A stretch of 64,000 nucleotides of DNA. Source: Microthyrium microscopicum (taxonomy: Eukaryota). Made by a program: the position numbers and the translations under genes. Location of the stretch: positions 62,001-126,000 of the forward strand of contig MU004241.1 in assembly GCA_010405405.1 (NCBI GenBank). Direction: 5' to 3'. Below are positions 1 through 64,000 of this stretch, in pieces. The notes below the pieces were generated by a model. The model worked only from the letters and a program-made list of their open reading frames with translations, did not search any database and was not told where the DNA came from. Position 1 is the stretch's first letter. Every line of letters starts with the position of its first letter.

Positions 1-544
1 CAACAGCCAAAATAGCACCATCAATGACACACCACTATATGAATACGATATAATGTACAACATGACCATTATTGAAGGTACCTGGTGGTTTCGCTGGATT
101 CTGTCAACCGAGAATTGTTCAATGTTTCTAGCGAATGGTTCCCAGCTTCCCAACCATGACCTTTGGAATACGTTGATCTTCACCACGAAGAACGGTGCAA
201 AACAGCCTGACTTGGTAGATACCACAGCCGGCAACGACATTTGCGCGAGTGCCGAGAGTTTTACCTTCAATGTGACCGGTTTGTCGCACGAAGGCAACGG
301 TAGTGCTACGTGTGCTGTTCTAGCTTCTTCGGCTGCTTCACCTGCTCCCAACCCATGCGCTGCCCAAATGAACTCGGCGTACGCTTCCAGTGTTTCTGCG
401 GCAATTACGCGGGATGCTTGTGGACTACCAACTCCGATAGTGAGCTGTCCTCCTGCCAAAAATGAAGGGATGAAGACAATGCTATTCGGGGGCGCTGTGT
501 GGATTACGGGAGCGCTAGCTTGGTTGATGCATGGTACTTTATAG
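1..544 (+). CDS. 3' part of a fungal secreted, probably GPI-anchored Cys-containing protein (resembles DUF7136-type proteins); 5' end lies outside the window
   Basis: ORF 53..544 with FTTKNGAKQPDL, spaced Cys (C..FTFNVT..CAVL..PNPC..C..VSCP) and a hydrophobic C-terminal tail. Confidence 0.6.
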   Translation, partial: NSQNSTINDTPLYEYDIMYNMTIIEGTWWFRWILSTENCSMFLANGSQLPNHDLWNTLIFTTKNGAKQPDLVDTTAGNDICASAESFTFNVTGLSHEGNGSATCAVLASSAASPAPNPCAAQMNSAYASSVSAAITRDACGLPTPIVSCPPAKNEGMKTMLFGGAVWITGALAWLMHGTL

Positions 545-887
545 ACAGTAATGTAACACTGAAATTACTTGTCCAACAGCTCAGCTTTATCATTTCCAGA
601 AGGCAGTCATTGCCTGTGATTGATCCGAACAGTAAGCTTGAGACGTCGAAAAGAAAGGGGTAAAGTGTAAGGCCAGTCCAATTTTTGCCAGAAAATGGCA
701 TGATTGATCACACTTGATAGCATGCCTGCCAACTAGTTTCGCAATATGTCCCAGCTCCAGATATGATTTCCAAGCCACTATATTTTTGGTCTTCAACGCA
801 CAAAGTAGTCAAATAGTCTACAAGCAAGTGCTGTCTAGGGGTATCTTGAACGCCGAAAGTGCTCATGAAATTGCAACAAAATGCTCC

Positions 888-2501
888 TCACCTCTTCCCC
901 TTCTTCTTTGTTTTCGTTTTCCCAACAGGCGCTGCATGCCCAAGCTCATCGAGGTGGCTGAAGAGTTGTGTTCTAGAAGGAAAGCCTGCACTGCATTTTG
1001 CGCATACAAAAGGCATGTCTATTCCAGTACCTGACCCTGATGCCGCGCCTGTGTCTTTAGCAGCTGCTCGTTTTGCGCGCTTCTGGGCGGCTTTACCGAG
1101 CTTTGGGGCAGATGATGATGCTTCAGCAGGCGTGTCGAGAGTGGAAGGGGAATTGAATGTCGATTCGACTTTTGATCGTGGAGCATATTCATCGTTGGAA
1201 GTCTCCTCGTCCTCATCGACTTGTGTTGTCCCATCGCTGTGGTTTTTTTCACCTTCCCGGTCCTCGTCCTTTTCGTCCTCTTCGGAATCACTGATACTGT
1301 TATCTTCCATGTCGAGCTTTTGCATGTTTTCCGCCACGTCTTCTTCATGTTCATCTTCGATATTATCGTTTAAAGGATCATCATCAGTATCTTTTTCCAT
1401 GGCAGTCGCCTTGCCTGTTTCCGTGTCTTGTAAATCAAGTAAATCGTTTTCCTTTTCCATGCGTCTCTTTAGGGAAGACAACGCTTTCTGATGCTTTTTG
1501 CTTTTTTCATGGGCTTCCCACTGCTTTTCACTCTTGAACGTCTTGTTGCAAGCCACACACTCAAAATGTTCTACTTCGTCCTCTTCCTCTTCGCTTTCTT
1601 CTAGTTCATCTGCCTCCTTGGCTTTCGCCCAGTCCGGAATTGCGTCGCCCATCTCCTCGAGCTTTTTGGCTCGTTCTCGTCTGGACTTGGCTGCCTGAGC
1701 CTGTGCGGCTTCTCTCAATGCTTTTTGACGTTCCGCGTCCGTTTGAAAGTTGGGTTTATATCGAGGATCTCGTTTTCTCACGAATGCAACCAAGGTACGA
1801 ACAGCATCATTGAATTCTCTTATTGCGTCTTCCCGGGCTTTCGCATTCTCCTTCTCCATAGCTCGGCGGACGCGACGGTCAGGTGCCTCAGTAAGATTCC
1901 AGCGATCAACCCAGAAGTACGTTTTGGTGGTGGCAAAGCTATTCCAATGAGCATAGAAATCTTTAACCACACCATCGTAGGCATCCTGCTTATCGCCAAA
2001 AGACGGGTAATCATGTTCCGGTAGCCCCTCCATGCGAGCCGCTTTCGATTCCTCAGACGCCAGGGTATCAAAAAATCCCTTCAAGTCGGAAAAGAATTTG
2101 TCAGGCACATTGTCATAGTCGACGCGTTTAAGCGCAAAACTACCCACAAATCTGGAGATATCGTCACTAGTAGTGATCTTGATACCATATTCAAAATCTC
2201 CAGTACCGTCCTCACCACCCTCGAATCCGCGTAATATGGCACCTTCGTGGGAATCATACCAGGATCGTTCTTGTGGATCAGAGAGAACTTCATAGGCGGC
2301 TTGAATATCAGAAAATAATTTGGTGGCTTCGTCTTCGCGGCCATAGTTTCGGTCTGGATGAAGTTCGAGGGCTTTGCGACGATAGGCCTTTTTTATCTCA
2401 TCTTCGGTTGCTTCGCGGTCAATGCCGAGAAGGACGTAGTAACTTGTTTTGATTTCAGGGGCATCACCTCCTGGTCCTGATGAAGATTGGCCCGCGCCCA
2501 T
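888..2501 (-). CDS. JJJ1: DnaJ co-chaperone with C2H2 zinc fingers (JJJ1/DNAJC21-like)
   Basis: J-domain with HPD (LELHPDRN), RRVRRAMEKEN motif, zinc fingers CVACNKTF..HEKSKKH and CAKC..H..H; intronless, 537 aa. Confidence 0.9.
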   Translation of the reverse strand: MGAGQSSSGPGGDAPEIKTSYYVLLGIDREATEDEIKKAYRRKALELHPDRNYGREDEATKLFSDIQAAYEVLSDPQERSWYDSHEGAILRGFEGGEDGTGDFEYGIKITTSDDISRFVGSFALKRVDYDNVPDKFFSDLKGFFDTLASEESKAARMEGLPEHDYPSFGDKQDAYDGVVKDFYAHWNSFATTKTYFWVDRWNLTEAPDRRVRRAMEKENAKAREDAIREFNDAVRTLVAFVRKRDPRYKPNFQTDAERQKALREAAQAQAAKSRRERAKKLEEMGDAIPDWAKAKEADELEESEEEEDEVEHFECVACNKTFKSEKQWEAHEKSKKHQKALSSLKRRMEKENDLLDLQDTETGKATAMEKDTDDDPLNDNIEDEHEEDVAENMQKLDMEDNSISDSEEDEKDEDREGEKNHSDGTTQVDEDEETSNDEYAPRSKVESTFNSPSTLDTPAEASSSAPKLGKAAQKRAKRAAAKDTGAASGSGTGIDMPFVCAKCSAGFPSRTQLFSHLDELGHAAPVGKTKTKKKGKR

Positions 2502-2684
2502 GGCTATTTGAGGGGTAGATTAGAGGAAAGCACAAGGCTGAATTGATGGGAATTTCCCATGCGAATAGCTATATAGTCAGGGTCTATTTGTAGGGGTTGA
2601 AGGGACGGCTAAGGTAGGCGACAAGAGTCATCGACTGCGCCTTTTGATGGACGAAGTAGTGAAAATCGGAGTGAGGTTAAACCG

Positions 2685-2740
2685 AGATCTTGTTGCTGAT
2701 TAGATCCTGTTTTCGATTAGATCTCTTTCTTGATTAGATC
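2685..2740. repeat. Phased AGATC/GATTAGATC motif array with 17-bp period in a divergent promoter
   Basis: AGATC at 2685, 2702, 2719 and 2736; the last three are GATTAGATC. Confidence 0.6.
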
Positions 2741-3599
2741 AAGGAACCAGGTTGCTGGATCTGCAAGTTAACGGGACAGAAAGCACGCTAAAAACCAGCG
2801 GGGAAAGAGTAAAGACCCTGACACAGGCCGCGTTTCGATATGTAAAAGGGCACGTGTGCTGCTGCTTTGTGTTTTCTGGGGCTTGAAATTGTGTTATTGT
2901 TAAATAAATGAAAGCCAAGCAGTCTGAAAAGTGTACGCGAAATTGCCACACCACTCAATTTTCTCAAAAACATCGAGATGTTGGCCTTTGGCTGAGAGAT
3001 AGGACGTTGAATGTCTTGGAGTCTTGGTCAAACGACCCAAGCCCAAGGACGCTAATGTACCAGCTACGAGTTCAAGTGTGCCGCTGTTTTGTAGACTATG
3101 CCTTTTGTAGCCTGGAAGTTAATGACTAATCACTTTATTCTACGGAAAAGCGGGCACTACTCTCGATCTGGCCAATCAAAACTGGGAATTGATTAGCGGC
3201 AGGAGACTTGTAACGTTACAGCATGCACGTATCAGATTGTACCTACTGTAACTGTATGAACCCTTTCCTTACTTCTTTCCTAATTCTCTCCTCTCCTCCT
3301 TCCATTTTGATCTTGATGTCCCATTGCTCCTCCCCTCTAATCTTCAACCTACTCCTCTACTCCATAACAGCGACTCCTTTCTCATCACATTGCAATTCTT
3401 CTATTCGTCTTCTCTCGCATCGCTCTCTACTCTCTTATCTCGCCTTTCCTTCCTTTTCTTCCCGCCTTACCGACAAAGTCCATTGACCTACAACTCATGG
3501 CACACCTCTTGCCCCGTGCCATCTCGCATTGAGCGACCTCCGACTATCTTTCATCCTTTCTCCTTTACATATCCAGCATACTACTAAATACCCTTCATC

Positions 3600-6500
3600 A
3601 TGTTTCGCATGCGACGATATCGAGTTTTTGTCATATTAGCCGCCCTTTCTGTCTTTCTGCTCTATCGCTTTAGCCAACCTTCACAATGGGAATCCTCCTC
3701 ATCCGCTGCCATTAAAGATCGACTTGGATTAGGCCACCAGACTAAAGGTCCAGATCACACTACCACGGAAAAAGATACCTCAAGGCGTCCCTTGTCAAGA
3801 CCTCAAAACGAGACTCCCAATCAGCCAAAGATCCCTCACGAGGAACCTCCCAAAGTACAACCTCCCGCCGCCGAACATATACCCAAGCCAGTCCAGGAAG
3901 CGCCGAAACCAAAGTCTGGCGACGGCAAGCCTGCATCTGGACAAGATCCCGCGGAACGAAATAAAGCAAATTCCAAGGCCGAATCGCCCCCTTCACCGAG
4001 CAAAACTGAGAACGGGCAAACTGGGAGCCTTTCCGAGCCCGCGAATAATGAGCACGGGGAGATAGTACTTGCCGAGGGTGGAGAAGGTCGTCTTCCAATC
4101 GATCATTTACCAACTAACGGCCCCAAGGAACGATGGACCAAAAGGCCAGAACACTATCCCGTACCTACTGAATCCATCATACCTCTTCCAACCGGAAAAG
4201 GCAAAACAATTCCCAAAATACAGCACACTTTTAAGAAAGAGACCTCTGAAGCAAAGTCAGAGCGACAGCAACAGTTGGCTACCATCAAAGAAGCATTCTT
4301 ACACGCCTGGAATGGCTACAAAACAAAAGCATGGGGGAGGGACGAGTTGAAACCTGTAACTGGAAGTGCTCGTAATACGTTCAATGGCTGGAGTGCCACG
4401 CTTGTCGACGCTATGGATACCATGTGGATCATGGGATTGACCAAAGAATTTGAAGAGAGTGTCGAGTTTGTGAAGAACATTGATTTTTATGCCTCCACGC
4501 GGAGTGAAATCCCCATTTTTGAAACTACCATCCGTTATCTGGGTGGATTGCTTGGAGCTTATGATGTCAGCGATGGGAAATATCCTGTTCTTCTTGATCG
4601 CGCTAGAGATTTGGGAGATTTTATCATGGCTGCATTCGACACCCCAAATCGCATGCCATTAACATATTATCCTTGGAAAGAAGCTTTCGCGTCTCAACCT
4701 CACCGAGCATCCAGAGCTGTCCTTGCCGAAATTGGTTCCCTGCAGATGGAATTCACTAGGCTGGCGCAATTGACTGGCAACAGCTCTTACTACGATGCAA
4801 TCACACGCGTCGTGGATGCTATGGAAGTCTTTCAATCAAATACCTCCATGCCTGGGATTTGGCCTGCAGATATCGACACAAGTGGCTGCGCAAAATCTAA
4901 CAATATTTATCCGGCTCCCATGCGAAATGCTGCCGACACCTTTATCATCCCTCACACTGGACCTATCGATGATGACGAGATTCCACTTGCCCAACCAGTC
5001 GCAGTACCAGTGACTTTAGAAAACCCCAAAGGAGGCAATGGAGATGATAAACTCATCATCAAAGCATCCAAAGACGCGCTGAAGCCTCCAGGGGGAGGAA
5101 CTGTTCACTATGACTCCTTTGCGCCTTACAAGAGAGATATTGTCAAACGCCAAAATTTGGATGCTCCACCAAATAGCATCCCTGACCCTTCATTACTTGT
5201 GACAGGAAATCGAATGCCAGATCCAGTCTCCACACCGATTCGCAACACCGAAGACAACGAGGAGCCATGTTTGAAATGGGGTCTGTCTATGCCACCAGGA
5301 CTTGAGAAGTATACTCTCGGTAGCACTGCAGATTCTGCATTCGAGTATCTTCCAAAGCAATATTTGCTCCTGGCAGGACAAGTCGAAAAGTATCGTGAAA
5401 TGTACGAGCGTGCAATGGACGTTGCTAATGACAAGCTCATTTTCCGCATAATGATCCCGGACGAGAAACGCGAATTACTCGTTGCTGGCGAGGCACATTA
5501 CACTTCCTACACTGGCGTCAAGGAAATGACTTTCAAACCCGATCAAACCCACCTAGTTTGTTTTGTTGGTGGTATGTTTGCCATGGGTGCGAAAATGTTC
5601 GATCGTCCCAATGACTTGGATATCGCTGCCAAACTCACTGATGCATGCGTCTGGTCATACGAATCGACTACCACTGGAATCATGCCGGAGACATTCGAGG
5701 TCGTTCGATGCGATAGTCGCAAAGAATGTAGTTGGAATGAAACCAAGTGGCATGAGGAGATAGATCCAATGGCCGAATCCCGTCTGGAGATGTACGAATC
5801 GCAAATGAAGAGCTACCGAGAGCAAATGGCCGAGTTCTCTATGACAGCTGTCGCAAAAGCGGCTGCCGCGACACCACAACCTGTGGATGCTGAGCCCGCT
5901 GTTCCACCAACAAACGCGCAAAACCGCGCTCAAAGCCAGACCACGCGATCGAGTCCTGCTCGAGCAGTAGTCACCGAAGCACAAGATAGTGCCAGAGAGC
6001 CTCCTAAGGGTTTCGATCGCATCCAAAAACAACCAGAACCTGTTCGCATCGAGCATACCAATAAGAAACGGCAAGACCTTGGCGACATAAATAACCTACA
6101 AGATACACCTTCTCCTACAATTGATGAAGAATCCACTTTCACTCCTCCTACTGTCGTAGAAGACGCACCACCTTCCATCTGGAGTCCTACTAAACCACAA
6201 TCTCGCGCTGAATATGTCAAAAGTCAAATCGATGAGTACAAGCTCAAACCCGGCATGCGCTCCATCCGTGACGCCCGCTATCTCCTCAGGTAAAGTCCCT
6301 CATCTATTTCCCAATTCCCCAATACTAAAGCATCACAGACCCGAAGCACTAGAATCCGTCTTCTACATGCACCGCATCTCAGGCTCCCCCTACTGGCGCA
6401 AAGCCGGCTGGAAGATGGTCTCCGCCATGCTAAAAACCACACGCACACAATACGGCCACTCGTCCATCCGCGATGTCTTTGCCTCCGCGCCGGCATTCGA

Positions 6501-6636
6501 AGACGAGATGGAGAGCTTTTGGCTGGCCGAGACGCTCAAGTATGCCTGGCTGCTGTTTGAAGATGAAAGCAAGTGGAGTTTGGATGAGTGGGTGTTGAAC
6601 ACGGAGGCGCATTTGTTCAAGCGGCCAAAAGCATAA
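3600..6636 (+). CDS. Class I alpha-1,2-mannosidase (GH47), type II membrane protein; intron 6290..6338
   Basis: N-terminal TM segment; HAWNGY, DELKP, FETTIRYLGGLL, AEIGSLQMEF, DSAFEYL, HLVCF; splicing restores YLLRPE; MESFWLAETLKY and NTEAH in the last exon. Confidence 0.92.
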
Positions 6637-7463
6637 GACTTGCAAAGTCTTGGCTGGCAAAGTGCATATGCATGATGATACCCATGGTTACTCGCTTATA
6701 CAATGGCGGGACCGTTTTGGCGTTTTGGACTTTTGGCGTTGAGATTGTGGTGCGTCACAACTTACCTATTTGGGCTGCTGTTTGGGTTTCTCATAGCGTA
6801 TAAATGTATTATTGTATTCCCTGTCCTATGATATACTTCTTTCCTGGAACTTCTGTTACCCTGCTGGCAATTTCTATATCTATGAACCGCTCTGTAGACA
6901 GTCAGCGGATTGCTAGGGAAAGGGGCTGCTCGCACGAGCGAACAATTCCCCCTGGAAGCCGCCGTTCCCAATTGAGTGTTCTATAACCTTGGACGTCGTC
7001 GAAACTGAACAATCTATAAGCCCGCTATAATATCTGCCTCTCGTTTCGGCTCATACTCTTGTCTAATCTCATCGCCTTTAGCAGACTAGCCTAAAGAGCC
7101 GATCATAATTTCCCAGAGCAGAACGGGCGCATATGGTACTTCCTTGAGTCTCGAGACTTTGCTTCTTGGAGAAGATTAGAAAAGGTGAAGAACTTGAACA
7201 GACGAGCCGATATCTTATGTTCTAGTAGTGAAGATGATTCAGATTCTTCTAGTAGTTCTTGGTATTGGGCGAACTATAGTTGAAATCAGAAGCACAGCAT
7301 GCGCACTACTTATATATATGCCTGGGTGGAAATTGAAGTGTGAAGCCATAACATGCCAGGTCATTGAAACCTACGCTAGTCATTGTTAGTCAACTCTCTA
7401 GAAATAATAGAAGACGTAATGACCCTAAGTAAGCGGGTCTGCCAAGGTGGAGTTCCTCGCACT

Positions 7464-8220
7464 CTATTCATCATCTTCCAGCTCGGGTGGGCGTTGCTGA
7501 AAATTAACATGCCACTCGTCATATCCCTTCATTCCCAATTCTTCGAGTTGGGCCAGAAGTAACTTCCAGGCTTTAGTAGGACCCCCATTCAACAGCTTGA
7601 ACCGCTCTTCCCGTTCTCCGTCTTTCCAGAAATTTGCAAATCGAACAATAGACACGTTTTCGTGCTTGTAAACCCCATCGGTGCAGAGTGCACGCTGCCC
7701 ATGCGTATCGGACAAATGGATGACGAACGGTCGAAACGCACGCATATCACTCAGACGTCGCAGTGTATCATCTGAGAGCGTCAATGGAAGGTACGCATCG
7801 AACAGACACGTCCATGGGGTAAATTTGCTGATAAAGCCATTTGAGAAGCCGCGGAATTGGGTAACTTTGATAGGCAAATTTTTTGCAGCTAACGATTGTA
7901 GAATGGCAAGGTGTTGAGGATACTTTGGCGAGGCTTTGTATTCCTCAAGATGCTTTGCGAAGGACCAGCCTGAAACGAATGTGTTTAAGCATATTATCCC
8001 AAACACGGTTGTTGCAAACTGGCTTACTAGTTACTACCCATAGCTGACGTGCTTCCCGAGGAATCGCCCATCCAACTTCGGGGGGGTACCACTCATCAAA
8101 GGAGTCAATGGCGTCAAGAAATGCGCCGAGTTTCTGTCCTTCCGGGCTGTCGAGATCCTGAAAATCCGACGTGTTCGTGTCCGGAAGCTCAACAACTAGC
8201 CATTCAGTCGGCCGGTCCAT
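7464..8220 (-). CDS. Hypothetical protein, possibly of the fungal dimeric alpha-beta barrel (ABM-like) type; intron 7970..8027
   Basis: ORFs 7945..8220 and 7464..8006 join in frame through a GTAAG..CAG intron (LWVVT-SWSFAKHLEEYKASPKY); the fold call is tentative. Confidence 0.6.
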
Positions 8221-8805
8221 GTTCTGGATTGGTGAACTTCGTTGCTTACTCTACTTTGGAAATGTAGTTGGGTTGTTGTTGGGTGGAGGAGTCAGAGACT
8301 GGAAGGTGAGGCAGCCTGCTGAATGCCCAGTTACCAGTAAACCTTTTCCAGCCAATCATTCTCATGTGGCAATGTTGGTTTAACCCGACTACATCTTACA
8401 TCAACATCTTTGCTGATAGCGCGCCACCATATAGTGCACTGAAAATCGGGCAGTCGTAATATCTTCTCGAGCATGTTATTGTCATCCACTAATTACCAAA
8501 TGACGAAGCGACAATTCCTAATAGCACAAGTCAATCTTTCTATTTCAAATGACAATCATGTACGTCTATGGTCAGGTACAACCACCAGATGGGCTCCCCT
8601 ACGGGTTACTCTACTTCATTCTCTATGGTACATATATTGATTAGCTACCACCGCCAATGCCTCGAAGGCCTTTTGCATCTTCTAAACGCTTTCTATGTAC
8701 AGTTTAATATGCAATACGACTATGACAGAAGTGTAAAATTGAGATGCGTTGAAGTAAGTTGCGATGCAGGCTGTTGTTATACTGGAAGAACACGATTTGG
8801 CTCCG

Positions 8806-10385
8806 CTATTGATCGCCGTCAGTCTCAGGTCCAGAATCCGCGACCGGCCCGGGCCTGACCTCCCCCTTTGACACACCCGCCGACCAGTCAATGTCGGAAG
8901 GGGCGTTGTTGGTATTGGCAGGAGCGGGCATCTTAATATTCTTCGTGAGCCAGTACGAGAGACTGAAGTACACGTAGGTGTCCGGATTTTTAGACGCAGC
9001 AGTCCTGCTAGCTGCTTTTTGGTCCTTGGTGAGCCCGAGAACCCCATCTGAATAAGCTGAATATTGTTAGCTGATTGTGCGTTAGTTCTCGTGTAGCATG
9101 ACTTACTTGCTGCGTCCGGTGTATCATCATTCCCTTTGAGAAGATGAATCATTTCGTGCATTAGGGTGATGGCCTTGATGGATCTTGATTCTAAAGCGGT
9201 CCCGTAGGTTGACGAGCGAGCATCGTTTTTCATGTCGTTGAGAGTGTTCCAATTGGCGCCATCGGAGCCGAAGACGCTGGGACAGAGAGTTATCGTGGCA
9301 GAGGCCATCCATTCGGTGGTAATGCCATATCTTCTTTTTTCTGGTACATCTGATGGACCTTCGGTGACATCGCCATTGCACCAGCTTCGTCCTCCACTGC
9401 CATTGTCCAGCGCACGTGCAGCTTTGGGCGTGCTCATATACAGTTTGAAGTCTGGGCTATAGTATGCGTACTTGTCCCCTAAGAGCGATGGGCGTAAGCG
9501 TATATACAATGATCTAACTCTGGGTGTAGGCTTACAGTTGTCAGGATCGGCATTCGCTGGCGTCTGAAATTCAGAGTACAGTTCGAAGTTGTCCGTTTGT
9601 TTTCCTTGAGCGTCTTTGATTGGAATATTCCGGACCGTGTAGGTAGACCCTGCAGCGGCTCCTGTATCTGTGTTCTTAACAGCAGGGAATCAGCAATTGC
9701 AACACTTTTCTAGGCTTCGATAAATTGCTTTTACCTGCTCCGGGTTGCCATCTTCATCATAAGCCGTCTCGGTCTCTATCAAGCACTGTTAGTGTTGTCG
9801 TGAACTTTTTTCGAATTCTTACCTTCAAGCCAAGAGCTATCACAGAATAGCCAAGGCTTAGTATTTTCCAATCTTTCAATTGCCGTGTACCCATTCTCCA
9901 GAAACAGCTTCAGATCGTTGAAGGTACCTATTAGACATTAGGATGAAATCTAGTAGGACAACAATTCACCAACCATGAATGGAGCCCAAACGAGACTTCT
10001 CCTGTCTGGTAGGGTTCTTGTTTTTCCCTAGCGGGTTTCCATCATTGTCGAATTCAAAATTATAGAAAGTGAACAGATTCGTGATGGCGTTTTTATTGTT
10101 TTGGATAGCAGCGCCAGTAGAAGGATCGGAGGCTTCTATACCGGCGTCGACAAGAGCTTGAATATCGGGCAGAAAGGCTGTAAGCTGGGTTTTATACTTA
10201 TCGCAGCCACCTAATGAATCGTAAGTACTTGGCGTTCATGTATGTGTAGATGACTTGTGCTGCTGACCTTTGCTATCTCCAGCCTTGAGAGTGAAGAGAT
10301 CGTCCAAGGACTTGATGCTCTGAGCACTCGCAGGAGAGAAAAGCAGAAGTGTCGAGAGAAGCACTGCAACTCGGGGCAGAGCCAT
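8806..10385 (-). CDS. Secreted zincin-like metalloprotease (M35/deuterolysin-like), multi-exon
   Basis: Signal peptide MALPRVAVLLSTLLLFSPASA from ATG 10385; intron 10211..10267 and further introns; ITLCP, TLMHEMIHL (HEXXH); last exon NPDTYVYF ending at TAG 8806-8808. Confidence 0.75.
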
Positions 10386-10586
10386 GAAGGACAGTAAGGA
10401 AAGCATTGTGACAAACAAGGAACGACAGTACTCTAAACTGAAAGAAAGAATCAGTATCTTGGATAGTTCTAGCCATTATGATACGCGCGGAGCTCCTATA
10501 TTTATAAAAACATTTTCAAAGATATGTTCAAATGCACGTTGCCGTCAGTAGTTACGACTTGAAGAAAATCACGCGTGGATAGCCAA

Positions 10587-10739
10587 GTCCAACAGAAGAC
10601 AATATCCAACTGAGGACGAGGTCCAACTGAACACAAAGTCCAACTGGAGACAAAGTCCAACTGGAGACAAAGTCCAACTGGAGACAAAGTCCAACTGGAG
10701 ACAAAGTCCAACTGGCGACAAAGTCCAGATGAAGGCGAA
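10587..10739. repeat. 17-bp minisatellite, consensus GTCCAACTGGAGACAAA, about 9 copies
   Basis: Four perfect copies at 10638-10705, flanked by degenerate copies starting 10587, 10604, 10621, 10706 and 10723. Confidence 0.95.
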
Positions 10740-12196
10740 GTCTAACAGTTCCAACATCCAACTGCATGGCGGGCAATTTTGCACGTCGTTTTCAATTTTG
10801 GATTCCAACTTTCGCCATGAGGCACCTCGCTGTTGGACATCATGATTCTAATATCCCGGTCCGAGAGAGCGGCACAGCGGCGCGTAAATAAGAGCGCCCT
10901 ACGGCGCAGTAGTGTTGAGAAGCGCAGCAAAACAGAAGGAACGAGCTTGATGCACTGTGTTCAATGCTCTAGAGTAAATATTCGCCGTTGTCGCCAGTGA
11001 ATCTGCCTTGTTGATCATCCGTATTGGGCCTTCCATTCACAATGTTAGCGGTTGAAAAGTCTGAGAACACAACAACCTCGCGCACTTCACTGAACTAAGG
11101 TAAACGCCGCGAGAGCCTTTAGCGTACTAAACCCTGAGCACAACGGCCCATGCTTTTTATCCCTGCCCACGCGGTTGGTTCCCAAAATAGGTATTCTCTC
11201 TGCCAAGCTAGATCATCTTGCGGTTATCGGAAAGATTGTGTGGCGATGTAAATTGTGGTTGGTGCACAGCCGCGCACCCCTGAATGATACGCGCGCGCCT
11301 AGAAGACAAGAACCAACGTCGCATCCATCAAGTTGTCTTCTTTACACGTTTCCCTACCTTCTGCAGGCCAGATGCAGGAACTGTGCCTTCGAAGCATTAA
11401 GCAGACCCAGGCTGCGCAATAACTAAGAACCTTGATGTGTAGCTTGGTCTCGAAATGCTTTTCTCTTGGTAGTGCTGGTACTCTGAATTCAGATAGACAT
11501 GAGTCCAACCGCGATTCAAGTCCATTGAGTTGGTTCTGTTCTTTGATCATTGGTGCATGTGCATTCCGCAGGCAAAATGCAGTTGGTTCAAGTCAGTGGC
11601 CATGATCTGAGAATGGCTTCTCGCTCTCGGCATTGTACCTGCGAGTCAGTATAGATTCCAACAAATTTCAGTTGGTCTTAGAATCCTTCCAAGAATCAAC
11701 AATCTCGGGGGGCTCGCATGGCCTGTATGTTGGAGATCCAACAGCATCGATCTAAAATAAGCAAGTCAACCTGCAAAGTTGAACAACAGCCCAGCCAGTT
11801 CGCCTGAGGCCGTGCGAATCAGGACAATCCGCAGTTCTACGTGCATACTGTAGGATCATGTTGGATATCCAACACTGCTAGTATCTGATGAGAATGTTTA
11901 ACATGCAAAGGAGTAACAACAATCCAATTATGCGGTTGTCTTAGCGGCCGCTCATTGTTGGATGGGAAAGGCCTAACATCAGTCGCGGGAAAGCAATGTA
12001 CAACCAGACCAACGGATCTCAGCGCATGACTGAGTAGATGTCGAGTTAGATCACGAAAAGAAGCTTTCAAAGGCAATCGATAATCGTACTTATAGGCGTG
12101 GAAGTGCCTCATTCGGGATTGGCAGATCAGTCGTTCGTCTTCATTCATCAGTTTTATACAGTCTCTATAGGTCGCCAGCCACGTAGCTCCAAGACC

Positions 12197-15043
12197 ATGT
12201 TATGTCATTCCAGATTAGCCTTGGTAGGTAATCCAATTGCACTTACACCACAAGTCCCAGAAACGACCTGATGCCTCTTTACCTTGTCAGTCGTGACATT
12301 GCCATCTGGTACGCTCACTTGGTATTGAAAGGTGGCGGTCTAAGTCCCAGAAATAACAGAATGCCATGACAGCTTTCAGTAGCAAATCACCATGTCGCTC
12401 ACTAGTCTATCAGCCCGAGATCATCTACTAACAGCCGATGTAGATCGGGTGGCTAAGCGCACAATTGTTGCTTGCTTCTCCTGTCCCCAAACCAAACATC
12501 ATCAACGAGGCGCTCAGTGCACTTCAGCCATTTTCTTCCATTGACCAGGCCACTTCCGTGGAATCTGGACAAGCCACTACTATAACAAATGCTTTTGGAG
12601 TCATTGTTGCTACCCTTGCTACCACTCAGGGTGCAGTATCTACTACAATTGTAAATCAAATTGGATCCACCATCACGGTCGAGGTTCCTCTACCAACCTT
12701 AGCGTCGGTTGTTACAACCACCAGTAAGCCATTCAATCCCTTCATCACATGGGCTAACATGTCAAGATGCTGCTGGTACTACTGAGATTATATCATTCAC
12801 CACAACAGGGGCTGTTACCAGCACTGGCAGCAACGGGGAGACCACCGTTATTCCCGTCTTCACAGCCATCTCGGATGGAACCAATATGGTCATTCCAATT
12901 CCAACTGTATCGGACACTTCAACATACAAATCCGACCCGGTGCCGACGGGCTCCCCGTCTAATCCTCTTTCCGCCAATCCGGCAAACAATCCTACTGGTT
13001 CCCCGTCCAACTCGCGGTCTGGTGGGCCTTCGACTTCTCCTAACACCAATCCGACAAGCAGCCCAGCAGAGACACAATCGGGTTCACCGTCGAGCATCAG
13101 CAGCAGCGGCATTCCCCAAATTGCTGTTCTCCCCACACTACCGCCGCTACCGACGTTGCCAGGCATAAGTCCTAGTATGACGTTGCCAGAAGCTTCCGTT
13201 TCTGGCACTGGGGCCTCCCAGGGGCCTTTGCCTGATAACAATAAACCGACCGGTACTAAATCTCCGCCTGATAATACTCAACCAACGGGCACTGGAGCTC
13301 CGCTCGATAACAACAATAAACCAACCGGTACTGGGCCCTCACCTAATAACAGTGATCCAACTGGTACTGGGCCTCCGCCGGATACTACCAAACCAACTGG
13401 CACTGGGCCTTCTCCTAATGACAACAATCCAACTGGTACTGGACCTCCGCCCGATAACACCAAACCCACCGGCACTGGATCTCCGCCCGATAACAACAAC
13501 AATCCCACGGGTACCGTTCCTTCACCTGACAAGAACAACCCGACTGGTACTGCGCCTTCACCTGACAAGAACAATCCGACTGGTACTGCACCATCACCAG
13601 ACAAGAACAACCCGACTGGTACTGCGCCATCACCAGACAAGAACAATCCCACGGGTACCGGGCCTTCACCTGACAAGAACAATCCGACTGGTACTGCGCC
13701 TACACCAGACAAGAACAATCCGACTGATACTGCGCCTACACCAGACAAGAACAATCCGACTGGTACNNNNNNNNNNNNNNNNNNNNNNNNNNNNNNNNNN
13801 NNNNNNNNNNNNNNNNNNNNNNNNNNNNNNNGACAAGAACAATCCGACTGGTACTGCGCCTACACCAGACAAGAACAATCCGACTGGTACTGCGCCTACA
13901 CCAGACAAGAACAATCCGACTGGTACCGGCCCTTCGCCTGACAAGACTACACCAACAGGTACCTCTCCTAATAACAATAATGATCCAACTAAGACAGAAA
14001 CCCCAAACAAGACCGATGATCCAACAACGACGCCAGATCCCACAAAGCCCAGCACGATTACTACGGCGCCTACTCCACCCGGCGCTTCGGCTTCGACCAA
14101 TGGCTGCACAACCCTTCAAACAGCAAGCGCGTGCAGCGTTCAATGCAATAATGGGAAAGATTGTTCGACAAGCTGCTCAGTTATTCAGGTTGCATGCACA
14201 GCCACTTGTACTGAAGCAACCTGCACCAGCACCAGGAACATTCCTAAAGGCGCGATGGTGGTGAGTATTGTGCAATCAAAAACACAACCCGTATGCTAAT
14301 CGTTGAAGATTCCATTTACCCAAGGCAACATCCACGGTACCGCAGGACACGAGTTCGATTACGCGCAGGCAACTCAGCTCGCCTCTAGCATAGCGCAATA
14401 CGAGGCCTCCGAGCTCCCATCCGTGGTTTCTACCGTCAACCCCAACCCAACCGATCTTCCCACAATTGCATTACCTCCGAAGCCTTCTAGCACGCCGGCA
14501 GGTCCTAAAGGAAAAGATGTTCTCGTTGTCTGGGACCAACCTCCGGTGACTGGGCCGTATAGCTACCGATTCTACGTTGCTACAGCCGGCTCGAACCCGT
14601 CTGTCGTCGACCCCAAGACCTGTGACGGCGGTCCAGGACCCTGGATCGTGGCAAACGATGCGGTTTCTGGTCGTGCGGATAAAGCCAGGAGCTCGAAGCA
14701 TCCCCTGGGTCCTGGTGATCGCAAGCCAGTGGGCATTATAGATCTTAAATCTGGCAATTCGGGCGACAAGCTCCCACAAACTTGTGGCTTCAACGATCTC
14801 GACAACGGCAAGGCCTCGATCTACTGCCCAGGGCCGAATGGTGCAACTGGCAAAAATTACCCGTGCATTGTGCCTGATTCAGACACGTACCAGAAGATCA
14901 CGCCAGATTCCGGAAAATGTCCTAAGATGGCCACGATGGATGAAATCGACAATGTCAAAATGCTTGCATATGTAAGTCCTCATATTTTCTCGGAGGAGCG
15001 GCTGCTAATCATCTTATAGATCTGCAATCTACCTGACTGGTGA
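12197..15043 (+). CDS. Secreted mucin-like Pro/Thr/Asn repeat protein with Cys-rich segment and C-terminal Cys domain; proposed introns 12224..12443, 12724..12766, 14261..14308, 14972..15019; spans the assembly gap
   Basis: Splicing gives signal peptide MLCHSRLAL-IGWLSAQLLLA|SPVP; PDKNNPTGTAP repeats; CTTLQTASACSVQC..CSTSC..ACTATC; ends ICNLPDW*; all junctions GT-AG and in frame; first exon less certain. Confidence 0.75.
13230..13960 (+). repeat. Coding tandem repeat of ~36 bp (PDKNNPTGTAP[S/T]), interrupted by a 65-N gap at 13767..13831
   Basis: Repeated GACAAGAACAATCCGACTGGTACTGCGCC units on both sides of the gap. Confidence 0.95.
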
Positions 15044-15746
15044 GTAAGAGTAGGACGACAGAATCATTTTGCATGATTGCATAAGTCCAAGACCTTGATG
15101 TCGCACCGTATATCCATGGAATTAAGGACCGTAAGCTTCCGAAATGGGATCTGCTGAGCGCAGAGGCTTAGGTTCTCGTTAATAGGATCGGTGTACTATA
15201 AATGGCTGCCTGTAAACCAAAATTTTCAGAAGCTATCGTTTTCAAAGCAAGGTCATTGATGAATCTATTGTAGGATGTTATAACTTCGCTTATCATTTCG
15301 CTGTTCTAACCCTGAAAGCCTGGTTTAATCAAAAAGCTGTTATAGAAATGTCTACCTAGAATCCGTGTAGTACTCATATTATATGGTTCTTCACGCGAAT
15401 ATGAGATACATACCCGTTCGTAGATTTGGATTTGTAATTAGTGGTTTGAGCCAAACATGGTGATGAACTACGACGTTGCAAAGCACTTCTCAGAGAAAAC
15501 GTCTACAACTTTCATCGAGTGCGCCAATAGATTGTCAATTTATCGCATACAACAGCTAACGATGCCGTTCCTCTATTTAACGTATCAAGACAGAAACGTA
15601 ATTTTTGGTTGATCACCAGAACGATTCACTTCTTCTGACAGCAATGTAGCAAGGATGGAGGAGGTATGTTAAAAATGAACTCTCTCATCTCTTGTGTCTT
15701 TTCCATACACAAAGCTATTTTTACCGAGTTCTACTTATCAGCGATC

Positions 15747-17327
15747 TCATTCATGGCCGATAGGCTTTCCATCTAGCTGCCATTGCAAGTTATAGGTTTG
15801 CATTTTGACCATCGTGGCCTGCTCAGCAGGAACAGTTCGTGGATCTGGGCCAACCATATTGTGAGGGAACCCAGTATCAAATGCTACGACGCCTTCAATT
15901 TCTTTGATGTGGTCATCAGAGAGGTGTATCGCGAGACTTTTTATGTTGTCTTCAAGGTGTTCGACCTGATTTAAGATTAGCCATGCAATCGCTGTTGAGG
16001 ATAGTGTGCACAAATACCTTGCGACCTCCAATTATGGGAAAAACATAAGGAGCCTTTTGCATGACATATGCTAGAGCAACTGCATCGCTATCAGTAGTTT
16101 CGTTTTCTGAGTCGCGACGACAAGGAAATGAGCTTACCTGCTTGAATACTCTCAACTCCGATTTGTCCAGCAATCTTCTCCAAAGTAGCGGACATTTTCT
16201 CCTGCTCAGGGCTTTGATCAGCCCCATGGAAACTGCGAAGACCTTCGTTGGCCTTTTTACGCTCTTCAAGTTGCTTCTTGGTCTGAAGCTTTCCACCTGT
16301 TTTGGTCAGTTTACTCTACACAGAAACAGAAGAGAGAACATTACCACCCATAACATCCCAGGGTGCGAGGGCCATACCATAGGTACGCGCCATTGGCAGA
16401 ATGTCTCTCTCGAAATCTCGAATCAGTACATTCCATCGCCCTTGGTAAATGGAAAAAGGGGTCTTATGAGCAGCATTGGCGTATTCGTTGGCAGCTGAAA
16501 CAACCCATGCAGGCTATTCTGAAATTAGCATTCAGATGAATGTCCAAGTTGACGAGACCATACCGTGTCAGAAACACCCAAGTACAGAACTTTGCCTTGA
16601 GCGACAAGTTCATGGAGAGCATCCATAATTTCTTTGACGCTTGCTGCATACTCCCACCAATGAACGTATCTCACTTAAATTAGATAATTGTGAAATTAGG
16701 CAGTGGCATAACTCACAGAATATCAACGTAATCGGTTTGCAACTTTTTGAGCGAATCTCTGAAAGAGACATGCAGACTCTTTTTGCCGTTTCCGCCATAA
16801 TTGACTGAATGAGGTGTTTTACCCATGTCAATGGCTTTGTAGCTGTACGAACTTAGCATCGCCATCATGAACTACATCCACTGGGTTGCAGCTCACTTTG
16901 TGGTGTATTTTGTGGCAATGACCAAATGATCACGATTGCCGCGTTCAACCATCCATTCCCCAAGCCAATTTTCAGAGTCATTGTCCTGATAGTTCTACCA
17001 AATTATATCAGCAAGGCCTCTTTAGCCAAAAAGAGGACAAATTAGCTCACATTGGCTGTGTCAATGAAGTTGCCCCCTTTTTCATAGAAAGCATCCAAAA
17101 GCTTAAAGCTCTGCTCTTTGTTCATTGAGCCCATCCAGTCGCTCCACGCCTCCCCGATACTCATTGCACCGAGGCATAGAGGAGAGACTTTGACCTGGTC
17201 TGCTGTTAGATTTGAAGGTTCTACGCATAGGAGCTTGACCTCAACTCACAGCAGCAGTTGGAGACAGAAATCGAGGTTTGCCCAACTCGGACTTTGCCTC
17301 TGGCACAGCGCTGAATATTGTTGACAT
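15747..17327 (-). CDS. Aldo-keto reductase of the aryl-alcohol dehydrogenase/norsolorinic acid reductase (AAD/NorA-like) type, multi-exon
   Basis: [76 protein letters not shown]. Confidence 0.88.
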
Positions 17328-18263
17328 TGTGTTTTAGCTTTGGGTGAACTAGTTGTTCTTGTTTTGTTGATAACTAAATTGGGATGAAATGATCAAGCCG
17401 ATTTGGACAAGTGAGGGAGAGGAGTTTATATATACCTACAAGGTAGGACTTCTTGTAAACAAGCTCGGATTTAGGCTATTTCCTGCGGCTTGAAAAGCGA
17501 TTGATAGTGCCCCAATGCCCCACATTCTGATATCAGCGTCATTCAACCAGTCCAAAGCTTCGTTGTTCCACAGATGAGCTCAGCTAACAACGGAGGTAAG
17601 GTAAAAGGTAAGAGTACTCTAACTTAAACCCTATGCACAACTCGCCTCGAATACTCCATTTGCCTGATTCTCGCGCAATAATTCCTTATTCCATCACTAT
17701 GGGATGGTACCAAGATCGAAATGTTAGTCTTCCATTTCCAATTTTTTACCAATGGCGTGGTTGTGTCCTCTCTGACATCCACAACGTCCTTTCTGACTAT
17801 GTTCTTTCTAGAGCCAACATTTCTTGTTCCATGTTATTTTTACACGAGCATGCCGTACTAAGATTGCATAATTTGCTCTGTTATCCGGATTTAGCATTAC
17901 TATTTCTATAACTAAACCGGTCGCTTCTCCAGTACTTAGAGTAGTACTTACTACAATGTGTTTCTGTATTGACATACCACCATTCTTTCAGGGGGCCATT
18001 GATCACACATTTTGACCAACATATAAACCGAATGACGTCTCTCCATTATCGGTTTGAACAATTTTCAAAGATTATGAAGCCTTACGCAGCAAGAAGTGCG
18101 GCTAGAAGCGGTTAGCGTGGTGGTCACAACTTCAACTCATGAATTTGCGGTGTGACAACAAACAAATTTCTTGCCAGATTGCTCGAGTCCACTACAACCA
18201 CTAAACTTCCTCGAGAAAACATCTAGAGTCAATTGCACCGTTCATTACTAAATCCCTGCAAAA

Positions 18264-19013
18264 ATGATCACCCTCGTCGCCTTTGACCTCGACGGCACGC
18301 TCGCCGAGAGCAAACAGCCCCTCAAAGACACCATGGCGGAAGCTCTTGCCGACCTTCTCTCCGTCGCCAATGTCGCTGTCATCTCTGGTGGTGACTGGCC
18401 CCAATTCCAAAAACAAGTCGCTAGCCGTCTACCTGCCCGCGCCGAGCTCAAAAACCTTTGGCTCATGCCCACCACCGGTACCAAACTTTACACACATAAA
18501 GCAAGCGAGTGGAAAGTCGAATATGCCGAGCTATTCAGCGAACAACAGCGCAAAGATATCATTGCCGCTTTCAACGCTTCTCTAGAGGCCACTGGCTTCA
18601 AGCCTGAGCAGACATGGGGCGAGCTCATCGAAGACCGCGGAAGCCAAATTACTTTTTCAGCACTAGGCCAGTCAGCGCCCGTGTCAGCAAAGGAGGTTTG
18701 GGATCCAGATTTTGCCAAGCGCAAGGTCATTCAGGCCGACATGCGCAAACGGTTGCCGGATCTGTCCATCAACATGGGCGGTGCAACTTCGATTGATATC
18801 ACACAAAAGGGCGTCGACAAGGGTTATGGACTCAAGAAGTTGAGAGATGCGAGTGGCATCCCTTTGGAGCAGATGATGTTCATTGGCGATGCTATCTTCC
18901 CCGGTGGAAACGATTATCCTGCCAAAGAGATTGGACTCGAGACAGTACGTGTCAAGGACCCAGATGGCACTCTTGCAGCCATTGCTGGCATCGTGGCATG
19001 TCTTAAGAAGTAA
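18264..19013 (+). CDS. HAD-IIB family hydrolase (bacterial-type phosphomannomutase-like), intronless
   Basis: FDLDGTL (motif I), VISGG, IEDRGSQITFSALGQ, GGATSIDIT, GVDK, FIGDAIFPGGNDYP (motif IV). Confidence 0.9.
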   Translation: MITLVAFDLDGTLAESKQPLKDTMAEALADLLSVANVAVISGGDWPQFQKQVASRLPARAELKNLWLMPTTGTKLYTHKASEWKVEYAELFSEQQRKDIIAAFNASLEATGFKPEQTWGELIEDRGSQITFSALGQSAPVSAKEVWDPDFAKRKVIQADMRKRLPDLSINMGGATSIDITQKGVDKGYGLKKLRDASGIPLEQMMFIGDAIFPGGNDYPAKEIGLETVRVKDPDGTLAAIAGIVACLKK

Positions 19014-19530
19014 ACAACAACTTCATCCCGAGGGAGGCAATAATTGGATATCCAATAACTTGGCTCGGAGGACTTTCTGTCCTACAAGCTGAATGGCTCA
19101 TGGCCTTGCCACCAGATACCACCAGTCTCCGGATGTGCTTGGAAAAAGAAAAGTCCTGTCCATGCAAGGCATAATTCAGTCCCAGCATAACCTTTATAGA
19201 AAGTAGATATTACGAATGACTACAAAGACACAACTGTATTGAGGTACCCGTCGATTCTATCAGCTCCCATGTATCCAGTACATTGCTAATCGGCGCTATG
19301 CCATCAGCTAGTGAATGGTGGCATTTTTTGCGCTCTTTTTGTACATCAACTCATGCCAGCAATCCAGATTCAAGAGTACTATGAGTTAAAAATCATTACA
19401 CATACATAAAGTTGCTGCAATTTTATTGATTATATCGAGAATGTCTCTATTTGCTCATATATTAATCATTCTGATCTAGTACCGCCCACCATTTTGCATG
19501 GTGTCCGTTGCTGACGCCACTTACATCCCT

Positions 19531-20791
19531 CTAACACCAGTTGCGTTGGTCAATCTTCCAGTGCTCCTTAACAAGGGCAGCATCAGGGCCGCAGAAAGCA
19601 GCCTTAGCAGTGGCATCACCCTTGAACACAGCGTCGAGGAACTTGACAGCAGCAACACCGAACTTGCCACCATCCTTGGCGGAGTATGTTCCCATGTGGC
19701 CGGTGTCAAGGTTGAGCTTCAAGGAAGGTAGCTTCTGGTTGATGTCTTTCCAGTCAGCCTCGCCCTAAAGTGCAGGTTAGTACGAGTTGCCCCTATTTGG
19801 CTCTATTTAGTATTTCGTATAGCTTACATTGGAATAGGCGATATCCTTAGGTCCTCCCAGGAAGTACGAAACTGGGACCTTGATCTCAGCAAGAAGAGGA
19901 ACCTTGCCATCATCAAGAAGACCACTGTTGAAGATCATAATCTGCTTGACGCGGTCATCATGATACGCGGTGCTGTAGGCCTGAAGACCACCACAGCTCT
20001 GGCCAGCAGTGGCAATGTGGGCAGTATCAATGTCTCCGTACTTGGAGCCCTTGCCAGCAAGCACCCAGTCAATACCGGCAGTCATCTGCTTGATTGAGCT
20101 TTGCTTGCCGAAGAGGCTGAAGCCTTTGGCGGGAGCACCGTTGGCGAGGACTAGATATCCGTGACTGGCGATCTCCTTGAGGAGGTTGCCAAATTGTGTG
20201 GGATCGTTGGCGCAACCGCCGTTGCCCCAGATGAGGACTGGGAGCTTGACACCGGCTGGAGGAGTCGCAGGAGCGTAGATGGTGTGATCATCAAGAGTAG
20301 GATCCTGAGATTTGGCGGATGGATACTTTCCGGAGCCTGGAGTTGTTTGCTCAGTCATGCTAGGGATTCCACCGTTTGGCGCTTCTGGTCTATTGTGTTG
20401 TCAGTCTCTTCAATTTTTCGTATCTTGTTGTCGCCGAAAACAATATTCCATGAGGTAATCCCCAGCACTCCAGAGAGTGCCAAAGATACTTTATCATATA
20501 TGTATCAACTTTACGTACCCAACAAGGTCGGCCATAGAAGTAGGCGTCTTGGGTGCAGCTATCCACAACTATCAGCATTGATGAGTCTTGATTAACAAGG
20601 GATTTATTCTCACCTCTTGATGACGAAGCACCTTTGGCGGCGGAGGTAGGACCGAACATATCCAAGTTCATGCCGAAAATTCCACCCATACCACCGTTTT
20701 CACCAGAAGCTGGGAGAGGCTTGGCCTGGGGCGTCTGGGGCATAGCAGCGGCAGTCAATGCCAATGAGGCAAGAACAAATTTCGAAACCAT
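19531..20791 (-). CDS. Secreted alpha/beta-hydrolase (esterase-like); introns 20559..20613, 20390..20518, 19765..19827
   Basis: Signal peptide MVSKFVLASLALTAAA; PVLIWGNGGC, ASHGYLVLA, nucleophile elbow GQSCGG, GGPKDIAY, DTGHMGTY. Confidence 0.82.
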
Positions 20792-22093
20792 CTTGACAAG
20801 CTGTAGCGATAGACTTGACTGATCGAATGTGCAAAATATTACGTGTAGGAAGTGACAGTTTCTGCATTCAACATCATGGACAACTGGTCATCATATACAG
20901 ATCTAGATGGCGACCAAAAAAATCCTAGAGTTGATTAAACAATATGAAAGCCAACGCTAAATTTTTGGTCGGAAGACCCTCATGGGAGTTGATAATTAAG
21001 AGATACAAGGAACGGACAAAGCAGTTCACTGATTTGCCGGCAATTCCGGAACCTGCCCTTAAGCAACCTGGTATAGGGAACTGTTCAAGTAGAAAGGTTC
21101 AATGCATAACCTACATCAATTGCCTACCTGGGACCCACGTGCCTAGGAATCGATAAAGGGGGCTGTATGAAGCATATTAAGAGCCGCGACTGGTTGCGCA
21201 ATGACAATATCGTCGCCACTCTTTGCCAAGTGGCCACCTCTGAGAAGATGGATGACCTCGATGCAATCAATTGTCTTCTTCGAGGATCTTGTCCTAAGCA
21301 TACGTACTTCACAGAGATGCGTTGGTGTGAATCATGTGCATTAGCCCTATCAGCAATATTGTGATCTTGTGGTCTTGTGCTTGTCCTTAAAGCATCGGGC
21401 GCGTGGCAAACTCCTGTTGAAAATGCGACGATGCAACTAACAGATAATTTGGTAGGACTCTGGACCCAAAAAATTTCTTGAAATCTGAGTGATCTTGCTT
21501 GTCACTGGAGCTCTCGCCAACAGTGAGCGGCTAGGCTGGATTTACTGAATCCCTTTTCAACCAGACTTTCAACTCAAAGTCCGAGATTTTGACTCGCACA
21601 TGATGTTCATTGCCATTTTGATTTACCATCAGAGACAGCTTAAGAGCTAGAGAGTGAAAAGGAGCTTGAGACGCTTATAAAAAGGACCACATCGATCTAG
21701 TGTAGAAGAACGCCTGCAGCAAGAGTGAATCTATGGAAGGGTACCTTGAAGGGAGCTAAAGGATTTATATTGAAAACCAGTAGCGAGAATGCCAGATGGA
21801 AGGATAATATTCCTGACGGATTGAATGTGTGTGAGACTGGAAGAGATGAAGTTGAGAAGAACGAAGATGGATAACATGAAGAATGCCAAGCAATCGTGAT
21901 GCGGTATTATTGGTTTTATTGGTAATTTTGGAGCTATGACCCTCGACCTTCAACATCGTTACGAGGCTTTGCTTGCCTGGAGCATCGTCAACACCAACTC
22001 CCCCCCACAATCACCAAGCCTTCATACTTCCTTCCAAACTCCGAAATTACACATACTACTCTCTAAAGCCTCAGCTCATCAAAAGTCCTCAAG

Positions 22094-23036
22094 ATGTTTA
22101 TCGCGCGGTCAGAATATGGTCAGTTTCAAGCTATGTCTTTTCAATATTCACAAAACTAACAATCGATTTTTAGACCGTGGAATCAAGTCAGTCACAAGCA
22201 ATCGCACCTTTATCTCTAGCTGACCATTCCAGCACATTCTCGCCTGAAGGTCGTCTCTTCCAGGTCGAGTACTCCCTCGAAGCTATCAAGCTAGGTTCTA
22301 CAGCCATCGGAGTTGGTCTACCCTCAACCCCTCTTACAATGAATATATAATTGACCGCCCACTAGGTCTCAACCTCGGAAGGCGTAATCCTTGGCGTTGA
22401 GAAGCGCGTCACCTCCACCCTCCTCGAAACCTCCAGCGTCGAAAAGATTGTCGAGATAGACAGACATATTGGCTGTGCCATGAGCGGTCTACAGGCTGAT
22501 GCGCGAAGTATGGTTGAACATGCTCGTGTTCAGAGTCAAAATCATGCCTTCCATTACAACGAACCTCTCCGCGTCGAAAGCTGTACACAAGCAATATGTG
22601 ACTTGGCCCTGAGATTTGGTGAAGGAGCGGATGGAGAAGAGAGCATCATGAGCAGACCTTTTGGTGTCGCTCTGCTGATTGCAGGATACGATGAGGATGG
22701 CCCCAGCTTGTAAGAGGACATGAACGATCAAATGAAGGAGGGAAGCTAATCTGTGGCAGGTATCACGCTGAGCCATCCGGCACATTCTACCGCTACGATG
22801 CCAAGGCAATTGGATCGGGCTCAGAGGGAGCACAAGCAGAACTACAAAACGAATTCCACAAATCACTCACCCTACCCGAAGCCGAACAACTGGTGCTCAA
22901 GACATTGAAGCAGGTCATGGAGGAGAAGTTGGACTCAAAGAACGTGCAACTGGCTAGTGTCACCAAGGACAAGGGTTTTCGCATCTACTCAGATGAAGAG
23001 ATGGCCGAGGTTGTCAGTAGATTACCAACCAACTAG
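22094..23036 (+). CDS. PUP2: 20S proteasome subunit alpha-5, multi-exon with a 13-nt micro-exon (22174..22186)
   Basis: Spliced [72 protein letters not shown]. Confidence 0.95.
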
Positions 23037-23828
23037 ACGATACAATATCATGGCATCCATCGAGCGAATTTCAAGCCTTGTAAACACTTTACTGCAACAT
23101 GAGCTCTTTTGTGATGAGGTAATGCTGAACATGAGTTCCGAACTCAGCCGCTTGTGATTTCTATAAAGTACACATCCATCGCTAAAGTAGAAAGCGGACC
23201 GTCGTCTAGAATGGGTTGTCTTCTGGAGCAATCTCTCTTTTCCAATATCCTCCAATCACTGGTATTTGTTCCAGGATATCTCTTCGGACTGGTGGGACTT
23301 CCTCCGCGAAGAAGATTAGAGCAATGCCAGCAGCGGCACCAAAACCAGCGGCTGTGAATGCACTGTACAAGTATTAGCAAGTTTTGCTTCGAGTTGCTCA
23401 ATGGCGGCATGGGTCCGTAGATCGATCGCGTGAAGGGCCAAGGGTAGCGAATAGACGTACTAGTTCTTGAAGGCGACGAGAGGAAAGCCACCGATGTGAG
23501 CTTGAGTCTTGAGTCTAGATACAATCAGTCTGTTGCCCGTCTCATATGGTGGATTGTTCATACTTTGGTCCAAACTTGGATTGGAAAGCGGCAGGCGCCC
23601 GCAGAGGGAGGGATCTCTACCAAAAGTTAGCTACGAAGACTCTTTCAGTTCAAGAAAGGATTCTGACCATAAAAAGCATGATAGCTATGAGTGTGCGAGG
23701 ATCTTGAGGTTTGTCGTGAGCTTTTGCTTAATCGCAGCGCAAGAGCTGATGTTGAAGGTCGGAAGGCATTGACCAATCGGTTGCGTGACGAGAGAGAGCT
23801 GGCCGTTGTTTATCCGGATCTTGCCGAC

Positions 23829-23890
23829 CACGTGATATCGTATTTACCCAGCCAGCAACATCGGCGCGTTTGACGCGATTAGGTTCGCGA
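23829..23890 (+). promoter_or_regulatory. Putative CACGTGA plus clustered CGCG (MCB-like) elements upstream of GCP2
   Basis: CACGTGA at 23829; CGCG cores at 23865, 23874 and 23886. Confidence 0.35.
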
Positions 23891-23945
23891 TTAATTATTT
23901 GCCTGGGTTGAACTGCGGTGATTGCCTGGAGCAAGCAAGATAACC

Positions 23946-26540
23946 ATGGCATCAAACACCTCACATCGCTCCGCGTCATACCAAGATCGAAAAACATCAT
24001 CTACCCATCCGCGCAAGATGGCTGCCTCAAATTCAGAGAGGAGGACTGAGAGAAACACTATTCACACAAGAGAGACTTTTACAGTGCGAACCAGGAGCCC
24101 GGTGAAACTTTCGAGAGATCAGCATGCGGGGAATAAGAGAACTCGCGATGGAGAAAAAGTCACTCCAATACCAGAAGAGAGGCCCAAGAAACCTTCGGAA
24201 CCTAAACCATGGAATCCGCAAGCATCAATAATACAGCATACCACAGCGCCATTAGCTTCAAGGATCTCTGTGCCGCCTTTGGCTTCGTCAGCACCGCAAC
24301 CACTACAGCCTCAGCCGCTGAATCAGCTTTCCTTGGAGCAGCAGGAGAAGGCCATCATTGAAGACCTACTATTCGTGTTTATGGGATTCGAGGGGCAGTA
24401 TGTTCGTTATATGGACTCGTATGATCCATTGGAGGAGAAAGAGCGGCTGGTTGGACCAAGTTACCGGATCTTACTGGGTCTGGATCCGAGCTTGAGAGAT
24501 CTCACGACATCGATGCTGAAAATGGCTTCACATTACACCGCAGTGGACACTTTCATTGAGGTGCAAAGTCGAGGCGAATATGGAGCTGTCAGCCATGCGC
24601 TTTGTGCGGCCATCCGGAAGCTGCTCCAAGAGTATCTGATTCTCATGGCTCAACTAGAACATCAAATGCTCACCAATCCCGATTTCACACTGCATGTGTT
24701 AAATCTGCAGATCAAGCCGACAAGCCACATGCTTTTTCAATTGTACAACCTGGCGATAGAGCTTCTAAAAGCAAATGGCGTTCTGGTAGATGACTCGGAT
24801 GATTCCATGGAGTCGGACAGTGATGATGACTTTCCAAAAAGTCTTCTCGGTGGCAGTAATAAGAAAGTCTGCAAAGGTGGCAGTGTTCTTGGACTCATTA
24901 CCAAGCGTTTGGCAGCCATGGCTGGAGATCCGTCTGCTCGGTCATTACTCACAACTCTACTTCGGGAAGCCAGTAGACCTTATATGACCATGCTCAACGA
25001 ATGGCTTCATCACGGCGGTATCAAAGATCCACACGGAGAGTTCCTGATCAAAGAAGTCAAAAGCATCAAACGCGAAGAGTTGGACGAGGATTATACGAAT
25101 CGGTATTGGGAACAGCGATACACAATTTCAGAAAGTGTTGTCCCGCCTCAACTGGAAGGACTGAAAGACAAAGTGCTTCTAGCCGGAAAATATCTCAACG
25201 TTGTCCGTGAATGCGGAGGCGTAGATATCAGCAAAGAAGTGCGAGACGTGCCAACCAAATTCGACGATCCAAGGTTTTTAGAAAACGTCAATAATGCTTA
25301 TGCCTATGCCAACTCATCCCTCCTCACTTTACTACTTACGACTCATGCCCTTCCTGCACGCTTACGATCATTAAAGCATTACTATTTCCTGGATAGATCG
25401 GACTTTTTCACCTACTTCCTAGAGCTGGGTACCTCGGAATTGAAGAAAGTATCCCGAGAAGTCAATGTGCCGAAATTACAGTCTCTACTCGACATCGTTC
25501 TTCGACAGCCTGGCAGTGTTGCCGCTGACGATCCTTACAAGGAGGATGTCAAAGTGGTCATGGATAAGAACAGTCTAACGGATTGGTTGATGAAAATCGT
25601 CAATGTTACTGGCCTTGACCAAGACGCCTCAACAGGCGCCATCTCAGAATATACCCCACAAACTTCAAACGATCCTGATTCCAAAATCAACGGCTTCGAG
25701 GCACTAGTGCTGGACTACATTGTTCCCTTCCCGCTCTCACTGTTCGTTAGCCGTGTTACACTCACCCGGTATCAACTCCTCTTCCGATACCTCCTCTCTC
25801 TCCGACACCTCGAGGCGGCCCTGATCACTTCCTGGACCGATCACAGCAAAGGTATTGCATGGCGACATCGAAGCTCTAATCCACGGATAGAACGAGCAAA
25901 ACGAAGAGCATGGACGCTTCGAGCCCGAATGCTTGTCTTTGTACAACAGCTGGTCTACTACTCTACAGCAGAAGTCATCGAGCCAAACTGGCAAGCCCTG
26001 ATGACTCGACTGAAAATGAGCGAAAAGAAAGCTGAAGGCGAGACGGAATCAACTGAAACCCCAGGAGCTAATCGCACTGTGGACGAGTTGATGCAAGATC
26101 ATGTTGATTTTCTAGCCACTTGTCTGAAGGAATGTATGCTAACCAATGCGAAACTCCTCAAGGTATGCTCACTATTCCCATTTCCCATTTTCCACAGTCC
26201 ACACAATCTGCAATTGCGATCGTACTAACAGTACTAAAAGATCAATGCCCGTATTCTTTCGACATGTCGTCAGTACGCGTCATTTACCACATCCTTTGGC
26301 CGGTATATCCAGGCGGGTGATCCAGATCTGAGTGACAAACAGCCCAACGCATCAACGCAGCAGGCTGCGTACGATCCTGCGAAGCTGGACAAGTTAGACG
26401 ATGCGCTGGGGATGTTTGAGGTGAACTTTTCGAGACATTTGAAGATTTTGCTGGATACGCTCAACTATCTGGCGGCGACAGAAACAGTTGTGTTTTTGAG
26501 CCTGTGCGCCCGGTTGAGTAACGCTGGTGAAGGAGGCTAG
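23946..26540 (+). CDS. SPC97: Gamma-tubulin complex component GCP2 (Spc97/Alp4); intron 26163..26240
   Basis: IIEDLLFVFMGFEGQY, DPHGEFLI, KVLLAGKYLNVVRECG, LRSLKHYYFLDRSDF, YQLLFRYLL, EVIEPNW, CLKECMLTN. Confidence 0.92.
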
Positions 26541-26590
26541 CCAATGCTGGACTAAGATATCCTCACTTCAAATGAGGGACCCTCTTTGAT

Positions 26591-29014
26591 CTACAGCTCT
26601 GGAAAAATCAAAAAGCAGAATTTCTGTATCTGGCCATGATCGGGATACTGTTCCGCTTTCTTAATACAACAACGATAACATTCCTTTCTGACTATGAACG
26701 TGACGAACTGAGTCATTTCTATAGTGGATGCAACAACAGTCAGCAGATCGGCTCGCTGACGACAATCTACAAAATAGATATAGGTATGCACTTGCGGATT
26801 TGACTGATTCGGGTAGCGTATCGGCTTGAGCTCGCGTAGCGCGGCTTCCATGAGAGCTGTATTGATCTGCTTTCCACACTCAGCAGGAGTCGGGTCACAC
26901 AATTGGCTCGACCCACAGCGGACGAGACCACTACGAGCTGCTATCTGTCCCATCAACTGTGATGGCCCAATGTATGCACCAAGCGCGTTCTGGCGTCTCT
27001 CCTTGTCCATCAACAGTAGATCGCACATTCTATTATCTCGTAGCCGAAGTCTGATTTCCCAAACTTCTTCATTCTTCTTCGGTGTGATCGGCTGGCAGAC
27101 CAGAAATTTACTCCCATCACGTTTGATCGTCGGATCGAGAGCGTGTAATGGGTCAGTAATTCTTGAGGCACAAGATGGGGCGGCAATGAAACCAGGAATA
27201 ACATGCGCGCGGAAAATGTTCGTCCTTTTCTCATAAGATGTCTCAAGAAACACTGTTATTCCTTTGCAGGACAATGCGCAGATATTCTTAGAACTTGGGT
27301 CATCGACGAGTTCACCCGAGAACAGAGTAAGTATGTTCTTCAGGATAACATCGCACTTGTTGAAGTCGCGGAGTCGAGATTCATCCCAATCAAGACACAT
27401 GACAATCGGCCCTAGTTTCTTTTCCTCTTCTGTCGTCGGAGATCTTGCCCATGATCTAGCCTGAAATTGACGCCTGTACGCCAACATCAGTCCGCTCCTT
27501 CGCGGAAGAATTCGCTCATGAAGAGTCACGGCTGCCAAGGATCGAGAGACACAAATGATAGTCTCCACGATAAGAACAAGACAGAACCTGTTCTCGTCTA
27601 CGATCGATCTTGATCCTACCGATCCCCATGCCCTTCCACTACATATCTCCTTAATCGAGGTAACCTTGTGCTCTCCTGGCTTATGACCACATCTCGTGCA
27701 CAGACAACTTTTCCTCAACGAGATCATGCTTGCGGTGTAATGCTCCAGTGCAGAGGTCAAACTGGACTGACGGACAAGCAACATCTGATCTTTCATCGCT
27801 GTGAGCTCTGGAAACCAGCGTATCGTGTTCTGAACCAGATCGAGACCGTAGGAAGAACGACAAAAAAAGGCATTTCCTTGACTCCAGGACTCGGGCAGCG
27901 CAGGATCTGCTTCAACTAAGCACTGAAAGATTATGCTCGCACTCCCAATTGCAGTTCCAACCTCCCGCGGGCATTTTAGTAAGTCTTGAAAGGAACCTGC
28001 GAACGTCATTGCCAATATATCCTCCCATTTCAGACGACCAGCAACGACCATAGACTCTGATGTGTACCCTTCCCTTTGGTAGCGCTCTGACGCGTCACGA
28101 CTCCTTTTACAGGCCCGGCCATGATCGATCGTAATCAGTACTTGCGGGTTCCCAGGTACCACGGTCTGAGATATGATGCTTCCATTGTTGCGCAGGCTAA
28201 AGCCAACCGTCAACGCAAGAAAAAATTGCGCAAAAGCTCCGAGCCATGCTATGTCATTACCGCCTTCAATCATCAGAGGTTTAGGCCCTTTCCCAGTCCT
28301 CGCCAGCTTGTGTAGAGCTTCTGCAATGACATGTGGATCTGTGAAATTGCGAAACTTATTGAAGGAGGGACCTATTCGAGATTGAACTGGCTCGAAACTC
28401 AGCTGTGTATGAGTTGTGGGCGTTGCCGTTGGCCCCAATGTGGTGTTTAGGATGTGGCCTGACATGTACTGCTCGGCCAGTACTGAGAATCCTGACGCAG
28501 CCAGAATACCAGCACAGGCCTTGAGAAACCGTTTCCATTCTTCAAGTTTGTCAGCCAACATCATCGTTGGGGCTGATATGAGGTAAAATGCGACAATGAT
28601 CTGGACAGCTATGTCCTCAGAATAAAGCTCCATCAGAGCAGCGCCAAGCGCTACCATCAATCGCCCTTCATCGTTCCGAACTATCTCACGCAGGCTCGGA
28701 TAACCGGTAGTGTCGCTTTCGCTACTAAAAGCGTACCCAAAAGATGCAGGAAATTCCGGAACCGCAACTGTTTTCAGTCCTTCTATCGTTTCATCAATAT
28801 ACTTTCTTCCCAAGTCGCTGAGTTTGAACCGTTTGAACCGTTGGGGACCGACCAGTCCGATCAGGGGATGAATTCCTACCGAGTCCCATGCCATAAGCGT
28901 CTCCACAGGAAGCACCGCTACCTGAGTTTTGTCTAGTTCCTGCTCCAATTCCGTCCTCTCTGAAGAGCTGGCAGTGGACAGATCACCTTTTTTAGCAAGA
29001 TAAGCATGAGCCAT
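26591..29014 (-). CDS. Uncharacterised ~807-aa fungal protein with CxCxxC and ECxxCC motifs; tandem paralog A
   Basis: Long intronless ORF (first ATG at 29014) with colinear similarity to 29489..31933. Confidence 0.85.
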   Translation of the reverse strand: MAHAYLAKKGDLSTASSSERTELEQELDKTQVAVLPVETLMAWDSVGIHPLIGLVGPQRFKRFKLSDLGRKYIDETIEGLKTVAVPEFPASFGYAFSSESDTTGYPSLREIVRNDEGRLMVALGAALMELYSEDIAVQIIVAFYLISAPTMMLADKLEEWKRFLKACAGILAASGFSVLAEQYMSGHILNTTLGPTATPTTHTQLSFEPVQSRIGPSFNKFRNFTDPHVIAEALHKLARTGKGPKPLMIEGGNDIAWLGAFAQFFLALTVGFSLRNNGSIISQTVVPGNPQVLITIDHGRACKRSRDASERYQREGYTSESMVVAGRLKWEDILAMTFAGSFQDLLKCPREVGTAIGSASIIFQCLVEADPALPESWSQGNAFFCRSSYGLDLVQNTIRWFPELTAMKDQMLLVRQSSLTSALEHYTASMISLRKSCLCTRCGHKPGEHKVTSIKEICSGRAWGSVGSRSIVDENRFCLVLIVETIICVSRSLAAVTLHERILPRRSGLMLAYRRQFQARSWARSPTTEEEKKLGPIVMCLDWDESRLRDFNKCDVILKNILTLFSGELVDDPSSKNICALSCKGITVFLETSYEKRTNIFRAHVIPGFIAAPSCASRITDPLHALDPTIKRDGSKFLVCQPITPKKNEEVWEIRLRLRDNRMCDLLLMDKERRQNALGAYIGPSQLMGQIAARSGLVRCGSSQLCDPTPAECGKQINTALMEAALRELKPIRYPNQSNPQVHTYIYFVDCRQRADLLTVVASTIEMTQFVTFIVRKECYRCCIKKAEQYPDHGQIQKFCFLIFPEL

Positions 29015-29488
29015 GACAGCAAATCTGCTTGGCTGTGTCGACACCTTGTTTTGATAGTCCTGTTGTGTTGATGCTTAAATACTAAGTCTGGCGTCAATAA
29101 GATGGCGAGAAGACGTCCAATACAGCAGCAGTTCGACTTAGCTTGCATGGCCTTTTATACTTGGACTTGTTCACTATTTTGTCAGCCAGAATATTCATGA
29201 CCAGACTATTTGTATTGTAGATGCTTGCATGACTTTTGATTACCATTTGCTCATAACTGTTTTACTTTGGCATTCACCGCTGTCACGCACTCATCGGCAG
29301 ATAATGAATTGATATGTCCCAGATAAAAAACTGATACGTAAATACATCAATCCACAATCAACTTGATTCCCATCCTGTACTCAAATGCTTTGCCTCGGAA
29401 AATTTCTATGCCAGATATCGTACTCTAGAGTACATCAAGAATTCATTGTTATCAACACATACTGTTTGATCAGAATCAGACGGGCTAA

Positions 29489-31933
29489 TCAGCGAGGAAA
29501 CAAAAGGAAGCAATATTTCTTGCGCTCCTTATTCGATACAGCTGTATTCAAACAACAAGTAAGGCACTCTTTCCTTACAATGAAGACTGCAAATTCGGGT
29601 GACATTTCTATTGTCGATACGACAACGGATATTGGATCAGGCCGATTCCTACAATCTACGAGATAAATTGTCTGGGCTTGGTGTTCCAAGGGAGTCATGT
29701 TGTCAACTGCAGCATTTATATCGTCAGAATTGAACCACGCACTTTTGCCACAGGCATCAGAATCCTCGGCCGCGGCCTTGCAATGAATTAAACCTGTGCA
29801 GCATGCTATCTGCTTGGTCAAAAGTGACGGGCCAACATACACTTCGCCAATGTCACCCCGTCTCTTACTCCAGGCTCGCAGCTGGGTTTGAGTCTGAATA
29901 CTACTGTCTGCCGCATGCCATGCTCCAAAATGAGTTTTTGGGTCGAATGCCGTAATTTGGAAGTCAGGATTTTGCGGATGGGCGATAGGACGGTAGAAGT
30001 CGGCGATTTTGAGGAATGCTCTTGAAGCTCCATACGGGTCCGAAGCTGACAGAATTTGCCCTGGAATAACGTGTATGTACACGCCGAATGGGATCTTAGA
30101 GGTTTTAATGATACTCAAATATGCCGTAATGCCATTCGAATTCATAGCGGAGATGTTGGGAAGAGAATCCTTGTCCTCCACCCTTCCTGAAAATAGAGCC
30201 AGGATATTCTTCAACTGAATATCCACGGGGTTATGTTTCAAGACCTCCTCTGGAAGTGTGACCACACTCTCGAGATTAAGACAAAAGATAATCGGACCCA
30301 AGAATTGCCAAGAAAGTATGTCCCTCAATGCGATATTATGTCTTCTGGTGGATGCCTGTCTCCAGTAGGCGAGTTCGAATCCAATCCTACGGGGCAATAG
30401 CCGTCTGTCCTCCCTTACCAGACCACTCATCGCCCGCCAGAGGCAGATGATTGTTTCCATAACGAGCAGCAAGCAGAATCTTTTCGGATCATGTTCGATC
30501 AGCGGCCCCTTAGGACCAAGATTGGGGCTATCTGCATACGTTGATCCTTTATGCTGCTTACACCTATCACATCCGCAACGTTTACTAATCTGCTGTACGG
30601 CACTGGCATACAGATGAAAGGCCATTGACAAGGAGTATGTACTTGCCACCTCCATGTGTGGCTTGATAGCAGAAAGCTCGGGAAACACCTCAGTAACTCG
30701 TTTAACCATGTCGCTCCCATAGGCACTGGTTTCCAAAAAAGTATTTGCGCGCTTATACTGAATCTCAAATGTATCATGGCCCTCAGCTAAAGCCTGAAAG
30801 ACTTTTGCGGCATATCCGATTGCCTCGCCAAATATCTTAGGAACCTTCATTAAGTCTTGAAATGCCCCTGGGAACGATAATGATAATGCATTTTTCCATT
30901 CTACGCGACCCGATATGGCCATTGAGTACAATGATAAGCCAGTGAATCCCATGCGCTCGAGTTGATGTTCAACGTTGTCTATCATCACTGTATCTGCGGT
31001 CTGTTCTTCGGTGATAGGTGTGCGGCCAGTCTTGTTCGTGTTCACGACAATTCGAATTTGCACATGCTCCGAGGGGGTCTGACATATTAACTTTGCTTCC
31101 TCATACAGCACAAGTTGGACATTCAGACTGAAGAAGCACTCCGCAAAGGCTTTGAGCCACGCTATATCATCTCTACCATGGATCTCCAGAATGTTATTGT
31201 TTTCAGTAGTGGACATAGGTACAGCCGCCAATTTTCTTAATGCGAGCGCAATGTGTGATGGCTCCGAACAGCCTCGAAAGCTTCCTGTGCTCCTCCTCGT
31301 TGACTGAAACGCTCCCAACTGGTTTTTATTGACATAATTTGTGTCAGGCTGCCACTCTACTGTCGGTGTGCAATTTGGAAACGACATGTACTGCTCAGCA
31401 AGACAGGGAAAACTCGTTGTCGCCAAATAACCGGAGCATGCTTCCAAGAAGCGTCGCCATGAGGAGCTATTTGGCGAGATCACCTGTGATATGGATTCTG
31501 ACTCGCAGAGGCTTGACATTATTTGTGTAGCCATATCCAGAGAGTAGCACTCCATCAGGGAAGCACAGACAGCAATGAAAATACTGCCTGCGTCGCTGAA
31601 GGCTATCATGCGAATGATATCTGGAGCCCCAAAGCCGTCAACTGTCGTGAAGCCAAAACTCATCCCGGATCCAGCATCAATGCAGGCTAGATTTGCCAGA
31701 GCATGATCCAGATACTGCTTTCCTTCTGGGCTAAGTTTGAAGTGTATGAACAGTCTTGGACCCAGAATGGCAATCAGGGGATCAACGCCAGCTGTGGTAC
31801 AAGCTGCCAGCATCTTCGCAGGAACAAACAGATTTGCCTTCTGTATTCGATCGCTATGCCATAAAATGGTTTCCTCTACTGCGTGGTGCATTACTATACT
31901 GGCATCATCATCAATGAAGGTCGCTGAAGCCAT
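29489..31933 (-). CDS. Uncharacterised 814-aa fungal protein with CxCxxC and ECxxCC motifs; tandem paralog B
   Basis: Intronless ORF sharing FKLS, LAEQYMS, DIAWL, RFCL..ETIIC, LPRR.G and FIVRKEC..CC with paralog A. Confidence 0.85.
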   Translation of the reverse strand: MASATFIDDDASIVMHHAVEETILWHSDRIQKANLFVPAKMLAACTTAGVDPLIAILGPRLFIHFKLSPEGKQYLDHALANLACIDAGSGMSFGFTTVDGFGAPDIIRMIAFSDAGSIFIAVCASLMECYSLDMATQIMSSLCESESISQVISPNSSSWRRFLEACSGYLATTSFPCLAEQYMSFPNCTPTVEWQPDTNYVNKNQLGAFQSTRRSTGSFRGCSEPSHIALALRKLAAVPMSTTENNNILEIHGRDDIAWLKAFAECFFSLNVQLVLYEEAKLICQTPSEHVQIRIVVNTNKTGRTPITEEQTADTVMIDNVEHQLERMGFTGLSLYSMAISGRVEWKNALSLSFPGAFQDLMKVPKIFGEAIGYAAKVFQALAEGHDTFEIQYKRANTFLETSAYGSDMVKRVTEVFPELSAIKPHMEVASTYSLSMAFHLYASAVQQISKRCGCDRCKQHKGSTYADSPNLGPKGPLIEHDPKRFCLLLVMETIICLWRAMSGLVREDRRLLPRRIGFELAYWRQASTRRHNIALRDILSWQFLGPIIFCLNLESVVTLPEEVLKHNPVDIQLKNILALFSGRVEDKDSLPNISAMNSNGITAYLSIIKTSKIPFGVYIHVIPGQILSASDPYGASRAFLKIADFYRPIAHPQNPDFQITAFDPKTHFGAWHAADSSIQTQTQLRAWSKRRGDIGEVYVGPSLLTKQIACCTGLIHCKAAAEDSDACGKSAWFNSDDINAAVDNMTPLEHQAQTIYLVDCRNRPDPISVVVSTIEMSPEFAVFIVRKECLTCCLNTAVSNKERKKYCFLLFPR

Positions 31934-32493
31934 GCCTTATGTGAATGGGGCAAAGGTGGTCCAGTTAGAACAATGCGGATCTTGCTGGCACGCAAATTTT
32001 TTGAACTTTTCTTAGTCTTGGTATGGTGAGTTGTTCCAAGACAGTGATTACTGTAAAGATTGGCATGGGAGAAAGATGTACCGAGAGATCGATTCGAAAA
32101 CGAGCACTTTTAGCCATCAGAGCTTTAAATAGCCCTTGGGCAATTTCAATAACTCGAAATGAGTTTGAGCGCTGGTGGGAATATCAAACGAGTTGTGCAG
32201 CAAGTCGTCTTCGGTTTGCGTTAGCATTGCTATGGTCATTTGTTGTGCAAGGAATTCCATTTGCACGCGGACGGCTTTTATCTAGAATACGATCCTTCAG
32301 ATTCCAGAATTCCATTGATGATTGTATCAAAATCTCAGATTACAGCATGAAGGATGTGGTAGATCACACAAGAAATTTTGGTGTTACAGCTTTATCAAAA
32401 GCTTCTTGGCTTCCTACACAGGCTACATTAAATGATACTAGGCTAGGTGGCTCCAAGTGAGGCAGCTTATTCGGTCTCTAATGCAAGACGTGT

Positions 32494-33777
32494 TCACTTG
32501 CGGATCAAATCGACTCTCTTCGTGATCTCTATCATCATCCTGCACTTGAATTGAACAAGGCTTTCTTCATCTAGTTTCAAGCTGTGGTCGTCGAGCAAAG
32601 TTGAGGGCATGCTTTCGGTCTGTTCCCCATCGTATGCGACGTAATAACAACTTTTTTCAATTCTGGTATCGAGTTGCTCGATAAGACACCTCTGCGCTTC
32701 AACCCACTTTATAGTGTACCCGGGTAGAAAATTGGAATCTCTTTCGTAGCATGAGTTCATCTGCTCTATCAAGGGTAGTAAAGACAGCTTATGCTCGACC
32801 ACTGCTCGAGGAAGTCCAGTATTCGATAGATCATGTTCGATCTGAGAGAGATCTTGATTACAGTAGAATCCCATGCTCCGTGCAAGTGTTGCGTATGGCC
32901 TTGGTAGTATGTTGGGCCTGGGCAAGAAATCATCCGGGTTCAAGCTCAACTTGATAAGAGTTTTCAGAAACCCTCCGAAGGAGTATATTATAGAACGAGA
33001 GGGATTGGAAAGCCCATGGCCCGGCTCCGCTGTGTAACATGTTGTTTTTACTTGTCCTGGATCGACATCCCAAAGCTTAGGCAAATTTCTATTGCCAGTG
33101 ACAGTCTTACAAGCATCTCGAAGAGTATCGAAAATCGCCTGATACATTGCTGGGTCTCGTTGCATTCGCCTTAGGTAATAACTTGGATGGTAACTTTGAA
33201 TAATCTTTGGCGAGCAATTCAACTTTTTTCGTCGATCAACCACCTGCTTCGCAACCTGTAATTACTTTAGAGAGGACTCTCTGATCATGGAGCTTTGACT
33301 TCATACTGTACCCATCAGTAGCAGAACATCCGGACGCTTTGCATCAATAGCCTGAAAAACAAGGTATTTTAATTGATGCCACTGCTGTTCGTTAAGCTTG
33401 TCAATCTCTTCATTGAAAAATGGTCTTGCGTCCAAAACCGATACTCCACATGTCAAGCTGAGACCGGATATATTTGAAAGGCCTTCGTCCAGTATGCTCA
33501 AGGTGGGACAATCTGATATGACTGCCTGGATGCCTTTAACCCACGGGTGAGATTTTCGCGGCTCTTGCAGTATGATCATAAGCCCTCCATAAGTGAATGG
33601 TTCAGCTAGCTCTCTTGTGACACAGAGTTCTCCAGGGAAGAAGTCTGCGGCTCGTGTCTTGTCGGCAAAGGCAACAATTTCATTATATTTGGCCTCGTAG
33701 ACGTGGGAGTGATTTTCAGTTAGCGAGTTATCGTAAAGATCCAAGGCAGCAAACTTCGTGGCAAGGGTCTCGTCCAT
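32494..33777 (-). CDS. Uracil-DNA glycosylase-like superfamily protein with C-terminal extension; intron 33256..33306
   Basis: In-frame splice (GTATGA..TACAG) gives IILQEP..DARPF..RPDVLLLMGTVAK..QSYHPSY, which follows UDG-fold motif order. Confidence 0.65.
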
Positions 33778-34484
33778 ATCTAAGGTAGGTACCTAGGGAG
33801 CGCTTACGCAATATTCTTCGACGAGTCGTCTTGTATAGAGATTGTCGTTGGGATTTCTATTGATGAAGATTACAAAGTAGATTTCAAGAACTTCTACAAA
33901 ATGCCCGAGAAAAAGCGATATGAAAGGTCAATGAGAAGGCTGAGCTAGGCTTCAGCTATGAGCTATCCATATTGACCGGAACCAGAGCCCGACTGTATGG
34001 CGGCGAGGCTGAGGCCCTGGCACCCCAACTCTATGATTGGAGGATGACCGTGGATTTTGGCCGAATACATTCTGACATTTGTATCTTGGGCCTTTCGCGT
34101 ACTTTGAGACCTATAAGCTTGAATGCATCAAGAACACTTTGAAGGTTTTGTAGAGCACATACCTAAGCTATCGTACCCTGTTGACGTTTAGTAAGTCATG
34201 AGGTATTGAATCAACGAAAAGATCTTTTGTACTACATACTTCTCTACTACTAACAGGTAGTACTCTACCTACATGTCAGCACAACAGCGAGCAGCCTAGT
34301 GCTGCCTACTGCTATTCTCTAGCATCTACAGGGATCATTGCTTCATAAATTACGTCCTACAAGGGTCAGCCATATATGAAAGCTAATTCATCTTCCTCAA
34401 TCTTCAACGTACGCTCACTTTCCATCTTGACATATACAGCGTTATCTTCTCGTTTTGAATTTCTAACACCAACTGTTGCACAAA

Positions 34485-35340
34485 ATGTCAGACAAAGTCA
34501 TAGATTGGGACGTCATTACAAAGCAATACCCAGGCCTTGCGACAACAATCAAAACAGGGAAAGAGGTAAGCCTTCCAGACAATGCCATAGCCCAGCAATT
34601 GATTCCTCTCTAGTCCCATGATGGCCGTGAAGAAGGTTTACTAGCATTTATTGAATCGCACCAGCAATTGGACGAAATCAAAGGCTCTCCAGAAAAGATG
34701 CTGGCTACCATGGACGAATACTCAAGAAACACAGATTTTCTGATTTCCATTGGCCCACACAAATCTGGGGTACTGGTGGACTTGCTTGAAAAGGAGGAAC
34801 CAAAGGTCATTGTTGAGCTAGGAGGCTATTTGGGATATTCGGCCATCCTATTTGCCAACACGCTGCGTGAAATGCACGGCGCAGATGCTGAATTCCACGT
34901 GTGGAGTCTGGAATTGGACCCGAAATTTGCATCCATTGCAGACAAGCTAATTGAAATTGCCGGACTGAGCAAATACATCTCAGTGGTTGTTGGACCTGCC
35001 GAGGAGAACTTGAAAAAGCTTCTGGATAAAAGTGATATCTCGAAGATTGATTTGCTGTTTCTAGATCATGTGGAGAAGTTATATCAGGAACATTTTGAGT
35101 TGTGTCGGTCACTGGGCTTGTTCAAAGAAGGCACTGTGATTGCGGCGGACAATGTGGTCCGCCCAGGCGCACCAGAATATCGTACGTTTGTTAGGGCGGA
35201 TCCGAGCCTTTCCAGTATTGGAATTGAGGGCTTGATTCAGCCTGGTGATCTTTATGTGAGTATGCCTAAGCTGTGCTATTGTTATCGCGACTAATGCCCC
35301 GTAGGATGAGATTGAGATTACACACGTCCAATCTGTTTGA
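34485..35340 (+). CDS. Catechol O-methyltransferase-like SAM-dependent methyltransferase; introns 34566..34613 and 35256..35304
   Basis: HDGRE, ISIGPHK, VELGGYLGYSAI, SLELDP, LFLDH, IAADNVVRPGAPEY. Confidence 0.9.
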
Positions 35341-35789
35341 AATTAAATGAATGCAGTGTCTGTGACCAATTGACTTAGGCTGGCAGAAGTCAAAAGATAC
35401 CTTTAGTGAAGAATAGAAATTGCTGCGTGCTATCGTGGACTATGTGAGTGGTCAAGATATGTGATGCTGCTTTGAACTTGTGGTTCATAACTGGCGCTAC
35501 CGAGTGAGAATTATTTGCCACAAAGCTTAAACTGCATACGATGAAGCTTCCACTCTCAGATTCAGTATATGGGTCATAGGATATTGTCGAATTGAGAGAC
35601 ATGAAGCCATAAGGCTGAACAAGGCTACGCTAGCAAAGCCAGCCCCTTTAAAGCAACCATAACCCCACATATCAACCTCCCCTCTACCAAGGTTCAGACT
35701 CTCCACCAAATTTTTTATTATCCCTTCCACTACACTCACCAACCCCACAACTCTCCCTCCAACCACTATAAACACACCTCGCCGACGAA

Positions 35790-36437
35790 ATGTCATCAAA
35801 CGTCGGTCTCTCCACGCCCCGTGGATCCGGCACATCAGGCTACGTACAACGCAACCTCAGCCATCTCAAACCCCGCGACCCACGTCCCACGCACAATCCA
35901 GCCGAGTATGCCTCACACATCCCACGGGCGCCCGACCCAGCAATCCTCGAGCACGAGCGTAAACGTAAAATAGAAGTCTCCTGTCTCGAGTTGAGAGATG
36001 AACTGGAGGAAGAGGGCAAGCTCGATGAAGACGCTATCGATGAGAAGGTCGACAAACTACGGGCTAAGCTTAGCAAAGAAAGCGAGTCGGCTTCTGCGTC
36101 AACTGTGAAGAGAGGCGAGAAGTTGACGACACATGAGGGCGCGAGGGCAAAGGAGCTGGAAAGTGAGAGGGTGCGCAAGGCGTTGGGGATTGGACGGGAT
36201 TATGTGGAGGGAAGTCATTGGAAGAGGCAGGAGGAGCGGAGGGCGGCTGCTATTAAGCAGGAGGAGGGCGGTGAGGCTGATGAGAAGGCACGAGGTGGTG
36301 AGCGGGAACGAAGACGAGAGCGAGACGGTCAGGACGAGCGCGAACGACGACGGGATCGCTATCGAGACCGCGATGGCGAGCGGTACGAGGACCGAAGAAG
36401 TCCATCACGGAGCCGGAGCCCTGTGCGCGATGATTAG
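35790..36437 (+). CDS. CWC21: Pre-mRNA splicing factor Cwc21 (SRm300 N-terminal-like) with RD/RS tail
   Basis: MSSNVGLSTPRGSGTSGYVQRNL; ILEHERKRKIEV..LRDELEE; YVEGSHW. Confidence 0.93.
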   Translation: MSSNVGLSTPRGSGTSGYVQRNLSHLKPRDPRPTHNPAEYASHIPRAPDPAILEHERKRKIEVSCLELRDELEEEGKLDEDAIDEKVDKLRAKLSKESESASASTVKRGEKLTTHEGARAKELESERVRKALGIGRDYVEGSHWKRQEERRAAAIKQEEGGEADEKARGGERERRRERDGQDERERRRDRYRDRDGERYEDRRSPSRSRSPVRDD

Positions 36438-36900
36438 TATCCAAGCGGACGGGATTTTGAGCGACGAAGACATAGCCAGGATCGCAATCGACCCACCCGA
36501 TATGATTCGGTTCAACGTAATTTCGAACATCATGAGCACCACAGAAGTAAGCCATTTGAAATCAACCGCAATCGTGGTGCCGGGCATCTGCCCCGAGCTA
36601 GACAGAGGAGCAATAGTCCTGTGCGTGATGATTAGGGATCGATCGCAGGGAAACAAATACTTATGAATGATGCGGCTATGCATCGCATGGGTGAAGATGA
36701 AATCTGGCTGTACTACGGCGAGTACTGAGTTATGATGCTTCACGGTAGACATGACGATGCTATGAGGACTTTGGGTTGTACACGCTAACATAGCTAACCT
36801 TACACTTGCATGGGATATGCGTGCACGCCTATATTGTATAAATACTCTATTTTAGAAGACCTCCAGATTCAACGCCATGATATAAACCCTCGTGTCAACT

Positions 36901-37771
36901 TTACAACTTATGTCTCTTTTGCTTGCTTGCCATCTTCGCGAATTGCTCTTGTGGGATACCTGCCAAAAATCGTTCCATACCGCCAAATACTTCTGCGACT
37001 CCTTGAGCATCCATCTTCTCCTTGTATGGCGCGCGAATGAGTGCCTTGACCTTCATCATAGAGTCAGGGTTCAAGTGATCGCCCATGCGTTCCTTGATCT
37101 CTTCCAAAACAGCTGCTAGGAACTTGTCACTCTCATCACGTCCAAAATTGAATAGCTTGTTCACATAGCCTGTCTGCACTAGCTCTTCCGCGCTGATGCG
37201 CTTGCTTTGGATAAGTGCCTCGTTGGCCTTGGCTATTCCCAATCTCTGGACAAAAGCGATACTGGCGTTACCCTCGGTCACAAGTCCCAATGATGTGAAT
37301 GGTGTCAGAAGGAAAGAGTGAGGCTGAGCATATACAAAGTCGGCGAAACCGGTGATTGCGGCGGATAGACCGACAGCAGGTCCGTTGAGGGCGATGCATA
37401 GGATCTTGGGATGGGTGTAGAAGGCGTGTGTGAGGTAGATGTTCTGGGCTACGAAACCGCGGAGGTAGTACTCAACTTCTGCGGAAGGTTGGGAGGAATC
37501 GGCGGGTTTGCGTGGGGCGGTCACGTCGGCGCCACTGGAAGGGGTCAGTTTGAGCTTCTGCGTGATAGCAGTGGGGATCTTACGCGGAGAAGTAACGGCC
37601 TTTACCGGTGATGACAGTGATATGTATCTCTGGCATTGCAGCAATGCGGTTCATCAGAGCAGCGAGCTCAAAGTAGTTGGCGGCATTGAGAGCATTGAGC
37701 TTTGGCTCTTTGTTGAAGGTGATGATAGCGACATTGCCGCGCTTCTCGAAGAGGATTTCTTGTCCTGACAT
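36901..37771 (-). CDS. ECI1: Peroxisomal delta3,delta2-enoyl-CoA isomerase (crotonase family); intron 37535..37583
   Basis: KLNAL, GKGRYFSA-GADV after splicing, ALNGPAVGLSAA, PFTSLGLVTEG, PTS1-like end KRHKL. Confidence 0.88.
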
Positions 37772-38296
37772 GTTGGCGATTGTATGTTTCCTGGCTCTTG
37801 GTATTGTGTTTGGAGTGATAGAGAGGAAGAAAGATAGTCAACTCCTAGCGGGGTGAAGAACAGTATGTGATGCAGGTCCTTGACTTGATTCCTCAGAAAA
37901 TACCGAGCGACGTCTGATTACCTCGGCCCATGAGTCGAATGCGTTGAGGGGCTATGCTTGATACAAACCATTGGCCTGCATCCATGGCCGTTGAGTTCAA
38001 TCGGCCAACATGGTGATGGAGGAGAGAATACAGTTGGCTACATCTCTTGAAATATTGAATTTGGGATCTTGATGTATTGTTTCGAGAAATGAAGCTTGGC
38101 GGTTGTTGGTGTTGAGTCGCGTCCAGTTGTGAAGCTCCACCAAAATTTTAAGCCGCACGGATGTTGCCATGATCGTTGTGACTTCACTCCATCATCGATT
38201 CCTATACCCATCCACCAACCAGCCATAAACCATCCATAAAACCCTTGGAGACTCGATCAAAGTCTTTTGAGCTGTGGACCAAGCAATAAAGTCATC

Positions 38297-38685
38297 ATGG
38301 GCGGGCCAAATCTCGAAGTTTTCAAGGTACGTGATTGCTTGCCACCAGAGTCAAGAGCTATACTAATAAATTCTAGTTCGGCATTTATGTCTTGTTTCCC
38401 ATTGGCATCATGTACTACTTCGGCACAAACCTCGATCAACGATTCTCCGTCCCTGATTTCTGGCCCACAAAAGAACAATCCAACAAAGTCCCACGCGACT
38501 TCCACGAGCTAGACGGCGAGTTGGAAAGACTACGATTACGACGGCTTGAGGTACGAAGATTAAGGTTGGAGCAAGAAGCCTTGGATGCTGGAAATTTTGA
38601 AGAGGTGGCCAAATTAAGAACTCAACGGTTTCCACCTCAAGTGGTCGGCGAGATGGGCAGGCGCATACGAGGACGAGAAGGATGA
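38297..38685 (+). CDS. PET100: Cytochrome c oxidase assembly factor Pet100; intron 38327..38376
   Basis: Spliced MGGPNLEVFK-FGIYVLFPIGIMYYFGTNLDQRFSVPDFWP. Confidence 0.88.
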
Positions 38686-39292
38686 GGGCTCGCTAAAGGA
38701 CATAAAAATATGCGGCATTTGCAAGGCGTTGATGATTATATGGTGGAACGATACCCCAACAACGAATATGTACCGTACTGGAGCGACTCATATATCACTT
38801 TGCCATAGAATGGACACTCAACTCATATCATCGCGGTAGTCTATTCAGGACTGGAGTATATACGAGGAACACATATTTGTCTCTTCTTTCAGATTGGATA
38901 CCTGCTGGATTCAAATCACTCCATTGTAGGATGTCTCTCAGGCTGACAGCGAGGTATCTGGAACTCAGTCTACAATGAGGCGATGGAATTCTTTTGGCAA
39001 GTCAGATGAAAAATTATGTTCAGACTCTTCTTTCACCTCTTTCCCACCTAATGTACGTACGCTACATGACTCTAACACCTCCTCATTATTCAAGCTATCA
39101 ACCTCACAGAGCCTCTAAGGCTCTAACTCTTCACCACAAAGTCCATCCCAGCAACCGTACAAGAAATATTCTCTGCCTGGTACCATCGAAATACATTAAC
39201 TTGACCCTCGCCAAAATCCAACACCAACCCATCTCGAGCTTTCAAATACCTCTGCTCAAAAAACCCAATCTAAGAGTGCATTGCCATCAATA

Positions 39293-39700
39293 ATGCCGGC
39301 TTTGACTCACCTGCTCCCCGGGATCGGGAAGACAATTGTTGCCATACACATCGCAACCTTGTTCCTCGGTTCGGTTGTCTACATGTTGATTGTCTATCTC
39401 TCAGCTCTTGTCTGGTTTCTCCACTGCTGCTTCAATTTTCTTTCCAAGCAAGCGTCAGATCCAGCTATTCCGCCACCCGTTCCTGGTTCTACTACCATTA
39501 CTGGGCCCAGAATGCCCGCGGGCGGTTCTCGTGGGCATCTCATTTGACTGGAGACGACGAGCGGCCAAATCAGTGGAATCGCTCTAGGCTTGCTTTTTCA
39601 AGTTCCTAAATAACGCATATCTTGGACCATTGGAATTGTGTTTGCTATGGCGACAAGAAGAGGTACCTGGTTGTCAACGGCGGATCCTTCCGATGCCAGT
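39293..39700 (+). pseudogene. Degenerate first copy of the tandem family at 39943 and 41327 (3' boundary approximate)
   Basis: TM segment then TTITGPRMPAGGSRGHLI*LET..LLFQVPK*RISW, aligning to ATITGVRIPANGSSPHLITLKT..FLLHVPDLRQFW; in-frame stops at 39545 and 39611. Confidence 0.75.
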
Positions 39701-39942
39701 CTAAGAAAGACCCTACGAGACAATCGAAAGTTATTTGTCTCTTCTGAGACTTGTTGCTCTACCCGACCCCTGCAATCCAATGCTATGGTGTCACATTTTG
39801 GCAACTCATAAATACTTAAATTGCTTTGCGGCACCCGCTGTGCTCTTACTATAGACTCTGCAAGAAAAACAAGGCCATCAGCCCATCGCAAGCTGTACTC
39901 TTATTCATCCTCGCTACCGCCCATCCCCAAGCCACATACAAG

Positions 39943-40746
39943 ATGTCAGATTCATTTCATGTCACTCTTGGTGTCCCTCCAAGACAATCTGAATTCGTGT
40001 GCTACGATAAGACGATCCCAAACTCTCCTGTCGTGGAGCAAGTAAAGTTCTTCTCAATCTTCATCCTGGCATATGCTTGGACTCTCTACAGCGCCTTCCG
40101 CAGCCTCAAGTATCTCCTTCGCTGGCTTTGGTGCTCCGAATGTGATCTCCCACCACATAATCGCCCAATCGCGACTATCACTGGAGTCCGAATTCCAGCC
40201 AACGGCTCGTCTCCTCATCTCATCACACTCAAGACAATGACGCCCAAAGACTGCGATCGTGCCAGAGACGAATTCCTGCTTCACGTTCCAGATCTACGAC
40301 AATTCTGGATAACCACCAAAGCCTGGCGTTCTCGCGACATGAAGAGATTGGATCTCTTGCGCGATGTTAATATCGGCAATGGGCATAGAGAGCAGCAACA
40401 AGACCTGGTCAGGCAATTACTTGGTGGTTCAGAGCAGTGCTGCGTCAAAAGGACGCGCAAAACGATGCAACGACATACTTGCCCTCAAGAGTATCACATC
40501 CCTCAAAGGCACTACAGCGATCTAATCATGGGGACTTACTACCTCCTCCACTCTATGGGAGATGACGGCAGCCTGCATAGAAACCAGTCCGTACCTAATT
40601 GGCTGGGTCCCAATTACAGTGGCGATGTCTTCATTGTTAAGATGGCCAAAGAAGCGCAGAACGAATACGGATGGGCAGTCTATGAGAACATGAGTACGGA
40701 GTTTCTGAGCTTCCTATCCGAAGGACCAGTAAAGGTTGCTGCGTAG
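39943..40746 (+). CDS. Uncharacterised protein with N-terminal TM segment; tandem family copy 2
   Basis: First ATG at 39943 in ORF 39826..40746; motifs RIPANGSSPHLI, VPDLRQFW, NQSVPNWL, YSGDVFIVKMA, EFLSFLSEGP. Confidence 0.8.
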   Translation: MSDSFHVTLGVPPRQSEFVCYDKTIPNSPVVEQVKFFSIFILAYAWTLYSAFRSLKYLLRWLWCSECDLPPHNRPIATITGVRIPANGSSPHLITLKTMTPKDCDRARDEFLLHVPDLRQFWITTKAWRSRDMKRLDLLRDVNIGNGHREQQQDLVRQLLGGSEQCCVKRTRKTMQRHTCPQEYHIPQRHYSDLIMGTYYLLHSMGDDGSLHRNQSVPNWLGPNYSGDVFIVKMAKEAQNEYGWAVYENMSTEFLSFLSEGPVKVAA

Positions 40747-41326
40747 GGGTCATCAGCACAGAACAGATGACTGTAGAGTATTTTGTGGAGCACAATGCCC
40801 TGTAGTATTGTAATATTCTCATGATGGTTATTTTAATCGAAGCTCAGCTTTTCTCATCATTGTATTATGGCTCTGTGACCAAAATGTAGCCGTGATAGCC
40901 AAGAGTAGTCCTCTTCATTGATAGTATTCTCGCCTTGATACCTTCTCACGTCTTGCGACACAGTAGATTGTCCGTGAGCGGCCTCGATGGACTGCCTACC
41001 TGGAGAGATAAGTAAAGAACGTTCGAAATTCTGAAATCATTACACGAAGGGCTGCTCTGTAAACCGAAAACATCCTGAGAGCACTCATGAGCATCTTAAG
41101 ATGGAAAGCTCCATCTCTTCTCAGCGTCACTTTCCGACTAATGACAGTCCTAGGTTGCTGAGGCATCAACATCCAACACCTTACACTGAGCTGGAGCTGC
41201 CTCAACCACAACAATTCTCTGACTACACCTACTACTCCAAACCTTGGAAACGCATCAACAGCAAGCTTCTTCTTCAAGGGCTCTAGCCAATCTCTTTAAG
41301 CTTCCTAGCTCTTCAATTTCTTCAAC

Positions 41327-41932
41327 ATGTTTGTTTGGATTCTCGGCGTCCTCATCCTGATATGCTTCTTCCTTGCCATCTGTGGCGGAGAAGGTGATCG
41401 ATTATCTCTACCTCCACCGCCTCCATCTGTGGCCATTGTTGCTGTCAGGCTGCCTGCTGACGGCTCTTCTCCTCATCTCATCCCGCTCGATACAACAGTA
41501 GCCTTCAGGGGCGAATTCGGCCATCCTTACAATATACCAGATTTGCGGCGCTTTTGGGCTACCAATCATGTGTGGCAGTCTGGCTTGAAAGAAAGATTCA
41601 ACATCTCCTTCCATCCTTCAGACCCACACAAACATCTCCACTGGCAGCAAGATCTAGAAGAACGTGTCCTACTTCAACTCGGCATACACTATCAAATGCG
41701 CTTGCATCATGGTCATCAAATCGCTGGGCGCTATCAGGTCTTATGCTCAAGTGACATTGATGGCAGTCTTCCACAAAATCAGTCCATTCCTGCCTGGTTA
41801 CCACGCCAAAACTACAACGGCGATGTTTTCATTGTGAAGATGGCGGGAGTGGACCGGAATGGATGGACACAATTTGACGATGTCGTGCCCGAGTTCCTGT
41901 TGTTTCTATCCGAAGGACCTTTTCCCGGCTAG
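41327..41932 (+). CDS. Uncharacterised protein with N-terminal hydrophobic segment; tandem family copy 3
   Basis: RLPADGSSPHLI, IPDLRRFW, NQSIPAWL, YNGDVFIVKMA, EFLLFLSEGP. Confidence 0.8.
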   Translation: MFVWILGVLILICFFLAICGGEGDRLSLPPPPPSVAIVAVRLPADGSSPHLIPLDTTVAFRGEFGHPYNIPDLRRFWATNHVWQSGLKERFNISFHPSDPHKHLHWQQDLEERVLLQLGIHYQMRLHHGHQIAGRYQVLCSSDIDGSLPQNQSIPAWLPRQNYNGDVFIVKMAGVDRNGWTQFDDVVPEFLLFLSEGPFPG

Positions 41933-42858
41933 AGCAAAGGTTGGGCGAAACGTGCGTTCATGTATACTGCCTTGACGCCAGAGATATCTCCCAGCTTTTC
42001 AACGAACTCTCTCACCGTCTCACCTGTCTCCTGATCCACGCTATCTTCAGCCACCATCATATCGCCCTTGGCTTCCCACACAATCTCGGACTCGTCAAGC
42101 CTCAACCCAAGTTTCTTCAGCGCATCGCCTACGGTCTTCATATCGTCTACTTCCGTCCACACCGTCCACCTCCCATCCTCCTCCTGCTGAAAATCAAGCC
42201 CACCAGCATCCATGGTAGCTTCTGCCATTTTCTCCTCATCAACCTCTCCCAAAAATACCAATTGGCCCCTCTTGTCAAACAGAAACGCTGTATTTGAGTC
42301 CGTTGCACCAAACAACTTGTACACTTTCCTCAATTCGATCTTCGTCCCCGCCCGATTCTCCGTCAACAAATCTATCAACAGCGCCACTCCACCCGGACCC
42401 AAGGCCTCCTCCGTAGCACTTTCCAATTTCGCGCCGCTGGTCGTCAAACCTTGACCGCGCGCTATGGCAGCGTCGATATTGGCTTTTGGTAAACTGTTCT
42501 TGCGTGCGCGCACAAGTGCGTCGGCGAGTCGCGGATTGCCGTTTGGATCAGGGCCGCCAACTATTCTTGTGAATTAGATTTGTATATCAAACGTTCGTTC
42601 GAGAGGGGGCGTCGTACTTTTCGAGGCGTGTATGATTTCGGCGGCGAGGGCGGTGCGTAGTCTGCCTTTGTTAACGTCGGCGCGTCCTTTGTCCAGTTTG
42701 ATGGTTGGCCATTTGCCTTTGCGATTGGGAGATGAGGAGAAAAGTCGATGGGGTGTGTGGACGATCCATTGGCGGCGAAGGGAGCAGTATTGAGGTCTTG
42801 TTGATGTTGTGAAAAGGCGCGCTTTTATGGGATGAATAGCGAAAGCTGGGGGCGCCAT
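41929..42858 (-). CDS. TACO1: Mitochondrial TACO1/YebC family protein; intron 42561..42617
   Basis: Basic presequence-like N-terminus; KWPTIKLDK; GGPDPNGNPRL; LPKANIDAAI; EALGPGGVALLIDLLTEN; FLFDKRG; VYMN. Confidence 0.88.
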
Positions 42859-43156
42859 TTAGGCTACACATGTATTGAGTAGTACCTATGTACTGTAGTA
42901 GCCAAGATGGCACTGAAAATAAAAAGTCGACATCAAGATTTGAACCGATGTTACGACCAGACAACTAGCCAATCAGAGAGCGATCAAGCCGTTCAAGCTC
43001 CGGCCACGAAACGACGTTGAAGATCAACCTTAAGCTGCTCCTGAACATATCTTCAGTGCTTCCTCTCCATAATCACATAATCATTATGTCCGCTCTCGAG
43101 CACATTCAACTCGACATTGACTGTAACATCACCGATCATTGAAATCATCATCCACC

Positions 43157-46100
43157 ATGGCGGACGCCAGCCCACCCGCTTCCAATGGCCATAGCGATAC
43201 TCCCGATCTCGACATTCAAAAGTTGCACGCCCTTCCTTCAGAGCAGCAAGAACTCTTCCTTCTTACCTTTACCGCCGAGTTATTGCGCTTCGTTTCAAGC
43301 CTGGATGCCGATGGAGCATCCGCACACCAAATCCATATTAAGCGGACCCTCTTCAAGATTCTCGCACTGCCTGTCCCCGCGCCAACCCGAGTTATCCGCA
43401 ACAATCTCGGTGCTTGCTTTGCCCAGATCTTCGGCAAAGGAAATAGAAAACTACTTTTTGAGAGTATCAATGAGCTCGTGGGCCTAGTCGGTGTGGGCAA
43501 GACAGATAAAGACGCAAGCACGCGACACGCAGCAATCCATTGTTTAGGCGCCATATTCGAAGCAGCTGGTGATAGCGCGATCAATCTCTCGATCCTTGTT
43601 GTCACAACACTATTGAAGACTCTCAAAAACTCGTCAAACCATGCGGGCATTCGCGGATCTATCTTCAAGGCGCTCGGTCGACTATACATTGGTGTCAACA
43701 TTGGAGCAGACGAAGCGGGCGCGCGAGATGTATGGCGACAAGCTCGCAATGCGACGTCGGGAGATAAGGCGCAGATGGTACAGGTGCGGGCCTGCTATTG
43801 CATGCAGCAATTGATGGAACATACAGCATTTTTCGATAATTCGAATGACTACGAGAAAATGCTCGCCGCACTTTATAAAGGGATGGAGACAAATTCTGCA
43901 ATGGTGCGGCACGCAGTGGCGGCTTGCTGGAGTACTGCGCTTGTGAAGAGCTACTCGGAGGAGCCCAAAGCAGAGACCATTGTTAGACCAAGGAAGCCTA
44001 AAAAGCGAGGGACGAAAGGGCCGAACCCGGATGAAGAAGAAGAGATCGAACGACCGGATTCTCCTGCTCCAACTCGGCCGGCTACTACTCTATCATTTGG
44101 ACTTGGAGATATACTTCGTCAATTGACCAGTCACTATGTGCGACATGCAACGAGCAACAAGGCTAGAGCAGCTGTTGCGATTTGCTACATTAGAACATTA
44201 CGCGGTCTAGGAGAGGGTGTAATTGAGACCGAATACGGGACTATAGCGCGTCATCTCTTCGGCGACTTATTAGGAGCTGCAACCATTTCCAACAACAGAT
44301 ACAGAGCGCTAACTGCAAGACAAATTGTGCGGACTATACTTGAAGATGTTGTGGGGAAATCTATTCTTGGTGAATCCGCTCAGCTTAGAGCCGCCAAGTA
44401 TCTGATCAACGACGTGCTGAAAGACTACCCTCAAGTCCTGAAAGAACGACCAGAGCCTCCAAAACAAGTTCTCATTGGGACACTGAGCGCATTATCATCA
44501 CTGGTCCTCTCGCTGGGAGATGGAATTAGCAGTATTGCGGATTCGTGCCGAGATGCGCTGTTGCAAGTGCTCACGCATCCGAGTTATACGGTCCAGGTGT
44601 ATACGGCCAATTGTCTGAAGGCTTTCGTCTTCGCATGCCCACAATTGCTTCTCTCTTGTGTAACCATATGTATGAATGGTCTGACTAGAGAACTCGGACA
44701 ACTATCAAGCGGGAGACAGACATCGCGAAAGTGCGTTGGCTTGGCTAATGGGCTGGCTGCCATTCTCAGTGTATCGACTGATCAGCCTCTATATGGTTCT
44801 GTGGATGTGTTTTCGCGCGTTTTATCACAAGCCACAACACTGCTTAAATCATCGAGCAGCAATTCGGACCTCCGTCTTTCTAGTACTCAAATTCAAGTCG
44901 CCTGGATTCTGCTTGGGGGACTCATGACACTCGGGCCCAATTTTGTCAAGATACATACATCACAGCTTCTCTTGCTTTGGAAGAACGCACTACCGAAACC
45001 CTTGAATAAGGATAACATAGCCAGCCGCAACATGCTGGAATTGAGCTTTCTAGCTCACGTTCGAGAGTGCGCACTCGGAACAATACTCACTTTCTTAGAG
45101 TACAACAAAAGACTGCTGACCATAGATGTTACCAAACGATTGGCGACAATGCTTCATAATACAACCATTTTCCTGGGCAGCCTACCGTCCAAGAAGAGCA
45201 CAGATGATATGAATCAGCGACTGTCACCATCCCTGCAGCTATTTGACTTTGACCTCATGGTTCGGAGAAGAGTACTACAGTGTTACTCGCGACTCATCAT
45301 TGATGCACCACAAGGGACAAGCGAGATCATTCTTCAGACAAATCTGCTACCTCTCACAATATCATGTTTTGCATCACCTGACAACTACACACAAAATACC
45401 TCGATTAGCGCTGCTATTGCTAGCTCATCGGGGTCTTTTGAGAGCATTTGGGACGTGGGCGATAACCACGGTTTCGGCGTAACTACTTTGGTCCGAGGTT
45501 TTGACTTGGAATTATATCCCGGAGAGAATAATAGTGAAGAGAGTCAAAGCTGGATTTCGGATAAAGGCAGCTATTCTGTCATTGAAACATTGGTATGAAC
45601 GCTAACTTCTATTCACGACGACCTTGCTAAATTCTACTAGCTTCTCTCACCCATAGGCCGCGGTCGGGAATATGACTCAATCAAGCTTTACAGCAGTAAA
45701 GTAAAGACCATATCTCCAATAGCAGAACCACCGGCTACGGAAGTCGTGAATGCGGCTATACACCTGTTTGCTATTCTATTCCCTCTTCAAGGCCACCGTA
45801 TTCAAGAGAGCATCCTTGAGCAACTTAGGTCATTCATGGGTGATAGCAGTCTACTGCGAGATCCTGCAAGGAAAGAAGCAATGTCAGTGAACATGGCAAT
45901 GGCATTACTAGGAGCCCTCAAAGTCACCGTAAAAGAGACTGTCCTACCTTCAGGCGATATTCGGAACGAATCAGTGACAACTCTGATGCGATCGCTGTTC
46001 CGTGGCCTCCTCATACACCCAGATCAGTATGTTCGGCATATTGCTGCTCAAGGTATTGGAAGACTTGCTCGTGTCGCCGGCAACCAGTTCACGGTCAAGG

Positions 46101-49100
46101 AGGTAGATGAGCTGATTGAGCATATTGTTGCCAATCGCGAACCTAGTGCTCGCTCAGGATGTGCCATGGCTCTTGGCCATATTTACTCTCAGCTTGGTGG
46201 CATGGCAGCAGGACTACATCTTAAGAAGATCCTTGGCGTTCTCAACTCGCTCAGTAGTGATCCTCACCCAACTGTTCATTTCTGGGCTTTGGAAAGTATC
46301 AGCCGGCTTGCTAATGCCGCGGGGCTGAACTTTGCGCCATACGTAACGAGCACTCTTGGTCTTCTAGCTCAGCTATACTATTCCGACTCTCATAACGAGG
46401 AGGTTGGCTCACTGGCTTGGTCTAACCTAGAAGTTGAGCTACCTTGTCCCGCTGTCATAACCCGATGCGTGGGCAGTCTCATCAATGTGCTCGGTCCAGA
46501 TCTTCAAGACACCGCTAAAACGCGAGATCTTATCCTGATGCTCATTGAAAAGTTTGGCGCCGAAGCCTCCTCAATAGTTCTCATCGAGAGCTTGCGCTGC
46601 CAAGAGCACTTATCGCTATATGCACCCGGCTATATGGACTTTGCCGTATACGTGCGCCAATTGCAACACAACCTTGACAGCCATGTCCCAAGCATACGGA
46701 CATCTTCGCTAGATGGTCTACATAACCTGATGCGCCGCGACACAGAAGAAGTATTGCGCACTGCCGAGCCAGGGCTAGAAGACACGCTCTGGCTTCTCTT
46801 GGACAAAGACCCTGACGACGACACTGTCAAACATATTCTGCGCAACTGGCTGCACCAGTCGGCTATTGAACAGACTTCAGACTGGGTTCAACGTTGTAAC
46901 AAGGTACTCACAAAAGTTACCATGAAGAAAACGACCTCGAACAAGCCTGTGGCCCCCAAGAAGCCTAAATCTACAACTGATATTCAGGACGAGGAGGTTG
47001 CGGGTTTTGCGGCATCACTTGGCACGGCGGCGGATGATGCCGCAGAAGGAAGCTCAACACAAGAATTACTGAAGTGGCAGACGCGTACCTTTGCTATGGA
47101 TCTCATGGGCGAGCTTTTACGTATGGTGGAGCGCGATGCAGCACAGGATGCCACGAGTGAGGCTCTGCAAGCCTTGCAGGGCCGCGTGGCTGATGTGGTG
47201 CGAATGGCCTTCTCTGCCAGTACAACTGGGGTGGTGGCACTGAGGATTCGAGGGCTGAAAATCATTAATCAATTGCTCAAGGTAGGCAGGCCTCTTCTCC
47301 AAAGATTAGTGGCGAATGCTGAACGCTAATCCATTGGATAGATGTTTAGCGAGACACCAGATCCAGAGTATCCTGATGTTACACTCTTACAACAGCATCA
47401 GGCCCAAATTAGCTCGGCTCTCAATCCAGCCTTTGGACCAGATTCGTCGCCCGAGCTAGCAGCCGAGGCGGTCTATGTGTGCGCTACGTTTGTGAGTGCC
47501 GGTATTGTCACGGAGATCAAGCAGATGACGAGGATATTGAGCTTGCTGTCGTCTGCCTTAGATTCATTCTCCAGTAAGTCTTTGGAAATCATCTATATAG
47601 CCTATGCTAACCGTGATAGTCAACTCGGAAAGTGCTTCCATTGGAGAGTTGAAAGGCTTGAGCTCTAATGCGATGGTCATGGTCAAGATGGCGATATTTT
47701 CCGCATGGGCAGAGTTGCAAGTTGCCAGCTCAGAAAGGAAATATCTTGCCGATGCTTTGAAGCCTAAGATTGCCAAGTTGACACCATTGTGGCTTGCTTC
47801 ACTCAGAGAATATGCTCGATTGCGATTCGAGCCTGATATCTCTATGGCCGCAGGCTCTGGTCTCTCAGGCAATCTGGATACCATCTATGCTGCGTTGAAC
47901 CGGGAGACACTACTCCAGTTCTATCAGTCATCTTGGCTCAAACTTGTTGAGGCTATTGCTAGCCTAATTGACGAGGACAGTGAGTTTGTCTTCGACGCTC
48001 TGGATGGCAAAACTGAGCTCACTGAGACGAACGGCGACGCTCCAAAAGCAACCATCATTCCGTACCGTAATGAGCCTGTAGCATTTTTCTTCGTCTTATT
48101 TGGCCTTGCATTTGAGGCTCTTGTCAGCCGATCGAATGACGAAGGAAACAGTCGCAGTCATACACTGGAACTACTCACGGCCCTCAAAAAGATCCTCAGA
48201 CCTTCCGTTTCTGGTAGCGCAATTTATCAAGAGATAATCTTCTCCGAGACTATGGATATGGTTGACAGGCTTGTACTCACCGAGTCCCTGAATGTTCAAT
48301 CTGTCATAGTGCAAATTGCGCGTAATCTGTGCCTTGAGCATCCGTCTGCTCGCAAGGACCCCAATGCTCCAGTCGAGGAAGAAAAGCTTTCAGACGATAT
48401 TGATCAGCTCTTCGAACTTACACGTATTATCGTTCTTGTTGTAGCTGGCCTCATTCCAAATCTCACGGATGACAAATCTCGCGTCCGACACGCACTCAAT
48501 GACGAGGCTGTCGCACTACTAACTCTCGCATTATCTGCCCTTGTTGATGCCTCTTCCGTTTTTCCCACTATCATCGAGACAGACTTACACGCATGTATTC
48601 TACACATTTTCGCTACCATACTCGCTACACCCTCATGCCAGGCAGCCGTAGTGCCCCAAAGTCTCCCCATTTTCAAACGATTCCTTGCCTCCATCACCAC
48701 ATCCGACCATCCTCGCAAAGAAACTGCTGCTCAAGTGCGCACAGCGCTCGCACGATTCCTCACCATTCTGAAACACGCCCAACGCCGGGAATCAGACGCT
48801 GCGGTTCCCTGTGAGAGGAACTGTTTGCTCGCCATAACCATCCTTTTCAGCACCGCGTCTAATATTTTCTCTCCTGCCGACCCATTACTAGCTCACCTTG
48901 CATCTGAGCTCGGCGACTGTTTGACCAGCCGCATCCCAAGCAAAGTCGCAGCATCCTGCACGCGCAGCCTTCTTGTCGCACCCGCCAATCATCCCGCCGA
49001 CGATGTCCTGCGCGCACTCGTGATTCCCCACGCCCTCTCGCTTGTTGGCGCCGCAAGTACAGTGGAAGGTCTCGACGAGGCACGTAGCATCGTCGCTCGT

Positions 49101-49415
49101 GCACTCACTGCACTACTTACCTCACCAAGCGTGCATTCTGAGCCCGTCAAGCTACAAGCTGGCATGGCTTTAGTATTACCGACACTGGCATCATGGGCAC
49201 GAAATGCTGGATCTTCGAGCTATAAAGAGGTAGCTGAGCGAGTGCTTGAGTGTGCTGCAGCTGAACAAACAGTATTCCGAGGCGTGCTTGGTGGTTTGGA
49301 GCCGCAAGAGAAGGGCTTCTTGGAGGAGGTTATTCGGGAGGGTGGCGTGAGGAGAGAAGTGCGAGAAGAGAAAGAGGAGCCGAGTATCGCGCTGAAGATG
49401 GATTTCGGTGCATGA
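43157..49415 (+). CDS. LAA1: Large HEAT-repeat AP-1 accessory protein (Laa1/Sip1/HEATR5); introns 45593..45640, 47282..47341, 47574..47619
   Basis: Four exons join in frame; QLLLLWKNALP, DPHPTVHFWAL, DVVRMAFSAST, LLQQHQAQISSALNPAF, C-terminal PSIALKMDFG. Confidence 0.9.
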
Positions 49416-49975
49416 GGATGTCGTGTATGATGTGATGATATATTGGAATACACGATATGAACTTGCTGAGCGATTTATAGCTTGATAAGACTTGATGTTT
49501 AATAGAGAACCATTTTATAGCGAACTATTCCGCTGCAGTGCTCGGTCAATTATCGTAACCGCGGATTCCCGGTCATAACATTAATCTGGCGATCAAGTGG
49601 TGCTCTGTGGCCTCAATAATGAGATGTAGTTGATATCGCAAACAACAAAATAGGAAATAGGCTAGCTTCTTGGGGATAAGATCAGCACTGCATATTCCCG
49701 TCGTGTTAAAGCTTTCAGTTTCGTGCGTCCCACATGAGGCAGACGTTTCCATCATACTTGTTGTTAAGTTATCTACCTGATCGCAGATGGCATGGCACTC
49801 ATTCAAATGTCCAAAGAGGGCAGGATGAGCTTGGCGAGCCGCACTGTTTGGTAAGATAGATGTGCCATATCTGCTGTGATTTCTATGTTGAGCACATCAT
49901 TTTGAAGCCAATTTTTCGTGCTTTGCTCCTCCAAACTCTATCTAACTCTGGTCCTGGCCTCTGAGTATCTACATC

Positions 49976-52117
49976 ATGGAAGTCAGAATAATTTATAGCC
50001 CTCTCGATGAGGAGAACCAAGAACTGCGCCTCATACGAATCCTTCCATCACAGGATCCTTCCGCTTCTCTGGAATGTTTCCTGGATGTGATATCACTTCG
50101 CGACTTTCCAATCTACTATGCGCTGTCATACGTATGGGGCGATCAATCTCGAACTGTACAAATTCTGGTCAACCATCACCCTGTAAACATTACGGAGAAC
50201 CTGGCTGCAGCATTAACACAATTACGATCGAAGGGATTCGAGGGACCATTATGGGCTGACGCCATCAGCATCAATCAAAACGATGTAAAGGACAAAAGCC
50301 ATCAGCTCCCGATGATGCGTGATATCTTCGCTGGAGCTGTTACAACCATTATCTGGTTGGGTCCCGAAAGCGATGACAGTTCATTGGCCTTCAATCTATT
50401 TCGAAAATTTGGTCTAGCGGTTGCTGAAGCCACAAAAGTCGTTAAAGAAGATATCCTGGCTTTGAAAGATCACCCTGGAGAAGAATACACCAATCCGACC
50501 ATGCTCCCAACAGAGTTCCTTCATGCTGTGGGGAACATTTTCGATGAAAAGGCTGGAGATATCTTTGAGCGAAGACTCTCTCATGGCCTGCAAGATATCG
50601 ATTTCGAGGCTGTGGCATCTTTGTGGACGAGATCATATTGGCGAAGAATCTGGATTATGCAAGAGTATGTCCTATCGAAGAACATCCTGCTTTTGTGTGG
50701 TAGCAAGCAGATCAGCAGCCATGTTTTCGAAGATGCTCTCAAAGCAATTCAAACGCCCTATCTTTACGGCTTGTCTCGGATCCTCCCTGAAGAATCATTC
50801 AACGGCATAGCGAAGTCCAAACCCCCAAGTTCTGTATCGAATCTCATTGCTCTCAGAGCTACTCAGTCCGCTAGTCATTCGGCCGACTTTGGTTCGCTTT
50901 GGGATCTAGTTCTTGCCACTCGAGAGCATAATGCATCAAATCCGCTGGATCATATTTATGGTATTCTTGGTTTCTTGGAAACAACTTTCTACCCGATATC
51001 GATTGACTATAGTCTCTCACCTGGCGCACTATTCACTCAGATCACCGAGCAATTTCTAAAGGACCCTTCAATCGGACTGAAAGTTGTAAGCTTACTGGGG
51101 ACTGGAGTTCAACCAAATGAGAATATCTTATCTAAGCCTTCCTGGGTGCCAGACTACTCTAACCCGGCTTGCCTATTATCTTCCGGTGATGATTTTGTTG
51201 ACTGCTCAGACTGGCCTATCTCGAGCACAATTAGCATTAATGAAACTCACCTCTTCGCCAAAGGAGTAATATGCGACAAGGTCGCGAAAATTCTGAAGTG
51301 GAATGAGGACCCAGTCTCTACCTTTGACGAATGGTTACTGGAAGCCATCAATCTTGGAGCTATCCATCCTACAGGATTACCCTCACTGCAAGTGTTCTTT
51401 CGAACCATGGCTGTCGATAAGTCTGGTAATGGTTATAGCATCAACGAGTTCCGATCTGACATGTATCGCTGGGCCTACTATTCACAAGCAATTGCTTTTA
51501 TGGAGGTGCTTTCGTGGTCAGCCAGGCGAAACTTGGGAGAGAAGTTACCTAAGACCACTGAAATACCTGAGCGAACTGATGGCTGGATATCTCTTCTATC
51601 AAATTATCTGGAATCCGGCCAAGTTGAAAACTTTCTTTCGCTGAGTGAAGTAGAAGTGTCTTGTCAAATTCGTGGATTTGCGCTTTGGTTGGTTACCGGA
51701 CCGCTGCAGCTAAAACAGATCTCCCTTGATTATATACTGGAATCTTTCACCGGACATCAGTCGTCGGCTTCGCATGTCTCTTGGCCTGATAAGGTTGATT
51801 CAGAAAACTACAGCTCCACACAGTTCTGGCAAGATTACATTATACGATCTAGTGTGCGTAAGGATTCTTTCTTCACTACCCCAGAGGGATATTTCGGGCT
51901 TGGTCCTCAGACCATGCAACGGGATGATCTGGTATGCTGTATGCCAGGTTGTCCATATCCCGTTGTGGTGCGACCTATCAAGTCGGAATCACAAAGTGAC
52001 CAAAGTGGACGACGTTTGGAGATCATTGGCGCTTGTTATATATATGGCATGATGAACGGTGAAATGTCCAATCATCCTACATATGGCCAAAGTACCGAGC
52101 AGTTGATATTTAGATGA
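49976..52117 (+). CDS. Heterokaryon-incompatibility HET-domain protein (HET-6-like), intronless
   Basis: LRLIRI, YYALSYVWG, ITENLAAAL, LWADAISINQ, WLG, YWRRIWIMQE, DHIYGILG, PSWVPD, GYFGLGP..VVRP..IGACYIYGMMNGE. Confidence 0.92.
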   Translation: MEVRIIYSPLDEENQELRLIRILPSQDPSASLECFLDVISLRDFPIYYALSYVWGDQSRTVQILVNHHPVNITENLAAALTQLRSKGFEGPLWADAISINQNDVKDKSHQLPMMRDIFAGAVTTIIWLGPESDDSSLAFNLFRKFGLAVAEATKVVKEDILALKDHPGEEYTNPTMLPTEFLHAVGNIFDEKAGDIFERRLSHGLQDIDFEAVASLWTRSYWRRIWIMQEYVLSKNILLLCGSKQISSHVFEDALKAIQTPYLYGLSRILPEESFNGIAKSKPPSSVSNLIALRATQSASHSADFGSLWDLVLATREHNASNPLDHIYGILGFLETTFYPISIDYSLSPGALFTQITEQFLKDPSIGLKVVSLLGTGVQPNENILSKPSWVPDYSNPACLLSSGDDFVDCSDWPISSTISINETHLFAKGVICDKVAKILKWNEDPVSTFDEWLLEAINLGAIHPTGLPSLQVFFRTMAVDKSGNGYSINEFRSDMYRWAYYSQAIAFMEVLSWSARRNLGEKLPKTTEIPERTDGWISLLSNYLESGQVENFLSLSEVEVSCQIRGFALWLVTGPLQLKQISLDYILESFTGHQSSASHVSWPDKVDSENYSSTQFWQDYIIRSSVRKDSFFTTPEGYFGLGPQTMQRDDLVCCMPGCPYPVVVRPIKSESQSDQSGRRLEIIGACYIYGMMNGEMSNHPTYGQSTEQLIFR

Positions 52118-52264
52118 TGCTATAAGCTAGTAATCATCTGAATATTGCATGAGTTACGAAAGTCTCTACGTCTAACAATACTGATCGCGGTCAAGCATCG
52201 CCTGCTAGAATTTGAATAGACACAATATTTGTATTCTTTACTGGTAGTCCATCAATAGCATGGC

Positions 52265-52454
52265 AAAATAAATGGCGTTCTCCCGTCAACTCTGATGGCT
52301 ACCACCAACGCTGTCAAACAACAGATGCCATATTTTCAATTGGAATCGACCAAACATTCAAGTCAGAACGGCCTTTATGGTAAATAAAGCACTCAATTAA
52401 CGGGGCCCAGCGTCTGGGAGCCAGCCAGGCTGACGGGAGCGCGCCATTTATTTT
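52265..52454. repeat. ~190-bp element bounded by imperfect ~48-bp inverted repeats (MITE-like element or RNA hairpin)
   Basis: Left arm 52265..52313 AAAATAAATGGCGttCTCCCGTCA..TGGCT..ACGCTG; reverse complement of right arm 52408..52454 AAAATAAATGGCGcgCTCCCGTCA..TGGCT..ACGCTG. Confidence 0.75.
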
Positions 52455-52476
52455 ATCGGCCAGTTGACCATGTCTT

Positions 52477-54594
52477 CTAGCTAACGATATAATCTTTGAT
52501 TAGTGCCTGGCCAAGTCTCAATTTGGCCTCAATCCCGGATGGACAAGTGGCTTGCAACATCAATAAATAACATGTCGGCTTTGGCATGGGAGGCAACACA
52601 TGAGAAACACCCAATGCATTTGGTGCACCTCGACTGCTATACGTTGATCCGCCGCCCGATTTTGCTGTTGGCACAGTTCCAGTTGCTATATCGAGATTTG
52701 AAGTCGCCCTTCGAAATACTTCGTAGGCTGTCTGTGGCTGATACCATGGGACAGAATGGCCTAGTTTGATCATGAGCGATTACCCAATTCTTGTGATCAG
52801 ATTTTGGAGTGCTATTTTCGGCCACTTACCTGCCTGGAATACGAGAGCAAAGCTCAGCCCGTTATGCTGTCTAACGGAACCTCCGGTATATGAACTATTT
52901 GTTTTCAGCTCCCCATATCCAGCAGATTTAAACTCGGATTTCTCCCGGTGCTTAATTGCAAGGCTAACAGTTTCACCACCAATCCAATTGCAGGTCTACA
53001 AGCGGTTAGCTGTGCTTTGTTGCCAGCATAGTGGACATACTCCATCACGATCCCCGTACATCATATGAACTTTGATACCATTATCAAGAAGATACGCGAG
53101 ATCATCCATAGGTCCTGGTCGATTCATGTCACCTGTCTTGGTGAAAACCTGATTCACGCTTTCGATTACTTCAGTATAGTTCACTGGGACACCCAGGGCC
53201 TTTTGGACGTCTTGCCTGGCCAGATAACCGATCATATAGGGATGGGGGTCTGGATCTGATTTTGATCTCGTCAGCGACTTGCCAGTTGCGCCTCAAGAAT
53301 GCCTACCCTGAGTTGGTGCTGCTATGTCATAGGCACTTCGATCACCAAATCTAGGCCCAGAACAAGACTGAAAGGCTGACATGCAAACACTGTTCACCTG
53401 AGAGTTTGCGCCAGTGTTCTCGGGATCACTGCCCTCCACAGCTTGCTTGCATCGGACTAGTGCAGATTGGCACGATGGCCAACCTTGTTCTGCCTGGCGT
53501 ACTGCAGCTTCGTTTACGATACGCAATCCGAATGTATTGTTGTAGGCATATTTGGTAGCAGAGATTCCTTCCGTGAGTTTGTCAACACAGCCAGCTACTA
53601 TACCTAAAGCATCCAAGTTGATAGGCTTGTAGGCTTTATTCTGCAGCTTGCCCGCTTGTATCTTCTCGTTCTGCCGCTGGAAGAATGCCGCGCTCCGCGG
53701 TCCATAGCGCCCGCCGTAGCTTTCACTCCAAATTGACACTCGGCTATCAGAAGATTTGCTTTCAGGAAAGTCATTCAAAAAGACCTGCATGGCATGCCAT
53801 AGTGCTTTGGCTGCATTAGCTGAAGTGTTTGTAGTTGTTGCGTAGTTGTTGCTCGGGAATGTCCCGACAAGCATTGAAGTCGTTTGCTTAACATTCTTGC
53901 CTCTTTTGAAATTAGGGATTGATAATCTCGACAGTCTATCCGTAAACAAATCAAGAGTTCCGTTGACAAGTCGATCATAGCTCAATCCGGATTGCACCGG
54001 CTGGTCAATATATCTTCCAAACTGTCAGCCAGCTTAAGGTCAAATAAGAATCAGCATCATAGCTTACAGCATGTTCACTTCTCGATTCCAAGACCAAGGA
54101 TTTAATCTTGTGCTTCTGGAGTCGGCATTCACAAAACATGGACCATTTTCTTGGAATATGCCCTTGGTTGAAGATGCTCCAGGCCCTCCTGAGATTTGTC
54201 AGTGTCAATAAGAGGATCTTTGATTAGCACCTCTCACCTGTTAACCAAACTCCTAGAGGAGCACTTCCTGGAGCTTTCCTTGCTCTGAAATACCAAAAGA
54301 AGAGGTTGATATCATAGTTCTGAGATACTCCAGTGTCCTGCAGTGATCCCGCGGGAAGTTTTATATATCCCGAATAGGACTTGACTCCTGGTGTAGTTTC
54401 ACAAAGGCCCGGCTAGAATGGCGGATTAGACTTAATACTAGAATGCTTTTTTCCCTATCATATACCTCTTTGTATTGAATTCGGGCCCCGGTAATTACTG
54501 AAGAATTAAGAACTGTGACGCCATCAGGAGCGGGAGGATATTGGGCAGAGACTGTATTCAGCAGCCACAACACTAATAGGCAGAGAAACGGCAT
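52477..54594 (-). CDS. Secreted serine carboxypeptidase (S10, carboxypeptidase S1-like), multi-exon
   Basis: Signal peptide [41 protein letters not shown] exon, [18 protein letters not shown]. Confidence 0.88.
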
Positions 54595-55503
54595 TTGAAA
54601 TGTGCATCTGCACAATGAGAGACCTCTGCCTTTTGATTGCGTGTTGCTGTGCTCATTTTCATCTGGCATTTCGAAGTTGCCTCCCTAAATGATATAAGAT
54701 GTGGGTCATAGCTTATACTATCAATCAATATACTTGTAGTCAAATGGCTGGAGGTCAATTGCTCTTTATCAACGAGTGCCCTGATTCGTCATTTTAAAAG
54801 ATCACTCATTTAGTCAGACGTTGCCTCATGTCGCTCATAGAAAGATGTATCGATTCTACACGTCGGATAACGCTTTCATTCTACGTACTAGTAACTTGAG
54901 TATATTTTAAACAAAAGAATGACAGATGTCTATGACCTAACAAGCTGAGATCTTCGGACATGTCGTTCATCCGAGGGAGTAACTCTATCCATTGGCAGCC
55001 GAATGCCTGCGTTTTCGAGACTTCTTCTAATAATTTAAAATATCAACCACACTAAAATCTGTAGCTTTCGTCACAGTAATCGATTCGAGCGACCTCAGGA
55101 GATTCAAGATACTAAGTAGTCGCATTTCTCGCCAACCAATTTGCCGAGATCACAGGGCTCCGTTTCTCTTGCCTTATGTTCACATTCTCTATGCGTGATG
55201 TTGTATTTGTTACGCTTGATCCTATCTTCTTCAAGAGTATTCGTTAAACATGTCTGGAGTAATGAGGATCTCAAATAGATGTTAATGTTCATACATAACC
55301 AACCCAAGCAGTATGACTATGGCAGTGCGTCGTACTAGAAGCGGAAGCTTTCTGAGTGTACAATATTTATTCGTACAGAGATCATGAATAGAACAGGTTG
55401 TGTAGATGTGGCTTATCTTGGACAGAGGACATTTTTTGGAATTGCATAAATGTAGCTATATAATGAGTGCAAGCAATTTCGTTCCAACAATCATCACAAA
55501 AAC

Positions 55504-55588
55504 GGTCGTTTGGTCTAGTTGGTTATGACGTCAGCTTAACATCCTTTAAGGTCGCTGAAGGTCCTGAGTTCAATCCTCAGAATGATCA
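55504..55588 (+). tRNA. tRNA-Val(AAC) with an 11-nt intron (55542..55552)
   Basis: Acceptor stem GGTCGTT/AATGATC; D arm GTCTAGTTGGTTATGAC; anticodon stem TCAGC/GCTGA with AAC at 55538-55540; T arm CTGAG-TTCAATC-CTCAG; downstream T-run terminator. Confidence 0.9.
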
Positions 55589-57195
55589 CAATTTCTTTTT
55601 TGGGCGCTGCCCAGTAAGGAGATCCCGCTTTTTGCTCTTATTTACCTTTGAGCAGGAAGGATGTTTTTATAAGGTTTCACAACGCTATTGAAAATGGTGA
55701 GCAGATGTGCAGCTTTGTTTGTAGAGTACGGAGTAACTTTGAGTAGACGCGCTTTGTTCAGGAATTGTGACCAGACAGTAAGGTCTAATTAGTTTTATTT
55801 TTCAAATTTTTGATCCTTCTAGAGGCTCTATTCAAGTAGGGAATGTACTCTAGAGTAGCTTCTTTGTTTTCGTGAGAGTGTCCAATACTACATAGCCACA
55901 TCGCGCTGTACAAAGCTCAGAGAAGAAGCCGCTCCTTTATTGCTAATACTAGTACAACATATAGTATCTTATGGGCAGAACAGCTTTGTTTTTTCAGATC
56001 ATGAAGCTTTCTCTCCACCTATAAATACTACGTACGGAGTAGAACACTGAACATGAGAAAGCTTTGAATTTACTAGAATCGGTACCATTAGAATTAGAGT
56101 CCAAATCGTTGAGATAGCAAGTAGCGGGATCAAGAAAACTATTTTGACAACAGAAAGACATTCTAAATCATTTGTTAATTCAAGGAAACTCTCCATTTCG
56201 CCCCATTCTGTGTTTTTGAATTAAAAATCGTCCCGCGTCCATGAGAGTTGATGTCAGGGCAACAAGTCACGATCATGCTAGCATCCCAACAGGAACATTT
56301 CCGCTAGCCAACATCTCCCAACAGTAATGAGATCTCGACTGGAAATATATCCGGCAGACTATTTTCATAGCCATATGACACTGAGCGGGCATATGAGCAT
56401 CACGGGTAGTTCAAATACATTGCCTAACATCATCCAATTGCTATAAGCCAGTTAAGCAGCCAGCAAGTCCTGAACAGCTCTAGAGGCGCGACCGTGATCT
56501 AATCTGAAACCCTAGAGGCGAAAGGGTAATTGTTATGTTTTAATGGTAGCTAATGGTTGTTTACTTCGTATGTTCATAAGCCACCAAACCCCTTTACTGG
56601 TATTGTTGCAGCAAACGATATACGCAACTATCCAGTTATCTTTGCTATAATGGATATTGAAGTAGGTTACCGCTTTCATGAATGCTTCCACCTACAAATC
56701 AGGCTAGAATCTAGACTTTTTGGACAGCGCTGTAGCAGTGACTCGCAGTCCAACCTCTCAGTAGAGGTCACTAACTACCGCACGGGCTGGATCGACCCTA
56801 AATAGTGAATATCACGCTCTATATAATGGTCCAGCACAGCGCTGTCTGGGATAGCCTTTTTCTACTTACTATTTACTTACCTTACGTCGTACTTTCGTTA
56901 TTATACTTTAGTTCTACGACTTGCGCCCATTTTCAGAATCCTACACTAGCACGCAGAGCATATGAGCAGACCTATCACTTCGATTTATACATCCAAAGCC
57001 TACCATATATCTCAGTACGGAGTAGTCTTGTTGTTCCAAGAAATCGCCTCCCACCGTCTTCCAAGTTGTTGTATAACGACCTTCGTTGCAATCTTTACTG
57101 ATTAGGTATGTGCTATTTCCTCGTGATAGAGAACCTACAAAGCTGATTCAAGCTAGTCAATAATCGATTCTCTCTACTCAGGCTGTACCTATATC

Positions 57196-57915
57196 ATGTC
57201 TTCACCAACCGTTTTAGCTGGTCCTCAAATCTGGCTACACATCGATATGGAACAGTTTTCTAAATTGACAACTTCTGCACGGAAAGATACAGCGCAAACA
57301 CCACCAATAGACCTCTATGTCTACAAAGCAGACGGATCGAAAGTTCTGATCGGACGAAAGTTCCCAATTGCAATTCTGCACCATCTTGCCCCTGGGACGC
57401 GAGAATGGACAATTAAAGCAAAAACACTGCCTAAGGAATACACTTTCAAAGCTGGCACCGTTGATGTGTTCGCCTGCCAGAAGATTCTCAGCTGGCTCCG
57501 AGACCAATTTCCTCCACGAGCGGACCTACATCATGGATCCAAGCAGGTCACGTTGGTATCATACGATGAAACTTTATCGTGGTATGTGACATGTCAGACA
57601 TTAGGTCTTAGGCGGTGTTGTAGTTCCATTGGCCAGCTGCTCAAGTTCTATTCGCAATTTTCGCTAAGCGACCAGCAAATTCGTCGATCGATTGTTTTGC
57701 TAGACTTGCAATCCGAGCTGGCATACACCATTCTGGGAAACTATATCAGCAATTCCCCAATAGTTAAGCAACTGAAGGCTAGGCAAGCGGCAGAGAGAGA
57801 AAAAAGTCTGGTAGCCACGTTGAAAGTCTCGATGGAGGCTTTGAGCCAGGTAAAGCCCAAGTACCGGACCAAAGAAATCGAGGAGCTGGTCGCTCTTGTC
57901 AAGAAGCACTTGTGA
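57196..57915 (+). CDS. Hypothetical protein, possibly a degenerate BTB/POZ-like fold
   Basis: 239-aa ATG ORF; pattern LYV..FPIAIL..VDVFACQKILSWL..LSWYVTCQTLGL. Confidence 0.6.
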   Translation: MSSPTVLAGPQIWLHIDMEQFSKLTTSARKDTAQTPPIDLYVYKADGSKVLIGRKFPIAILHHLAPGTREWTIKAKTLPKEYTFKAGTVDVFACQKILSWLRDQFPPRADLHHGSKQVTLVSYDETLSWYVTCQTLGLRRCCSSIGQLLKFYSQFSLSDQQIRRSIVLLDLQSELAYTILGNYISNSPIVKQLKARQAAEREKSLVATLKVSMEALSQVKPKYRTKEIEELVALVKKHL

Positions 57916-58351
57916 AATTGGAGATCAGTCAAAATACCTAAATGGGACCCCATGAACCCGTCTGGCTCCCATCTGCTACTCTCTGGCATCGACTACGTTA
58001 TTCCCATCGAGTATGTAGAAAAAGCTATGAGGTATCGAACTCGACGGGAACTAGAGCGTATATTCTTTATAGATTGCGGCGGTAGACATCGCAATCGATG
58101 GGAGTGTGCCATTTATCTTGTCAACCCCGTTGCGTGCCTAGGAAAGAACTCATAACACACCGGCATCGTCGCGGTAGTGCTTGCCAGGTCTGATTACACC
58201 CAAACAAAAACCAACCTTCACAGTTTCAATGGATGACTCGCAGTGCTCAACATCACTGAAACATATTTCTAGCCGATGCACCCTAATAAAAATCAACCAG
58301 CAGCATCCACAACAACACATGTTCCACAAGCTCGGTAGTTCATAGCCCGTC

Positions 58352-59062
58352 ATGTCTTGGGTCCGCGCCTTGGATTGGCTAAGCGCCTTTTTTCAAGAAC
58401 ACGACGAAGATCACGTTCACATATATCTCGCCTGTCCAAGAAACGGCATGCCACGGGCAATTATACACAATTACCCTATCCAGTGCATGAATCGATTTCG
58501 CGTGCCAGTCGCCTATATGAATCTCAACGGCAGACCGGTTCCTCACACCATAATGCTCCCACCAGATAGTGTAGATCTCCGAATGGCGCGGACGATGCTA
58601 TTGTGGCGCAAACATCATTCTCGCGAGCGGAGACGAGGGCCACCAATGCAATTTTCTTTGCATAACTTCCAGGCCATGATTAAGTACCGGTTGACGGCGA
58701 AGGCGTTGGGAGAATCGCAGGCAGCGAGGATTGCACGCGCACGTTTGTCAGACTATCTCTGGAGACTGGATAGAAGGAGACGGAGAATGGAAGAAAGACT
58801 AGCAAGTGTCCAGAGAATAGAACCATCCTATTTGGAAGAATGGACGAAGATCTTGATCCGGCATGAATATCTCGATTCGTGGAATGTTGTGTTGGACATG
58901 CGCACGAGACGTCGCAATCGGAGACGATTGAATCGTGATTTGAGGAGATTTTATATGCGAATTCATGGGCAACGATTGTTGGCGTTGCTGCCAGCAGCTG
59001 CAGCGATAGGAATTGGCAAGTTGGCATTTGAGATGTGTAGTAGGACTGGACACTCTCGCTAG
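58352..59062 (+). CDS. Hypothetical Arg-rich protein, possibly a degenerate BTB/POZ-like fold, with C-terminal hydrophobic segment
   Basis: 236-aa ATG ORF; IYL..YPIQCM..VDLRMARTMLLW..IKYRLTAKALG parallels the upstream ORF. Confidence 0.55.
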   Translation: MSWVRALDWLSAFFQEHDEDHVHIYLACPRNGMPRAIIHNYPIQCMNRFRVPVAYMNLNGRPVPHTIMLPPDSVDLRMARTMLLWRKHHSRERRRGPPMQFSLHNFQAMIKYRLTAKALGESQAARIARARLSDYLWRLDRRRRRMEERLASVQRIEPSYLEEWTKILIRHEYLDSWNVVLDMRTRRRNRRRLNRDLRRFYMRIHGQRLLALLPAAAAIGIGKLAFEMCSRTGHSR

Positions 59063-60318
59063 TTATTTTGATGTGTGCAGGATAGTCTATCGTTGAAAAT
59101 CGCATTGATCCAGCAATACAAGCTTTTAGTCTTCCCCGATGGGCATTCTAATGTTTTTGAGCGTCAATGAACAGGCGGAAATTTCCAGTACGGATTGGCA
59201 AAACAATTGGCGCCCTCTCCATCGGCCTCGTTGGCTGCCACATGTTACGTTTTATTATCGAGCGCTTTATTTGCCAAAGCATGTATAACCTTCCTAGCTT
59301 TTATCAAAGACAATGGGACACAAAGCATGTTTTCTTTGTTAGCGTCCATGGGAGCCATCGACCGTTGGTGGGAGCGTGCCAGTTGTGTTGCCATGCCGTT
59401 GGCTTTACTATCCTTGTGGGGCCAGGATTGTATCTCCGTTGATACTGCGAAGATGGTAAACCGGATGCTTTGTGATGCTCTTTTCTCGGGTAAAAATCCT
59501 CCAGATACCTACTTGTAAAATCCGCACAAGAGCAGGATCTCTGCGCGAACGTCTGCTTCTGTATCCAGCAGCGAGTAACTAGTTACAAGTGAATGACGTT
59601 CCTAATTGGAGAATGACGCCCCAAAGGTTGCAGTGAGAACTCATTGAGCAATGAATCTTCAATGAAGATGTCTCTACTCCTTAAAGAACTAAACAATACC
59701 TGAAACGGAGATGATAAAGGCCGGATTGAATGCTCTCCTTCCTAAAAAGCTTCATGCGCATTCACATCCTGACAGTTACCGCCCATGCAATCATACGCAT
59801 CATAATCCGCGGCGACATCTTCGCATTTCTCTCCTCAGCACAACCAGAGAGCGCAGAAGCCAAGTACACGTCTGCCTATCCTCGACATTTGTCCAACTTT
59901 TCGGAATAGCCTCAACCCCTTCTCTTCTGAAGCTATCGGAAGATTCCTGAAGGTCCCTTGCTCTTGAATTTCCAGATTTTGGCACGTCAAGAGTCGTGAC
60001 AGCTGCGTGAAGAGGAAAGCATTATTGATACGGAGAACAGAGTTAAAGAAGCGAGGAGAGTTGAGAGGTTGTTGAAGGTGGTTGCTGAAACGAGTAGGCA
60101 CACGTGACAGCGCGTTATGCCAATCGCGTAGTCTTACTCCAACACCAAAATCTCCCAGGAACATCTCAGAACTCCCGCCGCATCGGGTCCTTTGCTTGTT
60201 CTTCTTTTAGGCGGCGATAGCTTGCGCATTTGTCTTATCTCGCGGGTTCTCTCCCTCCTCTTCTATCTCTCTTTTTCGACACCTCCTCACCCGCCAAACC
60301 GACCAGTCGCTCGCCACA

Positions 60319-62000
60319 ATGGCCCAATCGGGGTCGGCCATGGAAGTTCCTGCGGATTTTACCGCACCGGAAGACTTCCTTGGAGACGGAAGAACGCCTT
60401 TGGCAACTGTGCTTTCCGATATGGACCGAGTCACTCGCTGCATGATCTGTGGCGAGTTCTATACCCAGCCTACCATTACCGCCTGTAGCCACACATATTG
60501 CGCCCTTTGCATTAGACAAGCTGCAACAAACACCGGTGTCTGTCCTACAGATGGAAAGAAGATCGACAAGTCTGCACTACGAAAGAATTGGGTCGTCACC
60601 GAAGTCGTTGCGCGTTGGAAAGAATGTCGCCCGCAGCTGTTAGCTCTCATTGAGCGAGCTAAAACCTTGGAAGCCAAATTACTCGAAGCGCATGAGCCCA
60701 TGTCAAACTCAGAGCCAGCAGCTGCGAACACAGAACCTGCGTTACCGACTTCTACTGAAAGCAGCGGGCGGAAAAAGCGACAATTTGATCAAGTAGACCC
60801 TAAGAATGCTGCGCAACCTCGCCGTTTGCGATCCTTTGGACCTGATAAACCTAGCATATATTATAAGGAGGTGAATGGGGAATCCGTTCTGCATGAGTCG
60901 GATGACGAACACATGCCGGACGTTCTCGATCCGCCTTTGGAGGATAAATTTGATCCGGCCAAAGCGACAGCAGCATGTCCATGCTGCAACGAGAGGATGA
61001 AGCCTGAGGAGGTTTTTGATCATCTCGACTTTTGTGAAGCCAACGGCAAAGCCCCTCGCCCCGCTTTGTAAGTTTGGCAGCTACTAAACGTTATGTTCAT
61101 GAATACTAACATTGCCATATCAGACCTCCACCAGCTTCGCATGCTCAGCCGTCGTACCATGCTCTTAGCAAACAAACCGCTGCTGGCTCCAGTAGACAAT
61201 CGCAATCTTCTAATACAGCCCCGTTGACAGCTCCAGGGAATTCCACGAAAAGACGCAGAATAGCCGCTTCTCCACCACGTCTACAGCCCATAGGCCAACT
61301 CAATTACAACCTTCTAACTCTTCCTTCTTTACGCAAGAAGCTTAACGAGCTAGGAATTCATTCGAATGGCTCCAAACAGCTACTGGAGCGTCGCCATAGG
61401 TACTACGTGGATCTTTACAATACAAACGTGGATGCGGACGAACCAAGAAAACCAAAGGACCTGATGCGAGATATGGAAGTCTGGGAAAGAACACAGGGCG
61501 GAATGGCCAAATCGAAACCAAATGAAGTAATGCAAAAGGACTTTAATCGCGACAATTACAGTGCGGCTAACAACAACCAATTTAAGGATCTCATATCTCA
61601 GGCCCGCGCAAAAATGGCAGCCACGAAACAACCTAAAGCGGAGACTCGCCCGCCGGAGAATATTCCGGAAAGCTCTACTCCTCCAGGAACCCCTCAAGTG
61701 GCGCCTGGCTACCTTGGTATCAGCAACGGCACAGGATCGGGTTCGACACACGTCAATTCCTCCCACAAGGAGCAACAGCAGCGTGAAACGACTCCTGCAA
61801 AAGCCATGTTCATTTCAGCAGTAGAGACCACAAACAACGACCTGTACGCGCCTCGTTCTCCCCGAGCTCAACAGCAACAGCAGCAACAACAGTGGACCAA
61901 TAATTACCCTCCAAGCTCTCAGCAGGCGCGTTCGATCCCCATGTTCCAGCTTCCGGGAGATCCGATCAAGGATTTTGATTACTCCACAGAGACAAAATGA
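60319..62000 (+). CDS. RAD18: Postreplication repair E3 ubiquitin ligase Rad18; intron 61068..61123
   Basis: RING CMIC..CSHTYCALCIR..CPTD; UBZ CPCC..HLDFC; SAP-like LRKKLNELGIHSNGSKQLLERRH..LYNTNVD. Confidence 0.92.
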
Positions 62001-62384
62001 GATACAGACAGTTGTGTGCTTTGAAATTTGCGGGGGGCATGATTTTTGTTGGCGTGTTTTCATATGCATTTGAACGGAAAGCGATGATTCTACGTGAAGC
62101 CTTGGGTTATGATAGACGTCAAATTGACCTTGATAAGCTCGTGGCATCCTTCGGGCACATGGGCTCAAAGAGGTTTTACAAAAGCATAATGTATGAGCGG
62201 TTCCGATATCCCTTTCGTTTTGTGTTGCGGTTTGGGTTTAGATATGTATATATATTAACAAGCTGTATAGATGCCCACCAGCAACTTCTAACAACGATCA
62301 ATCCGCTAGTATTGCCATGCTGGAATCATGATTTGTTCACGATGCGCATACTCTATACATGTGTCAGTAATGTTCCAAACATAA

Positions 62385-63897
62385 TTACAAACTCAACGCA
62401 GCCATCTCATCCGTTGTCTTCTCCACAGTTCTAGACTCCGATGTCTCCTTACCAGCTTCAGGTATCTTAGTCGGCGGTGCGCTCTCCTTCTGCTTTTCCT
62501 CCCAAGTCTTGAGCTCTGCCAGCTTGCGCGCCGTCTCCGCCTCTTCCTTCTGGCGCCGCTCTGCTTCTTTTGCAGCGTTCTCTGCCTCTTTCGCAGCGTT
62601 CTCCGTCTTCTCTTGCTCCTTGACCAGCGCCTCGAACTCCTCATCCACCTCGCCTTCGTCTACCGCTCCCCCTTCGTTCAGCACGTTACTGATCTCTTCG
62701 ACATCAACCATTTGCTCGTCCAACCTATCCTTGACCTTTTCGACGCCCTCCACGCCGCCGACTTGTGCATTGAGGTCTTTGAGTACCCCAGCACTAGCAT
62801 CCATAGCGCGCACGAGCGCTACATTGTCCGCCGCGGCGTCGATTGAATCCAGCGTGCTTTGTAACGTGAAGACTTGCTCCCGCCGCCGCTCCAAGGCTGT
62901 TTCGACAGCTTTCTTGCGTTTCAATGCTGCGCGTGCAGCAGGCGTGTTATGCGCGGCTACAGCGGTGCGCGCTTGATTCGAGAGATGGGCGATGGAGGTC
63001 TCGAGGATATTTATAGGGGATGATATGGAGTCGAGGACAGTACGGAGCGTGGCTATGGTGGTGTCGGTTTGTGAGATAGGTGCGGCACCCAGTTTGAGTA
63101 GGATGTCGCCGTCCGGTAGAGTGGCGGTAGTAATGTGGGGGCGGTCGCGCGTGAGGTATGTGAGCAGGAGGGAGAGGTCTGCATCACTGAAGGGGACGGG
63201 AAGCGCGGCGCGCAAGGAGGAGAGTGTATGGATTTGGGATGTGGCGCTGGTCGATGTCGAGCGGAGATGTTTGAGGAGGAGGGTGGAGGCGGCTTCGAGG
63301 TTGGCTGGGATGACCCACTGGCCCTTGGGCAGACTATCTTGAGATCCGAACCCAATTTGTTTCCAGCCCCATATAAGAATGTCGCTGAGGGACGGTATGG
63401 TGGGAAGCCAGCGGCGCTGGTAGATGCTAGTGGGGGAGGTTATAAAGTCGTGTAATTCGATAAATTCGCGTGACTTTACTGCGTCTTCCTGTTCCAAGGC
63501 GTCAGTAGTCGGCTTAGTCCAAGGATTTCGAAGCGGAGAAACACACCACAACTTTTCCTAGAGCTACAGGTATTCCGAACTGTCTCATCTCCAAAGCGTG
63601 GAGCAGATGGTTGCCCGTCTCGAGCACAAATCGACTATCATCATATTCCTTGTGCTTTGGGTCCGCGGGTATTATACCCTCTCGGGCAGCAGATATTAGC
63701 CCCAGCCGCCATTCGTCTAGGTTCGCGCGGTAACCTTCTGGATTCGAGTGTTCGTAAGTCGCAAAGTCGCCGTACAGAGAGTTGAGTCGTCGAGTGCTGT
63801 TGTGGCGTTAGCGACACTTCAAGGGATATGAAAGCGGTGGAATGTACTCTTGAAAAGCTTCGCGTGTACTAGTCAAATAACGCAGCAGATCAGACAT
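62385..63897 (-). CDS. CHM7: ESCRT-III-related CHMP7/Chm7 (winged-helix plus Snf7 domain), multi-exon (first intron 63797..63847)
   Basis: MSDLLRYL..RRLNSLYGDF..NPEGYRANLDEW N-terminus; Snf7 domain ALKRKK..IDAAADNVALVRAM..GGVEGVE..VDEEFEAL. Confidence 0.85.
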
Positions 63898-64000
63898 TTT
63901 AAACGGGTCAGAAGGCGGATAGCCGAAGTGGTGTTGCGATGATGGCGGCGATAAACAAGTAGAGTCGACGCCTAGCAACGTCATGAGACCAATCAGGTGG

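Follow-up and report, generated by a model that had tools for sequence, protein, structure and literature searches.

A duplicated SPVRDD terminus and a coding-like in-frame extension past the CWC21 stop codon of Microthyrium microscopicum

The CWC21 gene of Microthyrium microscopicum, a Dothideomycete, is followed in the frame of its coding sequence (CDS) by 65 sense codons that end in a second copy of the gene's own C-terminal residues and stop codon, and the sequence between the two stops is coding-like and not that of an ordinary 3′UTR. The window analysed is a stretch of 64,000 nucleotides on contig MU004241.1 (assembly GCA_010405405.1, positions 62,001 to 126,000 of the forward strand), and all positions given below are counted from its first letter. 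As a reading of this sequence we favour, at somewhat less than an even chance, a duplication-derived tail that would be conditionally translated by recoding of the first stop (UAG-1), which makes the locus a well-founded candidate and not a demonstrated case. A local in-frame duplication of the CWC21 3′ end, with the stop codon included in the duplicated segment, would have set a second series of C-terminal codons and a second stop (UAG-2) 66 codons downstream. The main product would be the 215-aa protein terminating at UAG-1, and the 65 inter-stop codons would have stayed coding in the frame of the CDS. Most likely, the extension would be translated in a minority of the molecules or at one life stage, with UAG-1 decoded as sense, and the resulting isoform of 281 aa would gain a disordered, Arg-rich tail and still end in SPVRDD. 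The features on which this reading draws are listed in Table 1.

Table 1. Features at and around the 3′ end of CWC21, in positions of the window.
Feature	Position	Strand	Remarks
CWC21/cwf21 CDS, single exon, 215 aa + TAG	35790..36437	+	ATG 35790, TAG 36435-37
Direct repeat copy 1, RSRSPVRDD + stop	36409..36437	+	repeat search, shuffles
Predicted hairpin 1, UAG-1 in 4-nt loop (UAGU)	36414..36459	+	fold of 51 nt
First stop (UAG-1), usual family terminus	36435..36437	+	alignment with P0003, P0004, P0005, P0006, P0114
65-codon in-frame extension, Arg-rich, hydrophilic, coding-type 3-base periodicity	36438..36632	+	open to UAG-2
Weaker in-frame match to CDS tail	36447-73 vs 36192-218	+	GRDF vs GRDY, 20/27
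Weaker in-frame match to CDS tail	36479-91 vs 36353-65	+	DRNR vs DRYR, 12/13
Direct repeat copy 2, RSNSPVRDD + stop	36607..36635	+	24/29 identical to copy 1, offset 198
Predicted hairpin 2, UAG-2 in 8-nt loop, weaker	36617..36650	+	fold
Second stop (UAG-2)	36633..36635	+	then 30 more open codons to TGA at 36726
Convergent neighbour, enoyl-CoA hydratase/isomerase-like gene	36901..37650	-	PF00378, E 2.6e-10

CWC21 and its two in-frame termini

The product of the intron-less gene ends in SPVRDD and is on record in the protein collection as P0002. It carries a cwf21 domain (Pfam PF08312, residues 53-97, E 4.8e-17, 62.1 bits against a cut-off of 23.2), and the N-terminal NVGL.TPRGSGTSGYVQRN block as well as the DY.EG.HW motif common to named CWC21 proteins are among the invariant columns in an alignment of 8 sequences. 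Relatives at E<=0.001 number 1563 among 6176 candidates, and many of them bear the source name "Pre-mRNA-splicing factor CWC21". By the presence of both the domain and the conserved blocks, the 215-aa product is identified as a CWC21/cwf21 splicing factor. It shares with the family the cwf21 domain, the NVGL.TPRGSGTSGYVQRN block and a tail rich in R, S, D and E; tail length in the family runs from 157 to 293 aa among the matches listed. The difference from the family lies past the stop: none of the 120 relatives listed spans the extension, no listed match of the read-through query covers more than 76% of it, i.e., the part upstream of UAG-1, and none of 74 related loci, all distant, repeats the terminal 21 nt downstream (the best has 6 mismatches).

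The five closest relatives (P0003, P0004, P0005, P0006 and P0114, the first three with 55-58% identity) terminate within a few residues of UAG-1, after a common YRDRDxER...R(S)RSP block. Judged by this alignment, UAG-1 is the ancestral terminus and the extension a lineage-specific addition, which makes the latter an add-on and not a mis-called exon. A comparison with related species, as had been suggested in the sequence-only reading of the locus, gave a family whose closest members end within a few residues of the first stop and, in the searches made, no homologue of the extension. Of 80 CWC21 loci from metagenomes, all distant and not including those of P0003-P0005, none repeats its terminus or continues into an Arg-rich extension. 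A search with the region of residues 210-281 returned 27 candidates, none at E<=0.01, and there was no match of the extension in Pfam. The exhaustive HMMER search of the 65 aa against 1.84 billion representatives gave a single protein (E 9.6e-5) with no aligned stretch, which we took as composition noise. At the nucleotide level, Rfam yielded only a sub-threshold C/D-box match (18.8 bits against a gathering score of 60, E 0.56), and a search for tandem repeats or triplet arrays in the extension returned 0 rows.

The sequence-only reading had described a CDS ending in SPVRDD and a frame that stays open for 65 further codons up to a second SPVRDD with its stop, which proved exact to the residue. 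The first copy ends AGC CCT GTG CGC GAT GAT TAG and the second AGT CCT GTG CGT GAT GAT TAG, and the 21-mers at 36417-37 and 36615-35 accordingly differ at two positions, both synonymous (AGC/AGT, CGC/CGT). That the copies differ only synonymously is therefore right for the 21-mers and wrong for the whole 29-nt repeat, in which one non-synonymous codon change (CGG/AAT, R to N) and one further synonymous change (CGG/AGG) are found upstream of the last seven codons. The copies of the 29-nt repeat are spaced by 198 nt, i.e., by 66 codons. On both strands of the 64-kb window, the terminal 21-mer occurs at <=4 mismatches only at these two places, and the local alignment score of the repeat (33) was reached in 0 of 500 dinucleotide shuffles. 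The sequences 3′ of the two stops are dissimilar (1933 of 2000 shuffles score as well), which places the end of the repeat at the stop. That the last seven codons differ only synonymously is a weak argument: the differences are few, and by our rough reckoning they are not significant, with an expectation of ~0.06-0.17 even for a neutral second copy. Over all anchors together, 5 synonymous differences stand against 6 single-base and 2 whole-codon non-synonymous ones, which is what a neutral second copy predicts and counts against the reading favoured here.

A duplicated C-terminal segment had been offered as one of two explanations for the second terminus. It is supported by the shuffles for the last 29 nt and becomes weak for the rest of the extension. 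The repeat search, which ignored frame, gave matches at offsets of 255, 126 and 198, all multiples of three and all colinear; two further matches in codon register, RY(E/D) and RS(K)P, were chosen by eye and are thus biased toward in-frame. After removal of the terminal repeat, the chained colinear alignment of the extension with the CDS scored 35.5 against 23.6 +/- 4.1 in shuffles, a value equalled or exceeded in 12 of 1000 dinucleotide shuffles and in 8 of 1000 codon shuffles; the best single DNA match outside the repeat was reached by 34 of 1000. At the protein level, with the last nine residues removed, the similarity of the extension to the CDS was not significant (136 of 2000 shuffles). 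These matches lend weak support to the view that the tail, from the GRDY motif through the stop, was probably duplicated in frame and that the extension is this copy, now much diverged. Aligned in purine/pyrimidine code, the extension also matches a 5′ portion of the CDS (35829-35995), 72 of 156 bases being identical; 2 of 1000 dinucleotide shuffles and 8 of 1000 codon shuffles scored as high. The transitions run in both directions with no RIP-like bias; this match is unexplained, and we treat it as probable noise after several alignment tests.

Coding-type signal between the two stops

The open frame itself is not rare: no in-frame stop occurred in 238 and 282 of 5000 dinucleotide shuffles of the 195 nt (two runs), 4 of 74 related CWC21 loci have >=65 open codons past the stop, and the same holds after 7 of the 29 long ORFs of the window, a control confounded by exon-intron structure. 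Moreover, the finding was selected for being in frame and open, so that these two features weigh less. The Arg-rich composition claimed for the extension was borne out, with 15 R in its 65 residues, a count reached by 1 of the 282 open shuffles. Stop triplets in the three frames of the extension number 0, 0 and 11, and frames 0 and +1 were both open in 8 of 5000 shuffles.

Three-base periodicity was assessed with a statistic that is model-free and blind to phase and strand. For the 195 nt of the extension, chi2 was 37.4 (p 1.5e-6), close to the 34.9 of the last 195 nt of the CWC21 CDS, and dropped to 4.2 in the 195 nt past UAG-2; it was 28.5 without the terminal repeat and 16.2 between the anchors. 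None of 55 window tiles lying outside ORFs of >=100 aa had a value as high as 37.4; among all 328 window tiles, the share that did was 3%. In the related CWC21 loci, none of 57 distinct stretches of 195 nt after the stop reached even 28.5 (maximum 18.6), in comparison with 11 of 57 for the last 195 nt of the CDSs, 5 of which reached 37.4.

The base composition at the single codon positions was in line with this. GC at position 1 of the extension (42/65) resembles that of the CDS (147/215, p 0.65) and differs from that of the flank (116/265, p 0.003), and T is scarce at positions 1 and 2 (6/65 and 7/65), as in the CDS and in contrast to the flank (p 0.002 and 0.005). In contrast, GC at position 3 (25/65) departs from the CDS (126/215, p 0.005) and agrees with the flank (116/265, p 0.49), and NAT:NAC codons stand at 15:3 in the extension vs 16:15 in the CDS. 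CDS-like first and second positions together with flank-like third positions are the pattern expected if amino acids are held and synonymous sites are free, which speaks against neutral decay and also, mildly, against the stretch having been cut off from the main frame only very recently. Since neutral decay that erases similarity should erase periodicity as well, the persistence of the latter points to a coding-type constraint in the CDS phase, now or until recently. On these compositional grounds, the extension is not ordinary 3′UTR.

Two model-based scores were less uniform. The positional model of the CWC21 tail favoured phase 0 (+3.8 and +7.3 bits) over phase 1 (-22.6 and -17.1) and phase 2 (-3.7 and -5.1), with the reservation that +3.8 bits is within the range of the relatives' post-stop regions (maximum 8.1), which counts against the favoured reading. 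The codon-usage log-odds derived from nine long ORFs of the window gave -0.02 to 0.02 per codon for frame 0, below ~95% of true coding windows, and 0.12-0.15 per codon for frame +1, i.e., more than for frame 0. A coding signature between UAG-1 and UAG-2, the hallmark sought for readthrough, is therefore present by periodicity and composition, and codon-usage scoring disagrees. The locus resembles the Drosophila readthrough extensions (the part available of PMC3840789) in its protein-coding signature past the annotated stop up to the next in-frame stop; it differs in that the signature there was drawn from multi-species conservation and ribosome profiling and here from the composition of a single genome.

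Transcription, predicted RNA structure and routes of recoding

The RNA label of run X1 is a guess; the run was treated as transcript-derived on account of six joints of 48-57 nt with GT..AG or CT..AC ends and of uncovered stretches. It is an assembly from a sample of no given stage and as such provides no transcript ends, strand or minor variants. One X1 contig spans 36330-37506 with 0 differences, no joint and an A at 36436. It crosses the convergent 3′ ends of both CWC21 and the enoyl-CoA hydratase-like gene and could come from the transcript of either. The dominant transcript in the X1 sample is thus unspliced across both stops and has an A at 36436. The RNA check proposed in the sequence-only reading, for A>G at this position and for splice junctions, accordingly returned an A and no joint, in one assembled contig in which minor variants would be lost. 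Read by eye, candidate donors for an intron that would remove UAG-1 are GTATCC at 36437, GTAAGC at 36547 and GTACGA at 36383. The contig uses none of them, and the 36547 candidates would also shift the frame.

Both stops lie in predicted hairpin loops. The first hairpin folds at -18.1 kcal/mol for 51 nt (z -2.3, 4 of 200 shuffles as stable; the 81-nt fold has z -2.6, 1 of 200), and 1.1% of 372 TAG-centred 51-mers sampled in the window fold as well. The second one is less stable, at -11.7 kcal/mol (z -1.4, 21 of 200 shuffles), a value equalled by 12% of TAG sites, or 5.9% if the A must also be in a hairpin loop. The 3′ arms of the two hairpins are dissimilar, and the shared 5′ arm pairs with unlike downstream sequence in each; the 3′ arm of the first is in part the GGACGGG of the GRD codons, so that this hairpin may be a by-product of the duplication junction. 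Immediately after UAG-1, where stimulators of readthrough are usually located, there was no stable structure in the three stretches folded (36438-36500, 36438-36540 and 36441-36580 with z -0.78, +0.51 and +0.07).

Of two routes by which UAG-1 might be decoded as sense, near-cognate readthrough is, taken singly, quite unlikely. UAG CAR-YYA is one leaky readthrough context besides that of UGA followed by CU(A G); UAG-1 stands in UAG UAU CCA, where the known leaky contexts are absent. In fungi, the leaky context UGA CU(A G) gives access to cryptic peroxisomal targeting, and replacement of UGA by UAG lowers readthrough (available part of PMC4207609). The likeness to that system consists in one mRNA with two C-termini, the longer one reached through a decoded stop, as is predicted here; the unlikeness consists in the UAG followed by UAU, in a new end with no evident targeting signal and in the want of downstream structure. 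A dual terminus produced by readthrough or recoding, the other explanation put forward in the sequence-only reading, hence gains indirect support from the periodicity confined to the 65 codons and from the position-specific composition, and loses some from the want of a known leaky context or structure after UAG-1.

The second route, deamination of the loop adenosine in the hairpin-embedded UAG to give UGG, we rate a shade lower than readthrough. According to the sections available of a 2024 review (PMC11156358), fungal sexual-stage A-to-I editing favours U at -1, A or G at +1 and +3, and hairpin loops, and often converts UAG to UGG. The U-A-G-U-A at 36435-39 fits these preferences, as had been pointed out for U(-1), G(+1) and A(+3), a description correct in sequence, of which two of the three bases are automatic for any UAG. 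The adenosine of UAG-1 sits, by prediction, in a hairpin loop and so has the form of an editing site. The lineage and the RNA tell the other way. In the same sections of the review, A-to-I mRNA editing is reported only in Sordariomycetes and Pyronema and was not found in A. nidulans and B. cinerea, and the range of fungal mRNA editing beyond the known classes is called an open question; the editing role of Ame1 is likewise tied to Sordariomycetes (PMC11087585, as far as available). For the Dothideomycetes as a class, the portions of the literature consulted hold no report of A-to-I mRNA editing. The earlier proposal of editing at UAG-1 thus stands as to form and is opposed by the class of the fungus and by the A that the assembly reads at 36436, with the proviso that the assembly of one sample would lose minor variants.

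The nearest precedent is DBF2 of F. graminearum, a Sordariomycete, for which a 2026 study (PMC13123824, seen in part) describes a hairpin-embedded TAG and a disordered extension of 24 aa, in comparison with 65 aa in CWC21. Both this locus and Sordariomycete stop-loss editing have a canonical UAG with U at -1, A or G at +1 and +3 and the A in a predicted hairpin loop, followed by an in-frame, disordered, compositionally biased C-terminal extension. They are unlike in that CWC21 comes from a class with no reported editing and that no A>G is seen in one assembly. Furthermore, the CWC21 extension ends in copied canonical C-terminal residues and a stop, which is not described for Sordariomycete editing in the parts available of PMC13123824 and PMC11156358. 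CWC21/cwf21 is absent from those supplementary files of PMC13123824 that were accessible.

Weighing of the possible origins of the extension

In favour of a conditionally translated tail, we count the ancestral position of UAG-1, the periodicity, the 11 stops in one frame, the composition and the phase 0 chosen by the tail model. To these are added the place of UAG-1 in a stable predicted hairpin loop, the context described for fungal stop-loss editing in the literature available to us, and the jointless contig over 36330-37506, since nothing shows the stretch to be spliced out. Against it we count the A at 36436, the codon-usage score, the want of a leaky context and of structure after UAG-1, the want of a report of editing in Dothideomycetes in the sources as far as seen, and the fact that the searches found no homologue of the extension. 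The main rival is a relic, i.e., a longer lineage-specific tail that arose by in-frame duplication, was long in the main frame, was recently cut off by a stop that arose or was copied in at codon 216 and is now an undecayed, untranslated 3′UTR, an origin that we hold to be rather unlikely. A relic needs no recoding to account for the open frame, the periodicity and the matches at in-frame offsets, agrees with the plain UAG of the transcriptome assembly and with the lack of both a leaky context and a 3′ structure, and suits a family whose tail length is variable. The last 29 nt are more identical than the rest, as would suit a later, short-range copying in which the stop was carried along. The difficulty is the position of the new stop, which must coincide exactly with the ancestral one and calls for a loss and a regain at one codon or for a breakpoint exactly at the last sense codon. 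In addition, the third positions are already flank-like and positions 1 and 2 are not, which is unexpected if the stretch was in the main ORF until recently, and the hairpin around UAG-1 would be a coincidence. We rank the conditionally translated tail above the relic mainly because of the regained stop and of the third positions relaxed to flank composition with first and second positions unrelaxed; each argument is drawn from 65 codons and is in part post hoc.

It is improbable that the extension has no coding history, in which case a stop-containing hairpin of ~29-50 nt would have been copied 198 nt downstream into an ordinary 3′UTR, perhaps by templating or by slippage at inverted repeats, and the frame, openness and composition would be coincidence, or the hairpins would be RNA-level elements unrelated to translation. 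Such coincidences are favoured by the way a reader selects loci, the open frame occurs in ~5% of shuffles and in 4 of 74 relatives, the similarity to the CDS outside the 29 nt is weak both for protein (136/2000 shuffles) and DNA (34/1000), and both copies pair the shared 5′ arm with dissimilar downstream sequence. Coincidence does not, however, account well for a periodicity (p 1.5e-6) that 0/57 and 0/55 controls reached, that ends at UAG-2 and that is not due to a tandem triplet array, nor for positions 1 and 2 that differ from the flank, an Arg count seen in 1/282 shuffles and two open frames seen in 8/5000. Very improbable is a coding signal that comes from another reading, namely from the +1 frame (open 36127-36666) entered through a frameshift or at an internal start, from an antisense ORF (36405-36851) or from a minor spliced isoform. 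The +1 frame does score best in general codon usage, at 0.12-0.15 per codon, and the periodicity statistic is independent of phase and strand. On the other side, the tail model rejects phase 1, the differences in the repeat are mostly non-synonymous in frame +1, the +1 peptide has low Atlas recognition (1157; best score 0.81), and neither the +1 nor the antisense ORF has a Pfam match at E<=1. The periodicity ends at the frame-0 stop although the antisense ORF continues to 36851, and the contig across 36330-37506 has no joint.

Within the conditionally translated tail, the most specific version is that stop-loss editing of the A-to-I type would act, at one life stage of this Dothideomycete, on the UAG-1 of CWC21 in its hairpin, the stop-bearing hairpin and the last codons having been duplicated together so that both isoforms end in SPVRDD; this we regard as unlikely, somewhat more so than the deamination route in general. 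If it were true, fungal mRNA editing would extend past Sordariomycetes and Pezizomycetes to a new class, and the co-duplication of a stop hairpin with the last codons would be an architecture with no description in the literature as far as it was available. If the extension is translated by whichever route, recoding of the stop would provide a core spliceosome-associated protein with a long isoform that is made conditionally, and a tail ending in a copy of the normal C-terminal motif would suggest that the motif is functionally important. If it is only a relic, the locus would be an ordinary case of a disordered, fast-evolving region caught while its tail turns over. As a point of method, a lone genome with no close relatives can still tell coding-like sequence from ordinary 3′UTR past a stop, by periodicity and position-specific composition set against family controls. 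The lineage is thinly sampled: for a conserved neighbouring protein (888-2516, minus strand), which shares 98% identity with a protein assigned by its source to Microthyrium microscopicum, the next matches are at <=62% identity.

Internal repeats of the CWC21 extension

Within the 65 codons that stay open in frame after the first stop of CWC21 (the extension, 36438-36632), the octamer CGCAATCG, read in this frame as R-N-R, occurs twice at an in-frame spacing of 84 nt, and the codon doublets CGA CGA, CAT CAT, CAC CAC and GAT GAT can be read off the sequence. The octamer pair and the doublets are the kind of triplet slippage known from low-complexity coding tails. Alignment of 36444-36602 in the extension to 35829-35995 in the 5' part of the CDS in purine/pyrimidine code gave a score that beat 992 of 1000 codon shuffles. 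This alignment holds 72 identities and 59 transitions, the latter running both ways, and the match may be a multiple-testing artefact.

The Rfam match overlapping repeat copy 2 (the 29-nt direct repeat ending in the second stop) was below threshold only, with 18.8 bits vs a gathering score of 60 and an E-value of 0.56. Its C-box-like heptamer, GUGAUGA, lies within the repeat copy, and the match is most likely a chance product of the GAT GAT codons.

Convergent 3' ends and intron size

In run X1, treated here as a transcript-derived assembly, a single contig spans the 3' ends of CWC21 and the convergent enoyl-CoA hydratase-like gene, so the transcripts of the two genes must either overlap or lie end to end. 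At its C-terminus the product of the hydratase-like ORF reads ...KRHKL, which resembles a peroxisomal PTS1 tripeptide. The two CT..AC contig joints of the same run are short introns of minus-strand genes; taken with four further joints, which have GT..AG ends and measure 48-50 nt, they put intron length in the window at about 50 nt.

Other genes of the window

Run X1 depth around the 815-aa frame was 0 in bins 30404-32206 and 1.23 in bin 29803-30403; this frame may be an orphan gene, silent or condition-specific. The window also carries an ORF with a HET domain, a type of gene typical of filamentous ascomycetes.

Coordinates of the features discussed
Feature	Position	Strand	Remark
Octamer, first copy	36483-36490	+	
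Octamer, second copy	36567-36574	+	
C/D-box snoRNA model ceN54	36621-36672	+	Rfam
Transcript contig	36330-37506		
CT..AC joint	33253-33305	-	51 nt skipped
CT..AC joint	42560-42618	-	57 nt skipped
815-aa open frame	29489-31936	-	no Pfam match at E<=1e-5
827-aa open frame	26591-29074	-	neighbour of 815-aa frame; no Pfam match; covered in run X1
ORF with HET (heterokaryon incompatibility) domain	49946-52114	+	PF06985, E 2.9e-27
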